A stretch of 64,000 nucleotides of DNA from Candidatus Kerfeldbacteria bacterium (GTDB taxonomy: Bacteria > Patescibacteriota > Patescibacteriia > SBBC01), in contig JACQPY010000013.1 of NCBI GenBank assembly GCA_016207275.1, forward strand, positions 20,285 through 84,284, written 5' to 3'. Below are positions 1 to 64,000 of the stretch, piece by piece; position 1 is the stretch's first letter; the number at the start of each line of letters is the position of its first letter. Below the pieces are notes generated by a model. That model did not search any database, had not been told where the DNA came from, and saw nothing but the letters and a program-made list of their open reading frames with translations. The position numbers were made by a program, and so were the translations under genes.

Positions 1-305
1 TCGTCGAAAAAGACAAGGCGCCAAACGATACCAATCGAAATATTGAACCAACGCGCGAAGACGATACCGCCATCGACATAACCCCGTCTTTACCTTGGAC
101 GAATGGTGCGGCAGCTGGCAAGTATGATTTGCAATCGACCATCACGCATGAACTCGGCCACTGGTTGAGTCTGGATGATCTGGTTGGCGACGGTGAACGA
201 ATGCTGACGATGTACCACGAACCACTCGAGAACAGCATTGAGCACCGGAGCCTGGGCACCGGCGATGTCCGAGGAGCCCGGATTATTTACGACGGCGGGC
301 AATAG
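1..305 (+). CDS. 3' end of a matrixin-like zinc metallopeptidase; the gene continues upstream of the window
   Basis: Frame 3 is open from the window edge to TAG at 303-305. The translation ends ...DLQSTITHELGHWLSLDDLVGDG..., a HExxH zinc-binding helix close to the matrixin/M10 DLQSVAAHEFGH motif. The ORF track misses it because it has no in-window start. Confidence 0.45.
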   Translation, partial: VEKDKAPNDTNRNIEPTREDDTAIDITPSLPWTNGAAAGKYDLQSTITHELGHWLSLDDLVGDGERMLTMYHEPLENSIEHRSLGTGDVRGARIIYDGGQ

Positions 306-498
306 AGGATTCGTGACCTCGCCGGGCAGTGCATTTATAGTCAAGCCTCAAATCCAAACACCGGTCATGCCGGATTGAATACTCCCTGAGCTCGCTCCCA
401 AGCCACTTCAGGTTCTTGATCACCCTGCATTCGCCGGCTTTCTTTCCCGCGATGCTGCTCCGAGTGTAGCCTCTATCATCTAGGGTATACTGAGTGAT

Positions 499-1215
499 AT
501 GGACCTCCTCGGCCTCGCCCTCCTGACCCTCGTTGCCAGCGGCGTCGGCACCATGACCGGTTTCGGTACCTCGACCATCATGGTGCCGGTGGTGGCTTTG
601 TTCCTACCCTTTCCGGTTACGCTGGTGCTGGTCGGCATCGTCCACTGGTTCGGCAATGTCTGGAAAATGCTGCTGTTCCGCGGCGGGTTTTCCCGAAAGC
701 TCCTGCTCTGGTTTGGGCTGCCCGGAGTCATCACTAGTTTTCTCGGCGCCAGCCTGACCATTCGAACGGACGCTGATCTACTCCAACGCCTGCTCGGGTA
801 TTTGTTAATTGGTTACGTCCTGTTCCTGATGCTCAAACCAAAATTCAAACTCAGCCAAACGCCCGCGACGGCGATGACCGGCGGCGCGCTGTCTGGCCTC
901 ATGGCCGGAATTTTCGGGATCGGCGGCGCAGTTCGCAGTGCTGCCTTGTCTGCTTTCAACTTGCCGGCAGCCACCTACCTCTTCACGGCTGGCGCGATCG
1001 GTTTGGTGATTGATTCAAGTCGGTTGGTGACGTACCTCGGTGAGGGAGTGACACTGCCGGCACGTTTGCTGGCTGGGCTGCTTCTGTTTGTGCCGATTTC
1101 GTTCTTGGGCGCCAAAATCGGGGAGCGGCTGGTCAAACGCGTGCCGGCGGAGAAGTTCCGGTGGGTGGTAGCGGTGTTTCTGTTTATCGTTGGAGTTTGG
1201 CTCGCCGTCAAATAG
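499..1215 (+). CDS. TauE/SafE (DUF81) family anion exporter-like membrane protein
   Basis: 238 aa, multi-TM and glycine-rich (MTGFGTSTIMVPVVALFL...; second half GIFGIGGAVRSAALSAF), typical of the TauE/SafE duplicated 4-TM fold. A TATACT -10 box lies 8 nt upstream of the ATG. Confidence 0.65.
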   Translation: MDLLGLALLTLVASGVGTMTGFGTSTIMVPVVALFLPFPVTLVLVGIVHWFGNVWKMLLFRGGFSRKLLLWFGLPGVITSFLGASLTIRTDADLLQRLLGYLLIGYVLFLMLKPKFKLSQTPATAMTGGALSGLMAGIFGIGGAVRSAALSAFNLPAATYLFTAGAIGLVIDSSRLVTYLGEGVTLPARLLAGLLLFVPISFLGAKIGERLVKRVPAEKFRWVVAVFLFIVGVWLAVK

Positions 1216-1237
1216 ATCGTCGGCACGCAGGTACTTC

Positions 1238-1483
1238 CTGTTTATCCTTACATGCGCCGACGGCACGCTGTATACCGGGATCACGGTTGATCTCAAACGA
1301 CGAGTTGCCGAACACAACGCCTCGCGCCTGGGCGCGAAATACATATAGGGCGCCGGCCGGTACAATTGGTGTATAGCAAGAAATTCCCTTCTCGTTCCAC
1401 GGCCTTAAAAGGGGAGGCCCGGATCAAAGCCCTTTCGAAGACGGAAAAGCTACGGCTGGTCGTTAGAGTTTAGGGCTATCGTT
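1238..1483 (+). pseudogene. GIY-YIG nuclease family gene (UPF0213-like), disrupted by a stop/frameshift and lacking a start codon
   Basis: One frame reads LFILTCADGTLYTGITVDLKRRVAEHNASRLGAKYI*. The -1 frame continues (H)IGRRPVQLVYSKKFPSRSTALKGEARIKALSKTEKLRLV, which together match the GIY-YIG consensus YILRC.DGSLYTGIT.DL.RRL.EHN.G.GAKYTRGRRPVKLVY...R.EA..RE..IK.L. No in-frame ATG/GTG. Confidence 0.6.
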
Positions 1484-1543
1484 CATTGGGGCAGTTTTCT
1501 CCTACTGTGAAGCTAATAGCCAACTTGACTAGTTTTTAATAAT

Positions 1544-1582
1544 GGTGTATAGTTTTGTATAGATTTCATGGTTAATGTATAG
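1544..1582 (+). promoter_or_regulatory. Three direct TGTATAG repeats overlapping the start of the HTH-GHKL gene; a fourth GGTGTATAG at 1368-1376
   Basis: GGTGTATAG 1544-1552, TGTATAG 1556-1562 and TGTATAG 1576-1582, in an AT-rich region, with a TAGATT-like -10 about 9 nt before the ATG at 1575. Candidate operator or iteron. Confidence 0.3.
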
Positions 1583-2342
1583 CTTTAATAGAAATTCTTT
1601 GCAGAAAAGTCCAAATAATAACATGATACCGATAAGTAAAGCAGCCAAACTGCTCGGTGTTTCTATACAAACCCTGCGCCGTTGGGACAAGGCCGGCACG
1701 CTTCGACCGGCCTATGTTTCCCCCGGGGGGCACCGCTACTACGCCGCAAGTGCCCTTGAGCAGTACACGCGGAATTTATGGGTGCAAGCGCATGCCTGGG
1801 CGGCCAGCACATCCCCGCTGCCGCTGACGCCGGACCTCTATTGCCAGACCAGCTCCATATTTCAGGCTCGGTTGTCATCGTTCGAAACAGGGCTGCAGCG
1901 GATTCCCGATTTGAAAGCCGGCGAACGTTTTTCACTGGTCGTGTCCATGGTCGGCGAAATCGGCGATAATGCCTATGCCCACAATCTCGGCAACTGGCCG
2001 GACATCCCCGGTGTCTTCTTCGCCGCCGATCTCAATCGTCGTCAGGTGGTCGTAGCGGATCGCGGACTCGGCGTGTTAATAACGCTGCGGCGGGTCAAAC
2101 CGGAACTGCGTGATGACGCTGAAGCATTGCGGGTGGCGTTTACCGAAACCATTTCCGCGCGGGCGCCGGAACGGCGGGGAAACGGACTCAAGTACGTCCG
2201 TCGGCTCATCGCCACCGGCAGTTTTCACCTGCGGTTCCAGTCTGGTCAGGACGAACTATTCCTGCACGCCGGCAGCGACGCGCTCGATATCCATCCGGCC
2301 GGCACGCCAATCCGCGGCACGATCGCGTTCTTAACATTTTAA
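1575..2342 (+). CDS. MerR/excisionase-type HTH DNA-binding domain fused to a GHKL (HATPase_c) ATPase / Ser-kinase-like domain
   Basis: N-terminus ISKAAKLLGVSIQTLRRWDKAGTLRP...GGHRYY is a MerR-type HTH. The C-terminus carries the HATPase_c boxes: N-box GEIGDNAYAH, G1 DRGLGV, G2 RRGNGLKYV. The start could instead be the ATG at 1623. Confidence 0.6.
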   Translation: MYSFNRNSLQKSPNNNMIPISKAAKLLGVSIQTLRRWDKAGTLRPAYVSPGGHRYYAASALEQYTRNLWVQAHAWAASTSPLPLTPDLYCQTSSIFQARLSSFETGLQRIPDLKAGERFSLVVSMVGEIGDNAYAHNLGNWPDIPGVFFAADLNRRQVVVADRGLGVLITLRRVKPELRDDAEALRVAFTETISARAPERRGNGLKYVRRLIATGSFHLRFQSGQDELFLHAGSDALDIHPAGTPIRGTIAFLTF

Positions 2343-2642
2343 TTGCTTATGATTATACGATTGGTGCAATTCGGGAATTTGCTCACGTCGCGGCAACTCG
2401 GACGCGAAGCATTCGCCGCCTTCCGTGCGACGCTTGAGCGCGAGCGCAGGGCCGAGCCGATCGTGGTCGATTTCGAAGGCGTCACCACCTTTTCTCCTTC
2501 CTGGGGAGACGAATTTTTAGGCGCGCTGCTTGATGTTGTGGACGGCCCGTTGATCGTCAGGCAGGCGACAAATCCATCGGTCCAAGCGACCCTGGAACTG
2601 CTGGAAAAAATCTATGGACCGCGGTTTAGGCGGGAGCCATAA
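2343..2642 (+). CDS. STAS-like small protein (DUF4325-type), partner of the upstream GHKL ATPase
   Basis: 99 aa starting MIIRLVQFGNLLTSRQLGREAFAAF...PIVVDFEGV, resembling the DUF4325/STAS-like family that usually sits next to GHKL kinases. Its start codon immediately follows the upstream stop. Confidence 0.5.
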   Translation: MLMIIRLVQFGNLLTSRQLGREAFAAFRATLERERRAEPIVVDFEGVTTFSPSWGDEFLGALLDVVDGPLIVRQATNPSVQATLELLEKIYGPRFRREP

Positions 2643-2920
2643 TGGATGCTGCCGGCGCGCTAGATCTCAAAGTGAAAGTAGCTGCTTAAACCCTCAATAA
2701 CTACTATTGGTTGTTGAGGGGCATGCTGATGGGACGCTTGCAGCACCAGACTAGGAAGGGCTTGGCGCTGGGGATCCCACGACGAGCTGGTTGGCGGAAG
2801 TATCCGACGCTAAAATTGACCGAGACACGGTTGTCTATGTTTAGGGCGGCGAGTTGTAATTTAAAAATCGAGAGGTATAGACTGGAAACACCAGCCCACG
2901 ACACATTTTCACAGAAACTA

Positions 2921-3142
2921 ATGCCCAAGTCTTCCATTTCTTCCAGGTTAAATAATGCCGATCTTCGGCGTCGTAAAACACATCGTCGTACGGACGAGCA
3001 GGCATTTTTTGACGACTGTCCGATATGTCGGGCCAGGCGCGACGGCCGAGCCGATACTTACGAAGACCTGATCGCGGCGTTCAGGGAAGCGAAGCGTCTT
3101 TATCCGGACAGGACGTTTACTGGCGAAGATGAAACGTCGTAG
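2921..3142 (+). CDS. Small CxxC protein (hypothetical); the long ORF 2711..3142 has a low-complexity N-terminus, so an internal ATG start is assumed
   Basis: The C-terminal part ...EQAFFDDCPICRARRDGRADTYEDLIAAFREAKRLYPDRTF looks protein-like. The region is AT-rich. Confidence 0.3.
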   Translation: MPKSSISSRLNNADLRRRKTHRRTDEQAFFDDCPICRARRDGRADTYEDLIAAFREAKRLYPDRTFTGEDETS

Positions 3143-3160
3143 TTTGCGCATTCACTATCT

Positions 3161-3697
3161 ATGACGATCGCGGACAACCTCTATTACGATGCCATGGAAT
3201 GCCTTGCGAACGGCCGCCGGGCAAAGGCCAGACAACTACTGCTTAGGGCTGTCGGGCAGGAACCAGATTACATGCAAACATACGTCGGCCTGACCGCTGT
3301 CTATGAGGAAGAGGGGAAGAAGAAAAAGGCGAGGGAATGCATTAATCTGGCCTTCCAGCTGACGCGGAAGAAGTTTCAGCGGTGGCCGAAGGAAATGCAC
3401 TGGGGGTACATCGAAAACCGCCAGTTTTTACGAGCTATCGCCAATAAAGCCACGGCCCACCATGAAGACGGCGAGCATGAAGCGGCCGAGAAACTCTACC
3501 GACTTATCCTTAAACTCAACCCTAACGACAATCAGGGCATCCGCTACTTGTTGGCCGGCCTGTACGCCGGAATAGGCCCGAATGATGTTAATGAGTATAT
3601 GGAAGAAGGGAATCGAACTCAAAACTGGAGCAAAATTGAAAAGCTGCTGACGACGCAAAACGCCAAACGACATTTTTGGAAAGAACCGTCCGGATAA
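3161..3697 (+). CDS. TPR-repeat protein
   Basis: 178 aa with helical TPR-like repeats (AKARQLLLRAVGQEPDYMQTYVGLTAVYEEEGKKKKAREC...EAAEKLYRLILKLNPNDNQGIRYLLAGLYAG). Confidence 0.55.
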   Translation: MTIADNLYYDAMECLANGRRAKARQLLLRAVGQEPDYMQTYVGLTAVYEEEGKKKKARECINLAFQLTRKKFQRWPKEMHWGYIENRQFLRAIANKATAHHEDGEHEAAEKLYRLILKLNPNDNQGIRYLLAGLYAGIGPNDVNEYMEEGNRTQNWSKIEKLLTTQNAKRHFWKEPSG

Positions 3698-3936
3698 GTG
3701 AAGCTCCGCCGATCGCCGCCAATGGTCACCGCCTTTGGCGGGATCCCGCCCGAGGCGGTGACGGGACCCCGCATCCGCCCCGACCTTCCCCCTATACGCG
3801 GGGACCGGACGCTCGATACTGAGCTTAACCAGCGACGTCTGGTAGCTGCAGGTCGGACACTCGAAGTACAGCCACTGCTTGTCCGTGAAGCCGTCGACTT
3901 TCCATCCGTCGTTGTGCGGCCCCCAGGTCAGGGAGC

Positions 3937-5175
3937 TTGTTCGAGACCGCTGACGGCTTGCCGTACATTGCCGAGCATCCGCGCTATCCTCAAAAGCTGT
4001 ACGTGGCCACCGGCTTCAACGGCAACGGTATGGTCATGAGAGCGCTGGCGGGGATGATCCTGGCTGACCTGGCCACTGGCCGGGTTATTGTTCACGCCAA
4101 GCTTTTCGATTTTTCCCGAACTAGTGCTACGATGGGGACGATGGAAACCTCCGCACTGGTCAGCGCACCAGCTCAACCAACACCGGCAGCACGCCGTAGT
4201 GGGTGGCGGTGGATTGCCACGCTCGTCTACGTGTTCGTGCTGGTCCTGCCCGGCTACGTCTTTTTCAATCAGCGCGGCGGTTTTTCCTTCCTGGCCGGGC
4301 TTGATTTTAAAACATTTAACCTCGTCATCTTTCCGCTGGTCGGACTGTACGCCTTTACGCTGCTGTGGTCGCAGTTCGTCATCGGGGCGGCGCGTTCAGT
4401 GCTGCGCAGCGTTGTGCATCCGGCGATCATCACCTTCCATCGCCGGCAGGGCGTCCTGATTTTTCTGCTGGCCTGGCTGCATCCGACGCTGCGGTTTTTT
4501 GGCATCGGTCTGGATCAGTACTTCAAGAGTTGGAACGTCGCGCCGAGTCTCGTTCCCTATCTGTGGCTTGGCTATCTGCAATTGTTTTTACTAACGCTCA
4601 CGGCGGGCACGGCGTTGCTGCGCAAGCTGCCGTGGCTGAAAACCCGCTGGCACACCATTCATTACGTGAACTACGGGGTCTTCGTTATGGTGTGGATCCA
4701 CTCGTGGTTTTTAGGATCCGACGTGCGCTCGACCAACCTCCGCTACCTGTGGTGGTTTTTTGCAGTCACGGCGCTGGCAGCCACGGCCGTCAGGATTCGC
4801 CAGATCATACTGAAACGGAAATCCCAGGGCACCGCTGGGGAACGCGCGAGTTCAAGTCCTGAACCGGGAGGAGGGTTCGTGCCGATCGCCACCGTTGATC
4901 AATTCAACGACCGGACAATGATCTGCGCGACCGTGAACGGAAAGCCGCTGGCGCTATTCAAGGTGGGGGAGCAGTACTTCTGCTTGGACAACACCTGCTC
5001 GCACGCTGGCGGACCGTTGTGCGAAGGCCTGCTCGAGGGCACGGTCATCGAGTGTCCACTGCACGCGTCACGCTTTGACGTTACCACCGGTGCGGTCGTG
5101 GCCGGGCCGGCCCACGAACCGCAGCGGACGTACCCAATTCGGCTGAACGGCTCGCGCATCGAGGTGGCGATGTGA
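3937..5175 (+). CDS. Membrane b-type-heme (ferric-reductase-like) domain fused to a C-terminal Rieske [2Fe-2S] domain. The true start is probably the ATG near 4123; the first ~60 codons look like a relic of an FAD-dependent oxidoreductase C-terminus
   Basis: C-terminus has CSHAGGPLCEG...ECPLHASRF, a CxH...CxxH Rieske motif. The middle has 6 TM helices with conserved His (HPAIITFHRRQGVLIFLLAWLHP). The N-terminal TADGLPYIAEHPRYPQKLYVATGFNGNGMVMRALAGMILADLATGR matches the C-terminal consensus of DAO-family FAD oxidoreductases. Confidence 0.55.
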   Translation: MFETADGLPYIAEHPRYPQKLYVATGFNGNGMVMRALAGMILADLATGRVIVHAKLFDFSRTSATMGTMETSALVSAPAQPTPAARRSGWRWIATLVYVFVLVLPGYVFFNQRGGFSFLAGLDFKTFNLVIFPLVGLYAFTLLWSQFVIGAARSVLRSVVHPAIITFHRRQGVLIFLLAWLHPTLRFFGIGLDQYFKSWNVAPSLVPYLWLGYLQLFLLTLTAGTALLRKLPWLKTRWHTIHYVNYGVFVMVWIHSWFLGSDVRSTNLRYLWWFFAVTALAATAVRIRQIILKRKSQGTAGERASSSPEPGGGFVPIATVDQFNDRTMICATVNGKPLALFKVGEQYFCLDNTCSHAGGPLCEGLLEGTVIECPLHASRFDVTTGAVVAGPAHEPQRTYPIRLNGSRIEVAM

Positions 5176-5690
5176 CTGCCCGACTACGCCTGACCTCTAT
5201 CGGCGTCTTCGTCCTCGGCGTGGCGGTGGCGGTGCTGTTGGTCCGCTTACCGGTCGGTCATAGTCTGGTCAATCGCCTGGACAACTGGGGCTACCTGACC
5301 GCCCTGGTCGGCGGCTTGCTCTATACGACCAGTTTCACCTCGGCCACCGGCACCGTTGTTTTGGCGCACGTCGGGGAGAGCCTCAACCCGGTTTTAGCGG
5401 CGGTTATTGGCGGACTCGGTTCGTTGCTCTATGATCTGACCATTTTCACCGTGTTCGCACGCCAGTTTGAACGCCGGCCGGCGCTACACCGGCTGGTCGA
5501 TTTTTTCCAGCGTCATCGCCGGCTGCGCTGGACCGCTGGCTTAAGCGGCGCACTGATCATTGCCTCGCCGCTGCCGGACGAATTGGGAATTGCTTTGCTC
5601 GACGGCGCCGGCACGAAAGAACGCTACTTTATTCCCTTGTCATTCGGGTTCAACGTTCTGGGTATTTTAGCGATCGTCGGTCTGTTCTAG
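5172..5690 (+). CDS. Small hydrophobic membrane protein (hypothetical), overlapping the previous gene by ATGTGA
   Basis: 172 aa with about 4 TM segments; no family recognised. Confidence 0.45.
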   Translation: MTARLRLTSIGVFVLGVAVAVLLVRLPVGHSLVNRLDNWGYLTALVGGLLYTTSFTSATGTVVLAHVGESLNPVLAAVIGGLGSLLYDLTIFTVFARQFERRPALHRLVDFFQRHRRLRWTAGLSGALIIASPLPDELGIALLDGAGTKERYFIPLSFGFNVLGILAIVGLF

Positions 5691-5691
5691 T

Positions 5692-6699
5692 CTAGACGTT
5701 GACCACGTTGATCGGCTGGCCGGCTTGGAAGGCCTTGATGTTGGCAATGGTGGTGGTGAGAATGCGTTCCAGCGCTTCCTGCGAGTTGAAGGCATTGTGC
5801 GGCGTGATGATGACGTTCGGCTGTTCCAGCAAAATGTGATTGGCCAGCACGGTTTCCAGGTCGCACTGTTGCTTAAAAGCGTCAGTCAGCAGTTCGCGTT
5901 CTTCCGTGATCTCGCACTCTTCTTCGAGCACGTCTAGTCCGGCCGCGGCGACCGTCCCGTTTTTCAACGCTCGAACCAGTGCTTTGGTGTCAATTAAACC
6001 GCCACGCGCCGTGTTGATGATGACTACCCCACGCTTCATCTTCTTGAACGCCGCGTCGTTCAGCAGGTGCTTGGTTGATGGTAAAAATGGAACGTGCAAA
6101 GAGATAATGTCTGACTGCGGCAAAAGGTCATTGAACGAAACGTAGCTAAAGCCGAGTTTCTTGGCGAGTTCAAGGTTCGGCTTCGGATCAAAGGCCAGCA
6201 CGTGCATGCCAAAAGCGACGGCGTATTGTGCGACGTGCGAGCCAATATGGCCGCTGCCGATGAGGCCGATAGTTTTGCCTTTGAGGTCGAAGCCGCGCAA
6301 ATCATCGAGTCGGAAGTCGCCTCGCCTGGTACGCTCAATTGAGGGGATGAGTTTGCGTGACAGCGCCAGCACCAAGGCCACGGTGTGCTCGGCCACGGTG
6401 TTCTCGCCGTAGGTCGGCACGTTCGATACGAGGACGCCGCGTTTCGCACAGGCCTGGAGATCAATGTGGTCGTAGCCGGTCGAACGGGTGGTAACGAACT
6501 TCAGATTCGGTATTCGCTCCAACACCGCTTCGGTTATAGCCGAATGGATGAAAGCGACCAAGATGGAGACGTTCTTCAGCCGGTCCGCCGGAATTTTATC
6601 AATCGTGGCAGCCGAGAACCCGATTGAACCGTCAAACCGTCCTTTCAGGAACTCCTGTTCCCAGGGTTCGCGCTCTAAGAATAGAATTGGCTGGTTCAT
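5692..6699 (-). CDS. D-isomer-specific 2-hydroxyacid dehydrogenase (D-lactate/glycerate dehydrogenase family)
   Basis: NAD-binding GLIGSGHIGSHVAQYA, catalytic region ...ARGGLIDTKALVRAL...TPHNAF. The ORF-track N-terminal extension is rejected and the start is set at MNQPILF (ATG at 6697-6699). Confidence 0.8.
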   Translation of the reverse strand: MNQPILFLEREPWEQEFLKGRFDGSIGFSAATIDKIPADRLKNVSILVAFIHSAITEAVLERIPNLKFVTTRSTGYDHIDLQACAKRGVLVSNVPTYGENTVAEHTVALVLALSRKLIPSIERTRRGDFRLDDLRGFDLKGKTIGLIGSGHIGSHVAQYAVAFGMHVLAFDPKPNLELAKKLGFSYVSFNDLLPQSDIISLHVPFLPSTKHLLNDAAFKKMKRGVVIINTARGGLIDTKALVRALKNGTVAAAGLDVLEEECEITEERELLTDAFKQQCDLETVLANHILLEQPNVIITPHNAFNSQEALERILTTTIANIKAFQAGQPINVVNV

Positions 6700-6750
6700 G
6701 GTTTCAGTATACCGAAAAAAAGTCAATATTGAAATACGAACTGACAAAAC

Positions 6751-6779
6751 TTGATTTATCGGCAGCACAGTGCTACAAT
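6751..6779 (+). promoter_or_regulatory. Sigma70-type promoter: TTGATT, 17 bp spacer, TACAAT
   Basis: Consensus-like -35 and -10 with a 17-bp spacer just upstream of the asparaginase-like gene. The -10 ends 3 nt before the ATG at 6782, so the real start codon may be downstream. Confidence 0.5.
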
Positions 6780-6781
6780 GA

Positions 6782-7816
6782 ATGCGCCGTCGCAATTTAT
6801 TAAAGACGGCTCGATTTTCAAAGGAAGTGGCTAAACTACCAAGAAAACGCGTGGCCTTGCTGTTCAGCGGCGGGACAATGTTGTCCGAAAAGCCGCGGCC
6901 CTGGGAAATCGTCAAGAAGCCCGAGCACATGCGTCGCTGGCTCGACAACATGAGCGAAATCAACGTCATCGCCGATGTCGAGCCGGTTTTTATCACCGGC
7001 AAGGGAACCTTGGAGATCGGGCCGGACGAGTGGCTGGCCATGGCTGAAGCAGTGCGCCGGCTGCACCAGTCAGTGGATGGATTCGTGGTGTTGCACGGCG
7101 TGGAAACTCTGCACTACACGGCCAATGCCTTGAGTTTGATGCTGCGCAATCTGCCGTTCCCGGCGGTGGTGTCCGGTTCGCCCTTGCGGATGCCTGGTTT
7201 GGGCGTGCGGCAGGTGGAGTTTGCCGCCCGCGCCAACATTATCAACGCGGTTCAGGTAGCGGCCGCTGACGTGGCCGGGGTATGCGTGGTTTTCGGCAAT
7301 CGGATCATGCCCGCTGCCCAAGTCCAACCGGTCATGGCTGAAGGCGCATTTCAGCTAGTAACCGCCGAGACGGCGCTCCTCGGCCGGGTGGATTTCGGCA
7401 CCAAGCTGTTCGAGAACCGAACCAAGCGATCAAACCGCAAGCCGCGCTGGTCCATCCACCTTGACCAGCATGTGTTCGTGACCACCATCACGCCGGCGGT
7501 GTCGGCCAGCTCTTTCCGCCTGGCTATCCGCGGTGATTTCCACGCCATCCTGGCCCGTCTCCATGAATTGGTGTCCTTGCCGGATTATGTCGAACGCGAA
7601 TTCCGGCGGGCCTTAAAGCACGGCATTCCGGTGGTTCTCTCATCTCGCCATCCGCTGCCGGGCATGGTGGAGTTCATTTCGCTCCTTGGCGTCAGCCCGA
7701 GTATGGCTGTCGTCAAGACCATGTGGGCGCTCGGCGCCACGCGTGAGGCGGGGAAGCTTCGCAAACTGCTTGAGCAGAACGTTGCCGGCGAATTCATCCA
7801 GGGAGGTGCCGCATGA
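6782..7816 (+). CDS. L-asparaginase family protein (type I-like)
   Basis: RVALLFSGGTM resembles the asparaginase TGGTIAG motif, and VVLHGVETLHYTANALSLML resembles HGTDT. Start is uncertain (GTG 6846 possible). Confidence 0.55.
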   Translation: MRRRNLLKTARFSKEVAKLPRKRVALLFSGGTMLSEKPRPWEIVKKPEHMRRWLDNMSEINVIADVEPVFITGKGTLEIGPDEWLAMAEAVRRLHQSVDGFVVLHGVETLHYTANALSLMLRNLPFPAVVSGSPLRMPGLGVRQVEFAARANIINAVQVAAADVAGVCVVFGNRIMPAAQVQPVMAEGAFQLVTAETALLGRVDFGTKLFENRTKRSNRKPRWSIHLDQHVFVTTITPAVSASSFRLAIRGDFHAILARLHELVSLPDYVEREFRRALKHGIPVVLSSRHPLPGMVEFISLLGVSPSMAVVKTMWALGATREAGKLRKLLEQNVAGEFIQGGAA

Positions 7817-8421
7817 TACGGGCATACTTCTACGGTCCGCCGACGACCAAGCGTGATCTGAATGACGTCTACGAAGTAATCAAGGACGTCTGTCAGCGCG
7901 CCGATGTCGCGCTCTCGACCAATACCGAAGCGGAAGAAATTAACTTACCGTCCGAAACCATTGCCGAGCATCGGGCCACCGGCGTGCCGCTGCTCGACGC
8001 GATGCAGGCCATTTTGGTGGAAGGTTCAACGCCTGATCCGCAGGCCGGCTATTTACTGGCCTATGCCTTGGCCGAGAAACGACCGCTGCTGTATCTCTAC
8101 AGCCGCGGCGAGGTGGCGCCGGACGTGCTGCGCTACCTGAATCTGAAGGATATTCCCAAGCACATCGTCATTGCCACCTATACCAAAGACCGGGTAGAGA
8201 AGCTGGTCGAGGATTTCCTGCGTCGGCTCGGCGACATCAAGGTCCGCGAAGTGGCGCGGATAAAGTTTACGCTTCGGTTGACGAAAAGCCTGGACGACTT
8301 CCTTGATTTCAAAACGCGGAACACCAAGCTGTCGAAAGCTGACTTCCTCCGCGAGGACATGGACAAGCGGATGAAGGCGGATGAGGAGTTTCAGCAGCAC
8401 TTGCGGAAAAGGAAGGGATAG
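7813..8421 (+). CDS. Hypothetical protein (possibly a nucleoside 2-deoxyribosyltransferase-like fold)
   Basis: 202 aa, starting MIRAYFYGPP, with a charged helical C-terminus; start overlaps the upstream stop. Confidence 0.4.
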   Translation: MIRAYFYGPPTTKRDLNDVYEVIKDVCQRADVALSTNTEAEEINLPSETIAEHRATGVPLLDAMQAILVEGSTPDPQAGYLLAYALAEKRPLLYLYSRGEVAPDVLRYLNLKDIPKHIVIATYTKDRVEKLVEDFLRRLGDIKVREVARIKFTLRLTKSLDDFLDFKTRNTKLSKADFLREDMDKRMKADEEFQQHLRKRKG

Positions 8422-8433
8422 GGGGAGGGCAGG

Positions 8434-8488
8434 TTTTAGGTGTTAGGTTGTTAGGAGGTTAGGGGGTTAGCTTCATTAGCTAGGTAGC
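8434..8488. repeat. Telomere-like TTAGG/GGTTAG degenerate tandem repeats
   Basis: ttttagg tgttagg ttgttagg aggttaggggg ttagc ... cattagctaggtagc, about 6 units. Confidence 0.5.
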
Positions 8489-8518
8489 GCGAACCATAGC
8501 GCGCACTCCAGCTGCGTG

Positions 8519-8617
8519 AGCTCCCCTCCCCTTGGAAAAGGGGAGGAGTATGACCCCTTGCCGTCGTTCGGCTTCGCCTCACTTCCTCCCCTCCCCTTGG
8601 AAAAGGGGAGGAGTATA
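8519..8617. repeat. Two copies of a 31-33 bp perfect-palindrome hairpin (CTCCCCTCCCC TTGGAAAA GGGGAGGAG TAT), separated by 33 bp
   Basis: Copies at 8519-8551 and 8585-8617. Same family as the hairpins at 18563-18630, 18780-18804 and 27524-27562. Confidence 0.6.
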
Positions 8618-8623
8618 AAAAGA

Positions 8624-8698
8624 GCGCCCCGCACCAATGTCATCCTGAGCCTTGTCCCGTCGAATGACGGGATGGTTTCAGGAACTGGTGCGGGGCGC
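8624..8698. other. 75-nt nested stem-loop (13-bp outer stem GCGCCCCGCACCA/TGGTGCGGGGCGC with two inner stems); structured-RNA or terminator candidate
   Basis: Perfect 13-bp outer stem, inner stems TCCTGA/TCAGGA and CCCGTC/GACGGG. Confidence 0.4.
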
Positions 8699-8718
8699 GA
8701 GATTTGCTTTTGAACGTG

Positions 8719-9726
8719 CTATGGCATGTGGGAGTAGCGGAATCGTTCTAGACCACGCCGCTTCGATAAAATCTCCCAACGGAAAACAAGCTCTGGGCTT
8801 CTTTCGTCAATTACTTCGAAGGAACCGTCATGGCGAACGATATAACCCTGGAACGTTCCAGAGATTCCTTTGATGAAGACTTGGTAGTTTTCTGAAAACT
8901 TTCGGGGAGACACCAGTCGATTAAATCTGAGATCAATGGGAATTCTAACCCGTCCGTCCTGGAGCTGCGCCGTACCCTCATGAGTTACCCAGAGCAATGC
9001 ATGGGGCAGAATCGTAAGCTCGTCTCGTTTCGATTTAAATTGTGAGCGGAGACGGGCGGCTCGTTTGGACGGTCCATCCTTTGGGGGACGACGGGCAATA
9101 GAGTCGAACATCGATTCAGTCGCTAGTTCACCGTTAAATCCAAGCAAGGTCATGATGTATTGACGCATGGGCACTTCACCGAGGAGAGCGAATACTCGGC
9201 TCGCCGTCTGTTCTTGAGCGCACCCAAGCTCAAGAGATAACGCGCTCTGTTCTAGATAGGCGTGAACCTCTTCTTCGAAGCGATCGATCATGACATCATA
9301 TGAGGTGTCAGGTAGGTCCGAGAACCGATTGAAGAGATATTGCCGGGAAGTTAACCCAAGTGCCGATCGAACGTGTTGATACTCATGCCAGAGGATGCAG
9401 TATTTAGTTTTAGTTGAGACATTTGGATTGTCAAAGGTATCCGGATTCAGCCTCAGGACTATGAGCGTATCACTGTTTGGTTGCACACTTAAATGAACGG
9501 ACGCCTGGTGGATCATTGATTCGGTTGCACTTAACTCGAAGCCAATTGCTACCCGCTCTGCATCGTAGAGTGAAACTAGGTTATGTCGGATCTCCACTCG
9601 TGGATGAGTTGCCATAAGTTGTTTCATCCGTTCGACGAACCCGAGCAAGTACTCAGGATCAGATTGAGTCACTGAGATTCCTGATGTTGCGAATACCAGA
9701 AACATCCAAATTGCAAAGCCCATCAC
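8719..9726 (-). CDS. Secreted hypothetical protein with an HExxH motif (putative zinc metallopeptidase-like); low-GC gene
   Basis: N-terminal signal peptide MMGFAIWMFLVFATSGISVTQS; motif CILWHEYQHVRSAL. About 47% GC against roughly 60% flanks. Confidence 0.5.
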   Translation of the reverse strand: MMGFAIWMFLVFATSGISVTQSDPEYLLGFVERMKQLMATHPRVEIRHNLVSLYDAERVAIGFELSATESMIHQASVHLSVQPNSDTLIVLRLNPDTFDNPNVSTKTKYCILWHEYQHVRSALGLTSRQYLFNRFSDLPDTSYDVMIDRFEEEVHAYLEQSALSLELGCAQEQTASRVFALLGEVPMRQYIMTLLGFNGELATESMFDSIARRPPKDGPSKRAARLRSQFKSKRDELTILPHALLWVTHEGTAQLQDGRVRIPIDLRFNRLVSPRKFSENYQVFIKGISGTFQGYIVRHDGSFEVIDERSPELVFRWEILSKRRGLERFRYSHMP

Positions 9727-9840
9727 TCATCGCTCCTTCCAGGTTCAGGTATTTAGTTGTCAAACGTCATTTCGTTACAACCACGGCTCTACTCTATCGC
9801 TTTTCGTCTGAGTGTCAAGAGCATTTTCTCGATATTTTTC

Positions 9841-9869
9841 TTGACAACGAGAAAAGCTCGAGCTAGGAT
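9841..9869 (+). promoter_or_regulatory. Consensus sigma70 promoter: TTGACA, 17 bp spacer, TAGGAT
   Basis: Exact TTGACA -35; the predicted TSS falls at the start of the GCCGTCGC repeat block. A second extended -10 (TGATAGAAT) lies at 9916-9924. Confidence 0.45.
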
Positions 9870-9882
9870 GAAGTCAGAAATG

Positions 9883-10016
9883 AGCCGTCGCTAAAAGTCA
9901 GCGCCGTCGCAAAAATGATAGAATACAAAATTTGGTCTTCACAATCTCTCGAATTTTGGAGGAAAGAAGACGATTTTCCCATTGCGCCGTCGCCAAAAAG
10001 CGCCGTCGCAAGAAAA
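9883..10016 (+). repeat. Four copies of GCGCCGTCGC(A/C)AAAA (a fifth copy at 6784-6795)
   Basis: Copies at 9883-9897, 9901-9915, 9984-9998 and 9999-10016. The same decamer overlaps the asparaginase start at 6784-6795 next to a GCCGTC/GACGGC hairpin. Confidence 0.5.
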
Positions 10017-10181
10017 GTGGATAAAGTGCTAACAATTTCCATTATGACCAGATTCATCAGCGCCAAGCATCATAAAAAACCCGATCCAGCCTGGCCGGTC
10101 AGTCATTTCCAGCGCATCATCGCCACGATTCCGTGGTTGTCAACCTCGCCACGCCGCTCCACCGACCCCGCGCATGATGTT

Positions 10182-10327
10182 TCCGGCGGAGCCGGACCCC
10201 GCCGAATGGCTGGGCGGGGTCGAGTTGTTTCTACCCACGCACCAGCCCCGCCATTTGGCGGGACGGTGCGGGGTTCCGCTCCACGGAACCACGTATCGAG
10301 AGAAGCCACGGCCGTGAGGCCGTGGAG
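10182..10327 (+). ncRNA. Cluster of five consecutive GC-rich stem-loops (candidate structured ncRNA or leader); class not identified
   Basis: ccggcggagccgg; ccccgcc(gaatggctg)ggcgggg; ccccgcc(attt)ggcggg; ggttccg(ctcca)cggaacc; ccacggcc(gtga)ggccgtgg. No protein-like ORF (the 156-aa ORF is Arg/Pro low-complexity). Confidence 0.3.
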
Positions 10328-10381
10328 CTTCACCAGACGCGTTTCCCGGCAGCGCCGAACGTTGTGGGAGGTGTTGATTCC

Positions 10382-10468
10382 ATGATCCCGTTAGAGAGTC
10401 CTCTAAAAACCATAAAATGTTTTCGATGTGGGCTGAAAAGTTTATCGGCTAACTCTCTAACGGGATGA
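10382..10468 (+). CDS. 28-codon mini-ORF (MIPLESPLKTIKCFRCGLKSLSANSLTG) with a GGGAGG RBS, enclosed by a perfect 15-bp inverted repeat
   Basis: RBS GGGAGG at 10366-10371 lies 10 nt before the ATG. The IR is atcccgttagagagt (10385-10399) / actctctaacgggat (10452-10466). Leader-peptide or attenuator candidate. Confidence 0.3.
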   Translation: MIPLESPLKTIKCFRCGLKSLSANSLTG

Positions 10469-10792
10469 CCATAATATTGGTCCGGCTGAATTACTTCGGG
10501 CTCTTGCTGATTTTGCTCTTGATATGGCGCGTGATTTCTATGACTTAAGTAACGACCAGCAGCTCCGCTCCGCCCTGGTTGCGGTGGCACCAGGGGAGAG
10601 CGGAAAACCTGCCCCGTAGTCAACCGGAGGTTGTACTACTGGGGACCGATATCTCCACTTGTACATTACAAGCAGCCATGCACCGCGCGCCGCTTGGATG
10701 CATGGTGTAAAGGAGGTGATGACAGCTAATCGCGTGATTTCGTCTTGGTGATCGCAGTCTGGCAGTGAACCATGCAACGAAGGAGGAACCAC

Positions 10793-11248
10793 GTGAAACG
10801 CTTCAGGCTCGTAGCAGCGGGATTGGTCCTGCTCGTCACGGGCGTCATGAACCCGGTCGCCGCGCACGCAGTCGCGGTGTCGGGAAACGTCATGCTCGGA
10901 ACGAAGTCGACACAGGCAGTGGTTGCCGCGGTGCCGCTCGACGCTTCCACCGGCATCATCGATGCCGACCGCGCCGTAACGGTCTTTACCGGACTCAACG
11001 GTCGGTTCACCATCACTCCGCCGAGCGAGCAGTTCATGCTCGTGGCGTGGAATGGCAGCGACGCCGGGATCGTATTCGAACCAGTGAACGGCGTCACCAT
11101 CCATCTCCTTCGGCAGGATCCGCCGATTGTGACCGCCGCGAATACGTGGTGTACCTGCACCCGGCTCTTCTGGGGCTTGTACTACACGTGCTGGTGGGCG
11201 GACTGGGGAAAGATCGGCTGCGTCCTCTGGAAGGGTTGCCAGTGCTAG
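10793..11248 (+). CDS. Secreted Cys/Trp-rich small protein (bacteriocin-like)
   Basis: GTG start with an AAGGAGG RBS 7 nt upstream; signal peptide MKRFRLVAAGLVLLVTGVMNPVAAHA; C-terminus NTWCTCTRLFWGLYYTCWWADWGKIGCVLWKGCQC (6 Cys, 6 Trp in 35 aa). Confidence 0.55.
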   Translation: MKRFRLVAAGLVLLVTGVMNPVAAHAVAVSGNVMLGTKSTQAVVAAVPLDASTGIIDADRAVTVFTGLNGRFTITPPSEQFMLVAWNGSDAGIVFEPVNGVTIHLLRQDPPIVTAANTWCTCTRLFWGLYYTCWWADWGKIGCVLWKGCQC

Positions 11249-11324
11249 CGGACGGGGCGTTTGAGCAATCAAGCGCCCCGCTCAATCCCTCAACATTATT
11301 TATCAACGTAAGATTCTAACGTAT

Positions 11325-11585
11325 ATGATCAACAAGAAAGAACTCATCCTTGCCATCATGCTCTTTGTCGCTCTCTACGTTATTGAAGCGACGCTGATCA
11401 GCACCTTACGGCTGCGGGGGAACGCTGCCATTACGACTGTCTGGGCGACTATCGGTGCGCAAGTGCTTCTGACAATGCTTTTCTACCAACGCAAACGGGT
11501 GACCGCGGGATTCGTTGGCACAATTGCCGTTGGACTTCAGATGATCATGCAGATTACCGGATTATTGATGATTGCGACGACATAG
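11325..11585 (+). CDS. 86-aa two-TM membrane peptide (possible immunity or partner protein)
   Basis: MINKKELILAIMLFVALYVIEATLIST...; low-GC; lies 76 nt downstream of the Cys-rich gene, after a hairpin. Confidence 0.45.
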   Translation: MINKKELILAIMLFVALYVIEATLISTLRLRGNAAITTVWATIGAQVLLTMLFYQRKRVTAGFVGTIAVGLQMIMQITGLLMIATT

Positions 11586-11656
11586 TTCCGCCCTGACGAC
11601 TCTCGGTGGCAGTCGTGATGACAGAATCGGTGGTGCGTAAAGAAAGGGAAAAGCAT

Positions 11657-12025
11657 ATGGATCTTAACCGCGTTACCCTGATCGGGAACCTGACCCGGGA
11701 CCCGCTCAAGAAGTCCGCCCCCAGCGGGCAGACGATCAGCCAGTTCTCGCTGGCGACCAACTACAGCTGGCAGGACGCCGCTACGAAGTCACGGAAGGAG
11801 AACGTCGAGTTCCACAATATCGTGGCCTGGGGCAAGCTGGCTGACATTGTCAACCAGTACGTCAAAAAGGGGAGCAAGGTCTACGTTGAAGGCCGGCTGC
11901 GGAATAGCTCCTGGAAAGACAAAGACGGCAAGCCGCAGCGCAAGACCGAAGTGGTGGCGGACAACCTGATCATGCTCGGTCACCGCGGCCAGCGTGAAGT
12001 GAAGTTGGCCGAACAATCGCAGTAA
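11657..12025 (+). CDS. ssb: Single-stranded DNA-binding protein
   Basis: MDLNRVTLIGNLTRDPLKK...ISQFSLATN...VEFHNIVAWGKLADIV...KVYVEGRLRNSSWKDKDGKPQ is an OB-fold SSB. RBS AAAGGGAAAAG; start set at the internal ATG rather than 11606. Confidence 0.85.
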   Translation: MDLNRVTLIGNLTRDPLKKSAPSGQTISQFSLATNYSWQDAATKSRKENVEFHNIVAWGKLADIVNQYVKKGSKVYVEGRLRNSSWKDKDGKPQRKTEVVADNLIMLGHRGQREVKLAEQSQ

Positions 12026-12041
12026 GGTTTTTTCACAACAC

Positions 12042-12076
12042 GCCCTGAACCCGAGCGAAGCCTGGTGGTTCAGGGC
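12042..12076 (+). terminator. Stem-loop downstream of ssb (gccctgaacc / ggttcagggc); U-tract precedes rather than follows
   Basis: 10-bp perfect stem with a 15-nt loop. Not a canonical intrinsic terminator on either strand. Confidence 0.3.
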
Positions 12077-12124
12077 TGCCATCCGCACATCGCCGTTTGC
12101 CAGTGTCCGTCGTTTAAACAAATT

Positions 12125-12184
12125 CTCGCGCCACCGAGTTTGTCTCAGGGCGGATACAACCGACGGACGGTGTGCGGGTGGGAG
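12125..12184 (+). repeat. Direct repeat copy A (about 60 bp); partner at 12947-13006
   Basis: ctcgcgccaccgagtttgtctcagggcggatac...acggtgtgcgggtgggag; 33 + 18 nt are identical between the copies. Confidence 0.7.
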
Positions 12185-12292
12185 TGGACAGAGCGGAGAG
12201 AGAAGTGCAGGAACTCATCGTTCTAGTTCGTTTTGCGAATCGAACCCTGATGCTCGAAGAGGTGGGACTCGTATATTTGCTATACTGAAATT

Positions 12293-12943
12293 ATGGATCC
12301 TCGGATACACATTCTCGAAGCCAATCCGCCCCTCAGACGATTTGCTGCTATCCTCAGGAAGGAATGCGAGCACTCCCTGCAGCGTATCAAGTTATTGCTC
12401 AAGTTTAAGGATGTTGATATTGTATTGGCAGATGATCCGAGAAAGGTAGTGAAGCCCCTAGTCATTGGAGGGTGGACGCAGAATTCTCACCTCGTTTTTG
12501 TTTGGCTCAATTCTTCACATCGCTACTTTGCAAATCGGATTCGAACTGAGATTGGCCGAACTCTCGCTCATGAGTTGCATCACGTAGCACGTTGGCAGTT
12601 AACAGGAAAGTATGGTCGCAACTTGTTTGAGGCGCTGGTGACCGAAGGACTTGCCGACCATTTTGTGCTTCAAGTGTTCGACGGCAAACCAGAGCCATGG
12701 GATATTGTTCTCAGTCATGGTGCGCTGAAGAGATTTATCATTCGCGCGCGTCGAGAGTTTGCGAACAGAAGCTACGACCACCGTGCTTGGTTCTATGGTT
12801 CTCAGGGCCGAAGAATACCGAAGTGGACTGGTTATTCATTGGGATTTTACGTTGTCGCCAGGTACCTCGAGCAACATCCTCGCGAAACACCGGCACGGTT
12901 GGTAGGTGCATCGGCGAACAAATTTTTTAGTGCCGTTAAATAA
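12293..12943 (+). CDS. DUF2268-like putative zinc-dependent protease (HExxH: LAHELHHVARW); low-GC cassette gene
   Basis: 216 aa, about 47% GC. TG-n-TATACT extended -10 box 7 nt before the ATG (leaderless-type). Flanked by the ~60-bp direct repeats. Confidence 0.55.
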   Translation: MDPRIHILEANPPLRRFAAILRKECEHSLQRIKLLLKFKDVDIVLADDPRKVVKPLVIGGWTQNSHLVFVWLNSSHRYFANRIRTEIGRTLAHELHHVARWQLTGKYGRNLFEALVTEGLADHFVLQVFDGKPEPWDIVLSHGALKRFIIRARREFANRSYDHRAWFYGSQGRRIPKWTGYSLGFYVVARYLEQHPRETPARLVGASANKFFSAVK

Positions 12944-12946
12944 TTA

Positions 12947-13006
12947 CTCGCGCCACCGAGTTTGTCTCAGGGCGGATACCAGCTGCGGACGGTGTGCGGG
13001 TGGGAG
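12947..13006 (+). repeat. Direct repeat copy B; abuts the stop codon of the minus-strand aminotransferase
   Basis: See copy A. Confidence 0.7.
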
Positions 13007-14212
13007 CTAGCGCGTCGTCCCGGGATACTGCTCGAGGGCGGCGGCCAGGATTTTGGCTGAGCGGTCGAGGGCCGGTTCGCCGAGGACATAGGCAATTCGC
13101 GCTTCGTGGTGGCCGAGGTTGGATGTGACGTAAAACCCCGGGCCCGGGGCCAGGGCCACGGTCTCGCCGTCCAGGTGGAACGACTCGACCAGCCATTGGC
13201 AGAAGCGCTCGCTCGAGTCAACGGGTAGGCTGAGCATGACGTAGAGGGCACCAGCGGGTTCGGCAAACCGAATCGAGGGGATGAGCTTCAAGGCCGCTGT
13301 TAAGGAACCGTTTCGACGAGCGTAGGTTTCAACCAAAGAATCGGTGAAGCGCACTGAATCGGCCAGCAACGGGACGACGGCCATTTGTTCGATGGTCGGC
13401 GAGGACAACCGACCTTGAGCAAACTTAAGGGCGGCGTCTATGACGGCTTGGTTGGTTGACGCGATGCAGCCGATCCGGGCACCGCAGCAGTTGAAGCGCT
13501 TGGACACGCTGTCGACGAGAATGACCCGGTCCTGAATTTCCGCGATTGAAGCGAAGCTGCGCGGCGGTTGGCCACGGAAGACGATCTCCCGGTACGTTTC
13601 GTCGGCAATAATGAAGAGGCCATGTACTCGGGCGATCTCGGCCAGGGCGCGCTGTTCGTCGTCGCTTAAGACTGCGCCAGTCGGATTGGCCGGGTTGCAG
13701 ACGATGATGGCGCGCGTTCGCCGGCTGATCTGTTGAGCAATGACCTTGGCTGGCGGCAGGCGGAAGCCGGTCTCGAGGGTGAGCCTGATCGGACGCAGGG
13801 TAATACCGGCCATCTGGGCAAAGGTGACGTAGTTGGGGTAGAGTGGCTCGAACACCAGGACTTCATCGCCCGGATCGGTTACGGCCAGCAGGGCAAAGAT
13901 GATCGCCTCGCTGCCGCCGGTGGTGACAATGATTTGATCGGTAGAAAAGTCGGTGCCGACCCGTCGAAAGTACCGTTGCCAGGCGGAAATGGTCTCGGGC
14001 AGGCCGGCCGAGGGAGCATAGGCGACCACCGGCTCGGCAAACTGTCGGACGATTGCAAGGAATTCGGGCGGGGTCGGTAGGTCGGGTTGACCGATGTTGA
14101 GCTGGTTGACCCGAACGCCGCGACCTCGGGCGGCGTCAGCCGCGGCCTGCAGCTTGCGGATGGGTGAGGCCGGCGTCTGCCGGGCGCGGTGTGAGCTGGT
14201 CGGAGTGTTCAT
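13007..14212 (-). CDS. Class I/II (fold type I) PLP-dependent aminotransferase (aspartate/aromatic family)
   Basis: 401 aa; PLP-lysine motif SVSKRF; GxxxD and NPxNPTG-like motif (CNPANPTGAVLS). Confidence 0.8.
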   Translation of the reverse strand: MNTPTSSHRARQTPASPIRKLQAAADAARGRGVRVNQLNIGQPDLPTPPEFLAIVRQFAEPVVAYAPSAGLPETISAWQRYFRRVGTDFSTDQIIVTTGGSEAIIFALLAVTDPGDEVLVFEPLYPNYVTFAQMAGITLRPIRLTLETGFRLPPAKVIAQQISRRTRAIIVCNPANPTGAVLSDDEQRALAEIARVHGLFIIADETYREIVFRGQPPRSFASIAEIQDRVILVDSVSKRFNCCGARIGCIASTNQAVIDAALKFAQGRLSSPTIEQMAVVPLLADSVRFTDSLVETYARRNGSLTAALKLIPSIRFAEPAGALYVMLSLPVDSSERFCQWLVESFHLDGETVALAPGPGFYVTSNLGHHEARIAYVLGEPALDRSAKILAAALEQYPGTTR

Positions 14213-14284
14213 CTAAGTTTGTGGGTTTGCTCGAGCAGCCACGGCGGCGTGTTCATGTGCGTGCCCACTCCTGGACGTAGTGTT

Positions 14285-14815
14285 CCTAAAGTTGTAATCC
14301 CGTACAGAGCTCCGGGGCATGGATTCGAACCATGATTCGCGGCTCTCCCGCACTTAGCTCGAGGGCAGGATTCTCCGCCAAAGGCGGATCCGCCTTCTCT
14401 TTAAATCTTTTAAGTCAAAGTGGCGGAGAACCATCATAAGCACCTCTTCACCCCGCCTTTGGCGGAAAAGGCCGCTGTCCGGCCCTGCGCTCGGGGACAG
14501 GGATTCGAACCCCGATTAACGGCTCTTCCGCACCTAAGCTCGGGGGGCAGGATTCGAACCTGCGTACTGGGCTCCAAAGGCCCATGTCCTACCGTTAGAC
14601 GACCCCCGAACTTAGGTGCGGAATAAACTCCGGCCGCTGCCTGTCCCGCACCCTACGTGGTGCGGGGTCCTACCATTTAGACGATCCCCGAGCTGAGGGC
14701 GGGATAAACTCCGGGCGGTGCCGTGCGTAAACTTCTTGACGTTTAATAATGTCCTACGTGCCCGTACCTCCCGCCTTGGCGGGATGGTGCGGGGCCGTTA
14801 GATCACCCCCCATCG
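14285..14815 (-). repeat. Array of tRNA-Gln-derived partial copies around the intact gene, plus a 13-bp inverted repeat enclosing the tRNA
   Basis: Two 3'-half-like copies (T-arm + acceptor 3' strand + discriminator G) near 14306-14340 and 14493-14525. 5'-half-like copies (acceptor + D-arm) at 14667-14691 and about 14786-14812. The IR is TTCCGCACCTAAG (14526-14538) / CTTAGGTGCGGAA (14611-14623). Confidence 0.65.
14539..14609 (-). tRNA. tRNA-Gln (anticodon UUG), 71 nt, CCA not encoded
   Basis: Reverse complement reads TCGGGGG TC GTCT AACGGTA GGAC A TGGGC CTTTGGA GCCCA GTAC GCAGG TTCGAAT CCTGC CCCCCGA G. It has the U1:A72 pair and G73 typical of bacterial tRNA-Gln, and a canonical T-loop. Confidence 0.85.
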
Positions 14816-14897
14816 CGGTTTGCAGTGTACGTGAAATCGATGTCCGGAACAAGGGTATCGAGCAGTCCCGAGTCCAGTCTATGGTACAATACACTCC

Positions 14898-15605
14898 ATG
14901 GTATCTCGCAGGCATGACCGCCGCGCGTCAGCCGCTAACGAACGGCACTACCAGCCGTTTGCCTTTCGGCACGACATCACCAGGCGGTTGGTCCGGGTTA
15001 TGGGTGAGTTTACCGAGGGTTTTGAGCTGCTGGCTTCGCTCCGACGACCAGTGACTTTTTTCGGCTCGGCGCGGATTGGTAAGGACAGCGGGTACTACCA
15101 GGCTGCCCGACAGCTAGCGCGGAAGTTAGGCCGGGCTGGTTTTACCATCGTCACCGGCGGCGGGCCGGGATTGATGGAGGCGGCTAATCGCGGGGCGGTT
15201 GAAGCTAAAGCCCCGTCGATCGGCCTCAACATCCAGCTGCCCCGGGAGCAACGGGTTAACGCCTACGTCCGTCGAGGCATGGGGTTCTTCTACTTCTTTT
15301 CCCGTAAGACGATGTTGACGACCTCGGCCCAGGCCTACGTTTTTTTCCCGGGCGGCTTCGGTACGCTTGATGAATTCTTTTCCATCGTGACGCTGATTCA
15401 AACGAAAAAGATTGAACCACGGCCGATCGTCTTGTTCGGCCGAGACTACTGGCGGAAGCTTAACTACTTCATTAAAGAGAACATGGTTCGACGGCACCGG
15501 ACGATTGCGCCCCGAGACCTGCAGGAGTACCGCATTACTGACGACGTTGACGAAGCCTATCATTGGGTGCGACAATCAAAAGAGCGACGGTACACTTCAA
15601 TGTGA
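14898..15605 (+). CDS. LOG-family (TIGR00730) cytokinin riboside 5'-monophosphate phosphoribohydrolase-like protein
   Basis: GGGPGLMEAANRGA...PGGFGTLDEFF. TGgTACAAT extended -10 box 8 nt before the ATG. An internal start at MGEFTEG (about 15000) is possible. Confidence 0.75.
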   Translation: MVSRRHDRRASAANERHYQPFAFRHDITRRLVRVMGEFTEGFELLASLRRPVTFFGSARIGKDSGYYQAARQLARKLGRAGFTIVTGGGPGLMEAANRGAVEAKAPSIGLNIQLPREQRVNAYVRRGMGFFYFFSRKTMLTTSAQAYVFFPGGFGTLDEFFSIVTLIQTKKIEPRPIVLFGRDYWRKLNYFIKENMVRRHRTIAPRDLQEYRITDDVDEAYHWVRQSKERRYTSM

Positions 15606-15610
15606 CCCTA

Positions 15611-15904
15611 ATGGCTCAAGCACCAAAACGTCTCTATCGATCCCGAACGGAACACGTGATTGCCGGCGTGGCCGGCGGGCTGGCCCAGTACTTCAACATC
15701 GACCCGACCTTAGTTCGGGTGGCCTTGGTGGTGCTGGCGCTGTTCTGGGGCGGGGGAATCGTCCTCTACCTCGCCCTGTGGGTCATTGTGCCGCTGGAAG
15801 GCAAGGCTGAAACTGATCCGTCGTTGGGCCGGCGCGTGCGGCAAGCCGCCGCCGAAGCTAAGGCCACAGCCAAGAAGTTTAAGGAGGATGTGATAAAAAA
15901 GTAG
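15611..15904 (+). CDS. PspC-domain membrane protein
   Basis: RSRTEHVIAGVAGGLAQYFNIDPTLVRVALVVLALFWGGGIVLYLALWVIVP; start set at the ATG at 15611. Confidence 0.65.
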   Translation: MAQAPKRLYRSRTEHVIAGVAGGLAQYFNIDPTLVRVALVVLALFWGGGIVLYLALWVIVPLEGKAETDPSLGRRVRQAAAEAKATAKKFKEDVIKK

Positions 15905-15968
15905 TCGGTGCTTGGTTGGCGTCGGGCGGCCTGCCGACCGGCCAACGTTGTCGTGCTACGATGCACCT

Positions 15969-16949
15969 ATGGCATTCATTGATGAACTGACCCTTGAGCT
16001 CAAAGCTGGCGACGGCGGCGACGGCGTGGTGCGCTGGCGGCGGGAAAAGTTTGTGCCGAAAGGCGGGCCGGCCGGCGGTAATGGCGGGCAGGGTGGCGAT
16101 GTCTACCTTGAAGCCGTCAGTGACATTACCATGTTGGCTCGGTACAAAGGTAAGAAGCGTTTGGTGGCCGCGGACGGCGGCGACGGCGGCAGCGCCCAGA
16201 AGCACGGTCAAAACGGCGCCGATCTGGTGGTTCAAGTTCCCGTCGGTTCGTTCGTCCGTAATCAGAACACGACGCAGGAATTCGATTTGACGAATAAAGA
16301 ACAGCGCCTGCTGGTGCTACGCGGCGGCCGCGGCGGCCGCGGCAACGTGGCGTTCAAAAGTCCGACCCGGACCGCGCCGGATTTTTCGACCGACGGCCAG
16401 CCCGGACAAGCCGGAACGTTCGTGATCGAGTTGCGACTGGTCGTCGATGTCGGTTTGATCGGACTGCCGAACGCCGGCAAGTCCAGCTTACTCAATGAGC
16501 TTACGGCGGCGCGGGCAAAAATTGGCGCCTATCCGTTTACCACGCTGGAACCGAACCTCGGCATGCTCGACGGTCTGATCCTGGCCGACATCCCTGGTTT
16601 GATCGAGGGGGCGGCCCGAGGCAAAGGTCTGGGCACGAAGTTTCTTCGGCACATTGAGCGGACGCGCCTTTTGGCCCATTGTGTCTCGATCGAGCACCAG
16701 AATGTTCGGCAAGCCTACCACACGGTGCGGCGCGAGCTGCGGGCCTACGGTCGAGGCCTGGATCAGAAATCAGAGATCATCATCCTCACCAAGACCGACC
16801 TGGCTACGACTGAACAGGTAGTCACCGCTGGCCGGGCCTTGGCGGCCGTCAATCCCCGCATTCTGACCTGCTCGATTCATGACCACGAGAGCCTGCTGGC
16901 GTTAACGACGGAGCTGCAGCGTGGCGCTCGGTCCAGCGTTCGATTGTGA
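15969..16949 (+). CDS. obg: GTPase Obg/CgtA
   Basis: N-terminal Gly-rich Obg fold (DGGDGVVRWRREKFVPKGGPAGGNGGQGGDV) plus the G-domain motifs GLPNAGKSSL and DIPGLIEGA. Confidence 0.9.
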   Translation: MAFIDELTLELKAGDGGDGVVRWRREKFVPKGGPAGGNGGQGGDVYLEAVSDITMLARYKGKKRLVAADGGDGGSAQKHGQNGADLVVQVPVGSFVRNQNTTQEFDLTNKEQRLLVLRGGRGGRGNVAFKSPTRTAPDFSTDGQPGQAGTFVIELRLVVDVGLIGLPNAGKSSLLNELTAARAKIGAYPFTTLEPNLGMLDGLILADIPGLIEGAARGKGLGTKFLRHIERTRLLAHCVSIEHQNVRQAYHTVRRELRAYGRGLDQKSEIIILTKTDLATTEQVVTAGRALAAVNPRILTCSIHDHESLLALTTELQRGARSSVRL

Positions 16950-16998
16950 TGCCGCGGACGCTGTGCTAGAGTACTCTCACCGTTTCCTCGGTCTGGTC

Positions 16999-17946
16999 AT
17001 GGAGAAACACCGGAAGATCATTATCGTCGGTTCTGGACCGGCTGGCCTAACCGCCGCCATTTACACGGCCCGGGCACAGCTCGATCCGTTCGTGATCGCC
17101 GGCTTGCAGGCCGGCGGTCAGCTGATGCTGACCACCGATGTCGGCAACTACCCTGGTTTCCCCAAAGACATCCTTGGTCCGGACCTGATGCAGCTGATGC
17201 GCGAGCAGGCGATTCGCTTTGGCACGATGATGATCGATGCCGATGTGACGGCAGTTGACTTTTCGAAACGACCGTTGGCCGTGACGGTCAACGGCGGCGA
17301 CCGCTACACGGCAGACTGCGTCATTATTGCCACGGGCGCCACGGCCAAATGGCTCGAACTGCCTTCCGAGCAACGGTTGCGCGGCAAGGGCGTCTCGTCC
17401 TGCGCCACCTGCGACGCTTTCTTTTTTAAAGGCAAGGACGTGGCCGTGGTCGGCGGCGGGGACACGGCCATGGAGGACGGGACGTTCTTGACCAAGTTTG
17501 CCAGCCACGTCACCATCATCGTGCGCGGGTCGCAACTGCGGGCCAGCCAGATCATGGCCGACCGCGCGCAGGCAAATAAAAAAATAAGCTTTCGTTTCAA
17601 TACGAGCGTGACCGAGGTACTTGGAGAAACGAGCGTGATCGGTCTACGCATAAAAGATGCAACGCCGGGCGCGGAAAAAAAAGAAGAGCTCAAGGTCCAA
17701 GGTCTATTCGTCGCGATCGGACATGTACCCAACACCGACGTCTTCCGCGGGCACGTCGAGCTCGATGCCAAGGGGTACTTGGTGGTCAAAAATCAGACCA
17801 GGACGAGCGTGCCGGGCGTCTTTGCCTGCGGCGACGTCCAGGATTACCGTTACCGACAGGCGGTGACCGCGGCTGGTTCGGGGTGCATGGCTGCGCTTGA
17901 CGCCGAAGCCTTTTTGCACCAGCCGCGAATTGACGAGCACGTTTGA
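16999..17946 (+). CDS. trxB: Thioredoxin-disulfide reductase
   Basis: IIIVGSGPAGLTAAIY; CATC redox-active motif; GGGDTAMED; FACGDV. Confidence 0.9.
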   Translation: MEKHRKIIIVGSGPAGLTAAIYTARAQLDPFVIAGLQAGGQLMLTTDVGNYPGFPKDILGPDLMQLMREQAIRFGTMMIDADVTAVDFSKRPLAVTVNGGDRYTADCVIIATGATAKWLELPSEQRLRGKGVSSCATCDAFFFKGKDVAVVGGGDTAMEDGTFLTKFASHVTIIVRGSQLRASQIMADRAQANKKISFRFNTSVTEVLGETSVIGLRIKDATPGAEKKEELKVQGLFVAIGHVPNTDVFRGHVELDAKGYLVVKNQTRTSVPGVFACGDVQDYRYRQAVTAAGSGCMAALDAEAFLHQPRIDEHV

Positions 17947-18247
17947 CCGCCAGACATTGCCCTTGACGGGGGAATTTTTTTATTGTTGAACTGGCGCTAG
18001 CCTTAGCCGACGAAAACCTTGGCTGAACAGAAATTCAAACGACAATCCACAGCCCGACCCTTGACCGCCCGTTCGGCGATGCTACGCTTCGTGGTGGAGG
18101 TTCGTGTCCGTCTGTCGCTGGCACCACACCAAGCAACGTGCCTACCTGACCGGCGGCATCAAGGAAATTCCCGCCGGCGGGAATCGGTCTGGCCAGAACG
18201 GCGACGAACTCCGACTTCCGCTCGGTCCATCACGGAAAGGAGGCCGT

Positions 18248-18427
18248 ATGAAGACCAAGGACGACCTCCTCCGCGAACTCGATCTCGAGGAGATGCAGCA
18301 GTTCCTCCTCGTGGCAATCCCGCAGAAGCGAACCTGCGTCATCTGCGGGAGGGAAACCTGGCGGCCGCGCTACTGTAGCCGGCACGATATACGCCAGCGT
18401 TTCCGGGCACAGCGGAGTGACCGGTAA
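18248..18427 (+). CDS. 59-aa zinc-ribbon-like small protein (hypothetical)
   Basis: Perfect AAAGGAGG RBS 5 nt before the ATG; CVICGRETWRPRYCSRH (C-x2-C-x9-C-x2-H). Confidence 0.4.
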   Translation: MKTKDDLLRELDLEEMQQFLLVAIPQKRTCVICGRETWRPRYCSRHDIRQRFRAQRSDR

Positions 18428-18562
18428 CGGTCGAACCTGCTGCACATACGCAATGAGAGTCCGCATGAGGTTGTGAGCGGGCTCTTGTTGCGCTTGCGAA
18501 TAGCTACGAATAAAAGCGAATGATGCAATTTTTTTGTTGACCTCGCAGCTTTATTAGAAAGT

Positions 18563-18850
18563 CCCCCCTCCTACCTCCCCGCCGCCAGGCGGCACCCCTC
18601 CAAAACTTTGGAGGGGGGCGGTAGGAGGGGAACGAGGGGTGGTACTGAAAGTAAAACCGCCACCCTGATCGTCGGCGCTGCGGACGCGACGGATTTTTAA
18701 ATGCAGCACGGCTGAAAGCCGCGCTGCATTGAGGGTGAATGCGCTAACTTTTTTAACTCCCAGGGCTTGGTGACAAAATGCCCCTCCTCGATTGAGGAGG
18801 GGCGGAGCGAAGCGAGGGGTGGTGGTGAATCGTAAAACGTTGCGACCTTC
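18563..18850. repeat. Extended palindromes and hairpins of the CCCCTCC/GGAGGGG family with duplicated downstream units (GCGAGGGGTGGT..GAA..GTAAAAC)
   Basis: 18563-18630 is a nested palindrome (ccctcctacc...cccctccaaaactttggagggg...ggtaggaggg). Unit 1 at 18631-18660; hairpin gcccctcctc/gaggaggggc at 18780-18804; unit 2 at 18806-18840. A 12-bp stem terminator-like hairpin at 18700-18730 serves the minus-strand gene. Confidence 0.55.
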
Positions 18851-18880
18851 GAACCCGTACAGCTGGAAAAATCCTTGAGT

Positions 18881-19207
18881 TTAGGCAAAACGACTGAGTA
18901 ACACCAGCGAAACAACTGCTGCGATGATGCCGACAATCTCGTATCCATTTAACTTCTCATGGAAGTAGAAAACACTAATCGCGACGAGAAATAAAACTGT
19001 AGTGAGCGCATAAATGACCCCAAGTGAAGAAAGTTTAATATGTTTCATTACATAGAACCATCCAAACGCTGTCGACGCGTAGATGATAAATCCGATCGTA
19101 AACCATTTGATTTCGATGAACCTTGGTCCATGACCGGCGATCTTAATAAAGAAGTCGCCAATGACACCGACTACGGCCAATAATGCAACAATCATGATCG
19201 GATTCAT
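18881..19207 (-). CDS. SMR/DMT-like 4-TM small membrane protein (EmrE/ArnE-like); about 40% GC
   Basis: 108 aa from MNPIMIVALLAVVGVIGDFFIKIAG...; four hydrophobic helices; strongly AT-rich against its flanks. Confidence 0.5.
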   Translation of the reverse strand: MNPIMIVALLAVVGVIGDFFIKIAGHGPRFIEIKWFTIGFIIYASTAFGWFYVMKHIKLSSLGVIYALTTVLFLVAISVFYFHEKLNGYEIVGIIAAVVSLVLLSRFA

Positions 19208-19667
19208 TTTTTTGCCTTCAGAATAAAGCATATCATTAATTTCGCATTTTGACTTTCCAAAAAGACGTTTCGAGCCAACTGACTGTCGCTATTTTCCATT
19301 AACTCTCCGAGATCCTCGCCTCATTTAGAGTAAGCAAAACCGCCGCAACATGAGGTCGAGGCGGGTGATGGACAGCGCTTTACGATTCAGTGGCTGTCCG
19401 GGGACCATTTGTACAGAACCATTCTTACGACGGGATCGGCAAGTTCTCGGTGTAGCATCCGTACTCGCCGCGTCGGTTCTTCTTCCAAACTACGACGCCC
19501 TCGGTATTTCCAGGAAGTCTAGTGCGGACGTTGCCAATGCTGCGGCAACAATTAAGGCGTAAGCTGCTTAGACTCTAATTGCTGCCGCAGAAAAACTGTA
19601 ACGAACAAAACAAGTCAGGCTATCACAAGGGCAAGCAATTGTCAAGACCTTATGCTACACTGGTACT

Positions 19668-20909
19668 ATGCCAAAGGTTTTCACGGTGTCGCAGTTCGTC
19701 GAGGCGGTGCGGGGGTTATTGCGAGAAACGTTGCCCCTGGTTACAGTCCAGGGCGAAGTCACCGGCTATCAACGTTCGAGCAGCCAGTACGTTTTCTTTG
19801 AATTGAAAGACGAACGGTCGCGGGTGAAGTGTTTTCACCTGCAACACGAGGTGCGGACCAGCCTGGAAGACGGAATGGAGGTGAAGATCACCGGTTGGCC
19901 GTCGCTGTTTGTCAAATCCGGCGGTTTTCACCTGCGAGTTACGGACGTAGAACTGGTGGGCGAAGGGGCGCTGCGCAAAGCTTTTGAAGAGACCAAAAAA
20001 CGTCTTGAACGGGAAGGTCTGTTTCGTCCGGAACGAAAACGATCGCTCCCACGTTTTCCGGAAAGCATCGGGCTGGTTACCTCACGGGAGGCGGCCGCCT
20101 ACACCGATGTGCTGCGTATTCTCCGCAACCGCTGGCCGTTGGTCAAGGTCAAATTTGTTCACGTTAAGGTCCAGGGAGCCGGGGCAGTCCGCGAGATCGT
20201 CAAAGCCATCGAACTCTTTTCCGCACAGGCCAGGGTTGAACTGCTGATCGTCACGCGCGGCGGCGGGTCGCTCGAAGACTTACAAGCCTTCAATGACGAA
20301 GGCGTCGCCCGCGCCATTTTTGCCTCGCCGCTGCCAGTGGTGGTGGGCGTTGGCCATGAACGCGACGTGACGATTGCGGACTACGTGGCTGACGTCCGCG
20401 CCTCGACACCCTCCAACGCCGCCGAACGGGTAGTGCCGGACCGAACCGAGGTGCTGCACCGTCTCGAGGTGATGGCCGGCCGGACGGCCCGGGCAGTGGC
20501 CGGAACGATCGAAGTCGAGACCGGCCTCGTCCGCGAGCTGACCGAGCGAATGAGTCGGACGGTCGAAGAGCGAACTGCTCGCGTCCGGTTGCGGCTGACG
20601 AGGTTCAGCGGGCTGGCCGGGACCATGGTTGAACGGACGGGTCGGTTGATGGCCGAACTCGACCATCTCGTTAGCCGCCTCGGCCACCGCTTCAGCCAAC
20701 GTCTGGCCGACGCCCGCGCCGGGGTAACTACGCTGTCCACGCTCTTGCAGTCGCTGTCGCCACTGGCTATCCTGAAGCGTGGATACACCATCACCTTTCA
20801 GGCTGACGGTCGGGTCGTCAAGCGAAGCCGCCAGCTGGACACCGGCCAATCAATCCGGACCCGATTCGGCCAGGGTGAGGCTCGGTCAACCGTAACCTCG
20901 ACGTCATGA
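19668..20909 (+). CDS. xseA: Exodeoxyribonuclease VII large subunit
   Basis: N-terminal OB fold (FTVSQFVEAVRGLLRE...VQGEVTGYQRSSSQYVFFELKD) and the catalytic/coiled C-terminus typical of XseA. Confidence 0.85.
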   Translation: MPKVFTVSQFVEAVRGLLRETLPLVTVQGEVTGYQRSSSQYVFFELKDERSRVKCFHLQHEVRTSLEDGMEVKITGWPSLFVKSGGFHLRVTDVELVGEGALRKAFEETKKRLEREGLFRPERKRSLPRFPESIGLVTSREAAAYTDVLRILRNRWPLVKVKFVHVKVQGAGAVREIVKAIELFSAQARVELLIVTRGGGSLEDLQAFNDEGVARAIFASPLPVVVGVGHERDVTIADYVADVRASTPSNAAERVVPDRTEVLHRLEVMAGRTARAVAGTIEVETGLVRELTERMSRTVEERTARVRLRLTRFSGLAGTMVERTGRLMAELDHLVSRLGHRFSQRLADARAGVTTLSTLLQSLSPLAILKRGYTITFQADGRVVKRSRQLDTGQSIRTRFGQGEARSTVTSTS

Positions 20910-21163
20910 ATCCCGCGAAGCCCTCCAAAAAGCAACGCTCGTTCGGCGAAGCCTTTGCCGAACTGGAAAAAATCACCGATGAGCTCGAAGGTAATGCCCT
21001 CGACCTTGATCAGGCCATTGCCAAGTTTGAGCGCGGGCTGGAGCTATCGCAGCAGCTGAAGTTGAAACTGCGCAACGTCGAGCAGCGGGTGAAAAAAATT
21101 CGACAGAAGTTTGACGGCGCTGAGATGCCGACCGGTTTGGACGAAGATACTCCTGAATCGTGA
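20906..21163 (+). CDS. xseB: Exodeoxyribonuclease VII small subunit
   Basis: 85 aa; FGEAFAELEKITDELEGNALDLDQAIAKFERGLELSQQ. Start overlaps the xseA stop (ATGA). Confidence 0.8.
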   Translation: MNPAKPSKKQRSFGEAFAELEKITDELEGNALDLDQAIAKFERGLELSQQLKLKLRNVEQRVKKIRQKFDGAEMPTGLDEDTPES

Positions 21164-21287
21164 GGTCCCGGATGGACCGGTTTTGGGCTGGACGTATTGG
21201 TCAGCTACTTCGTCGGCCGTCGCGTTTGAGTGTCGGCACGGTTGTGGTAAACTGTACGTCTAAGCTGCGGTAACCAACACATTTTTT

Positions 21288-22259
21288 ATGGCTCTGACCG
21301 TTGAACAGATTCACCGCTTGGCCGTTGATCGTGGCATGAAAAGCGACCTACGCGGCGTGGCCGCAGTCAAGCGGCACCTGCACCGAATCAAGCAGCGCTA
21401 CGATAAACTCTCGCCAGAGGAAAAAGCTGAGTTTGATCGTGAGGACCTGTGGAATCCGTACGCGGATACCCGCGTCTATACCGGGGACTTGAAAAAGCCG
21501 GTCAAGCGCGTGGCCGTGGGAATTGACGTGGAGACGGCGGAAATTCTGCTGGCTCACGAGTTGTCCGAGAAAAAACCAATTGATCTGGTCATTACCCACC
21601 ATCCGGTCGGCATCGCGCTCTCCGGGTTACACGAAGTGATGCACCTGCAAGCCGAGGTGTTGGCCAAGTACGGCGTGCCGATTAACGTTGCTCAAGGGTT
21701 GCTCCACGTGCGGATTGACGAAGTCAGCCGTCGCGTCTCTCCGATCAACCACCAGCGTGACGTGGACGCCGCGCGGCTGCTGGGGCTGGCCTACATGTCC
21801 GCCCACACCACGTCGGACAACATGGTGGCCTCGTTTTTAGACCGCTTGGTCAAGCGGAACCAGAAGAAGCTGGAGTTGGTAAGCGACGTGTTGAAGTTGC
21901 TGAAAACTATCCCCGAGTATCGCCAAGCCACTACCTGGAAGGCCGGGCCAACGCTATTCGCCGGTCGTCCTGATCGGTTTGCCGGCAAGATTGCGCTGAC
22001 TGAGCTGACCGGCGGCACCGAAGGTTCGCCCGAGATCTACCATCGGCTGGCGCAAGCTGGTATTGGCACCGTCATTGGCATGCACATGTCGGAGAAACAC
22101 AAGGAACAAGCGGAGAAAGCGCATATTAACGCAATCATTGCCGGTCACATGTCGTCTGACTCGATTGGCATGAACCTGTTTGCTGATCAGCTCGAGCGGC
22201 GAGGAATCGAGGTCGTTCCGTTTGCTGGTTTTATCCGCGTCAAGCGCCGGCGGTCGTAA
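21288..22259 (+). CDS. NIF3 (Nif3/YqfO/YbgI) family dinuclear-metal-centre protein
   Basis: LVITHHP...GHMSSDSIG metal-binding motifs of the NIF3 family. Confidence 0.75.
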   Translation: MALTVEQIHRLAVDRGMKSDLRGVAAVKRHLHRIKQRYDKLSPEEKAEFDREDLWNPYADTRVYTGDLKKPVKRVAVGIDVETAEILLAHELSEKKPIDLVITHHPVGIALSGLHEVMHLQAEVLAKYGVPINVAQGLLHVRIDEVSRRVSPINHQRDVDAARLLGLAYMSAHTTSDNMVASFLDRLVKRNQKKLELVSDVLKLLKTIPEYRQATTWKAGPTLFAGRPDRFAGKIALTELTGGTEGSPEIYHRLAQAGIGTVIGMHMSEKHKEQAEKAHINAIIAGHMSSDSIGMNLFADQLERRGIEVVPFAGFIRVKRRRS

Positions 22260-22261
22260 CT

Positions 22262-22948
22262 ATGCGCCTCAACTCCACGCTGCTCGTCCTGACCGGCGTC
22301 TTTGTCGTCGTTGGGTTGATCTTAGTGGTAGTGGTCGCCCGGCCGCGATCGTCGAACAACCGTCCGATCAATCAGTCGGCCGCGCCGGGCGAACCAGCCA
22401 CGATAGCCGAGGCCATCAGCTCGCTGACGCGTGTTACCCCGGTCACGCCCCCGGCTGACCGCGTCACCTTGATTGGCGGGACGTTGCTGACGGTTGAAAA
22501 CGCGGCGGTGCCTAAGCGTATTGAGCAGGAAGTGGGACTGCCGGTGGAGTCGCGGACAAAGGAAAATATGACGACCGTTGAAGGTCTGGCTGCGGCCACT
22601 CGCGTATTGACCAACCCGCCGAAGCTGATGGTGGTCGACTTGGGCCGGACTGATAGCGGCGCCGGACTGTCGGTCAGCGAAACGACGGCTGGTCTGGCGG
22701 CCCTGGCCGCCAAAGCGGCGCAGGCAGGCACCGTGCTGGTCGTCGTCAGTGGCGTGGGCGTGGATGGCAACGACCAGCTCGCGGCGATTATTAAAATTGC
22801 CGTTGGTTCACGGGCTCGGTTAGTCGACGCTTCGCCCTTGTTGCTCGATGCCAACTTCCGGGTCAATCCGAGTACGCTCAATGTCCGCGGCGTCGACGTT
22901 CTGGCCGCCCAGCTGGTGACCGTGCTCAAGGAACTCCGCGGCGCATGA
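22262..22948 (+). CDS. Membrane-anchored hypothetical protein
   Basis: N-terminal TM segment LLVLTGVFVVVGLILVVVVA followed by an Ala/Val-rich soluble domain. Confidence 0.45.
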   Translation: MRLNSTLLVLTGVFVVVGLILVVVVARPRSSNNRPINQSAAPGEPATIAEAISSLTRVTPVTPPADRVTLIGGTLLTVENAAVPKRIEQEVGLPVESRTKENMTTVEGLAAATRVLTNPPKLMVVDLGRTDSGAGLSVSETTAGLAALAAKAAQAGTVLVVVSGVGVDGNDQLAAIIKIAVGSRARLVDASPLLLDANFRVNPSTLNVRGVDVLAAQLVTVLKELRGA

Positions 22949-23286
22949 GTCTGTCCGTCGCTCAGGTACTTGACGCCCTCCGGAAGATCAAGGATCCTGA
23001 ACTCGGCCTCGACCTGGTCAGCTTGGGACTGATCTACGAGACGCGCTTGACTGACGGCCACGTGTACGTGCGGTGTACCTTGACGACCCCGGGTTGTCCG
23101 TTGATCAGTACCATCATTGAGGACGTTCGAGCGGCGATCGGCCGATTGCCGGGCGTAACAAACGTTAAGGTTGAGCTGACCTTTGACCCGCCGTGGACAC
23201 CGGATAAAATGAACGCCGAGGCCGCTGAACTGCTTGGGTTTGCCCGGGCGACGACCGCCACCGTGCCCGGTCGAAACGCGACATAA
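22945..23286 (+). CDS. DUF59 / SufT-MIP18 family Fe-S cluster assembly protein
   Basis: VLDALRKIKDPELGLDLVSLGLIY...TLTTPGCPL is the DUF59 signature with its conserved Cys. Confidence 0.7.
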   Translation: MSLSVAQVLDALRKIKDPELGLDLVSLGLIYETRLTDGHVYVRCTLTTPGCPLISTIIEDVRAAIGRLPGVTNVKVELTFDPPWTPDKMNAEAAELLGFARATTATVPGRNAT

Positions 23287-23315
23287 GCTATGATCGTAAT
23301 TAAAGGGAAAAAAGT

Positions 23316-23789
23316 ATGACGTTTCGTTCGATCGCGCTGTTCTTGATTGCGGGGATACTCGTGGTCGGAGCAGCCTGTACTAAAAAGCCCGCGTCCAACA
23401 CCACGGCCGAGAACGGACAAACCGTGATGGTCAACACGTCGGTCGACCAGGACCAAAACCAGCCGGTCGTTGACGCCACCAACAGTTCATCTTCGAGTGA
23501 CGTAACCGCCGCCCCGACGAGCGTCGCCGTCAGCGTTACCAGCACCGGTTTTTCACCGGCCACGGTGACGGTGGCCATCGGCGGAACGGTCACCTGGAAG
23601 AATGACGACTCGACGCGGCACCAACCGGCCAGTGATCCGCACCCCATCCACACTGGCCTGCCGGGCTTTGACGCCATCGGTGGGATTGGCCCGGGCGCCA
23701 CCTACCAGTTTACCTTTACTCGGGCCGGCACGTTCTCGTACCACGATCACTCCTTTCCGCTCCGCCAGGGACTCGTCATTGTCCAGTAG
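23316..23789 (+). CDS. Cupredoxin-like lipoprotein
   Basis: Lipobox LVVGAAC; Ser/Thr-rich linker; C-terminal domain VTVAIGGTVTWKNDDSTRHQP...FSYHDHSFP has a cupredoxin-like strand pattern with His ligands. Confidence 0.55.
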   Translation: MTFRSIALFLIAGILVVGAACTKKPASNTTAENGQTVMVNTSVDQDQNQPVVDATNSSSSSDVTAAPTSVAVSVTSTGFSPATVTVAIGGTVTWKNDDSTRHQPASDPHPIHTGLPGFDAIGGIGPGATYQFTFTRAGTFSYHDHSFPLRQGLVIVQ

Positions 23790-23807
23790 CGGCCGAGGGT
23801 AACGTTT

Positions 23808-25073
23808 ATGGATCGCGGCTCGGCCAGGGGACAGCAGCATACGGACCGTCAACTGCTCGACGATGTAGTCAATCAAGCCCTGTTCGGGTCAGCCACCGAA
23901 CGAGCGGCGGCCCGTCGATCGATTCGAACGCAGGCCGCTGACGCCGGCGTTTGGCCAGCCTCGATCTGGTCGCTCTACCGCGCCCGCGCCGCCGGGGTAA
24001 TCGACGGTTTTACCGTGCCGGCGATGAACGTTCGAGGCTTAAGCTACGACTTGATCCGCGCCGTCATCCGGGCAAGCCAGCACCACCAGGTCGGCGCGTT
24101 TATCATTGAAATCGCTCGGTCGGAGATAAGCTACACGGGCCAACGGCCGGATGATGTGGTGGTCGCGGGGCTGGCCGCGGCGCTGCGCGAAAGGTACCGC
24201 GGACCGCTATTCTTCCAGGGCGACCACTACCAAGTGAACGTCGCGGCGGGCATTGATGAAGAGATCCGGAGGATCGAATCGTTAATTGACGAATCATTCC
24301 TGGCCGGTTTTTACAACCTTGACATTGACGCCTCAACCACGGTTGACCTTACCATGGCGGATCCGGCAGAGCAGCAGGCCCGTAACGTCGAGCTTACCGT
24401 CCACCTGACCAAGTACATCCGTCGTTATCAGCCGGTCAAGTGCACCATCGGCGGCGAAATCGGTAAAATCGGCGGCCGAGTCAGCAGGCGCGACGACCTC
24501 CGTGCCTTCATGACTGGCTATCGGCGAACGGTAGCGTTAGAAGAAGGGATCAGCAAGGTGGCAGTCCAAACGGGCACCCGCCACGGCGGCGTGCCTGATC
24601 GCAGCGGACGACCGACGGCCATGACGGTTGACTTTACGGCTCTGGCCGATTTGTCGCGGGTGGCTCGGTCTGAGTTCGGCCTGGCTGGGGTGGTCCAGCA
24701 CGGTGCTTCAACCCTGCCGCTTGAGCTGTTCGGTCGATTTTCGGATGCCGGCACGGCTGAGATTCACCTGTCGACCGAGTTTCAGAACATCATTTTTGAC
24801 CACCCCGCCTTTCCGGCCGAGCTGCGGTCAGCCATTGACAGCTACTGCTTCGAGCAGTTTGGTCAGGAGCGAGTGGTCGGTCAGACCGACGCCCAGTTTC
24901 TGTATACCCAGCGGAAACGAGCTTGGGGGCCGTTTCGACAGCAGCTGGCGAAGCTGCCCGGACCGATTAAACAGGCCCTGGGTCAGGCGCTCGAGGCCTG
25001 GGTGACATCACTGTTTGAGCGGTTGCGCGTGCTCGATACGCGGGCAGTGGTCGACCGCTACGTAACGCGCTAA
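23808..25073 (+). CDS. Class II (metal-dependent) ketose-bisphosphate aldolase family protein
   Basis: GFTVPAMNVRGLSYDLIRAVIRAS...FQGDHY...VQHGASTLP, with metal-binding His residues characteristic of class II FBA/tagatose-bisphosphate aldolases. Confidence 0.7.
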   Translation: MDRGSARGQQHTDRQLLDDVVNQALFGSATERAAARRSIRTQAADAGVWPASIWSLYRARAAGVIDGFTVPAMNVRGLSYDLIRAVIRASQHHQVGAFIIEIARSEISYTGQRPDDVVVAGLAAALRERYRGPLFFQGDHYQVNVAAGIDEEIRRIESLIDESFLAGFYNLDIDASTTVDLTMADPAEQQARNVELTVHLTKYIRRYQPVKCTIGGEIGKIGGRVSRRDDLRAFMTGYRRTVALEEGISKVAVQTGTRHGGVPDRSGRPTAMTVDFTALADLSRVARSEFGLAGVVQHGASTLPLELFGRFSDAGTAEIHLSTEFQNIIFDHPAFPAELRSAIDSYCFEQFGQERVVGQTDAQFLYTQRKRAWGPFRQQLAKLPGPIKQALGQALEAWVTSLFERLRVLDTRAVVDRYVTR

Positions 25074-25082
25074 ACTGCTGGT

Positions 25083-26069
25083 ATGTACGACGTCATTACC
25101 ATCGGCTCGGCTACCCGCGACGTGTTCATGCGCAGTCGGCACATCCGGATCATGAAAGATCCGACGTTTTCCACTGGTGAAGCCGAGTGTTTCGCCCTCG
25201 GTTCGAAAATCGATGTCGACTTCATTCTGTTCGATACCGGCGGCGGAGCGACCAATACCGCCGTTGGCTTCGCCCGGCAAGGGCTGCGCACCGCTTTTGT
25301 CGGTCGGATCGGACAGGCTGATGTTCGAGGCAAAGAAGTACTGCGGGCGATCGGACAGGAGGGTGTTGACACCTCGCTGGTGGTTCACGATCGTCAGGCG
25401 ATGACCGCGTACTCGGTTATTCTCCTGACTGAACGAGGCGAGCGGACCGTGCTCGTGTACCGCGGCGCCTCGGCTAAATTTAGGCCTGACGAGCTGCCGC
25501 GTTCAAAGCTGCGCGCCCGTTGGTTGTACGTCACGGCCCTCGGCGGCAGCGAACCCGTGATCCGCGCAGTATTTCGACAGGCGGCCAAGGTTAAGGCTAA
25601 GGTGGCTTGGAACCCCGGCGCGGCGGAACTGGCCTGGGGTTTCCGCCGACTGCAGCCGTACTTTCGGAAGTGTGCAGTGCTGTCGTTAAACCGGGAGGAG
25701 GCTTCAAGCCTGCTCAAGGTCGACTACGCGCACGACCGGATGGTGTTTGCCAAACTCTGTTTTGCCCTGCCCGGGCTGGTGTTGGTGACCGAAGGAACCA
25801 AGGGCGCGATTGTCTGCGATAACGAACGAAAATACGTCTCCGGCACGCACCAGATCAAGGTGGTGGACACGACTGGTGCCGGCGATGCCTTTGGTTGCGG
25901 GTTTGTCGGCGCCTACATCACGATGAACGGAGATATTCGGCGAGCGCTGCAGTTTGCCACGGCCAATTCCGAATCAGTACTCCGGCACGTCGGGGCCAAA
26001 GACGGCTTGCTGCGCCGGATGCCGCGGCGCGGGTTGGTTCGCGTTCAGGCTACCCGTTTCATGAACTAA
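25083..26069 (+). CDS. PfkB-family carbohydrate kinase (ribokinase-like)
   Basis: DTGGGATNTAVGFARQG...DTTGAGDAFGCGFVGAY (anion hole / GAGD motif). Confidence 0.8.
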   Translation: MYDVITIGSATRDVFMRSRHIRIMKDPTFSTGEAECFALGSKIDVDFILFDTGGGATNTAVGFARQGLRTAFVGRIGQADVRGKEVLRAIGQEGVDTSLVVHDRQAMTAYSVILLTERGERTVLVYRGASAKFRPDELPRSKLRARWLYVTALGGSEPVIRAVFRQAAKVKAKVAWNPGAAELAWGFRRLQPYFRKCAVLSLNREEASSLLKVDYAHDRMVFAKLCFALPGLVLVTEGTKGAIVCDNERKYVSGTHQIKVVDTTGAGDAFGCGFVGAYITMNGDIRRALQFATANSESVLRHVGAKDGLLRRMPRRGLVRVQATRFMN

Positions 26070-26203
26070 GGATTAATGTTGACGGCGAGGTTGACAGTCC
26101 GGCCTGCTGCGCGGTAGGCTAGACCCGTGCGGATCACTGAGTACAGCACGCTGCCCATTATCCGCCCGTTCCTCTTGACGGAGGTGCGGAAGCAGTAGGT
26201 GTG

Positions 26204-26230
26204 CGAAAACAGGGATCCCCCTGTTTTTTC
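26204..26230 (+). terminator. Rho-independent terminator: aaaacaggg-atcc-ccctgtttt stem followed by TTTTTTC
   Basis: 9-bp stem closed by A-U pairs plus a U-tract, about 135 nt downstream of the PfkB stop. An exact TTGACA hexamer follows at 26271-26276. Confidence 0.55.
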
Positions 26231-26315
26231 GGTTGCGGAGGGGTGTTCAATAAAATCCGCTCTACCGTTGTTGACAGTGCATTACGGCCAAGGCAGAACG
26301 CCTGGAGGTGAGGAC

Positions 26316-27488
26316 ATGAACGTTGCGTTGCAGCATCTCCCGACGAGGGAGCAGATCGTTCGGATGCTTGCTGCCGACCGTGAGCATGCATTCCGGCGAG
26401 GCGTCTGGACAGTGATTGAAGCAGCCAACCTCTACATTAAGGAAGCCGTGGTTCACTACGGCGCCGGTCTGTTTGAAGGCATCCGGTACTTTCAGTCTGC
26501 TAGAGGGATCTTCCTCCTCGATGAACACCTCGAGCGGGCTCTCGTCGGTGTCGAGACGCTCAACTTCGAGGTGCCAGACGGGTACGAGGATGTCGGATGG
26601 CGAGGGTTCATCTTCGGGGATTTCCGTGAGGCCACCCTGCTCACGGTTGCCCTCAACCCAGGGATGAACTCCTACGTCCGACCGTGGTTTGGTCGGGGGC
26701 TTCGACGAACTCCGCCTCCTCCCCATACGTTGGGGAGCGGACTCCACGTCCGTGCCTGGCATCCTGACACAAGTCACCGGATGTGGACCGACTACGCGGT
26801 GGTCACCGAGCACTGGCCGGAGTACATTTCTGGCGACAACCTCGTGGCGATCATCTATCGTCAGTTCGAACGGCCGACTAATCGGGTCCTGCCAACGTGG
26901 ATGAAGGGAGTCGCTGGTTATGTCACTGGCCAAATGGCATCGGATGCTGCAGCAAAGGCTGGTGCCAACGAAGCGATGATGGGTCGAACCGAACCTGACG
27001 GCGTGTGGTACAACCTCGATGGGCCTGGTCAGGCGATTGCGATCGTCGAGAACGGCGTTTTTGTCACGCCCGATCCGAGGGTCGCCGAAATCCTCCCCAG
27101 CACCCAGAGTGCCTGGTTCACCAACGTCGTCGCGCCAAGACTCGGGCTCGAAGTTCGATACGGGGATCTCACCACGGAGAGGATTGCGGGAGCTTCAGAG
27201 CTCCTCTACATCGGCAGCGCTACCGGCATCAAGGCTTTCGGAGAGCTCTGGGACGGCGATCCCAAGCTCGGAGGTAGGCGGCACGTCATCGGCGACGGGA
27301 GACCTGGTCCGATCTTCCAGGAGCTTTACGCCCAGTATCAACTCGCGGCCCGTGGCGGGCAGTACCAGAAAGACATCACTGCCGTTCCTGACCGATCGTA
27401 CGCGGTCGAACGCGCGGCCTCGCTGACGCTGAGGTCGCTGGGGCAGAACACTGACCTGCTGTGTTACCTACCAACAAGTCTGAGGTAG
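26316..27488 (+). CDS. Class IV (fold type IV) PLP aminotransferase, branched-chain/D-amino-acid type, unusually long (about 390 aa)
   Basis: EAANLYIKEAVVHYGAGLFEGIRYF...GIFLLDEHLERA. RBS GGAGGTGAGG before the ATG at 26316. An inserted segment of roughly 100 aa separates the two conserved halves. Confidence 0.65.
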   Translation: MNVALQHLPTREQIVRMLAADREHAFRRGVWTVIEAANLYIKEAVVHYGAGLFEGIRYFQSARGIFLLDEHLERALVGVETLNFEVPDGYEDVGWRGFIFGDFREATLLTVALNPGMNSYVRPWFGRGLRRTPPPPHTLGSGLHVRAWHPDTSHRMWTDYAVVTEHWPEYISGDNLVAIIYRQFERPTNRVLPTWMKGVAGYVTGQMASDAAAKAGANEAMMGRTEPDGVWYNLDGPGQAIAIVENGVFVTPDPRVAEILPSTQSAWFTNVVAPRLGLEVRYGDLTTERIAGASELLYIGSATGIKAFGELWDGDPKLGGRRHVIGDGRPGPIFQELYAQYQLAARGGQYQKDITAVPDRSYAVERAASLTLRSLGQNTDLLCYLPTSLR

Positions 27489-27606
27489 AGAACACCGCGA
27501 TCGTGAGAGCGAAGCGGAGCGGAGCGGGGGAGGGGAGGTGCCTTGAAGCATGTCCCCTCCTTTCAATTTTCCCTCCCTTGTGCTATACTACTTTCTGTCA
27601 CGTTGC

Positions 27607-28596
27607 ATGGTAAAACAAATAACAGCTGCGATCCTGCTCGCCGCACTCATCAGCGGCGCTTTTGTCTATCCGGTTGAAGCAGCCGCCAAGAAAGCCCCCC
27701 GTCGGCTCGATGGGGTCTTAGTGCCGCCCGGGCAGACTAACCAGTGGCCAGTGGCGGTCATGATCGATAACCATGCGGCTTCTCGACCACCAGCCGGCTT
27801 GGACAAGGCCTCGGTCGTGTACGAAGCCCTGGCCGAAGGCGGCATTCCTCGGTTCATGGCTGTCTTTGCCCAGCCAAAAATTTCGCTGATTGGTCCGGTT
27901 CGTTCCGCCCGGCCGTATTTTGTCCGTTACGCCGCCGAGTACCGGGCTGGGTTGGCTCACGCCGGCGGCAGCTTCGATGCGCTGAACCTGCTTCGGAGCT
28001 TGCGGATGCCGAACTTCGAAGGGATTAAAGGCAAAACTGCGCAGTACTTCTATCGTCGCGGCGGCAACTGCGTCTACTGCCTATTTACCGACAGCAAACA
28101 GATGACCCGGGCGCTCAAGGCAGCCAAAGTCTACCGTAAAAAGCCGACCTACCAGCCGTGGAAGTTCAAAGCTGATCCACCGCTCGCCGAGCGGCGGACC
28201 GGGAAGCACGGCGCGACCGTTGATTTTGGCGCCGGGGCGGCCTACGCCATTCGTTACCAGTACGATCGAAAAAAGAATGTCTACCAGCGTTTTACCGGCG
28301 GTCGTCCACACCTCGATCGACTCACTCGCCAGCAGCTGACCGCTAAAAACGTGGTCCTCCTGTTGGTGCCGAAAGAGCGAGTGCTGGATCGCAAAGGCCG
28401 AATTTCGCTGAACACCATCGGTAAGGGCAAAGCCGTTTTACTCAAAGACGGTTACTCGCGTACGATTCGCTGGCAGAAACGCACGACCTACGGTCGGACC
28501 ATGTTTACCAGTCTTGACGGGGATGAAATTGAGTTCAACCGCGGCTCGGTCTGGATTACGGTCGTGCCGCGCGGGCATCACTACCGACTGTTTTAG
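27607..28596 (+). CDS. DUF3048-family secreted protein or lipoprotein (YerB-like)
   Basis: Signal peptide MVKQITAAILLAALISGAFVYPVEA; AVMIDNHAASRPPAGLDKASVVYEALAEGGIPRFMAVF matches the DUF3048 core. Confidence 0.6.
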   Translation: MVKQITAAILLAALISGAFVYPVEAAAKKAPRRLDGVLVPPGQTNQWPVAVMIDNHAASRPPAGLDKASVVYEALAEGGIPRFMAVFAQPKISLIGPVRSARPYFVRYAAEYRAGLAHAGGSFDALNLLRSLRMPNFEGIKGKTAQYFYRRGGNCVYCLFTDSKQMTRALKAAKVYRKKPTYQPWKFKADPPLAERRTGKHGATVDFGAGAAYAIRYQYDRKKNVYQRFTGGRPHLDRLTRQQLTAKNVVLLLVPKERVLDRKGRISLNTIGKGKAVLLKDGYSRTIRWQKRTTYGRTMFTSLDGDEIEFNRGSVWITVVPRGHHYRLF

Positions 28597-28631
28597 CGAC
28601 GGCGTTGACTTTTTAGTCAAGCTGGGGTAGC

Positions 28632-30194
28632 GTGTCAGCACCCATGGGTTTTTTGGCGAGACCGTCGTTCAAAGCTTTTCGGCTGTCGGAACATACGCAG
28701 TATCGAATCCTGGAAATTATTCCAGGGTTTTTAGTCTGGGGCGCTTTTGGCGTCGCGGTTATCATGTCGCTGCTGCGGCCGCTGTGGGTAATCGGCTTCA
28801 TCATTCTCTTCGACCTGTACTGGTTCGTCCGCGCAATCTATACCTTGGTCTACCTCCTGGTCGCGTACCAACGCTACCGTCAGGCGGCGGTGATCAACTG
28901 GCGCCAACGGTTGGCCGCGCGGCCGGGTTGGCAATCAATCTACCACGTAGTAGTTCTGCCAACGTACCGCGAACCAGTGGCCGTGGTCGAGCAAGCCTTT
29001 GCCGGTTTGGCTTGCTCGGACTACCCGCTCGAGCGGTTGCTGGTTATTTTGGCGTTGGAAGAGCGGGATGGTCAAGTTGCGCAAGCGGTGGCCACGCGCA
29101 TCCAGCAGCGTTACGGCCAGACATTTGGTGAGCTGCTGGTCACCTTCCACCCTGCTAACCGACCCGGTGAAGTGGCGGGTAAAGGAGCCAACATTACCTG
29201 GGCCGGGCGCGCGGCCAAGGAACGAATTGACGCGCGCGGCATTCCCGAAGAGCAGGTCCTGGTTACCACGCTCGATGTCGACTCGGTGGTCCACCCGCAG
29301 TACTTTGCCTACCTGACTGACGTCTTCCTGGCCCACCCCCACCGGCTGCGGACCAGCTACCAGCCGTTGCCGTTCTACCACAACAACATCTGGCAGTCGC
29401 CGGCCCTGACCCGGATCGTGGCCACCTCGACCACTTTTTGGCTGATGACCGAAACCATTAGACCGGACCGGCTATTTACTTTTTCCTCGCACAGCATGCC
29501 GTTGCGGGCGCTCGTTGATGTTGGTTTTTGGCAAACTGACATCGTCACCGAAGACTCTCGAATTTTTCTCCAGTGTTTCGTCCAATACGATGGTGATTAC
29601 ACGGTCACCCCATTGTACCTACCGATTTCAATGGATACGGTGGCCGTGCCGTCGCTGTGGCGAACGGTACTTAACCAGTACCAGCAGCAGCGGCGGTGGG
29701 CCTACGGCGTGGAAAATTTTCCGTACATGGTGTGGAATTTTTCGGTCAACCGGCACATCCCAGGGGCGAAAAAAATCAAGTATATCTGGAACCAGCTTGA
29801 GGGAGTGTTCAGCTGGGCGACCGCACCGATTCTCATTTTTGTCCTCGGTTGGTTGCCCATCAAAGTTGCGGAAGCGCAGCAGCGTACCGAGCTGATCGTG
29901 CAAAGCGCGCCCGATCTGCTTCAGACTTTGATGGTGTTGGCGATGATCGGCTTGGTGACCGCCGCCGTCATGTCCGTGTTAATGTTACCGCCCCCGCCGC
30001 CCGGTAAAAGCAAGTGGCAGCTGGTGCCGATGGTCTTGCAATGGCTGCTGCTACCGGTGACCATGATCATTTTCGGCTCGATTCCGGCCACTGATGCGCA
30101 GACGCGACTGATGCTCGGCAAGTATCTGGGTTTTTGGGTGACGGAGAAGAGTCGAACCTACGAACCGAGGATGGCACCGACGAAATCACGGTGA
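28632..30194 (+). CDS. Membrane-embedded family-2 glycosyltransferase (cellulose-synthase-like processive GT)
   Basis: DxD-type motifs (TLDVDS), QxxRW motif (QQQRRWAYG), and multiple TM helices at both ends. Confidence 0.75.
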   Translation: MSAPMGFLARPSFKAFRLSEHTQYRILEIIPGFLVWGAFGVAVIMSLLRPLWVIGFIILFDLYWFVRAIYTLVYLLVAYQRYRQAAVINWRQRLAARPGWQSIYHVVVLPTYREPVAVVEQAFAGLACSDYPLERLLVILALEERDGQVAQAVATRIQQRYGQTFGELLVTFHPANRPGEVAGKGANITWAGRAAKERIDARGIPEEQVLVTTLDVDSVVHPQYFAYLTDVFLAHPHRLRTSYQPLPFYHNNIWQSPALTRIVATSTTFWLMTETIRPDRLFTFSSHSMPLRALVDVGFWQTDIVTEDSRIFLQCFVQYDGDYTVTPLYLPISMDTVAVPSLWRTVLNQYQQQRRWAYGVENFPYMVWNFSVNRHIPGAKKIKYIWNQLEGVFSWATAPILIFVLGWLPIKVAEAQQRTELIVQSAPDLLQTLMVLAMIGLVTAAVMSVLMLPPPPPGKSKWQLVPMVLQWLLLPVTMIIFGSIPATDAQTRLMLGKYLGFWVTEKSRTYEPRMAPTKSR

Positions 30195-31093
30195 CCATGG
30201 GCGAAGGCGACTGCAGCAGTCGGTTTCTGACCGGCCAACTGCAGCGATTTCAGCCGCAGTTGACCAGCGCCACAGACAACGGTCGGTGTTTCGTCGTCGA
30301 TGATGACCGTGCCGGGCGGGTTGGCCGCCGACTCAGCGCGAGCTTCAGCGTCAAGGATTTTTAACCGCCGACCGTTGAAGCTGGTGTGGGTACCGGGCCA
30401 AGGGTCGAAGGCCCGAATTTTGCGTTCCAGCATGTCCGCCGGTTCTTTCCAGGTAAGCGGCGCTTCAGTCTTTTTGAGGAGCTTACAGAACGTCGCCAGG
30501 GCATGGTTTTGCGGTTGCGGTTGGAGCCAGCCGTGGCAGTAGGGGAGCAGTGCTTGACGGAGCACATTCGCCCCTAGATTCGCTAGTCGGCGCTCGAGGG
30601 CTGGTCGATGTTCGTGTGGCCCGATGTTGATCGTTTGCTGGGCGATGATTGGTCCATGGTCCATTTCCTCGTCGAGCACGATCAGCGTTACGCCTGTCAC
30701 CGGGTCGCCGGCCAAGAGTGTTGCGGCCACCGGCGATGGTCCGCGGTGCCGCGGTAGGAGGGAAGGATGGACGTTGACAAAACCTTTTGGCGGAACGGCC
30801 AAGACGGCGAGCGGTAAAATTTTACCGTAGGCGGCTAAAACGGCCAGATCGGGTTTGCCAGCATTGAACTGATAAATAAATTCGTGATCGAGTTTGGCTG
30901 GGACGAGGACTGGTACGCCGAGCTCCCGAGCACGTCGGTTAACCGGAGACGGCTGCCGGTTTTGTCCGCGACCAGCCGGCTGGTCAGGTTGTGTGACCAC
31001 GGCCGCTATCTCGGCGACGCCTCCGAGCGCCTCGAGGATGGGTACGGCAAACGACGGAGTGCCGAAAAAAACCGCGCGCGGGCGTCGGTTCAT
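30158..31093 (-). CDS. fmt: Methionyl-tRNA formyltransferase
   Basis: AVFFGTPSFAVP...GFVNVHPSLLPRHRGPSP (formyltransferase SLLP motif); sits in an operon with def. Confidence 0.85.
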   Translation of the reverse strand: MNRRPRAVFFGTPSFAVPILEALGGVAEIAAVVTQPDQPAGRGQNRQPSPVNRRARELGVPVLVPAKLDHEFIYQFNAGKPDLAVLAAYGKILPLAVLAVPPKGFVNVHPSLLPRHRGPSPVAATLLAGDPVTGVTLIVLDEEMDHGPIIAQQTINIGPHEHRPALERRLANLGANVLRQALLPYCHGWLQPQPQNHALATFCKLLKKTEAPLTWKEPADMLERKIRAFDPWPGTHTSFNGRRLKILDAEARAESAANPPGTVIIDDETPTVVCGAGQLRLKSLQLAGQKPTAAVAFAHGHRDFVGAILGS

Positions 31094-31563
31094 GGAAGCT
31101 GTCCCTGCGTGATCTGCTGAACCTTGTCGATGAAGAGTACGCCGTTGAGGTGGTCAATTTCGTGCTGCATGACGCGGGCCAGCAGTCCGGTCGCCGCGGT
31201 CGACTGCGGACGTCCTTGTTCATCGTCGTAGGTTACGGTGACGCGGGCGGGGCGGCGGACCGTGCCGAAGACGTCGGGGATTGATAGGCAGCCCTCCTCG
31301 GCCAGCTCAGTTTGCCGCGAACTTTTTTGGAGCCGGGGGTTGATGATGGCGTAGGGGCCGGCCTGGCCGTTGATAATCGCGACTTGGAGACTGACGTTGA
31401 TTTGCGGTGCGGCTAGACCGATGCCCTGCGCCGCGATCATCGTCTCGACCATATCGTGGAGCAAGTTCTGGAACGTTGGGGAGGCGACGGTGGTGAGGTC
31501 GACTGGCTGGGCGACCTGTCGCAAGATCGGGGCGCCGAGGGTGGTAATGGTTCGTACTGCCAT
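31090..31563 (-). CDS. def: Peptide deformylase
   Basis: GIGLAAPQ, EGCLSIP, HEIDHLNG: the three PDF motifs. Start set at MAVRTI. Confidence 0.85.
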   Translation of the reverse strand: MAVRTITTLGAPILRQVAQPVDLTTVASPTFQNLLHDMVETMIAAQGIGLAAPQINVSLQVAIINGQAGPYAIINPRLQKSSRQTELAEEGCLSIPDVFGTVRRPARVTVTYDDEQGRPQSTAATGLLARVMQHEIDHLNGVLFIDKVQQITQGQLP

Positions 31564-31601
31564 CGGGCCGAGTGTAGCAGAGCGAGCGACGGTCAGCAAG
31601 C

Positions 31602-33425
31602 TTACCGCAGTTCAACGGGGTCGGCGGTAATCGTCCACGAATCATCGAGGTTAGCGAGGAGGGTATGGAGTAATGTCGGAATCGTGCGTCGGGTGCGAAC
31701 GATGACGGTGGTGCCTGCGCGGTCGACTCGCGAGCGACCGGGCGAAGGTTGGGGATCAGAACACCAGACGTCGGGACGAATTCGTCGCACGTGTTGAACG
31801 ACGGCCGCCGGTGAGCGTCCGCCCGGCCGATGTACGGCGCGTTGTCGGAGGACGATAAGCTTCCAGGCCGGAGGGTAGCCGAATCGTTCACGCGTGGCCA
31901 GCGCCGTCTGGTGCCACCGCGGGTCGAGCGGCTGTTCGACCATACGCCGGTAGGTCGGTGAGGCCTGAACCGTTAGATCAGTTGGTCGCTGACAGCGACT
32001 GCTCAAGGTCATGAGCAGGCGTCGAGCCTGTTCATCAGCGTCAATGCGCGGTATAGCCAGTAGGCTGTCGAACCTGGTAATCACCACCCCCGTGTAGTTA
32101 AGTTCGAGTTGGCGGGCATGCGCCGGAGTGGTCACGCCGATCGTGCCGGCAGGGAACGTTACGACGCCTGGTTTGAGTTCGCGAGCGGGGAGTCGGGCTT
32201 GACGCAACTCACGTAGCACCTGGCCAAGGCCGCGACCTCGACCGCGGAACTCAACGCTCCCGCACCGCGGGCAGCGGGCCGGAATCGGTTGGTAAATACT
32301 GCAGTGGGTACAGGCCAGCCGGGTTAGGACCTGGCGGAAGGGGACGTGACAGGTTGGACAGGTTGGCACTAAGCCGCACTCGCGGCATTCAAGCGAGCCG
32401 AACGCTACCCGCCGGTGGTGGACCACCAACGCTCGTCCCAGCCGCTGGCGGATGGCGGATTTTAGCTGCGTCATGGCCGGCTCGGTCAGCACGGCGAAGT
32501 CACCGGCGGCCCGCTGTTGTTCCAGGTTGACGAAGACGGCGTGGTCGCCGGCCGCGGCGTCGAGGGTTCGACCTCGACTGACGTAATTTTGGCTGACCAG
32601 TGAGGGCAAACGGCTGGTTAAAATCACTTTGGCTCGGCAGCCCCGGGCGAGCATCACGGCCACCCGCCGACTATCGTAGTGGGGGCTAGGTTCTGACTGA
32701 ACGTGTTCGTCTGCATCTTCGTCGTCGATGACGATGAGTCCGAGGTTGAGGGCCGGGGCGAGCACGGCTGACCGCGTACCGACCACGACCGCGGGAACGT
32801 GTTGTCGGGTCGCCAAAAAGTTTTGGCGGTACTGTCGGGCGGTCAGTTGATGGTGGATAGTGATGGCGCGCGGGAAAAGGCCTGCCAGTCGTCCCACCCG
32901 CTGCACCGTCGGGGCAATAATCAGGCTTGATTGCCCGGCCGCAGTCACGCGGCTGATCAGCTCCTGATACAAGTTGTACTTTGTTTGGTCGCGACGATAG
33001 GTGACGATGACGGCCTCGTCGTCGCTCCCGCTGGCCTGGTTGAGGAACGGCCGAATAGCTTGATCGGTGACGGCGACCGGCGGCGCTGGGGGTATTTCCG
33101 GCATGGTTCGGGTAAAGGTAGGGAGTATACTCCGGAGTGTGGTGGCGATGGACGTAAAATTTTCCCGAGCCAGTTGTTCGGTGATCTGCAGGAACGGATC
33201 AGGCAGGTAGGGGGTGGTACTGATGACCCGCTCAATCGATCGGAGTCGATCGGTCGGAATGTTCGTTTGGTCAGACGTGCCCAAGACCACGCCCGGTGTG
33301 AGACGGGCGCGGAAGCGAACGGCGACCAAGCTGCCGCGGGTCACCCGTTGGTCTGGTTGGAGACGGTAGTCGAACCAGCCGAGGCTCCGTGGCAAGCGGA
33401 TCAGCGGGGCGACGCGAGCAATCAT
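31602..33425 (-). CDS. priA: Primosomal protein N' (PriA) homolog with a degenerate Walker A motif
   Basis: N-terminal 3'-DNA-binding-like domain; Cys-rich zinc-binding region CRECG...CPTCH...CTHCS...CPRCG. Motif II appears as IVIDDEDADEH, and no GxGKT/S P-loop is present (the aligned region reads VIVTYRRDQTKYNLY). Confidence 0.7.
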   Translation of the reverse strand: MIARVAPLIRLPRSLGWFDYRLQPDQRVTRGSLVAVRFRARLTPGVVLGTSDQTNIPTDRLRSIERVISTTPYLPDPFLQITEQLARENFTSIATTLRSILPTFTRTMPEIPPAPPVAVTDQAIRPFLNQASGSDDEAVIVTYRRDQTKYNLYQELISRVTAAGQSSLIIAPTVQRVGRLAGLFPRAITIHHQLTARQYRQNFLATRQHVPAVVVGTRSAVLAPALNLGLIVIDDEDADEHVQSEPSPHYDSRRVAVMLARGCRAKVILTSRLPSLVSQNYVSRGRTLDAAAGDHAVFVNLEQQRAAGDFAVLTEPAMTQLKSAIRQRLGRALVVHHRRVAFGSLECRECGLVPTCPTCHVPFRQVLTRLACTHCSIYQPIPARCPRCGSVEFRGRGRGLGQVLRELRQARLPARELKPGVVTFPAGTIGVTTPAHARQLELNYTGVVITRFDSLLAIPRIDADEQARRLLMTLSSRCQRPTDLTVQASPTYRRMVEQPLDPRWHQTALATRERFGYPPAWKLIVLRQRAVHRPGGRSPAAVVQHVRRIRPDVWCSDPQPSPGRSRVDRAGTTVIVRTRRTIPTLLHTLLANLDDSWTITADPVELR

Positions 33426-33431
33426 CGTGGT

Positions 33432-34229
33432 TTAGGCGAGGTGAAGGGTAACCACCAGCAGACCAATACCAAACGGGCTGTCATAAGATAATCGTCGGGC
33501 CAACGTCCGTTGATACTTGAGCATGCCGGCCAGCATGAGCAGCGGACGGTAGCCGCACGACTCAGCTAGCTCGACGTGGTCGAGATCGAGGGCTAACAGT
33601 TGTGCAGCGAGGGTTCGCTTGACGATCGCCTTGTTAACGGCTTGGTCGAAGGTGATGCCTTCTGGTCGCTGTCCTCCCGAGGCCGCCCGTGAAGCGTGGT
33701 GCGACAGCTCGGCACTGGCCAAGACAAAAATTCGTTCTCGCGTTTGGTGAAATTCTTCGGCGAGGAGCGTTCCGCAATGGACATGCGTCTGACGGTCGAG
33801 GGTCGCTGGGCCGATCGGTAGGATGGCGGCGGTGGTAATGTTCGGCGGCAGGAAGAGGAGCGGTACGGCGACGTCGTAGCTGATGGTCGCTTCCGACACC
33901 AGCTTGAGGGGAAAACCCTGGTCTTCAGCCCGCTCCTGCAGGCGGTGACCGAGCATCGGCCCGCCGCGCCAGGTAGCGGCGGTAACCAGATCACCAAATT
34001 CAGATAAGTTGGCCACCAACTGGTCAGCGACGTTTACCACAAACGATCCCGGGTGGGTCGGTCCGTGCGGGTGGAGAACCACGATGACCTGAGGCCGGAG
34101 GGCGTAGATTTCTTGAGCCAGGGCGGTTAGGGCCCGAACCGTCTTTTTTGTTTGTGACTGAAAGCCCTTGCCGATGCTCGGCAGCAGTAACGGCGAGTGT
34201 GGTGCAATGGCGGCTCCGATCAACGGCAT
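33432..34229 (-). CDS. Class III extradiol dioxygenase / LigB-MEMO1 (AmmeMemoRadiSam B-like) family protein
   Basis: 265 aa; AIAPHSPLL...VVLHPHGPTHP...SAELSHH, metal-binding His pattern typical of the LigB/DODA/MEMO superfamily. Confidence 0.45.
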   Translation of the reverse strand: MPLIGAAIAPHSPLLLPSIGKGFQSQTKKTVRALTALAQEIYALRPQVIVVLHPHGPTHPGSFVVNVADQLVANLSEFGDLVTAATWRGGPMLGHRLQERAEDQGFPLKLVSEATISYDVAVPLLFLPPNITTAAILPIGPATLDRQTHVHCGTLLAEEFHQTRERIFVLASAELSHHASRAASGGQRPEGITFDQAVNKAIVKRTLAAQLLALDLDHVELAESCGYRPLLMLAGMLKYQRTLARRLSYDSPFGIGLLVVTLHLA

Positions 34230-34231
34230 GG

Positions 34232-35677
34232 CTAACCGGCGAAGGCGTTAACGTCGCTGAGCCGATCACCGAGGGGGTGAATGCTGAGCGATCGTTCATT
34301 AGTCCAGACGATATTTTTCGATTTAAAGCCGAGCTCGCGAAAGGTTTCCAGATCTGGAAGCAGCCGTCGTTGGCCATCAGAGATGAAGTAGACCTTACCC
34401 TCAGTTCGCGTGGCCACCAGCTCGCCGTCGCGGAATTTGATCGGCTCACCGACCGGTGAGGCGTTGATCAGATCGTCGCTCGCGGGCTGGGGAACTTGCC
34501 CCCGGAATTGAGAGCGAAAAATTTGTGGTGAGTAAATGGCGTGCCGGTAGCCTTGGCTGTCGATAAAGCTGACGCCGCCGGAGGCTCGGGACTTGAGCAG
34601 TCGGCCGGTCGGGTAGATATCAGTTTCGGTCACCGCCTGACCCTTGGGGTAGGCCAGCAGCTCTTGTGCATCGACGCCGCGGATAATTTCCTCTGGATTG
34701 TAGCCGAGCGTCCGGAGCACCTCGCGGGAGGCGATCGGCCGCCGTTCGCCGTTAACCAAGAGGTAAACGCCGCCGCCCTGCTTGACCTGGAGCAGGCTCG
34801 GTTCCGGATACTTGATCGCCGGACCGATTTCGTAGGCGTCAATTTCATCACGCTCGACGGTCACCACTTTAGCCGAGTCGTAGTTGGCTAAAAAGGCGGC
34901 GCGAGAGGTGAAGGGCAGTCGTTGGCCGTCGCGGATTAGCCAGACGCCTTTGTCGCCGCGTACCCGCAGCAGCGCGCCATCGGGGTATTTACGAGTAAAC
35001 CAGCGGATCCACAGCAACTGGAACAATGAGTTAGCGCCCCAGCGCGGATCGCCGCCGCCGTACTTCCCGACGTAGGGATTGTAGATGTACAGGACGGCGG
35101 TAGCCATGTTTGCCGGGGTGACGGCCAGGCCGTCAATGGTGGTTTTGGTGATGCCCGGTCCCCAGCCGTTGAACTGTCCGCGGGTGCGCAGGGCTGGCAA
35201 GTAGTCCTCGACAATTCGTTTAGCCGCCGCGTCTAGTTGGATACCGAAACCCTGATACGCGCTGCTGCAGGTTGAGGGGCATCCGTAGCCCAGGGCGTAG
35301 TCGAGCTGGTGTAGAGACGGCGACGGGTCAGTGATCAGGCTTTGTTCTTTCTCGAGCATGGTCAAAAAGAATTTAGGATTGAGTTGGTGGCGGCGAGCCA
35401 CCGCCACGATCACGTCAGCCGCCCGTTGGCTATCGCCATCAAACGTTACCTCGTAGGCAGCCAGGTAGCTTCCGCGGTCGGCTAAGAACTGTTGGACCCG
35501 TTCCGCGCTCATCGAGTTATCGTCGAGCAGATCGTGGTCAGAGATGATCAGGTCGTTGCTGAACGCTTGGGCCGGCCGGGTCGGTCCACTGATTAGGCCG
35601 ACGGAGACGGCGAATAGTAAAATCAGCGCCGTGAAGCGCGTGCCCAATGCGTGCCTTCGCGTACGCGGACGTCGCAT
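34232..35677 (-). CDS. Secreted protein with three roughly 60-aa internal repeats (putative cell-surface or cell-wall-binding protein)
   Basis: Signal peptide; repeated modules (LIRDGQRLPFTSRAAFLANY / LLVNGERRPIASREVLRTLGY / FISDGQRRLLPDLETFRELGF). Confidence 0.45.
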   Translation of the reverse strand: MRRPRTRRHALGTRFTALILLFAVSVGLISGPTRPAQAFSNDLIISDHDLLDDNSMSAERVQQFLADRGSYLAAYEVTFDGDSQRAADVIVAVARRHQLNPKFFLTMLEKEQSLITDPSPSLHQLDYALGYGCPSTCSSAYQGFGIQLDAAAKRIVEDYLPALRTRGQFNGWGPGITKTTIDGLAVTPANMATAVLYIYNPYVGKYGGGDPRWGANSLFQLLWIRWFTRKYPDGALLRVRGDKGVWLIRDGQRLPFTSRAAFLANYDSAKVVTVERDEIDAYEIGPAIKYPEPSLLQVKQGGGVYLLVNGERRPIASREVLRTLGYNPEEIIRGVDAQELLAYPKGQAVTETDIYPTGRLLKSRASGGVSFIDSQGYRHAIYSPQIFRSQFRGQVPQPASDDLINASPVGEPIKFRDGELVATRTEGKVYFISDGQRRLLPDLETFRELGFKSKNIVWTNERSLSIHPLGDRLSDVNAFAG

Positions 35678-35735
35678 GTCAATTCAGTATACCTGATTTC
35701 GTGGTATACTACAAGCTCCTCGCGAGGTTTGCGGT

Positions 35736-36494
35736 ATGCTGACTCGACCGACTATCTTCGATGTCCCGCTAGATCCGGTTACCCTATCGTCGGCGCTTGA
35801 CCGTGCCGAAGCGGCGCTCGCTGGCCAGCGATTGTTTCACGTGGTTACGCCCGGCCCCGAATTTCTGATGGCCGCGCACGCCAACCGGAAATTTCGAGCG
35901 GTCCTGCAACGGGCTGATCTCTCGTTGCCCGACGGTTTTGGCGTTATCATGGCTGCGTGGTGGCTCGGCCTCGAGCGGCTGTCGCGCGTGACCGGTATGG
36001 ATTTTGTCCGCGGTTTGGCCGCCCGAGCCGCGGTTAAGGGGTACCGCTTGTTTTTGTTCGGCGGGGCGTCGGGGGTGGTCGCTCGGGCCGCCGCCGCGTT
36101 GGTCCGCGAGTTTCCGGGTATCCGGATTGCCGGTGTTGAGAGCGGGGTACGCGGCTGGGTTCGGTTACCCGACGCACTCGTCAGTTGGCGGATCCGGCGG
36201 GCGCAGCCCGATATATTGTTAGTTGCCCTGGGCGCTCCCAAACAGGAATTATGGATTGATCGCCACCGCGCACAGCTCGGTCGCGTCCGCCTAGTCGTCG
36301 GCGTTGGTGGCGTGTTTGATTACCTGGCCGGTGCGGTTCGCTGGCCGCCGCGGCTGGTTCGCCTGCTCGGTCTCGAATGGCTGTGGCGACTGGTGTTGCA
36401 ACCGCGACAACGATGGCAGCGGATCGTTACCGCCACCTGGCGGTTCGCTCGCGAGGTGCTACGGGAAAAACGGAGGCCGCATGCGGTCGGGTAG
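35736..36494 (+). CDS. tagA: WecB/TagA/CpsF family (GT26) glycosyltransferase
   Basis: LPDGFGVIMAAWWLG...LFGGASGVVARAAAAL...LVALGAPKQELWI. Confidence 0.75.
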   Translation: MLTRPTIFDVPLDPVTLSSALDRAEAALAGQRLFHVVTPGPEFLMAAHANRKFRAVLQRADLSLPDGFGVIMAAWWLGLERLSRVTGMDFVRGLAARAAVKGYRLFLFGGASGVVARAAAALVREFPGIRIAGVESGVRGWVRLPDALVSWRIRRAQPDILLVALGAPKQELWIDRHRAQLGRVRLVVGVGGVFDYLAGAVRWPPRLVRLLGLEWLWRLVLQPRQRWQRIVTATWRFAREVLREKRRPHAVG

Positions 36495-37947
36495 GGGAGT
36501 GCGGGTTCGGTTTGCTCCGTCACCGACGGGTGAGCCGCATGTCGGCAGCATCTGGACCGCGTTGTTCAACTTCCTGTTTGCTCGCCAGACCGGCGGGGCC
36601 TTCGTTCTTCGTTTGGAAGACACTGATCAGAAGCGATTGGTACCAGGTGCGGCCGAAAAGATCTATCAAGCCCTTGATTGGTACGGATTGACGCCCGACG
36701 AGGGGCCGCAGCGGGGCGGACCATTTCGACCGTACGTGCAAAGTCAGCGCCGCGAGCTACACCAGCAGCACGCTCGCCAGTTGGTGGAACAGGGGAACGC
36801 CTACTACTGTTTTTGCACGACTGAACGCTTAGAACAGCTTCGCCAGGCGCAGGTGGCGGCCAAGCGAGCGCCACGCTACGACAAGCACTGCGCCGCTATC
36901 CCACTGGCCGAGGTCAGTCGGCGTGTGGCCAGCGGTGAAAACGCCGTGATCCGGATAAACCTGCCGCTGACCGGAACAGTCGTGCACCATGACATCATCC
37001 GGCGCCAGGTCACGTTTCGATACGATCAGCTCGACGACAGCGTGCTTCTAAAGTCCGACGGATTTCCGACCTACCATTTAGCTAACGTCGTCGACGACCA
37101 CGTGATGGAAATTTCACACGTTATCCGGGCAGAAGAATGGTTACCGTCGGTGCCCAAGCATCTCTTCCTGCATCGCGCCTTCGGTTGGGAACCGCCGCAG
37201 TTTGCCCACCTGCCGCTCCTACTCGGTTCGGATCGGTCAAAGTTATCGAAGCGTCACGGCGCGACCTCGGCCCTGTCGTTCCGCGACGAGGGCTACCTGC
37301 CCGAGGCGATGCGCAACTTTTTGGCCTTAATGGGCTGGCACCCAAAGGACGATCGTGAGGTGCGGTCGCTCGAGGAGCTGATTCGCGACTTCCGTCTGGC
37401 TGACGTCAATCCGTCCGGAGCAATCTTTGATCGCACGAAACTCGATTGGCTCAATGGGGTGTATATTCGGTCGATGGATATTGATGAATTTGTCCGACGG
37501 GTTGAACCGTTTTGGCATCAGGCGCGCCTGGCGCAGGTATCGAATGAGTGGCGACGAGCGGCACTGATGATTGTTCGTGATCGGATGAGGCGACTGAGCG
37601 AAGTTGACGACTTAACCGCGTTTGGTTTTTCTTCGGTTTGGGATGAACAAAGACGGCTCTTTGATTTTGGCACGATGGCAACGCGTCATCGGACGGCGGC
37701 TCAAGCAAAAGGGGAGATTGATTGGTTTATGGATTGGCTAGATACGTTTTCCGAGCCGTGGAATGCAACAAGTCTTAAGATAAATGCCCTTGCCGCCATC
37801 GCCGCGGCCGGTAAAAAGAACGGTGATGTCCTGTGGCCGGTGCGCGTCGGGCTAACGTTGCGTCCGGCCAGCCCCGATGTTTTCGACGTCATGCAGCTAC
37901 TTGGAAAAGGGGAGACACGGCGGCGTCTGCGGACGTTCCTAACCTAA
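36481..37947 (+). CDS. gltX: Glutamyl-tRNA synthetase
   Basis: RVRFAPSPTGEPHVGS is the HIGH variant, and KLSKRHG is the KMSKS motif. Start set at the ATG at 36481; the ORF-track N-terminal extension is rejected. Confidence 0.9.
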   Translation: MRSGRGVRVRFAPSPTGEPHVGSIWTALFNFLFARQTGGAFVLRLEDTDQKRLVPGAAEKIYQALDWYGLTPDEGPQRGGPFRPYVQSQRRELHQQHARQLVEQGNAYYCFCTTERLEQLRQAQVAAKRAPRYDKHCAAIPLAEVSRRVASGENAVIRINLPLTGTVVHHDIIRRQVTFRYDQLDDSVLLKSDGFPTYHLANVVDDHVMEISHVIRAEEWLPSVPKHLFLHRAFGWEPPQFAHLPLLLGSDRSKLSKRHGATSALSFRDEGYLPEAMRNFLALMGWHPKDDREVRSLEELIRDFRLADVNPSGAIFDRTKLDWLNGVYIRSMDIDEFVRRVEPFWHQARLAQVSNEWRRAALMIVRDRMRRLSEVDDLTAFGFSSVWDEQRRLFDFGTMATRHRTAAQAKGEIDWFMDWLDTFSEPWNATSLKINALAAIAAAGKKNGDVLWPVRVGLTLRPASPDVFDVMQLLGKGETRRRLRTFLT

Positions 37948-37993
37948 GTTGGCTTGATTTTTTGCGCCGCCGGTGCTATACTGCTGGCGCACG

Positions 37994-39346
37994 ATGCAGA
38001 CAAATACCAAGCGACAACACGAGCGTACCGGGGGGTGGGGGCAACGAGTGCTCGCCAGCGGCTTGGGCTTTTTGATGGTATCAGCGGGGCTGATCGCGGT
38101 GGCGCAGACTAACTATGTCAACGCGAATGAGCATACGAATAGTATCACCACCGCGTCGGAACCCGATCCGGCCGCGCAGCAAAAAATTGATGAGCTCAAC
38201 CGGCAGATTGAAGAAAAACGCGGCCGCATTGATGAGCTGAAGCGGCAAACTGCCCTCTACGAACGTCGCCTCGAGCAGCAGCAGGATCAGCGAGCCTCCC
38301 TCCAACTTGAACTGGAGCAGCTCGGTGAGTCGATTGATAACACCAAGACCGAGCTCGAACTTAACACGATTCAGCTCGAGGCGCTCCAGCTGGAAATCCA
38401 AAAAGTTGAGCGCGAAATCGCTAGCCGCGAACAGCAGATTGCTGACCACCGAAGCGAGTTGGGCGAGTTACTACGGCAGCTCTACCAGTCCGATCAGGTC
38501 AGTCACCTTGAGCTGATCGTTCAGGAGCAGTCGTTTTCCGATTTTTTCTCTCGAGTCCAGCAATTGTATGCATTGTCAACCTCGATCGAAGAACGGTTGA
38601 CTGATGTGCTCGAGGTCAAGCGGCAGCTTGATAGTGCGGAGGCTGATTTAGCCGGCAAACGATCTGACCTCGACGCCACGCGCCAAGACCTGGAAGCGGC
38701 GCACGGGCGACTCTTGGATCAGGAGCGATACAAAGTTAATTTATTGGACGCGACGAAAGATTCCGAACAGAAATACGAGGCGCTGCTCGGCGAGTTGCGC
38801 GGACAGGCTTCGGCGGTCGATACCGAAATCACCTCTCTGATTGATCAGGTCAACCAGCGGCTGGCCGACCGTGGCGAGACGATTACCGTCTTGAAGCCCG
38901 GTCAGCTGACGTGGCCGGTCGACGCCAGTCGCGGGATTTCCGCTTACTTTCACGACCCGACGTACCCGTTCCGCAAAATATTTGAGCATCCGGCCATCGA
39001 TATTCGGGCCGTTCACGGAACCCCCGTCGCGGCGGCGGGCGACGGTGTGGTCGCGATCGCGCGAAAGTTTGACTGGGTCCGCAACGGCAAAGGCGATATC
39101 ATGTGGCCGGCCTACAACTTCGTTACTATTGTCCATGGCGGTAACCTGGCTACGGTTTACGGACACCTGAGCCAGGTGTCGGTCAACGAAGGTGACACGG
39201 TCAAGCAAGGACAGGTTATTGGCCGTTCAGGCGCCACACCTGGCACGGCCGGCGCCGGGCGGTTGACCACTGGTCCGCATCTGCACTTTGAGGTACGTGT
39301 TAGTGGCATTCCAGATGACCCGCTGAAGTACTTACCGGCGCAGTAG
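37994..39346 (+). CDS. M23 family peptidase with an N-terminal coiled-coil (EnvC-like murein hydrolase or activator)
   Basis: Long Gln/Glu/Leu-rich coiled-coil, then the M23 motifs HPAIDIRAVHGTPV...HLHFEV. Confidence 0.8.
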   Translation: MQTNTKRQHERTGGWGQRVLASGLGFLMVSAGLIAVAQTNYVNANEHTNSITTASEPDPAAQQKIDELNRQIEEKRGRIDELKRQTALYERRLEQQQDQRASLQLELEQLGESIDNTKTELELNTIQLEALQLEIQKVEREIASREQQIADHRSELGELLRQLYQSDQVSHLELIVQEQSFSDFFSRVQQLYALSTSIEERLTDVLEVKRQLDSAEADLAGKRSDLDATRQDLEAAHGRLLDQERYKVNLLDATKDSEQKYEALLGELRGQASAVDTEITSLIDQVNQRLADRGETITVLKPGQLTWPVDASRGISAYFHDPTYPFRKIFEHPAIDIRAVHGTPVAAAGDGVVAIARKFDWVRNGKGDIMWPAYNFVTIVHGGNLATVYGHLSQVSVNEGDTVKQGQVIGRSGATPGTAGAGRLTTGPHLHFEVRVSGIPDDPLKYLPAQ

Positions 39347-39422
39347 AGAGGAGGAGAGAGAGGGGGGTGGTCATCGGCAAGCTACTAATTTTACAATTTT
39401 AATGCGTCGCACAATATACCTT

Positions 39423-42041
39423 TTATGCCGCATGATATAGGCGCTGAGCTGGGTGGTGCTGGTACTGCCGGTAGTACAGCCGCTTGACGACTTCCGTGAT
39501 GACGACGTAGGACAGCACCAGTCCAGCGACCACAGCCATTGCTTGGAATGTTGGTTGGGTAAAGTGGAAGGCGGACTGGCCAAAGGGTGACAGCGGCAGG
39601 AGGATCGTTACCACGGCCGCGGCCAGGGTCAGCCAGATCAGACTGGGCGCGGCAGTCTGTGCCCGTTCAACCGGCCGGCTGGTGCGGAGGACAGAGATAA
39701 GCAACAGTTCACTGAGGATACTGTAGCTGAACCACATCGTTTGGATGGTGGTGACCGATTGGGTCCGGAATAGTCCGAAAAAGATGAAGTCGAACAGCGA
39801 GCTGACTAACCCCAAGGTCAGGGTGAGGAAACCGAGCTCACGCAGTCGGAAATGCTGCGGCCGTCTGGTCTCGGCCGGGTCAACCCGGTCAGCCGCCACG
39901 GCCACTAAGGGAAAATCAGTCAAAATGTTGGTTAGCAAAATCTGGACCGGCAGCATCGGTAAGAAGTCGGTAATCAGCGAGATGCCAGCGATGGCAAAAA
40001 AGTTGCCGAAGTTGCCAACCAAGGTGTACTTGACGTACTTCAAGATGTTGGCGTAGATGGTTCGCCCCTGCCGTATTCCCTCGATAATCACCCCTAGGCT
40101 TTTATCTAGTAGGACGATGTCGGCGGCTTCGCGGGCCACGTCGGCGGCCGAGTTGACGACCAACGAGACCGACGCCAACTTCAACGCCGGGGCATCGTTG
40201 ATCCCCTCGCCTAAGAAACCGACGCTGGCAGTCCGTTCTAAGCTTTTCAATAATCGAAATTTTGCCGCTGGTGTCATGCGGGCAAAAACCCGATAGGTCC
40301 GGGCGGCCTGGTCGTATTCGGCTGTCGATAATCGGTCAAGCTGCTCGCCGGTGATGACCTCAAACGGCGACCGGATCAGGCCGAGTTGCTGCGCCACTGA
40401 TCCGGCTACGGCCGCGCCGTCGCCGGTGACCACCTTGACCTCAATGCCCATCCGCTCGGCTTCGAGGACAGCGGAACGGCTCGTCGGCTTGAGCGGGTCA
40501 CTGAAGGAGATGAGGCCGACGAATTCGAGGTGATGCTCGAGCTGCTCGAGTGGGCCGGCGGGGCGATCGGTGAGGTGTTGCACGGCCACGGCCATCACCC
40601 GCTCCCCGTTCTGGCCGAGCTGGTCGGCGCGACTTTGAACTTGTTGATGCTCAGCCAAGTTGGCCGGTGCCTGGCAACTGGCGAGGACGACCTCGGGAGC
40701 GCCACGAACGATGTAGCGGAACTGATCTCGTTCGCGAATCAGGGTTCCGCTCCGTCGTCGTTCCGGATTAAATGGCACTTCATCGAGGACGTCGTTCCCG
40801 GGGACGGCATACCCTTCGCGCTCGGCAAAGGACATGATCGCTTGATCGAACGGATCACCGGTTAGTCGGGCACCGGCGCGAACCGACGGAGGGATGGCGG
40901 CCAGCAGCGTGGTGATCAGTGTCCGTCGGTCATCAGCCACAAGTTTTGAGACCGTCGGCTGATTGACGGTGAGCGTCCCGGTTTTGTCGGTGCACAGAAT
41001 ATCGATGTGACCGAGGTCTTCGATGGCCGTTAGGCGCTTGACCACGACGTGTCGCCGCGCCAGTTGGAGGGCGCCGCGCGAGAGCGTGATGGTGGTGACG
41101 GCTGGCAGCGCTTCGGGGACGACTGAGACGGCGAGCGCAAAAGCGAAGAGCAGCTGCTCGGTCACCGAGATGGCCGGTGATTTGGTCAGGACGTTGATGA
41201 CCACAACGGCGGCCAGCGATATGGCCACGACTTTGAGCAGAAAATTGCTGAGTATTTTGAGATTCTGTTCGAAGGTACTGACGTGCTTCGTCGTCGCGAC
41301 CAGACCGGCAATTGAGCCCAGAATCGTTTGGCGGCCCGTGGCAATAACCACTCCCCTCCCCCCGCCGGACCGGACAAAGGTGCCGGTAAAGAGCAGGTTG
41401 GCGCAATGGTGCAGCTGATCTGTTGGCTGCAGGAGCGGGTCTGCTTGTTTACGGACCGGAACCGATTCACCAGTCAACGTTGACTCATCAATCTTCAGAT
41501 CGGTGGTGTCGATCAGGCGGAGATCAGCCGGCACCTGGTCTCCCGCTTTGAGTAAGATTACATCTCCGCGCACCAGCGTGGCGCGATCGACCACGTGTAC
41601 GGTGCCGCCGTCGCGGAGAATGGTCGTGGTGGAGCGCAAAAAATTTTGCAGCGTCGCGAGCGCCCGGGCCGAACGAAATTCTTGGGCGAACCCGAGCAGC
41701 CCGTTGAGGACGACGATACCGAGGATGGTGACGGCGTCACGGGTCTCGCCCAAGAGCGCCGAGATGATGCCGGCCGCGACTAACAGGCTGACGAGCGGCG
41801 TGATAAACTGTCGGGCTAACAAAGTGTACCAGCGTTTTTCGTGCCGGCGCAATGAATTCGGTCCGTCGTGGAGCAGCCGCTCGCTGGCAAGCGCCGAGGT
41901 CAGACCGCCAGTTGAAGACGAAAGCAGGTCCAGGACGAGCCTGGCTGCTGGTGTTTGAAAGCGTTGGTGGCTGAGCGGCACTCCGCCGGTGGTTTGGTTC
42001 ATGCTACTGGTAGAATACGCGATCGCCGAAGCGGACATCAA
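39423..42041 (-). CDS. P-type cation-transporting ATPase (P2/P3-type, Mg2+/Ca2+ family)
   Basis: CTDKTGTLT phosphorylation motif, TGD, GDGINDAPALK, and 10 TM helices. Confidence 0.85.
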   Translation of the reverse strand: MMSASAIAYSTSSMNQTTGGVPLSHQRFQTPAARLVLDLLSSSTGGLTSALASERLLHDGPNSLRRHEKRWYTLLARQFITPLVSLLVAAGIISALLGETRDAVTILGIVVLNGLLGFAQEFRSARALATLQNFLRSTTTILRDGGTVHVVDRATLVRGDVILLKAGDQVPADLRLIDTTDLKIDESTLTGESVPVRKQADPLLQPTDQLHHCANLLFTGTFVRSGGGRGVVIATGRQTILGSIAGLVATTKHVSTFEQNLKILSNFLLKVVAISLAAVVVINVLTKSPAISVTEQLLFAFALAVSVVPEALPAVTTITLSRGALQLARRHVVVKRLTAIEDLGHIDILCTDKTGTLTVNQPTVSKLVADDRRTLITTLLAAIPPSVRAGARLTGDPFDQAIMSFAEREGYAVPGNDVLDEVPFNPERRRSGTLIRERDQFRYIVRGAPEVVLASCQAPANLAEHQQVQSRADQLGQNGERVMAVAVQHLTDRPAGPLEQLEHHLEFVGLISFSDPLKPTSRSAVLEAERMGIEVKVVTGDGAAVAGSVAQQLGLIRSPFEVITGEQLDRLSTAEYDQAARTYRVFARMTPAAKFRLLKSLERTASVGFLGEGINDAPALKLASVSLVVNSAADVAREAADIVLLDKSLGVIIEGIRQGRTIYANILKYVKYTLVGNFGNFFAIAGISLITDFLPMLPVQILLTNILTDFPLVAVAADRVDPAETRRPQHFRLRELGFLTLTLGLVSSLFDFIFFGLFRTQSVTTIQTMWFSYSILSELLLISVLRTSRPVERAQTAAPSLIWLTLAAAVVTILLPLSPFGQSAFHFTQPTFQAMAVVAGLVLSYVVITEVVKRLYYRQYQHHPAQRLYHAA

Positions 42042-43029
42042 TGTACTGCAACTGCTGGCGTTGACGGTTCAGCCGTTCGGTCAGCGCGACGCGAAGTTTC
42101 TCCAGTTGGGCGTCGAGATTGCCGCTCGAGTCAAGGCGTAGCTCCCAGGCTTCAGTTGTTTTGACCACCAGCGTTGGTTCGCGAACGGCTAGCTCAGCTA
42201 GATTGCACGGTTTTTCGTCCGCCCGCGGCTGATTGATTGATTGATTGGTTTTTGTTGCGTGGTTCGCATTGCCGTTAATGGTTATCGCACTCGGATTGTC
42301 TGTGGCATTGATGGTCAGTGTGCGTTCCTGGGCCGGTGGCGGTGTTTCCAGGCACGCGATCTTCCAGGTAGCGTAGTGGTCGACTTCAACTCCGAGCGGC
42401 GGCAACCGTTGGTCGACTGTGGCCAGTGCGGTCAGCAGGCTCGGTTGGACCACCGCGGTGCCGATCACCGTCGATAGGTCATTGCGGTCGGTGAGGATCA
42501 GCAAACCAGCGGGCCGGTCAGTCGGCGCTCGCTCAATAATGATGCCACGATCATCGAGGATAAACCGACGGTTGAATGTAGTTTGCCAGATCACCTTAGG
42601 TTGACGTTCCTGAATACTGACGCGCAGGGAATGAGTATCAGTTCGCGCAACCGTGACACGATTAATGCTCACGACGCGTTCGATCGAACGACGCAGATCG
42701 CGGGCCAAGGTCCCCGTTGGCGTTAGGAACGCGACCCGCCGCCAGTTGACGCCCAAGAGCCCTTGGTTGAGCTGCGCATTGACGAACCGCTCGATGCTAG
42801 CGGGATCGAGTCGCTCGGTGCCGGTCACTTCGACGCGCGTTATTCGCCATCGCGGCGACCAGAGGGTATAGGTCAGACCACCAACGATGAGCAACCCGAT
42901 GAGCACGAGCCACGGTCCTGACGGACGGCGGTATTCGACGAAGAGCGGATTGCGTCGTTCGGTTGGTGGAGCGGCGAAGTCACGACGGCGTGGACGACGA
43001 TTGAATAACCAGCGAAACGGGTTGACCAT
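42004..43029 (-). CDS. ftsQ: Cell division protein FtsQ/DivIB (POTRA domain)
   Basis: Basic N-terminus, a single TM (LVLIGLLIVGGLTYTLW), then the RITRVEVTGTERL POTRA start and a beta-rich periplasmic domain. Confidence 0.65.
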   Translation of the reverse strand: MVNPFRWLFNRRPRRRDFAAPPTERRNPLFVEYRRPSGPWLVLIGLLIVGGLTYTLWSPRWRITRVEVTGTERLDPASIERFVNAQLNQGLLGVNWRRVAFLTPTGTLARDLRRSIERVVSINRVTVARTDTHSLRVSIQERQPKVIWQTTFNRRFILDDRGIIIERAPTDRPAGLLILTDRNDLSTVIGTAVVQPSLLTALATVDQRLPPLGVEVDHYATWKIACLETPPPAQERTLTINATDNPSAITINGNANHATKTNQSINQPRADEKPCNLAELAVREPTLVVKTTEAWELRLDSSGNLDAQLEKLRVALTERLNRQRQQLQYIDVRFGDRVFYQ

Positions 43030-43031
43030 GG

Positions 43032-44129
43032 CTAGGCGACCTCGAGACGTGGGATCTCGCGATCAATTCGACTGACCACCTCGTAGTTGATGGTCCCCCA
43101 CTGACGAGCCAGTTCATCGGCATCCACGCGTGGGCCAAGTAACGTCACCTCGGTTCCCGGTTGGATACGTCGACGTGCTCCCAGGTCAATCATGGTTAGG
43201 TTCATGCAGACTCGGCCAATGATCGGATAGAGTTGGTCAGCAATGACGACCGAGCTTCGATTTGATGCTCGCCGGTCGTACCCGTCAGCGTAGCCAATCG
43301 GAATGACGCCGATCGTGCTTGATCGACGCAGACGGTAGGTTCGATGGTAGCCGATGGTGGTGCTGGCCGGCACTGACTTGACCTGGAGCAAGCGCGTCTT
43401 CCATGACAGCACTGGCTTGAGGCTAACTCGGTTGGCCTGCCGGGTCGCGGATGACGGCCACAGTCCGTACAGCCCGAGGCCGAGACGAACCAAATTGGTC
43501 GGCGGCAGGGGCAAGCGCAGGCTGGCAGCGGTGCAGGCCAGGTGAAGGTAGGGCGCGGGGATGTGGTGAGCCGCCTGAACGAATCGCCGTTGCTGCTGTC
43601 GGGTAAAGGTAAGCGACGCGGCTTCGGAGTCAGCGTAGTGAGAAAAAACACCCTCGACCGTCAGCGCCGGCTGGCGTCGAATGAAATTTTTCAGCCCGGC
43701 AAGCGCTTCTAGTCGGGTGCCGATCCGGGTTGTTCCGGTGTCAATTTTAAGGTGGACTATCGCCCGCCGGCCAAGCCGCCGGGCCACCCGCGCCACGGTT
43801 CTGGCCGCGACCAAATCCCAGACCACCAGTCGAATGCCGTGGCGAATGAGTCGTGGTAGATTGGTTTCTTGCCAGGCGCTCAGTACGAGGATCGGTTTTG
43901 CGGTGAAACGACGAAGTTCCTCGGCCTCAGTGTCGTAGGCCACACAAAAGCCCCAAATTGGGCTGCGGTGAAGGTTTTCTACAACCCAACGGTTTCCGTG
44001 TCCGTACGCATTGGCCTTAACCACCGGGGCAATTAAGGCCTGGTTACGAAAAAAGTGCTGAAATTGGCCAAAATTCCATAGCAGCGCCCTGCGGGAAACT
44101 TCAACCCAGGTACGATCTGACGTAGCCAT
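43032..44129 (-). CDS. alr: Alanine racemase
   Basis: VVKANAYGHG PLP-lysine motif, with a C-terminal beta domain. Confidence 0.85.
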   Translation of the reverse strand: MATSDRTWVEVSRRALLWNFGQFQHFFRNQALIAPVVKANAYGHGNRWVVENLHRSPIWGFCVAYDTEAEELRRFTAKPILVLSAWQETNLPRLIRHGIRLVVWDLVAARTVARVARRLGRRAIVHLKIDTGTTRIGTRLEALAGLKNFIRRQPALTVEGVFSHYADSEAASLTFTRQQQRRFVQAAHHIPAPYLHLACTAASLRLPLPPTNLVRLGLGLYGLWPSSATRQANRVSLKPVLSWKTRLLQVKSVPASTTIGYHRTYRLRRSSTIGVIPIGYADGYDRRASNRSSVVIADQLYPIIGRVCMNLTMIDLGARRRIQPGTEVTLLGPRVDADELARQWGTINYEVVSRIDREIPRLEVA

Positions 44130-44131
44130 TG

Positions 44132-45385
44132 CTACCGCGGTTTGGTAATCACCTGCTGGCCGTTGAGGTACGGCCGGAGGACCTGGGGAATGGCCACCGA
44201 GCCATCGGCCTGTTGGTAGTTTTCAATGATTGCGGCCATCGTTCGGCTCATCGCGTAGGCCGTCGCATTGAGTAAATGCATGTAGCCAACACCCTGCTTT
44301 GATCGGTAGCGCGCGTTGATCCCCCGCGCTTGGAAGTCGGAAGTGTTTGAACAGGAGTGCGTCTCGCGGTAGGTGCGCTGGGCCGGGAACCAGGTTTGAA
44401 TATCGAACTGTCGGTAGTCGGTCCAGCCGATGTCGCCGGTGCACATTTCGACCACCCGGTACGGTAGCTTGAGGTCTTGGACCAACTGCTCTTGCAATGC
44501 CAGCAGTCGCTGGTGTTCGGTCTCAGCGTGGTCAGGCGTGGCAAAGACGAACATTTCGACTTTGTCAAACTGGTGGACGCGGAGGATCCCTTTGGTGTCC
44601 TTGCCGTAGGAGCCGGCTTCACGACGGAAGCACGAGGAAAATCCGACGTACCGTTTTGGTAAAGCCGCCTCGGCCAACGTTTCGTTCAGGTGTAACGGTC
44701 CCAGCGTGTGTTCGGCGCTGCCGATTAAGTACAGGTCGTCTTTAGCGACGTGGTAGCGCTCCTCTTTTTGATCGCCGGCCAGCCGTCCCATGCCCTGAAA
44801 AACGTCTGGTCGAATCATCATCGGTGGAATGACTGGAATAAAGCCCTGGGCCGTCAGCTTGTTAAAAGCGTGCTGGATTAAGGCGAATTCAATCAGGACG
44901 AGGCTGTTTTTCAGGTAGGCGAACCTCGAGCCGGCGACGTCCGCGGATTTTTCCGTATCAATCAGGTCGAGGTTACGAGCTAGGTCAAAGTAGTCGCGCG
45001 GTGTAAACGAAAAGTCGGGCCGCTCCCCTACCTCGCGCACCGTGCGATTGGCCGTTTCGTCTGGACCGATCGGCACATCGTCAGCCTGGAGGTTAGGCAG
45101 CTGTGCCAGCGCCGAACGCAGCGAACCTTCAAGCTTGTTGAGTTCCGATTCCTTTGCCGTCAGCCTGCTCTTGAGCTCGCGGAGCACGATCCGGATTGAT
45201 GCATCGGCCGTCGCTGTCTTGCTCTTCTGGTTTCGTTCAGCGCGGAGGGCCTCGACTTCCTGCAAGATCTGTCGGTGGTCGCGGTCGAGCTTAAGCAGCC
45301 TTTTCAGGTTTGGCTTCAGTCCCCGTTCGCGGAACTTACGTTCAGCCACGTTAGGGTGTTGGCGAAGGTAGTCGAGGTCAATCAT
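44132..45385 (-). CDS. serS: Seryl-tRNA synthetase
   Basis: N-terminal coiled-coil arm plus class II motifs (FRREAGS..., GINARYR). Confidence 0.9.
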   Translation of the reverse strand: MIDLDYLRQHPNVAERKFRERGLKPNLKRLLKLDRDHRQILQEVEALRAERNQKSKTATADASIRIVLRELKSRLTAKESELNKLEGSLRSALAQLPNLQADDVPIGPDETANRTVREVGERPDFSFTPRDYFDLARNLDLIDTEKSADVAGSRFAYLKNSLVLIEFALIQHAFNKLTAQGFIPVIPPMMIRPDVFQGMGRLAGDQKEERYHVAKDDLYLIGSAEHTLGPLHLNETLAEAALPKRYVGFSSCFRREAGSYGKDTKGILRVHQFDKVEMFVFATPDHAETEHQRLLALQEQLVQDLKLPYRVVEMCTGDIGWTDYRQFDIQTWFPAQRTYRETHSCSNTSDFQARGINARYRSKQGVGYMHLLNATAYAMSRTMAAIIENYQQADGSVAIPQVLRPYLNGQQVITKPR

Positions 45386-45978
45386 AGGTACTGTTGAATA
45401 TAGGGCAGGAGCTTTAAGATCGCTTGCCTGCGGTGGTTGAGGCGCTCGTGCTCGGCGGGCGTCAGCTCAGCATAGAACTTATGGAGCTCGGGAATCCAGA
45501 AGATGGAGCGGTAGGGGTAACCGGGGTCGATTGGCACGTCGCTGCGGCGAATCAGTCCGCGGTGGACCGCTTCCGCTTGCCAGTTTCGGTCCTGGGTAAT
45601 GCGCAGCGTCACCACGGTTTTAAGTTTGGCCGTGCGCTTAGCTTCGGGCACATCGCGCAGCTGGTCGAGAATCCAGTCGCGCAGCTCTTGATCGTTCAGG
45701 CGTTTGCCGTTGATCACGCGCGAGTGGACGCCGGGCCGACCGCCTAAGGCGTCGACTTCCAGCCCGCCGTCGTCGGCCAGCACGGGCAGGCCGGATCGCT
45801 GCCAGAAAAAGTTGGCTTTGAGCAGCGAGTTTTCGGCGAAGGTCTCGCCGTCCTCAACCGGCTCCTCGCTGATGCCGAGATCGTCGGGCGTGACCAGTTC
45901 GGACGCCAGTGATTCTAGCACCGCTCTGATTTCGCGGAACTTGCCGGGGTTGCGCGTGGCAATCAACAGCTTCGACAT
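45382..45978 (-). CDS. rdgB: dITP/XTP pyrophosphatase (RdgB/HAM1 family)
   Basis: LLIATRNPGKFRE...SGLPVLADDGGLEVDALGGRPGVHS. Confidence 0.85.
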   Translation of the reverse strand: MSKLLIATRNPGKFREIRAVLESLASELVTPDDLGISEEPVEDGETFAENSLLKANFFWQRSGLPVLADDGGLEVDALGGRPGVHSRVINGKRLNDQELRDWILDQLRDVPEAKRTAKLKTVVTLRITQDRNWQAEAVHRGLIRRSDVPIDPGYPYRSIFWIPELHKFYAELTPAEHERLNHRRQAILKLLPYIQQYL

Positions 45979-45980
45979 GC

Positions 45981-46532
45981 TTATAGTCCGAGTTGGTTGT
46001 GGATGCCTTGCATCGCTTGCAGCACGTTTTGAATGTGCTCGTTTCTGGGGACACCGAGGAGCTGAATGCTATCATTAATTTCTTGACGGTTGACCTTGGC
46101 CGCGAAATCCTTGCGTTTCAGTTTTTTCTCAATGCCCTCGATGGTTACATCGGCCAGCTTCTTATTCGGCGTCATGAGCGAAACCGCCACGATAAAACCC
46201 GAGATCTCGTCACACGCAAACAGCGCTTTCTCCATCGGCGTTTCCGGTTTGACGCCGGTACGCGGCGCATGAGCGAGGATGGCATGGCGGATTCGTTCAG
46301 GTACCCCACGCTCGGCAAGAATCGATTGGCCTTTAATCGGATGATCATCGAGTGTCGGATGGATTTCCCAATCAAAGTCATGCAGCAGACCGACGATCCC
46401 CCACTCCTCGGGATCGCCGCCAAACTTCGGCGCGTAGGCGCGCATCGCCGCTTCGACGGCGAGCATATGTTTTTTTAGGTTGGCGTTCTTGACAAACTCG
46501 TCGAGAATCACTAGCGCGTCGGCGCGGGTCAT
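45981..46532 (-). CDS. HD-domain phosphohydrolase
   Basis: KHMLAVEAAMRAY...GLLHDFD is the H...HD metal-binding motif. Confidence 0.7.
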   Translation of the reverse strand: MTRADALVILDEFVKNANLKKHMLAVEAAMRAYAPKFGGDPEEWGIVGLLHDFDWEIHPTLDDHPIKGQSILAERGVPERIRHAILAHAPRTGVKPETPMEKALFACDEISGFIVAVSLMTPNKKLADVTIEGIEKKLKRKDFAAKVNRQEINDSIQLLGVPRNEHIQNVLQAMQGIHNQLGL

Positions 46533-46611
46533 CCCGTTAGAAAGTTAGCATTGAGCATAATACTACGCACGATAACCTGGGCATGCAGAGTCGGAGAACT
46601 TTCTAACGGGA

Positions 46612-48063
46612 TCATGGTTGTTCCGGTTTGAGCGTGGGAAAGAGAATCACGTCTTTGAGCGTTTTTTGGTTGGTCAGCAACGCCGTTAGTCGGTCAATGC
46701 CGATGCCAAGACCGGAGGTCGGCGGCAGGCCGTATTCCAGAGAACGGATATACGATTCATCAATCGGCTGTGCTTCCGTATCCCCTTTCTGCCGCAGCCG
46801 TTCTTGCGCCTCGAAACGCTGGCGCTGCTCAGCCGGATCGTTTAACTCACTGAAAGCGTTTCCGAGTTCGGTGCCGTCGGCCAGCAATTGGAATCGTTCG
46901 ACATACTTCGTGTCATTCGGTTTGCGCTTGGCCAGCGGTGACAACTCGACGGGAAAATCAATCACGAATGTCGGTTCGATGAAATTCGATCGCACATGCG
47001 TTTTGAATATTTCGTCGATCATTTTCGAGCGGCTCATGTCATCGGGCAGATCAGTGCCGATGTTACGACCCTGTGCTCTGAGCTGATCGTCACCGGCTTG
47101 GTCAATGTCAATTTTCGTGGTGTGCAGAATCGCTTCGCGATAGGCGATGCGCTTGAATGGTTTCTTAAGCTTGAAAGTTTTCTGGCCCAGCGTGATTTCC
47201 GGCTTGCGCTTGATGGCGGTTGCTAGTTCAATCATCAAATCTTCGGTCAGAGTAAGCATCCACTCGTAGTCAGTGTAGGCCGCGTAGCATTCCATCATGG
47301 TGAATTCCGGGTTGTGGTCGCGGTCGATTCCCTCGTTGCGAAAATTACGGCCAATTTCGAAAACCCGGCCAAAGCCGCCGACGATCAGCCGCTTGAGGTA
47401 AAGTTCGGGCGCGACGCGAAGGTACAGGTCTAGATCGAGGGCTTGGTGGTGCGTGACGAACGGGCGGGCCGTGGCGCCACCGGGAATGGGTTGCAGGACC
47501 GGCGTTTCGACTTCGACAAATTCTCGTTCAACCAAAAATTGGCGAACGGCGTTCAGCATAGTACTGCGTGTTAGAAAGATATCTTTAACCACGGGGTTCG
47601 CCAGGGTGTCGAGTTCCCGGTACCGATACCGTGTTTCGACGTCAGCCAAGCCGTGCCATTCCGACGGCAGCGGTCGAACTGCTTTGGTCAGCCAACGGAG
47701 GCTGGTGGCATCAACCGTGCGCTCGCCGCGCTTGGTGACGAACGTCGTTCCACCGACTTCAAGAAAATCGCCGAGGTCAATGAGCTTGATCAAATGGGAA
47801 AAATCAGCGAGGTTTTTCTTTTGCAAAAAAACTTGGAGCGGGCCGGTTTCGTCTTCCAGTTTAAGAAACGCCGAACCGCCCTGCAGTCGGCTGGCCCGAA
47901 CACGTCCGGCAATGACGACTTGTTGGTCGAGCCGCCAAGCAGCCAACAGTTGACGAGTTTGGTGCGTGCGCCCGACGCGGGCGGGATAGGGCTCACGACC
48001 CATGCCCTGCAGCATCGCCAACTTCTCGCGGCGGGTTTGCTCCTGGTCCGTCAGCTTCCGCAT
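46612..48063 (-). CDS. lysS: Lysyl-tRNA synthetase (class II)
   Basis: N-terminal OB anticodon-binding domain plus class II motifs (FRNEGID...GGLGIGIDRL). Confidence 0.9.
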   Translation of the reverse strand: MRKLTDQEQTRREKLAMLQGMGREPYPARVGRTHQTRQLLAAWRLDQQVVIAGRVRASRLQGGSAFLKLEDETGPLQVFLQKKNLADFSHLIKLIDLGDFLEVGGTTFVTKRGERTVDATSLRWLTKAVRPLPSEWHGLADVETRYRYRELDTLANPVVKDIFLTRSTMLNAVRQFLVEREFVEVETPVLQPIPGGATARPFVTHHQALDLDLYLRVAPELYLKRLIVGGFGRVFEIGRNFRNEGIDRDHNPEFTMMECYAAYTDYEWMLTLTEDLMIELATAIKRKPEITLGQKTFKLKKPFKRIAYREAILHTTKIDIDQAGDDQLRAQGRNIGTDLPDDMSRSKMIDEIFKTHVRSNFIEPTFVIDFPVELSPLAKRKPNDTKYVERFQLLADGTELGNAFSELNDPAEQRQRFEAQERLRQKGDTEAQPIDESYIRSLEYGLPPTSGLGIGIDRLTALLTNQKTLKDVILFPTLKPEQP

Positions 48064-48109
48064 ACTCGTAGTATACGCGTCCCAAGGAGCGTCGGCAATC
48101 GGCTAACCG

Positions 48110-48577
48110 CTAGGCGATGCCGAGGATGTGAAAGTTTCGTTTACCAGCCGGGGCCTCGATCGTCACTGTTTCACCGACCCGGCGGCCAAGGAACGCTTGA
48201 CCAAGCGGCGACTCATTGGAGATCCGGCCATTTTTCGGATCGGCTTCGTTCGAGCCAACAATCGCGTAGGTTTCGATTTTTCCGTCCTCGATTTTGGCTT
48301 TAACCTTGGAGCCGACCCGGACTTGCTCGGCGTTCTTTGCGGCTTGGATGATGACGGCGTTTTTGACGACCGCCTCAAGTTCGGCGACCCGTCCCTCGAC
48401 GAACGCTTGCTCATTTTTTGCTTCGACGTATTCGGCGTTTTCCGATAGATCGCCGAGTTCCTTAGCTTCTTGGATGCGCTGGGCGATTTCCCGACGCTTA
48501 ACGGTTTTGAGGTGCTTGAGCTCCTCGGTCAGTTTTTCCAGTCCATCAGCAGTGATAAATGTCTGTCGTTCATTCAT
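48110..48577 (-). CDS. greA: Transcription elongation factor GreA
   Basis: FITADGLEKLTEELKHLK...SENAEY...GDTV..AP.G, a GreA/GreB coiled-coil plus FKBP-like domain. Confidence 0.9.
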   Translation of the reverse strand: MNERQTFITADGLEKLTEELKHLKTVKRREIAQRIQEAKELGDLSENAEYVEAKNEQAFVEGRVAELEAVVKNAVIIQAAKNAEQVRVGSKVKAKIEDGKIETYAIVGSNEADPKNGRISNESPLGQAFLGRRVGETVTIEAPAGKRNFHILGIA

Positions 48578-48753
48578 ACGACGGGGTAGTTAGAAAGCCA
48601 AAATTTTCTACTGGCACACTCCAGGGTACGCCGCCGGGAAAACCCTGTCAACCCCCGTCCCACTTTTCTCGAGCAACTCATTCTGTGCGAAGTTTATTTT
48701 TGGGAGAAAACCCCCAAAGAAAATGCTTCATCGTCTTTAAAAGCGGAGCCGGG

Positions 48754-50688
48754 TCAAGGCGTGCGGTGGGTCTTGGCAAAGTAGGCGGCTAAGGCTCGTT
48801 TGGCCATCGGCAGGGCAGCGGCGTGACCTTCGCCGCCAGCCTCGACTACGACCGTGACGACGATCTCCGGTCGATCGAACGGCGCAAAGCTGGTTAACCA
48901 AGCGTGAGTTTTGTTCTCGTTTCCGAACTGCGCCGTCCCCGTTTTGGCGGCGACGGCGACCGGAAGATCACCGAGCGCCCGAGCGCTGCCGCCGGTGACC
49001 GCTTGTCGCATGCCGGCGCGGACTGAGGCCAGGAATTGATCGGCCACCGTTTGGTTGAGGGACTTTGGTTTCATCGCTTGGGTCGTCTGCCCGTCGGCCG
49101 CTAAAATTTCTTTAACGACGAACGGTTGGTAGAGTGTTCCGCCGTTGGCAATGGCGGCGGTGTAGTCGGCTACTTGGAGTGGGGTGACGTTGATGAAACC
49201 CTGACCAATAGCGAGGTTGTACGTATCACCGACGTACCATCGTGGCGAGCTTGGTTTACTCCGCCAGGCGCGGTCGGGTAGAAAGCCCGCGGCCTCGTTC
49301 GGTAGGTCAATACCGAGCCGTCGACCGAGTCCAAACCGCGCCAGGTAGTTGACCACGCGTTCAATGCCGAGGCCGGAAAAATCTTCAAAACCAGCACTGA
49401 TCAGATAGAAAAACGTGTTGACGGATTCGGCCAACGCTTTACGGACGTCAGTGGTGCCGTGGCCACCCGTTTTCCAGTCCGGAAAAAAGTTTGGGCCGAC
49501 TCTAATCCCGCCGACGCTCTGGACCGTGGTACGTTCGGTAATCACGCCCTCGTCGAGAGCAGCGGCGGCGATTACCGGTTTGATCGTCGAGCCCGACGGG
49601 TACGATCCGCTAATCGCCCGGAAGAACAGTGGATGTCGCTCGTCGTCGAAGATGGCTCGAAAATCTGTCTGGTTACCGCCCTGCGAAAACTGGTTAGGGT
49701 CAAACGAGGGCTGCGAAACCAAGGCTAGCACCTCGCCAGTACGCGGGTCGAGCGCCACCGCCGCACCACCAGGTACCCGCAGTCGGTGGATCGTGTCTTC
49801 GAGTGCTTGGCTGAGCGTTTGCTGCAGTTCTTCGTCGATCGTTAAGATCAGGTTGTGGCCCGGTTCGGCTTCGCGGCTGGCGATAACCGCTAGCTCTTTG
49901 TTTAAGTGGTCACGTTCAACCTCGCGAACGCCATCTTGGCCGCGGAGAAAACGGTCATAGGCGAGCTCGATACCCATCCGGCCAACCGACGATAAGGTGG
50001 TCAAGTCATTATCGCGCTCGAGTTCGGCCGGCGTAGGTTTACCCAGATAACCGAGCAGGTGAGCAGTCGCCGTTCCGTCTCGGTACGCCCGCGTACTGAT
50101 TGCCTCGAGCGAAATACCTGGCAGACGAGCGATGACCGTTGACAGGCGGAGTGCGTCTTCATAGCTGACGTGATCGGAAAGAATTACCGGTTGGATCGAA
50201 CCTACGGGGGATATCGCCAGCGCCGTCTGGATGCTGTCCGCGCCGAGTGTCGGGTACGCCCGCGCTAACTGGCTGACCAGTGCCGTTCGCTCGTCGGCAC
50301 CGCGGGGCAGGTCGGCCGGGGTGGCCAGGAGGGTGAACGACGGGATATTGGTCAAGAGCGGCGTGCGATGACGGTCATAGATAACGCCACGCGGCGCTGG
50401 CTGCACTTCGAGTCGGATCCGATTCCGTTCAGACGAGAAACGATAGCGTTCGCCTTTGGCGAGCTGGAGGTAGGCCACGCGGGTCAGGAGGGCGAGCAGC
50501 GCGAGCAGTAAGATTAAGGCCAGGATCGTCACGTTGACACGGTTGGCCGACAGCCGTCGGGTGCTGGCCCCCGGGGCGAGGTAGTCTTCAACATTAAGGC
50601 CTCGCCGGTCGCGTCGAACGATCAGCGGTCGTTGATCGGCTGACAACGGCACCGACGTAAATGGGTTGGTTAGGCGACTAAAATTCAT
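48754..50688 (-). CDS. mrdA: Penicillin-binding protein 2 / class B transpeptidase (elongasome PBP2, given the mreBCD neighbours)
   Basis: SGSTIKP (SxxK), SVN-like motif and KTGTAQ (KTG). The ORF-track start at 50751 overlaps mreD; the internal MNFSRL start is preferred. Confidence 0.8.
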   Translation of the reverse strand: MNFSRLTNPFTSVPLSADQRPLIVRRDRRGLNVEDYLAPGASTRRLSANRVNVTILALILLLALLALLTRVAYLQLAKGERYRFSSERNRIRLEVQPAPRGVIYDRHRTPLLTNIPSFTLLATPADLPRGADERTALVSQLARAYPTLGADSIQTALAISPVGSIQPVILSDHVSYEDALRLSTVIARLPGISLEAISTRAYRDGTATAHLLGYLGKPTPAELERDNDLTTLSSVGRMGIELAYDRFLRGQDGVREVERDHLNKELAVIASREAEPGHNLILTIDEELQQTLSQALEDTIHRLRVPGGAAVALDPRTGEVLALVSQPSFDPNQFSQGGNQTDFRAIFDDERHPLFFRAISGSYPSGSTIKPVIAAAALDEGVITERTTVQSVGGIRVGPNFFPDWKTGGHGTTDVRKALAESVNTFFYLISAGFEDFSGLGIERVVNYLARFGLGRRLGIDLPNEAAGFLPDRAWRSKPSSPRWYVGDTYNLAIGQGFINVTPLQVADYTAAIANGGTLYQPFVVKEILAADGQTTQAMKPKSLNQTVADQFLASVRAGMRQAVTGGSARALGDLPVAVAAKTGTAQFGNENKTHAWLTSFAPFDRPEIVVTVVVEAGGEGHAAALPMAKRALAAYFAKTHRTP

Positions 50689-51202
50689 GTGAGACCAGGG
50701 TCGCGTACGTCCGACCAGATAGACGGACGGTAACGTAAACGATAATTGCAATCACGATCGTCCTCATCACATCCGTCAACACAAACCCAAACCACCATCC
50801 GTTGGCCAGGATGCTGGCGGCTTGCGGATCGAGCAATCGACCGAGGTGGCTGGCGACGAGAATAAGGACATGCGTCAGGATTGTACCGAGGGAGACTAGG
50901 GAGAGGAAGGCGAGAAAAGAACGGTTGGTGATTCGCGTGCGGAAAATCCAGCGGGTGGCGGTAATCGTAGCGACGTAGGCGATCAGGTGACTGCCGAATG
51001 GCAAGGCGGAAAATAGGTCAACCGTAAACCCACCGATCAGCGCGCCAAGCAGCGCCAATCGAGTGTCGCCGAGCAACAAGATGAGGAGGAGTGAAGGGGT
51101 CAAGAGGCCCGGTGACAGCAGCGGAGAGGATACGTTGGGGGTAACGAAGATGCTCACCAGCAGAACCGCACCGAGAATTGTGGTCGGGAGCAGACGTCGC
51201 AT
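50678..51202 (-). CDS. mreD: Rod shape-determining protein MreD (probable)
   Basis: 174-aa polytopic membrane protein directly downstream of mreC; this position is diagnostic of mreD. Confidence 0.5.
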   Translation of the reverse strand: MRRLLPTTILGAVLLVSIFVTPNVSSPLLSPGLLTPSLLLILLLGDTRLALLGALIGGFTVDLFSALPFGSHLIAYVATITATRWIFRTRITNRSFLAFLSLVSLGTILTHVLILVASHLGRLLDPQAASILANGWWFGFVLTDVMRTIVIAIIVYVTVRLSGRTYATLVSHEF

Positions 51203-51203
51203 C

Positions 51204-51998
51204 TTACGGTGTTTTTGTTAAGATGGTGACCACGTTAAGCCGGGCCGCCTGGTAGAGCGGGCGAAGCGAGGCGGACTGGAAGAGCGCACCGGCTTGTCGT
51301 TCAATACGATCAACTTCACCGAGGATTAAACCGCGGGGAACGCCGGCGTCGGAACCGGCAGTGACGATCAGGTCGCCGACCGCGATCGATTCAGATTGCG
51401 GAATGAGTTGCATGGTTAGTGATAAGCCACGCGCGCCGCTGACGACCCCTTGCGCCGTCGGAGACTTGGCGCTGACGCCGGTGAAGCTGCTGCGGTTGTC
51501 GGTGCTGAGGAGCACGTGGGCGGTGTCGTTGGTTGCTTCGATCACTCGGCCGACGACCAGACCACCGGCAACGATGGCGGGCGCGTCTACTTGAATGCCC
51601 GTCGCCGTGCCCCGGTCGATCGTAACGAATTCGGTGGTTGGATCGGCGCTGCGGGTGATAATGCTACCGGTGACTCCGATCAAGCGTTGGGCCGTCAGAA
51701 AGCGGGTCTGCTCCGTCGCCGCAGTCGCGGCGTCCAGCGCCGATCGAAGCTGGGCATTTTCCACGCTGAGCTCTGCGATTCGTTGGTCTCGGGCGGCCAG
51801 CTGTGACGCCGAACCGGTGGCGTCGGCCGGTACCTGTGGGCTGAGCACGGCGGTAGTCCACCGCCCGATCGGCGACAGCGCCCGGATGACGAGCCGTTCA
51901 ATTGGTTCGAGGGCGCCGAGGTAGTGCAGTGAGACTACGGCGGCGACAAGGCCGCCAATGATGAGTGAGGTTCGGCGTTGCGGCGGGCGGTCAACCAC
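51204..51998 (-). CDS. mreC: Rod shape-determining protein MreC
   Basis: N-terminal TM, a coiled-coil (ELSVENAQLRSALDAATAA), then the beta-rich MreC domain (GDLIVTAG...GVPRGLILGEV). Confidence 0.7.
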   Translation of the reverse strand: MVDRPPQRRTSLIIGGLVAAVVSLHYLGALEPIERLVIRALSPIGRWTTAVLSPQVPADATGSASQLAARDQRIAELSVENAQLRSALDAATAATEQTRFLTAQRLIGVTGSIITRSADPTTEFVTIDRGTATGIQVDAPAIVAGGLVVGRVIEATNDTAHVLLSTDNRSSFTGVSAKSPTAQGVVSGARGLSLTMQLIPQSESIAVGDLIVTAGSDAGVPRGLILGEVDRIERQAGALFQSASLRPLYQAARLNVVTILTKTP

Positions 51999-52000
51999 GG

Positions 52001-53056
52001 CTACCTTGGAATCGAGACTTCGCTCGATGACAAAACCAAAACGCTACGTAGCTGGTCGAGGTCGTCGAGGACAATACCGGTTCCTCGAACCACGGCGGTC
52101 AGCGGATCATCAACCACGTGGACGGGGATATGCGTTTCGCGTTGGACGGCTTGGGCGAATCCTCGGAGCAACGCTCCCCCACCGGTGAGCACAATCCCCT
52201 GTGAATAGATATCGGCCACCAGCTCGGGAGGCGTTGCCTCAATGGTTGATTTGATGTTGTCGATGATGAGGTTAATTGAACGCTGCATGGCTTCCCGGAC
52301 GTGGGCGGTCGTCATGGTTACTTCTTTCGGCAGGCCGGTGAGCAGGTCGCGACCGCGCATCGGCGCTTCGAGCGGTTCAACTTCGTCGGTGACCCCGCCG
52401 ATCTTAATTTTTAGTTCTTCGGCCGTGCGTTCCCCGAGCAGAACATTAAAGTGCTCGCGAGCGTACTGGATAATATTTTGGTCGAGTTCGTTGCCGGCAA
52501 CTCGTAACGATCGCCAGCTGACAATGCCGCCGAGGCTGATGACGGCGATCTCGGTGGTGCCGCCGCCGATGTCGACAACCATATTGCCGGAGGCGTCTTG
52601 GATGGGGAGGCGGGCCCCGATCGCGGCGGCCATCGGTTCCTCGATCAGGAACACTTCTCGGGCGCCAGCGTGGAGGGTGGCGTCTTCAACCGCCTTCCGT
52701 TCAACCTCAGTTACGCCGAGCGGAATACCGATGATTACCCGCGGACGACTGAGGAACGAAATTCCTTCGCGGTGGACTCGTTCGATGAAGTGGCGGAGCA
52801 TGCGCTCGGTCACCTCGAAGTCAGAAATTACACCGCTCATGAGCGGACGGATGGCGACAATATGGCTCGGCGTTTTACCGACCATCAGACGAGCTTCTTC
52901 GCCAACTGCTAGAATCTGATCGGTCCGGGTGTTGACGGCCACCACGGACGGTTCATTGATAACGATGCCCTTATCTTTGATGTAGACCAAGGTATTCTTG
53001 GTTCCCAGGTCAATACCCATGTCGCGCGAAAAGCGGCCGAGGAGTTTACCGAACAT
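52001..53056 (-). CDS. mreB: Rod shape-determining protein MreB
   Basis: MGIDLGTKNTLVY...DIGGGTTEIAVISLGG...; actin-like ATPase motifs. Start set at MFGKLLGRF. Confidence 0.85.
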   Translation of the reverse strand: MFGKLLGRFSRDMGIDLGTKNTLVYIKDKGIVINEPSVVAVNTRTDQILAVGEEARLMVGKTPSHIVAIRPLMSGVISDFEVTERMLRHFIERVHREGISFLSRPRVIIGIPLGVTEVERKAVEDATLHAGAREVFLIEEPMAAAIGARLPIQDASGNMVVDIGGGTTEIAVISLGGIVSWRSLRVAGNELDQNIIQYAREHFNVLLGERTAEELKIKIGGVTDEVEPLEAPMRGRDLLTGLPKEVTMTTAHVREAMQRSINLIIDNIKSTIEATPPELVADIYSQGIVLTGGGALLRGFAQAVQRETHIPVHVVDDPLTAVVRGTGIVLDDLDQLRSVLVLSSSEVSIPR

Positions 53057-53057
53057 C

Positions 53058-54170
53058 CTAGCCCCCAAAAACTTGACGAATGTTTTCGAGCACCTTGTCA
53101 CCGATGCCGAATCGTTGGACGTCGCGGAGGCTGACCAGAAGAACCAGGGCAATCAGGAGGTAGAAGCCAATCGCGTGGATCAGCGACTCAATCCGGTAGT
53201 CGACGGCCCGGCGTCGGACCGCTTCAATGGCGACGAACAGCGCGCGCCCACCGTCGAGTGCGGGCAGCGGGAAGAAATTGACGACCGCTAAGGTGATTGA
53301 CAACAGGGCGGTAAATTGAATAAGGTATGGCACGCCGAGCTCCACGGCCTGACCAGTGAGCAGTACCACGCCAACCGGACCGGACAGATCGGGGCTGACC
53401 GTTCGTTCGACGACGAGGTCGCGAAGCAGGTGGCCGAAGGAAACGAAAATAGTACCGGTCACGTTAACGGTGGTGGTCAGGCCGTGCCACACTGAACGGG
53501 GAAAAGGATACGTCAAGGTGCCGACGTCGAGAATGCCGATGCCGATTCGCCACTCACCGGCGGGGGTGGCGGCTGGCGTAACCGCGACCGACCGTTCAGT
53601 TTGGCCGTGGCGAACGGTCAGCGTTAGTTCGTGATTGCCATTCTGTTGTTGCCGTTGTTTCAGTTCCTGGGCCGAATGCAGTGGTTCGCCGTTGAAGTTG
53701 ACCACCGTGTCGCCGAGGCGGATGCCGGCACGGGCGGCCGGACCCGCTTCTTCGAGGCTGACGATTTGTGGACGAACATCACGCAGCTTGGTAAGCGGTC
53801 GGGCATCGTCGCGGGCGGTCGGGAGACCAATCGTGAAACCAGCAGCGAAGAGCACCACGCTCAGCAGGTAGTTCATGAGTACGCCGGCGGCCAGAATAAG
53901 GAAACGGCGCGGTCGTGACTGGGCGGCGAAACTGTCGGGTTCGAAGCTGGTTCCCGGCGTCTCACCCTTCAGCCGCACGAAGCCTCCGAACGGAATCCAG
54001 TTTAGCGAGTATAACGTGCGTCCGCGGCGGACGCCGACGAGGCGAGGCGGAAAACCGAAACCGAACTCTTCCACGGCTACCCCCAGTCGCCGGGCGGTCA
54101 GGAAGTGGCCGAGCTCGTGAACGAAGACGAGCAGTGAGATGACCAGGATGAAAATGACAAAGGTCAGCAT
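53058..54170 (-). CDS. rseP: RIP metalloprotease RseP (site-2 protease, M50) with a PDZ domain
   Basis: HELGHFLTARR (HExxH), a PDZ domain, and the LDGG motif (FFPLPALDGG). Confidence 0.8.
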   Translation of the reverse strand: MLTFVIFILVISLLVFVHELGHFLTARRLGVAVEEFGFGFPPRLVGVRRGRTLYSLNWIPFGGFVRLKGETPGTSFEPDSFAAQSRPRRFLILAAGVLMNYLLSVVLFAAGFTIGLPTARDDARPLTKLRDVRPQIVSLEEAGPAARAGIRLGDTVVNFNGEPLHSAQELKQRQQQNGNHELTLTVRHGQTERSVAVTPAATPAGEWRIGIGILDVGTLTYPFPRSVWHGLTTTVNVTGTIFVSFGHLLRDLVVERTVSPDLSGPVGVVLLTGQAVELGVPYLIQFTALLSITLAVVNFFPLPALDGGRALFVAIEAVRRRAVDYRIESLIHAIGFYLLIALVLLVSLRDVQRFGIGDKVLENIRQVFGG

Positions 54171-54177
54171 GGTTGGC

Positions 54178-54723
54178 TCAGATGATCATCAGCTCGTGCT
54201 CTTTTTTGCTGCCCAGCGTACTGATTTGTTCCATGTACGTGTCTACCCGCCGCTGCAGCTCTTTCTGTTGGGCGAAGAAGCTGTTCTCGGAGAGGGCGCC
54301 GTTCTGTTTATTCTCGCGAAGTGATTTCAGCGCTTCCTCTCTAATTTTACGAATGGCCACGCGAGCCTGTTCGAGCTTGGCGTTGACGATTTTGAGGTAC
54401 GCTCGGCGACGCTCCTCAGTCAGCGCCGGTACGGTCAGACGAATGACGGTACCGTCATTGACCGGCGTCAATCCGAAATCGGCTTGCTGGAGGGCGCGTT
54501 CGACGTCCTTGAGCACGTTTTTGTCCCACGGCTGAATGACGATGGTTCGAGCATCGGCAACGGTGATGCTGGCGAGCTGAACCAGTGGCATGGTCGAACC
54601 GTACGCCTCGACGGACAGGCTCTCGACCATACTCGGATTGGCCCGGCCCGTTCGAATCGTCAGGAGTTCTTGCTCGAGGTGGTTGATCGCGGCTTCGAAT
54701 TGTGGCCTGGTCGGCATGTTCAC
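54178..54723 (-). CDS. frr: Ribosome recycling factor
   Basis: Full-length RRF signature (LEQELLTIRTGRANPSMVESLSVEAYG...KIREEALK). Confidence 0.9.
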   Translation of the reverse strand: MNMPTRPQFEAAINHLEQELLTIRTGRANPSMVESLSVEAYGSTMPLVQLASITVADARTIVIQPWDKNVLKDVERALQQADFGLTPVNDGTVIRLTVPALTEERRRAYLKIVNAKLEQARVAIRKIREEALKSLRENKQNGALSENSFFAQQKELQRRVDTYMEQISTLGSKKEHELMII

Positions 54724-55790
54724 TTTCGAGGCTTGATCGTCCCGAGGTACAATTGGTTGGGGCGGTCAGGATTGATGGTCAGGGCGTTCAGGAGTCGAGC
54801 CGTCGGGACGGTGATCTTTGCGTCCCAGGTGGCGCCGCCGTCGGTTGATTTTCGCAGGCGGTTGCCGACAATGACGTACAGCGTCGCCTCGTTCGTCGGA
54901 TTGACCGTGACCGCCTGGATTGGCTGGCTGCCGAATGGAACCAATGTATTGATTGGTTGCCAGGTGGCGCCGCCGTCACGCGTTACGAGTAGACCATACC
55001 CCGAAGCCAGGTAGAGTGTCTGTGGCTGGCCCGTCATCGTGGCCACTGATGACACGGTGGTCGAGCCGGGAAAGGCTTGAAGACTTTGCTTAGCTGACTC
55101 CCAGCTGTTGCCGGTATCGGTTGAACGGAACAAGCCGCTGGCCCGCGTCACCGCGTAGACGGTTGAACTGTTGTTGGGCGGGAACAGCATGCGGCTAATG
55201 TAATCGGCCGGGCTAAGGGTCGTCAGCAGCTGCCAGGTATTGCCATAGTCGCGGCTGAGCAGAACGTCACCACGGCTGGTGGCGGCTAACAGCATGCTCG
55301 GGTCAGTCGGTTTAATCGCCAGGTCGGTAATGACGCGATCCGGTTTTGATTCAAGGTAAATCGGCGCCCAGTGAGCGCCGCCGTCGCCGCTCTTGGTGAT
55401 CGTGCCGCCGGCCGCAGCGTAGAGGATGGTCGGGGCAGTCGGATCGATCGCCAGGGCGGTGTAGGTGCCACCGCCTAGACCGGTCTTGACCCAGCGGTTG
55501 CCCCCGTCGTCAGAACGATAGATGCCAGCACCACGTGTGCCCAGGAAAACGATGGTTGGGGTGATGGGGTCAAAACGGATAAATTCAATATCGACGTTGT
55601 CGATTCGAATGGGCTTGCCTTTAGGCGTGGTGCCTGCATCGACAATGTGGGTCCAGGTTATGCCGGCATCGTCCGAGCGGAAGATGCCGCCGTCCAGTTG
55701 ACGGGCGGTGCGAATACTGATGGAGCAGCCCTGGGCGGTCAAGACGAGCGTCGCCGCGACCGTCAGGATAGTTCGGGTGATTGCACTCAT
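54720..55790 (-). CDS. Secreted BNR/Asp-box repeat protein (sialidase/Ycf48-like beta-propeller)
   Basis: Repeated S-x-D-G-G-x-x-W boxes (SDDGGNRW, SGDGGAHW, TRDGGATW, STDGGATW); N-terminal signal or lipoprotein peptide. Confidence 0.65.
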   Translation of the reverse strand: MSAITRTILTVAATLVLTAQGCSISIRTARQLDGGIFRSDDAGITWTHIVDAGTTPKGKPIRIDNVDIEFIRFDPITPTIVFLGTRGAGIYRSDDGGNRWVKTGLGGGTYTALAIDPTAPTILYAAAGGTITKSGDGGAHWAPIYLESKPDRVITDLAIKPTDPSMLLAATSRGDVLLSRDYGNTWQLLTTLSPADYISRMLFPPNNSSTVYAVTRASGLFRSTDTGNSWESAKQSLQAFPGSTTVSSVATMTGQPQTLYLASGYGLLVTRDGGATWQPINTLVPFGSQPIQAVTVNPTNEATLYVIVGNRLRKSTDGGATWDAKITVPTARLLNALTINPDRPNQLYLGTIKPRK

Positions 55791-56866
55791 GTTGGTCGAG
55801 GCAAGTGGAGGACAAACGACTCCAGCGCCAGTCGGACATTGGCGGTTCGTTGCAGGCGCGGCCGGAGCTCGTTCAAATAACGAGCGGCCGCAGCGATGGC
55901 GGCGGGGTGCAGGCGACGGCCTAAGCGGTCAATCCGCTGGTGGCTCGGTCCCCGTTCGCGCAACCCGGCGGCCGCGCGCAGCAGACGTCCGAGCATCGAC
56001 TCCCAGCGTTCAAGCAGTCCCTCCAAACGAGGTGGTTCGTGGTAAGCGTCGGCCAACTTGGCAGCGGTCGATAGTTGTTCCGGTACCGTCGATTCCCAGA
56101 GCGTGAGGAGGACGTCCGAGTCCTCGACGGCTTGGTCATAACCATGTGGTTGGGTGGCTAAGTACAGCGCAAAGGCCGGACGACCGTCACTGAGCATGGC
56201 CACGGCCCGCGCCTGGTTGGCTTCCAGGCCCCGGTTGATAAGCTCAGCCTCGATCGTCCGCCGGGGCATCGCCGTGACGGGCATGACCGCGCAGCGCGAA
56301 GCAACCGTTGGCGGCACGACGGCGGTGCTGGTGGCCGTTAAAATAAAGATGGCCGTGCCGCGCGGCTCCTCAAGCGTCTTCAGGAGAGCATTGGCCGCTT
56401 CTTCGGTGAGGCGTTCAGCTTGGTCGATGATCGTTACTCGTCGTGGCGCAATCGCCGCCCGCTTATTGAGCGTTTCAAGCAGGACGCGGATGTGCGCCAC
56501 GGAGATTCGTCCTTCCAGATCGCCAACCATAATGACGTCAGGATGACGATTAAGGACGAACATGGAACATGATTCGCAGTCGCCACAGGCGTGTCCAGAC
56601 GTTGGTCGGTGGCAGATCAGGGCGTTGGCAAATTGCTTAGCCAAGAAGGTTTTGCCGACGCCACGAGGTCCGACAAAGAGAAACGCGTGGGCGTCAAGAC
56701 CGCGGCTGACGAGGCGTTCCAGCCGTTCGACTAAGGCCACGTTTCCAACGAGACCCCACTGTTCATGGTTTAGGACGGCGGCGGTGGGCGCGGTACGAGA
56801 ATTCGGTCGCGCTGCCCTCGATGGGCGGGTTGTAGGACGCGATGGACTCACTGTGTAGCGACGCAT
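55787..56866 (-). CDS. holB: DNA polymerase III subunit delta' (clamp loader)
   Basis: AHAFLFVGPRGVGKTFLAKQFANALIC...CGDCESC (zinc module)...VIMVGD. Confidence 0.8.
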   Translation of the reverse strand: MRRYTVSPSRPTTRPSRAARPNSRTAPTAAVLNHEQWGLVGNVALVERLERLVSRGLDAHAFLFVGPRGVGKTFLAKQFANALICHRPTSGHACGDCESCSMFVLNRHPDVIMVGDLEGRISVAHIRVLLETLNKRAAIAPRRVTIIDQAERLTEEAANALLKTLEEPRGTAIFILTATSTAVVPPTVASRCAVMPVTAMPRRTIEAELINRGLEANQARAVAMLSDGRPAFALYLATQPHGYDQAVEDSDVLLTLWESTVPEQLSTAAKLADAYHEPPRLEGLLERWESMLGRLLRAAAGLRERGPSHQRIDRLGRRLHPAAIAAAARYLNELRPRLQRTANVRLALESFVLHLPRPT

Positions 56867-56896
56867 ACTCTACCACGATGCCTCAAAACACGCAAC

Positions 56897-58108
56897 CTAA
56901 GCGGGCTGGTCATGAAATTGAAACGGTTTAACCAGAACGTCCAGTGTCGCCTGCGCCGTCTGTTTCCAACTGAAGGCCTGAAGGCGATGGCGACCGCTGG
57001 TTACCAGTGCTTGCCGTAGCGTTCGATTGTTCACGAGCTTAACGACTGTTCGAGCGGCGCCGTCGATGTCATCGGGGTGAACGATGAGCGCGGCTCGGCC
57101 GGCCACTTCCGGCAGCGATGATCCGGCCGCGACTACGACGGGTGTGCCGACGGCGAAGGACTCAAGTACCGGCAGACCGAAGCCTTCGTAGCGAGACAAA
57201 AAGATCAAGGCGGCGGCCCCGGCGAGCAGCGGGACGTAGACGTTTCGCGGCTGCCAGCCGAGACGAAAGACCGCTTGATCGAGGCCGTAAGTATTGATCC
57301 GCTCCGCCGCGACCCCCCATCCCCGGCCAGGCGTACCGACTAATACCAGCTTGAGGCTTGGCAGTTTGATTCGGGCGCGGTTGAAAACGTCGATGAGGGT
57401 GTTAAGGTTCTTTTTTTGTTCGAGTCGGCCAACGAAAAGCACGTACGGCGACGTGAGCGCAAATCGTTTCCGGACCGCGGCGATCGCTGTTTGATCGGGG
57501 CGTCGAAAAACCTCGGGATCAAAGCCGTGGTGAATGACGGCGATGCGTTCGGGATCGGCTCCGTAGCAGTCAACTATTTCTGACTTGGTAAACTCAGAGA
57601 CCGTAATTAACCGGGCGGCATGGGCGACGGCAAAACGCGCCGACCAGCGATGATAGTCCAGTTCATTATTACCGTAGCGGCCGCGCGTTACCAAGCGGGC
57701 CATCGTGTTGAGCAGCTGACCGACCAGTCCTCGTCCACCGATCGGTTCACGTCCGTAGAGCTCCGGGAATCGTTCAAAGCCAACGTCGTGCAGTGTGGTG
57801 ACTGTTCGACGGGGGTGGATCAGCGGAATGGTGTGCGCGGGCACGAAGAGGACGTCAGGGGGTCGCCACAGCATTTCGAGCGATAACCGAAGTTGGTTCC
57901 AGAGGAAACGCCAGGGCCAGCGCAGGACGCGGTACTCGACGTGCGGCCCGAGATGGCGGAATTCGTCGATTGGCGTCTGATCAAAGTAGAGGACGTAGCG
58001 ATGATGGCGATCGAGCGCGGTTAAGGCGCGGATCAGGTGGTAGGAGTACCACTCGGTCCCGGTTCGCTCACGAACGTTAGCCCGTGAAGCGTCAATGCCG
58101 ATGACCAT
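56897..58108 (-). CDS. Family-1 (GT4) glycosyltransferase
   Basis: EGFGLPVLESFAVGTPVV (E-x7-E motif). The Cys/Arg-rich ORF-track N-terminal extension is rejected; start set at MVIGIDASR. Confidence 0.75.
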   Translation of the reverse strand: MVIGIDASRANVRERTGTEWYSYHLIRALTALDRHHRYVLYFDQTPIDEFRHLGPHVEYRVLRWPWRFLWNQLRLSLEMLWRPPDVLFVPAHTIPLIHPRRTVTTLHDVGFERFPELYGREPIGGRGLVGQLLNTMARLVTRGRYGNNELDYHRWSARFAVAHAARLITVSEFTKSEIVDCYGADPERIAVIHHGFDPEVFRRPDQTAIAAVRKRFALTSPYVLFVGRLEQKKNLNTLIDVFNRARIKLPSLKLVLVGTPGRGWGVAAERINTYGLDQAVFRLGWQPRNVYVPLLAGAAALIFLSRYEGFGLPVLESFAVGTPVVVAAGSSLPEVAGRAALIVHPDDIDGAARTVVKLVNNRTLRQALVTSGRHRLQAFSWKQTAQATLDVLVKPFQFHDQPA

Positions 58109-58112
58109 AGCG

Positions 58113-59120
58113 TTATTTGGCCGACAGGATGCTGCGCTTGTACGACTCAAGGTTATCCAGGGCAATGCCGGTCCCACGGGCGACGCACAGCAGCGGTTCG
58201 TCGGCGACGTAGGCCGGCACCCCGGTGGCCGTGGACAGGAGCTGGTCGACGTGCCGCAGCTGGGCTGAGCCGCCAGACAGGACCATGCCTTTATCAATAA
58301 CGTCGGCCGACAGCTCCGGCGGCGTTTCTTGCAAGACCAGTTTGACTGCCTGAACGATGCCAGCCAACTCATCCTGGATCGCTTCCGTGACGTCATCAGA
58401 CACAACGGTCAGGGTCTTCGGAAGGCCACTGACCACGTCGCGGCCGCGGATCTCCATCGATATCTTCTTTTCCAGCGGGATGGCCGAACCGATGGTAATC
58501 TTCAGCTCCTCGGCGGTGCGTTCGCCAATCGCGAGGCCGTATTTCTTTCGGATATACTCCTGGATGGCGGCGTCAAGCTTATTGCCGCCGATTCGCACGC
58601 TGGTATTGGCGACGATCCCGCCGAGACTGATGACGGCGATCTCGCTCGTCCCCCCGCCGATGTCGATGATCATGTGCCCGGAAGCCGAACCGATGGGGAT
58701 CATGGCGCCGATGGCGGCCGCGATCGGTTCTTTGATGATGTAGGCGGCTTTGGCCCCGGCGGCAATGGTGGCGTCGATGACGGCGCGGCGCTCGGTTGAA
58801 GTAATCCCGGCGGGGACGGCGATCATCACCTCGGGACGGAACAGCCGAATGCCGCCCGTCGCCTTATTGATGAAGTAGCGGAGCATCGCTTCGGTCGTTC
58901 GATAATCGGCAATCACGCCGTCTTTGAGCGGACGGATCGCCACGATCGAGTCGGGCGTTCGACCGAGCATTTCTTTGGCCTCGTTACCGACGGCCAGAAT
59001 CTTGCGGTCGGCAACGGACAAGGCCACAACCGACGGTTCGTTGAGCACAATGCCGCGCCCGGGGAGGTGAACCAGGGTGTAGGTCGTGCCGAGATCGATG
59101 CCAATGCGCTTGACGAACAC
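58113..59120 (-). CDS. mreB: Second MreB/Mbl paralog
   Basis: IGIDLGTTYTLVH...DIGGGTSEIAVISLGG..., about 50% identical to the mreB at 52001-53056. Confidence 0.8.
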   Translation of the reverse strand: MFVKRIGIDLGTTYTLVHLPGRGIVLNEPSVVALSVADRKILAVGNEAKEMLGRTPDSIVAIRPLKDGVIADYRTTEAMLRYFINKATGGIRLFRPEVMIAVPAGITSTERRAVIDATIAAGAKAAYIIKEPIAAAIGAMIPIGSASGHMIIDIGGGTSEIAVISLGGIVANTSVRIGGNKLDAAIQEYIRKKYGLAIGERTAEELKITIGSAIPLEKKISMEIRGRDVVSGLPKTLTVVSDDVTEAIQDELAGIVQAVKLVLQETPPELSADVIDKGMVLSGGSAQLRHVDQLLSTATGVPAYVADEPLLCVARGTGIALDNLESYKRSILSAK

Positions 59121-59135
59121 AGAATTTAACAGAAT

Positions 59136-61052
59136 TTATTTGAAGGAAACTACCAGGTGACGGTCAACCCTAAGATTAGACGTTAGGGAAATTTTATTCT
59201 GCCCTATTTTCTTTGCGCCGTCAACCCCGCTGATCAGTTCAACCGGGCGCGCGAACTCGAGCGAGCTGGTCAGGCGGTGCGCCATCGTGCCGGGCTGTTT
59301 TTGGAGATAGAGTTCGTAGCGACCGCGATCGATCGACTGACTAACGCTCGCGGGCAACGTATAGGTGAACGACAGGGTTCCGGAATTTCCTGGTTCGATC
59401 GAGATGAACGCGCCGAACACCGTCCGGCTGAGTTCTTCACTGCGGTCGACGGTGCCGACTCCGCCACCGCGAAGCTTATCGTTTCGCATCGCACCGCTTG
59501 AGCTGACCAGCGTACTGCCGGGCGGTACGTATACGCGGGTGTAGGTGCGGTAGCGGGTGGTAGTTCGAGTGAAGCTGCCGCGGTTCGCATAGGTGATGGT
59601 CACGGTCGCCCGCGCTTGGCCGTTGTCGAAGGTAAGCTGGTAGTCGATCGCCCGGTCGACGACCTGGTCCGTCTTAAGGCTGGCAAGGTTAGCGTCGACC
59701 ACAAAGATGCTATCGATCGGCGCTGGCCGGATATCGCCGCCCCAATTTTGAGCGATAATTTGCTCCTGGAGTTCAGCGTCGCTGGCGTACAGCAGCATCC
59801 GCTTCTCTTCCAGCGCCGTGGTCAGGGCGACGATCATTTCTTGCCATCGGCGCTGCGGCAAGGCGAGCAATCGATTGAGCAGGATTTTTGACATTTCACC
59901 GATGAGTTCTTTGCGATCGGCTAACGGCTGTAACCGATCAACCAGGTTTTCGGTAGTAAAGGTGATGCCGTCGACGGTGATGTCGCCGCTGATGGCTAGC
60001 AGCGAGCTGACAAACGTGGGCGTGACCGCGATCACGCCGTCGAGGTTACGCTGGGGACCGTTTTCGAATCGATAAAATTCCAGCGCTTGCTGCGCCGCCG
60101 TTGGAAAGTCAGGCGACCAGTTGGCGTCACGAAAGAACCACTGGGTCGCGTTATTGTATCGTCGGAGCGGCGTTGGCGGTTCGATCCGAAGACTATCGGC
60201 CACCGGCTTATCGAGGGTGTAGACATCGCTGGTGGTAAACGACGTGATCTCGCCGGCCGAAACCTTGAGGATGCCGTACGTCCCAATGAAGCCGCCAGTC
60301 GGGCGAAGCTCAGAATTGTTCTGCAGCAAGAACAGGTACGTCTTGGCGTTCGGAAAACCGGCGACGGCGGGGATAATTCGAGTCGCCGGAATGAGCTGCT
60401 GGGCGACCTGCTCGAGAAAAGGGATTTGTTCCCGGAGCGGCGCAATGGCAGCGTGCAGCGGCCGGATCACGCCGCGGGTCGGGAGGTCACGAAAACGGCC
60501 CGCCGCCAACTGAACGTGATCACGGACCGATTCGAGCTGCGGACCAGCGGTCGCAATCCGTTCGAGGATGGCTCGCTTGTCGGCCGGCGTCAGTTGGGCC
60601 AAGCTGATGCTCCCCTGCCCGTGTTTTAATGGTCCGAATATCTGGTCGCCAGCCAAAGTACCGTCGTGCATCGCGGCCACCAGCTGCCGGGCGACATCGG
60701 TGAGGACAGTTACCGCCTCAAGCTGCGTCCCCACGCCGGGAATCGGCCGGAGGGCACGCAGTTTGCCGATCGCCCGGTCGACGGCAGCCAACTCGGTGGC
60801 CGTCCGTTGAGCGGCGGCTAAGGCCGCGGAGAAATCCTGCTTCGTGAGCGCGCTTTGAGCCTGGGTTAGCGAGCGGCGCGCAGCGCGACCGTGTTCGATG
60901 GCTGATTGAATTGGCGTGAAGGTAGCGATCGTCAAAACGGTCGCGGCGGTGACCAAGCCAATGAGTCGAGTTGTCAGGGGGTGTCTGGCAATCCAGGCAG
61001 TCAATCGAAGTAGCCGCGTTCGCCGATGACGAAAGCTAAACGAGAATTTCAT
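59136..61052 (-). CDS. Large membrane-anchored extracytoplasmic protein (DUF4012-like), common in cell-wall polysaccharide loci
   Basis: N-terminal TM (LIGLVTAATVLTIATF), then a 600-aa helical/beta domain with no catalytic motifs. Confidence 0.45.
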   Translation of the reverse strand: MKFSFSFRHRRTRLLRLTAWIARHPLTTRLIGLVTAATVLTIATFTPIQSAIEHGRAARRSLTQAQSALTKQDFSAALAAAQRTATELAAVDRAIGKLRALRPIPGVGTQLEAVTVLTDVARQLVAAMHDGTLAGDQIFGPLKHGQGSISLAQLTPADKRAILERIATAGPQLESVRDHVQLAAGRFRDLPTRGVIRPLHAAIAPLREQIPFLEQVAQQLIPATRIIPAVAGFPNAKTYLFLLQNNSELRPTGGFIGTYGILKVSAGEITSFTTSDVYTLDKPVADSLRIEPPTPLRRYNNATQWFFRDANWSPDFPTAAQQALEFYRFENGPQRNLDGVIAVTPTFVSSLLAISGDITVDGITFTTENLVDRLQPLADRKELIGEMSKILLNRLLALPQRRWQEMIVALTTALEEKRMLLYASDAELQEQIIAQNWGGDIRPAPIDSIFVVDANLASLKTDQVVDRAIDYQLTFDNGQARATVTITYANRGSFTRTTTRYRTYTRVYVPPGSTLVSSSGAMRNDKLRGGGVGTVDRSEELSRTVFGAFISIEPGNSGTLSFTYTLPASVSQSIDRGRYELYLQKQPGTMAHRLTSSLEFARPVELISGVDGAKKIGQNKISLTSNLRVDRHLVVSFK

Positions 61053-61860
61053 GGGTGGTGATTATCGGATTTGGTTTTCGGAAGTATTTCCGAAAGTACT
61101 TCAAGCCGCTCTGGATGTGGATCCTCGTCAGCTTTTGGAAGACTCCGTTAAGCCCGGGGTTTTCCGCCGACATCCGCTGATGGTAGTGGACGAGGGCGAC
61201 GGTCGGCAGGTAGATGACCGGCCAACCAGCTTCCCAAAAGCGCCGACACCAATCGACATCCTCGAAGTACATGAAGAACTGCTCATCGAGTAAGCCGACT
61301 TCCTCGATCGCCCGTCGTCGAACCATCAAGCAGGCGCCGAGCGCCCACTCGATCGGACGAATCTCGTGGTGATCCCAGTCGAGCATCAGATACTGTCGTA
61401 AGGCGGCGCGAGCCAACCCAAACATGCCCAGTGGCGTGCGTCGCAGCATCGGGATCAGCGGCGAGGGAAAGCGGTAGCAGGTAGTTTGAATAGTCTGATC
61501 AGGGTTGAGCAGCTGGGGCGCGATCATGCCGACCTTGGGGTGATCGTTGAGAAAAGTCATCAGGCGTTCCAAGGCGCCTTCGAAAACAGCAATATCGGCG
61601 TTCAGGAGCAGGACGTAGCGACCGGCGGCCCGCCGCAGACCGACGTTGTTACCGGCGGCAAAGCCGAGATTTCTATTTTGCGGCAGTAGGACCACATCGG
61701 GAAAGTGCTCGCGGACCATTCCCACACTTCGATCGCCCGAGGCGTTATCGACCACGATGACTTCGTACGGGAGCTTCAGGCGCGCCCGTTGGATACCTTT
61801 GAGGCACTGTCGTAAAAAGCCTGGCTCTTTGTAGTTAACGATGATGATCGATAGGTCCAT
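61036..61860 (-). CDS. Family-2 glycosyltransferase
   Basis: LSIIIVNYKEPGFLRQCL...VIVVDNASGD...DxD. Confidence 0.75.
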   Translation of the reverse strand: MDLSIIIVNYKEPGFLRQCLKGIQRARLKLPYEVIVVDNASGDRSVGMVREHFPDVVLLPQNRNLGFAAGNNVGLRRAAGRYVLLLNADIAVFEGALERLMTFLNDHPKVGMIAPQLLNPDQTIQTTCYRFPSPLIPMLRRTPLGMFGLARAALRQYLMLDWDHHEIRPIEWALGACLMVRRRAIEEVGLLDEQFFMYFEDVDWCRRFWEAGWPVIYLPTVALVHYHQRMSAENPGLNGVFQKLTRIHIQSGLKYFRKYFRKPNPIITTHEILV

Positions 61861-61863
61861 AGT

Positions 61864-62868
61864 TTACGATTCGATGATCCGGCGCAGCTCTCGGGTTGAG
61901 CGCCGTCGACGACGCTGGATCAGTCGTCGTTTCTGCAGCATCCGCGGAAGCAAGCGGAAGAGCGATGGTAGGGCGGTGAGCGTTGACCACTCCCGCAGCA
62001 GGGCATACCCGAGCTTCTGCAGTTCATACAAGGTGATGGAGAAGCCGTGCGGGAGGAACGTACCGACGGTCTCGTTTTTAAGCAACATTAAGAGGTGGTT
62101 GCGGTACGACAAGACACGGAGCATGCGCGAGCGTCGCCCTCGCGTTTCCACCAGCGCGGCCAAGCGGTCACGGTGGTGGCTCAGCGTGCGGTAGTGGTAC
62201 GCTCGGGCGGCGGGAACGTAACGGCAGCGCCAGCCGGCCAGCTGGCAGCGCCAGGCCAGGTCGACGTCTTCTTTGTAGGCGAAGAAATCTTCGTCAAAGT
62301 ACTCGCCGTTGACGGCCACGTCGTCCAGGACGGTCCGACGATAGAGGGCGAGCACACCGGGGGCACCAAAGACGTCACGCGCTTGATCAAACTGGCCGCG
62401 GTCAGAACTTCCTTCGCCGCGGTTAAGTACCTGGCGCGAACGTCGTAGCAGCATCCCAGCCGCATCAATGGTATCAGAGTAAACAGGTTCCCTCAAGTCG
62501 TCAGCGGTCAGGGAAAAACGCAGCAGCTTGGGGCAAACGCTGGCTACCTGCGGGGTGGTATCGAGCGCTTGCGTGAGTACTTCCAGGCAGGTTGGCTCGA
62601 GAAGCACATCAGGATTGAGCACGACCACAGCGTCAGCTTTGGATAATCGAATGGCTTGGTTGTGAGCTCGCGCAAAACCGAGATTTCTGGTGTGGCGCAA
62701 GACGTCGATGCCTGGCCAGGTATCAAGCAACTCGAGGGTGCCATCGGTTGAAGCGTTATCAACAACGATGATCCGGTCTGGTTTCCGGGTTTGTGCCTCT
62801 AAGCTCCGTCGCAACGTTGGTATGAAGGTCCGGTTATTCCAGGTAACGAGATGGACTGAGACCGTCAT
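61864..62868 (-). CDS. Family-2 glycosyltransferase
   Basis: VSVHLVTWNNRTF...IIVVDNASTDGT...NPDV. Confidence 0.75.
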   Translation of the reverse strand: MTVSVHLVTWNNRTFIPTLRRSLEAQTRKPDRIIVVDNASTDGTLELLDTWPGIDVLRHTRNLGFARAHNQAIRLSKADAVVVLNPDVLLEPTCLEVLTQALDTTPQVASVCPKLLRFSLTADDLREPVYSDTIDAAGMLLRRSRQVLNRGEGSSDRGQFDQARDVFGAPGVLALYRRTVLDDVAVNGEYFDEDFFAYKEDVDLAWRCQLAGWRCRYVPAARAYHYRTLSHHRDRLAALVETRGRRSRMLRVLSYRNHLLMLLKNETVGTFLPHGFSITLYELQKLGYALLREWSTLTALPSLFRLLPRMLQKRRLIQRRRRRSTRELRRIIES

Positions 62869-63890
62869 GCGGTAGTTCGGTTACGCCAGGCAGCGACCGT
62901 CAAGGCTAACAAAAGAAAACCGATACCGAGCGGATGGTTGAGGTAGGGTGTGGTCAGGTGGACCGTCGCTAGCGCGATCAAGCCGACGGCAAAACCCAGC
63001 GACAAAGGGTCGAGTCTCTGGAGTAGCATGGCCAGCATACGACTCAGCAGAACCAAGAAGAAAGCTACTCCCAGCAGGCCAATCTTGACCGCCATGTCGA
63101 GGTACCCGAGTTCAAAGGCGTCGGTGGTGTAGATGCCGCGGCTCGGCGACTGTTGTTGACGGGGGTCATCGCTGCGGTAGGTGACCACCGTGCCGAAGCC
63201 CGAACCGATGATCGGTTGACGACCAATGACCGGGATGAGGGCTTTGAAGAGTGTGATCCGGCTGGTGGCGGCCGCCTCTCCACCGAACTCAGTCAGTCGT
63301 TGGCGTAGGATCGTCCCCTGTCCCCCGCTTCCCGGGAGGGGGAACGGGTACGGAAAATTGAGCGCCCACGAATTAAGCGTGTACGCTACGGCCACGACGG
63401 CGAAACTAGCCAGCACAATTCGGACGGCCTGCGCGACAGACCAGCGTAGCTGCCGCCAACCGAGGACGAGGAGGCTGACTGCCGCTACTCCGCCGCCCAG
63501 CCAGAAGCTGCGTGACAAACTGACCAGGACAGCCGCCACTCCCAAGGTGATGGGAATGAATAGCCAGCGGGGGTTTGGGGTTGGCCTGATGGCGGGGAGA
63601 ACAAACGGTACCAGCAGGCTGACACCCAGCAAACCGTAGATTTGACTCTGAAAAAAGACGCGGTACGTACCCCCGAAAATAGGCGCCACCTCGCCGATGC
63701 CAGTGTCGCGAATCCACTTGTAGAGCGTCCGCAGCCCGTCAATCTGCAGCTGCACAAAGAGGCCGAGCGTCAGGAGGCTCTTTAAGCCAAGAATCGTGGC
63801 GGCCGCCGCGACGAGGGCGAGGATGTTGGGAATGAGGCGACGAACATTGATGACGGGTGAGAGGAGCACCGCGACGAGGGCGAAGAACAA
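62865..63890 (-). CDS. O-antigen ligase/polymerase-like (Wzy/WaaL family) polytopic membrane protein; the N-terminus may extend beyond the window edge
   Basis: 10+ TM helices; LVSLSRSFWLGGG resembles the O-antigen ligase S-R-S-x-W loop motif. Confidence 0.5.
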   Translation of the reverse strand: MFFALVAVLLSPVINVRRLIPNILALVAAAATILGLKSLLTLGLFVQLQIDGLRTLYKWIRDTGIGEVAPIFGGTYRVFFQSQIYGLLGVSLLVPFVLPAIRPTPNPRWLFIPITLGVAAVLVSLSRSFWLGGGVAAVSLLVLGWRQLRWSVAQAVRIVLASFAVVAVAYTLNSWALNFPYPFPLPGSGGQGTILRQRLTEFGGEAAATSRITLFKALIPVIGRQPIIGSGFGTVVTYRSDDPRQQQSPSRGIYTTDAFELGYLDMAVKIGLLGVAFFLVLLSRMLAMLLQRLDPLSLGFAVGLIALATVHLTTPYLNHPLGIGFLLLALTVAAWRNRTTA

Positions 63891-64000
63891 ATAAGCATTG
63901 ACGTCAAAAAAAACGGCGGTAAATCCGTTACCCCGAGCCAGACCGAGGATGATGCCAAGGCTGATACTCGCCAGTAATCCGTAAAGCCACGGTCGAACGC

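What the first reader, a model, noticed from the sequence alone, without database searches (positions are those of the whole stretch)
14285..14815. tRNA-Gln(UUG) clamped by a perfect 13-bp inverted repeat and embedded in an array of tRNA-half-derived repeats
There is exactly one intact tRNA, Gln-UUG, on the minus strand. It is immediately flanked by TTCCGCACCTAAG (14526-14538) and its exact reverse complement CTTAGGTGCGGAA (14611-14623), so the precursor would carry a 13-bp helix enclosing the whole tRNA. Around it lie at least four partial copies. Two are 3'-half-like (T-arm GGTTCGAATCC plus a CCCCGA-G acceptor strand, near 14306-14340 and 14493-14525). Two are 5'-half-like (TCGGGGA-TC-GTCTAAATGGTAGGAC at 14667-14691, and a more degenerate one near 14786-14812). 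The 5'-half at 14667-14691 and the 3'-half at 14493-14525 have perfectly complementary acceptor strands, and the intact tRNA-Gln plus its clamp sits between them. That is what a tRNA-Gln-like gene would look like after a segment carrying another tRNA-Gln was inserted or nested into it, or after serial integrase att-site duplications; it could also be an unusual nested precursor. No integrase lies nearby.
Basis: seen in the sequence. Interest (0 to 1): 0.6.

Follow-up and report, generated by a model that had tools for sequence, protein, structure and literature searches.

The report
Nested tRNA-Gln replacement cassette relic
One working glutamine tRNA gene sits inside the broken halves of older glutamine tRNA genes, like a Russian doll; the same layout recurs in many ultra-small (CPR) bacteria, sometimes with a tiny nuclease gene, which suggests a selfish cassette that destroys the resident tRNA gene and replaces it with its own copy.

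Summary
The window holds one tRNA, Gln(UUG), at 14539-14609 on the minus strand. Its leader and trailer form a perfect 13-bp helix. It lies between tRNA-Gln 5' halves upstream and 3' halves downstream, and no scanner setting finds a second tRNA.

The layout is neither chance nor private to this genome (Candidatus Kerfeldbacteria). Among about 116 tRNA-Gln(UUG) loci from many phyla, leader/trailer helices of 14 bp or more occur only in CPR loci that also carry extra halves. One metagenome scan returned 34 more composite loci.

In sister Portnoybacteria the same site after dnaX holds one of three things: a plain tRNA-Gln; that tRNA split by an inserted helix-flanked tRNA-Gln; or the split form plus a GIY-YIG nuclease gene. 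Six independent loci, including the window's closest relative, carry a 72-85 aa GIY-YIG gene beside the tRNA-Gln.

Best reading (confidence about 0.6): the window holds a nuclease-less, multi-layer relic of a mobile "GIY-YIG + replacement tRNA-Gln" cassette, and only the inner tRNA works. The flanking helix covaries, with G·U far outnumbering A·C, so it is probably an RNA-level folding or processing stem.

The main rival (about 0.2) is that the outer shell is a functional RNA scaffold. I found no published description.

The parts
14539..14609 (-). Intact tRNA-Gln(UUG), 71 nt including discriminator G73. It has U1-A72, and CCA is not encoded. This is the only functional-looking tRNA in the locus.
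   Evidence: ARAGORN; Rfam RF00005, 64 bits, E = 1.4e-11; cloverleaf drawing.
14610..14623 (-). 5' strand of the clamp, the leader TTCCGCACCTAAGT. It pairs with the trailer and extends the acceptor stem to about 21 bp.
   Evidence: I1: 21 nt, 95% complementary; 12 of 12 paired; homologous, covarying clamps in other loci.
14526..14538 (-). 3' strand of the clamp, the trailer CTTAGGTGCGGAA.
14624..14632 (-). Linker CGGAGTTTA between the outer anticodon-stem strand and the clamp. The motif CCGGAGTTTAT occurs twice (also at 14704-14714). Related motifs sit at the same place in L100 (GGAGCTAAT) and L126 (GGAGTTCAAT).
14633..14637 (-). Outer shell, anticodon-stem 5' strand GCGGC. It pairs with GCCGT at 14519-14523. 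The outer anticodon loop is replaced by linker + clamp + inner tRNA.
   Evidence: Minimum-energy fold; same arrangement in L230, L268, L231 and L249.
14645..14666 (-). GC-rich hairpin CCCGCACC-ACGTAG-GGTGCGGG, inserted between the D arm and the anticodon stem of the outer shell.
   Evidence: Analogous hairpin insertions occur in D, anticodon and T loops of other composites.
14667..14691 (-). Outer shell 5' half: acceptor strand TCGGGGA, then TC, then the D arm GTCT-AAATGGTA-GGAC. It is orthologous to the level-2 5' half at L100:286-301.
   Evidence: (D4, D8).
14490..14523 (-). Outer shell 3' part: anticodon-stem strand GCCGT, variable TAAT, T arm CGGGG-TTCGAAT-CCCTG, acceptor strand TCCCCGA (7/7 complementary to 14685-14691), discriminator G.
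14692..14722 (-). Second copy of the leader block (GGCACCGCCCGGAGTTTAT + CCCGCCCTCAGC), upstream of the outer 5' half. It pairs imperfectly with 14478-14490 and with 14346-14357.
   Evidence: D5 88%, I2 85%; 81-82-nt period; colinear with L100.
14478..14489 (-). Trailer of the outer shell, CGCAGGGCCGGA. It is a paralogue of the clamp 3' strand.
   Evidence: D1, I2; 49-nt period, 15/19.
14751..14812 (-). Outermost, degenerate 5' fragment: TGGGGGG-TGA-TCT-AACGG, then a D-loop hairpin CCCCGCACC...GTACGGG that itself holds a nested hairpin CCCGCC-AA-GGCGGG (14770-14783), then TAGGAC.
   Evidence: The D-loop hairpin is homologous to that of the L230 family (23/28). Colinear with L100:190-250.
14358..14481 (-). 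Decayed tRNA-Gln-like remnant. It reads GGAC-A-GCGGC-CTTTT, then hairpin CCGCC-AAA-GGCGG. Next comes a T loop split by an insertion (TTC at 14428-14430, GAATCC at 14368-14373). The remnant ends in a 3' acceptor with a 1-nt deletion, CCTCGA-G.
   Evidence: (D1 copy 14346-14379, I4). Homologous 3' flanks occur in L243 and L247, and anticodon-loop hairpins in L237 and L126.
14298..14357 (-). Outermost 3' block. It consists of a clamp-like strand CTAAGTGCGGGA, GA, GCCGC, GAAT, a perfect T arm CATGG-TTCGAAT-CCATG, acceptor strand CCCCGGA, G, and trailer CTCTGTACGGGA. It is a 76% paralogue of 14478-14536.
   Evidence: D2; 40/52 at 180-nt spacing; similar to the L268 scaffold 3' part.

Best explanation
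**What it is.** Region 14298-14815 (minus strand) is a layered relic. A tRNA-Gln gene was invaded, probably more than once, by a small cassette that carries its own tRNA-Gln.

**What is shown.**
- The inner tRNA-Gln(UUG) with its 13-bp leader/trailer helix sits where the anticodon loop of an older tRNA-Gln gene used to be. The older gene's acceptor, D, anticodon-stem and T-arm parts survive on either side.
- That composite is in turn flanked by still older, decayed 5' and 3' pieces.
- The same design recurs in at least four CPR lineages: Kerfeldbacteria, Buchananbacteria, Portnoybacteria and Saccharibacteria. The inner tRNA sits in the D, anticodon or T loop of the outer gene.
- At one conserved chromosomal site there are plain, nested, and nested-plus-GIY-YIG alleles.

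**What is inferred.**
- The cassette is, or descends from, a free-standing GIY-YIG nuclease gene plus a replacement tRNA-Gln.
- The nuclease breaks the resident tRNA-Gln gene. Repair copies in the cassette, often with partial duplication of the target. The cell then depends on the cassette's tRNA.
- The nuclease gene is later lost, as in this window.
- Extra 5' and 3' half copies (periods of about 81 and 49 nt) arise by unequal recombination between the nearly identical outer and inner halves.
- Only the inner tRNA is functional. The leader/trailer helix is kept by selection at the RNA level. It probably shields the inner cloverleaf from mispairing with the look-alike flanking halves, or serves as a double-strand processing stem before RNase P, 3' trimming and CCA addition.
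For: **The layout is real and specific.**
- One tRNA, the clamp and the halves.
- Leader/trailer pairing of at least 10 of 12 positions occurs in 27 of 93 tRNA-Gln genes of the CPR and metagenome sets. It occurs in 0 of 183 other tRNAs and in 1 of 89 non-CPR tRNA-Gln genes.
- Perfect helices of 14 bp or more are seen only in the window, L100, L126 and L185, all CPR and all with extra halves.
- 34 of 54 metagenome hits pair a 5' half with one intact tRNA-Gln.

**The outer shell is the resident gene.**
- L284/L285 and L282 have a plain tRNA-Gln right after dnaX. The L230 family has the same acceptor, D and T parts split by the cassette: 18/18 and 25/29 identical to L284.

**Nuclease link.**
- Pfam GIY-YIG ORFs (E = 1e-13 to 1e-20, 72-85 aa) lie within 103 nt of a tRNA-Gln, on the same strand, in L100, L237, L280/281, L149, L242 and L162. 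That is 6 of 9 independent GIY-YIG hits in about 1.2 Mb of loci.
- In L280 and L237 the insert is flanked by 55-60-nt direct repeats of the target.

**Turnover and foreign origin.**
- The window and L100 are congeners (LOG protein 80% identical). They share the outermost 5' fragment, the leader and the level-2 5' half.
- Their working tRNAs are only 56/71 identical and sit in different loops. The whole array is inverted relative to the LOG gene.
- The inner tRNA of the Portnoybacteria L230 family is 68/71 identical to that of a Saccharibacteria locus, but only 55/71 identical to the sister lineage's resident gene.

**The clamp acts as RNA.**
- In 8 homologous composites, 92.9% of cells pair. 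12 of 26 pairs show compensatory double changes, and 0 of 500 shuffles reach this. Slid controls give 28-44% pairing.
- G·U cells outnumber A·C cells 16 to 2.

**Precedent.**
- T4 SegB is a GIY-YIG homing endonuclease. It recognises the tRNA T-loop motif, spreads the adjacent tRNA genes (PMC2330249), and drives tandem amplification of tRNA + segB units by homologous recombination (PMC13096335).
Against: - No GIY-YIG gene or detectable remnant lies inside the window's own locus. The only GIY-YIG sequence in the window is a pseudogene 13 kb away.
- Only about 6 of about 45 composite loci carry the nuclease gene.
- These GIY-YIG proteins are catalytic domains only. They lack the DNA-binding domain of proven homing endonucleases, and no cleavage activity or target is known.
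- Insertion points differ (D, anticodon and T loops), which is unusual for one sequence-specific enzyme.
- In the L230 family the outer shell is as conserved as the tRNA: 0/86 and 1/48 differences against 14% in dnaX. The outer acceptor stem shows compensatory changes. These fit a functional scaffold as well as recent spread with co-conversion.
- The module alignment used for covariation was extracted by hand from 8 sequences.
- Transcription and processing are untested.
Confidence: 0.6

Rival explanations
1. Functional nested precursor. The outer tRNA-like shell is not a dead gene but a conserved RNA scaffold, made of the acceptor stem, the D arm, the anticodon stem extended by the clamp, and the T arm. 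It is co-transcribed with the inner tRNA-Gln and selected for folding, stability, processing or protein binding.
For: - L230 against L238/L267: scaffold 5' part 0/86 and 3' part 1/48 differences, while the adjacent dnaX end differs at 41/292 positions.
- The outer acceptor helix is 98% paired, with compensatory double changes at 4 of 7 pairs across homologous composites.
- G·U cells outnumber A·C cells 16 to 2, which points to selection on the tRNA strand as RNA.
- The nested fold is much more stable than shuffled sequence, z about -6.5 to -7.4.
Against: - Sister lineages do without it: L284, L285 and L282 have a plain tRNA-Gln at the same site.
- Outer shells decay in different places in different loci. 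The 3' acceptor is lost in L185. The anticodon and T arms are scrambled in L265. The T arm is broken by a hairpin in L247. There is only a 5' stub in L228, L236, L242 and L257.
- Identity between diverged backgrounds is also what recent horizontal spread with co-conversion would give.
- Compensatory differences in outer acceptors can predate the insertion, because resident tRNA-Gln genes differ between lineages.
Confidence: 0.2
2. Purely local duplication. Replication slippage or unequal crossing-over within or between tandem tRNA-Gln genes, followed by decay, produced 5'-5'-tRNA-3'-3' with no mobile element or nuclease involved.
For: - Repeat periods of about 81 nt (5' side) and 49 nt (3' side), plus a 180-nt-spaced paralogous 3' block.
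- Tandem Gln-Gln and Gln-Gln-Gln arrays exist in metagenomes, for example L232, L266 and L270.
- In several loci the outer and inner copies are almost identical: L252 differs at one position, and L264 and L250 are near-identical.
Against: - It does not explain why the inner tRNA sits exactly inside a loop of the outer gene with a covarying inverted repeat.
- It does not explain why the inner tRNA can be much closer to that of another CPR class than to the resident gene: 68/71 against 55/71.
- It does not explain the recurrent GIY-YIG genes inside the inserts.
- It does not explain plain and nested alleles at one site.
- It probably does account for the extra layers once a first nesting exists.
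Confidence: 0.13
3. Serial integrase att-site scars. Integrative elements that target tRNA-Gln came and went, each leaving a duplicated partial tRNA.
For: - tRNA genes are classic integration sites.
- Double T arms within about 50 nt occur in 90 viral or proviral contigs.
- Sequence downstream of the composite differs between close relatives.
Against: - Integrase-type att duplications copy only the 3' part of a tRNA. Here there are bona fide 5' halves with D arms.
- The pieces are nested around a full tRNA within about 130 nt.
- No integrase, recombinase or transposase lies within about 7 kb in the window, nor beside L238 and L247.
Confidence: 0.04

Closest known systems
Free-standing GIY-YIG homing endonuclease SegB in the tRNA gene cluster of phage T4/T6 (PMC2330249; PMC13096335)
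   Same: - A GIY-YIG nuclease gene lies directly beside tRNA genes.
- SegB's recognition site includes the conserved tRNA T-loop motif.
- It promotes inheritance of the adjacent tRNA genes.
- It triggers recombination-dependent tandem amplification of tRNA + nuclease units, leaving truncated copies.
   Different: - Here the loci are chromosomal, in CPR bacteria, not in phages.
- The nuclease is only 72-85 aa, a catalytic domain with no DNA-binding domain.
- The target appears to be one specific essential tRNA gene (Gln). That gene is destroyed and replaced by the cassette's own copy, giving nested rather than tandem copies.
- The window's locus has lost the nuclease gene.
- No activity has been tested.
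[quoted passage not shown]
   Same: - An insertion into a loop of a tRNA gene in the same phylum. The anticodon loop at position 35/36 is a known hotspot there.
- A selfish insertion is made harmless by restoring the tRNA function.
   Different: - No ribozyme: there is no Rfam group I hit at gathering threshold or at E up to 10. The insert is only about 110-130 nt.
- Function is restored by carrying a whole second tRNA gene, not by splicing.
- That paper does not mention tRNA-Gln or nested tRNAs.
Integrative elements at tRNA genes (att-site duplication of the tRNA 3' part)
   Same: An element inserts into an essential tRNA gene and brings the sequence needed to keep a working tRNA. Partial tRNA copies mark the borders.
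   Different: There is no integrase. The cassette brings a complete tRNA rather than a 3' segment. Both 5' and 3' remnants of the old gene remain, nested tightly around the new one.
Disrupted archaeal tRNA genes: split, permuted or multi-intron tRNAs, and the C/D box sRNA inside the pre-tRNA-Trp intron (reviews PMC4390854, PMC4033280; the tRNA-Trp case is from my own knowledge)
   Same: tRNA halves are held together by complementary flanking sequence, and an RNA gene can be nested in the anticodon-loop region of a tRNA gene.
   Different: This genome is bacterial. There is no bulge-helix-bulge motif, because the flanking helix is continuous. The host tRNA has no anticodon left and cannot be restored by splicing. 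The nested RNA is itself the functional tRNA.

Membership tests
Canonical bacterial tRNA-Gln gene (inner unit) | Cloverleaf that scores above the tRNA model threshold, with a Gln anticodon | tested here: met
   Rfam RF00005, 64 bits against a gathering score of 29. ARAGORN calls tRNA-Gln(ttg).
Canonical bacterial tRNA-Gln gene (inner unit) | U1-A72 pair and G73 discriminator, which I know as typical of bacterial tRNA-Gln | tested here: met
   The sequence reads TCGGGGG...CCCCCGA-G.
Canonical tRNA (outer shells) | A complete cloverleaf with a 7-nt anticodon loop | tested here: not met
   No scanner setting calls them. The outer anticodon loop is replaced by linker + clamp + inner tRNA.
Integrase-mediated att-site duplication at a tRNA gene | A tyrosine or serine recombinase gene next to the tRNA or its partial copy | tested here: not met
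   Pfam scan of 10 neighbouring ORFs (7.8-22.3 kb) finds only housekeeping families. The same holds for L238 and L247.
Integrase-mediated att-site duplication at a tRNA gene | Only the 3' part of the tRNA is duplicated | tested here: not met
   5' halves with acceptor strand and D arm are present at 14667-14691 and 14751-14812.
Group I intron in a tRNA gene | A group I ribozyme core inside the insertion | tested here: not met
   No Intron_gpI match at gathering threshold or at E up to 10 in 14000-15100. The insert is about 110-130 nt, most of it the tRNA.
Archaeal-type spliced or split tRNA | A bulge-helix-bulge motif at the exon/insert junctions | tested here: not met
   The junction helix is a continuous 21-nt duplex without 3-nt bulges. 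The gene content is bacterial: SSB, Obg, XseA.
Free-standing GIY-YIG homing-endonuclease cassette | A GIY-YIG nuclease gene inside or beside the inserted segment | tested here: not met
   None, not even a remnant, in window 14298-14815. The feature is met in homologous loci L100, L237, L280/281, L149, L242 and L162. The window's locus can therefore only be a nuclease-less derivative.
Free-standing GIY-YIG homing-endonuclease cassette | Occupied and empty alleles at the same genomic site in related genomes | tested here: met
   At the dnaX-downstream site in Portnoybacteria, L284, L285 and L282 are plain, L280/L281 are nested with GIY-YIG, and the L230 family and L268 are nested without it. This could not be tested for the window's own site.
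Free-standing GIY-YIG homing-endonuclease cassette | The enzyme cleaves the empty allele, and the cassette is copied in by repair | not testable with these tools
   This needs enzyme assays or crosses. The proteins lack a recognisable DNA-binding domain: 72-85 aa, GIY-YIG domain only.
MITE-like non-autonomous transposon | Terminal inverted repeats plus a fixed-length target-site duplication, in multiple dispersed copies | tested here: not met
   The inverted repeat is present, but the clamp sequence has no other copy in the 64 kb. The flanking direct repeats vary from about 9 to about 60 nt. No dispersed copies were seen.
Any curated RNA family (Rfam 15) other than tRNA | A match at the gathering threshold | tested here: not met
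   Only RF00005 matches in the whole window. Sub-threshold hits in 14000-15100 are chance-level.

The most novel reading that the evidence does not exclude
CPR bacteria harbour an active, undescribed class of selfish 'tRNA-replacement' elements. Each is a minimal, catalytic-domain-only GIY-YIG nuclease plus its own tRNA-Gln, flanked by a conserved RNA-level stem. The element breaks the single resident tRNA-Gln gene inside one of its loops, installs itself, and makes the cell dependent on the element's tRNA. Repeated invasions leave Russian-doll fossils like this window. The dead outer tRNA may then be co-opted as a structural scaffold of the precursor.
Probability: 0.4. Interest if true: 0.85.

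Novelty: new variant of a known kind. Interest (0 to 1): 0.7.

Why it matters
If correct, this is a third way for a selfish insertion to survive inside an essential tRNA gene. It uses neither a self-splicing intron nor an integrase-supplied 3' end; it carries a whole replacement tRNA.

- It would explain odd tRNA-Gln fragments in CPR genomes that annotation pipelines ignore.
- It would give a readable fossil record of successive invasions.
- It points to a function for the widespread but uncharacterised 70-100 aa GIY-YIG proteins.
- It shows that an essential tRNA can be swapped between distant CPR lineages.
- The covarying leader/trailer stem is also a testable case of unusual pre-tRNA processing in organisms with reduced RNA-processing machinery.

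Tried and rejected
- **Y-RNA/YrlA-like tRNA mimic next to RtcB/Rsr.** Rejected. The neighbour gene is an aminotransferase and there is no Rfam hit.
- **Orthologous loci through the aminotransferase.** The best homologues are at most 57% identical, and none has a tRNA upstream.
- **Family-specific DNA pattern in genome contigs.** Zero hits, so the source genome is not in that collection.
- **Generic tRNA-Gln core pattern in genome contigs.** It still served as the background control.
- **Double-T-arm pattern in viral contigs.** 90 loci were returned but not examined further; they are probably att remnants. The double-5'-half pattern in viral contigs gave 3 ordinary tandem arrays.
- **Sigma-70 promoter and intrinsic terminator scan of 14150-14950.** Nothing found. 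The GGAGTTTAT motif as a -10 box stays a guess.
- **Outer shell as an intron-containing or spliceable tRNA.** Rejected. ARAGORN intron models find nothing, and no anticodon can be reconstituted from the junction sequences.
- **Integrase or transposase nearby.** None.
- **Degraded GIY-YIG remnants in the window's locus and in the other nuclease-less composites.** Profile search of all six frames found none.
- **Literature.** Searches for nested or disrupted bacterial tRNA genes in CPR found no description of this arrangement.
Full report
**1. Checking the observation**

The window contains exactly one tRNA gene, tRNA-Gln(UUG), on the minus strand. ARAGORN places it at 14538-14609. Rfam RF00005 places it at 14539-14609 with 64 bits. 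Rerunning ARAGORN on 14200-14900 with intron models and lowered thresholds adds nothing except a spurious overlapping chimera at the 80% setting.

The 13-mer TTCCGCACCTAAG (14526-14538) and its exact reverse complement (14611-14623) flank the tRNA. With the acceptor stem they form a 21-nt inverted repeat that is 95% complementary. The motif has no other exact copy in the 64 kb.

The acceptor strands at 14685-14691 (TCGGGGA) and 14491-14497 (TCCCCGA) are perfectly complementary.

The minus-strand RNA of 14485-14700 folds into the nested structure: outer acceptor stem, D arm, hairpin, then clamp plus inner cloverleaf, then outer T arm. Its z-score against shuffles is -6.5.

Independent Logan assemblies from three runs reproduce both flanks base for base, up to 14518 and from 14576/14577.

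**2. Finer anatomy**

Comparison with better-preserved relatives (section 4) lets the outer shell be read as a tRNA-Gln gene whose anticodon loop has been replaced. In order along the minus strand it contains:

- acceptor strand TCGGGGA, then TC, then the D arm (14667-14691)
- an inserted GC-rich hairpin (14645-14666)
- anticodon-stem strand GCGGC (14633-14637)
- linker CGGAGTTTA(T)
- clamp 5' strand, inner tRNA, clamp 3' strand
- GA, then anticodon-stem strand GCCGT (14519-14523)
- variable TAAT, T arm, acceptor strand TCCCCGA, then G (14490)

Around this lie several further pieces:

- a second leader copy (14692-14722)
- a weaker outer leader/trailer helix (I2)
- an outermost degenerate 5' fragment, whose D loop carries a hairpin with another hairpin nested inside it (14751-14812)
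- a decayed tRNA-like remnant with hairpins in its anticodon and T loops (14358-14481)
- an outermost 3' block (14298-14357), 76% identical to 14478-14536

The repeat periods are about 81 nt on the 5' side and about 49 nt on the 3' side. That is the spacing expected if unequal recombination occurred between the look-alike outer and inner halves.

**3. Organism and surroundings**

The adjacent LOG-family protein is 100% identical to a protein of a Candidatus Kerfeldbacteria MAG. The neighbouring genes are housekeeping genes: aminotransferase, LOG, Obg, thioredoxin reductase, XseA and SSB. No integrase or transposase lies within about 7 kb. No consensus promoter or terminator was found.

**4. 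Related loci**

*(a) The closest relative available.* L100 is from Kerfeldbacteria GCA_016204645.1, with a LOG protein 80% identical to the window's. It also has a single tRNA-Gln(UUG) beside LOG, but in the opposite orientation.

- Its clamp has a different sequence (TTCCTGAGCGCAGC / GCTGCGCTCAGGAA).
- It sits inside the D loop of an outer tRNA-Gln-like gene, rather than in the anticodon loop.
- The window's outermost 5' fragment, leader and level-2 5' half are colinear with L100:190-310.
- The two working tRNAs are only 56/71 identical.

*(b) Background control.* I examined about 116 tRNA-Gln(UUG) loci from many phyla.

- Uninterrupted leader/trailer pairing is 4 bp or less in 109 of them. 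It reaches 14 bp or more only in the window, L100 and two Saccharibacteria MAGs. A Buchananbacteria MAG has 8 bp.
- The two Saccharibacteria loci are also the only other loci in that scan with an extra D arm upstream and an extra T arm downstream; the Buchananbacteria locus has decayed halves that the motif scan missed but that are visible in its sequence.
- Allowing mismatches, at least 10 of 12 positions pair in 27 of 93 tRNA-Gln genes from the CPR and metagenome sets. The figure is 0 of 183 for other tRNAs and 1 of 89 for non-CPR tRNA-Gln genes.

*(c) A metagenome scan for two tRNA-Gln D arms 58-88 nt apart.* It returned 54 loci. In 34 of them an uncalled 5' half precedes one intact tRNA-Gln, with anticodon UUG or CUG. 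The inner tRNA replaces one of three loops of the outer gene:

- the anticodon loop (the window, L229, the L230 family, L268, L231/L273, L249, L221)
- the D loop (L100, L255, L185/L250, L264, L265)
- the T loop (L224/L241/L269, L252)

GC-rich hairpins are frequently inserted into the loops of the outer pieces.

**5. The ancestral state and the nuclease**

The L230 family belongs to Candidatus Portnoybacteria. In it the composite lies directly after dnaX. The same site was fetched in sister lineages, and it shows three states.

- L284/L285 and L282 have a plain, intact tRNA-Gln. L284's gene matches the outer shell of the L230 family at 18/18 positions at the 5' end and 25/29 at the 3' end. The L230 inner tRNA matches L284 at only 55/71 positions, yet matches the inner tRNA of a Saccharibacteria locus at 68/71.
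- L280/L281 have this order: outer 5' part, an 85-aa GIY-YIG gene, clamp, tRNA-Gln, clamp, outer 3' part. The insert is bounded by a direct repeat of about 55 nt.
- The L230 family and L268 are nested without the nuclease gene.

A profile search of all loci found GIY-YIG ORFs (Pfam E = 1e-13 to 1e-20) within 103 nt of a tRNA-Gln, on the same strand, in six independent loci: L100, L237, L280/281, L149, L242 and L162. Only three other hits lie elsewhere. In L100 and L237 the ORF runs through the clamp and the tRNA.

The window's own locus has no GIY-YIG remnant. The window does hold a GIY-YIG pseudogene at 1229-1464.

**6. Constraint on the helices**

I extracted the outer acceptor stem, the outer anticodon stem and the clamp by hand from eight homologous anticodon-loop-type composites. 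The results were:

| Measure | Result |
|---|---|
| Cells forming a standard pair | 92.9% |
| Same, in shuffled controls | 78.6% |
| Same, with partners slid by 1-3 columns | 28-44% |
| Pairs with compensatory double changes | 12 of 26 |
| Shuffles reaching the observed values | 0 of 500 |
| G·U cells against A·C cells | 16 against 2 |

The G·U excess points to selection on RNA pairing in the tRNA's orientation.

Between L230 and L238/L267 the composite is almost invariant: 0/86, 0/71 and 1/48 differences. The neighbouring dnaX end differs at 14% of positions. This means either strong constraint or recent spread with co-conversion.

**7. Interpretation**

*Shown.* The locus is a nested tRNA-in-tRNA arrangement. 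It belongs to a widespread, CPR-restricted class specific to tRNA-Gln. The outer shell is the former resident gene. Plain, nested and nuclease-bearing alleles occur at one site. The clamp is conserved by compensatory change.

*Inferred, confidence about 0.6.* The cassette is mobilised by, or descended from, a free-standing GIY-YIG nuclease gene that travels with a replacement tRNA-Gln. The window holds a nuclease-less, multiply layered relic. Later unequal recombination added half copies. The clamp works in the RNA, either by insulating the inner cloverleaf from its look-alike flanks or as a processing stem.

*Precedent.* Phage T4/T6 SegB is a GIY-YIG homing endonuclease. It recognises the tRNA T-loop motif, spreads the adjacent tRNA genes, and drives recombination-dependent amplification of tRNA + segB units (PMC2330249, PMC13096335).

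*Main rival, about 0.2.* The shell is a functional scaffold of the precursor. The invariance and the covariation favour it. The plain alleles, and the haphazard decay of shells in many loci, count against it.

*Lesser rivals.* Purely local duplication (about 0.13) probably explains the extra layers, but it does not explain the first nesting. Integrase att scars (about 0.04) are contradicted by the 5' halves and by the absence of recombinases.

**8. Novelty**

Rfam 15 has no family for this arrangement. Literature searches found no description. That includes the recent survey of tRNA introns in Patescibacteria, which mentions neither Gln nor nesting.

I rate it a new variant of known kinds, namely free-standing homing-endonuclease cassettes next to tRNA genes and disrupted tRNA genes. 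Four features are unusual: a whole replacement tRNA, a minimal nuclease, the nested fossils, and a covarying flanking stem.

**9. Limits**

- No expression data and no enzyme data are available.
- The covariation set is small and hand-curated.
- The metagenome sample was selected by a tRNA-Gln-specific pattern, so restriction to Gln is shown only against the other tRNAs present in the same loci.
- The exact order of events in the window cannot be reconstructed.

Noticed in passing
window 1229-1464 (+): A GIY-YIG (YhbQ-like) nuclease pseudogene. Its two halves are in different frames, separated by a stop or frameshift near 1343-1350. When joined they match Pfam PF01541 at E = 3.7e-14. It lies just after a membrane-protein gene (499-1215) and is not next to any tRNA.
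   Followed up: partly
window 8622-8700 (+), with 8521-8552 and 8586-8617: A long hairpin of about 75 nt closed by a perfect 13-bp stem, GCGCCCCGCACCA / TGGTGCGGGGCGC. It shares the 8-mer CCCGCACC/GGTGCGGG with the hairpin at 14645-14666. Its inner hairpin TCCCGTC-GAAT-GACGGGA resembles one inserted in the T loop of L221. Upstream are two copies of a CTCCCCTCCCCTTGGAAAAGGGGAGGAG hairpin. Fold z = -7.0. Rfam gives only chance-level microRNA-like hits.
   Followed up: partly
L100:319-660 (+): In the closest relative, the GIY-YIG ORF has no stop before the tRNA. It reads through the clamp and the whole tRNA-Gln gene and ends after the 3' clamp. L237 does the same. This suggests that tRNA excision from the transcript and nuclease expression could be coupled.
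   Followed up: no
L100:650-718 (+): The interrupted level-2 tRNA-Gln-like gene of L100 has an otherwise well-formed anticodon arm with the loop CTTTAGA (anticodon UUA, which would read the stop codon UAA). It is probably a G36-to-A change in a dead gene, but it was not examined.
   Followed up: no
L230, L238, L247, L267 and L268, downstream of the composite: Sequence and gene content immediately after the outer 3' acceptor differ completely between otherwise close Portnoybacteria. One lineage has glycogen synthase and GH57, another an ECF sigma factor. Only a short GACCGAGAC motif is shared by three of them. The composite marks a synteny breakpoint.
   Followed up: partly
window 14518 and 14576/14577: All Logan contigs that cover the flanks end at these two positions, inside the repeated T-arm region. 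This suggests a branch in the assembly graph, from repeats or strain variation. The 57 nt between them were not independently confirmed.
   Followed up: no
L226, L233 and L248 (metagenome loci): Upstream of an intact tRNA-Gln(CUG), the 5' fragment ATCGTCTAACGG is followed within about 25 nt by its own reverse complement, CCxTTAGACGAT. This is an inverted partial duplication, a different kind of scar from the nested type.
   Followed up: no
window 9915-11320: A stretch with several long, mutually overlapping ORFs on both strands and no clear coding frame, between the unknown 335-aa ORF (8719-9726) and SSB (11606-12025). It was not examined.
   Followed up: no
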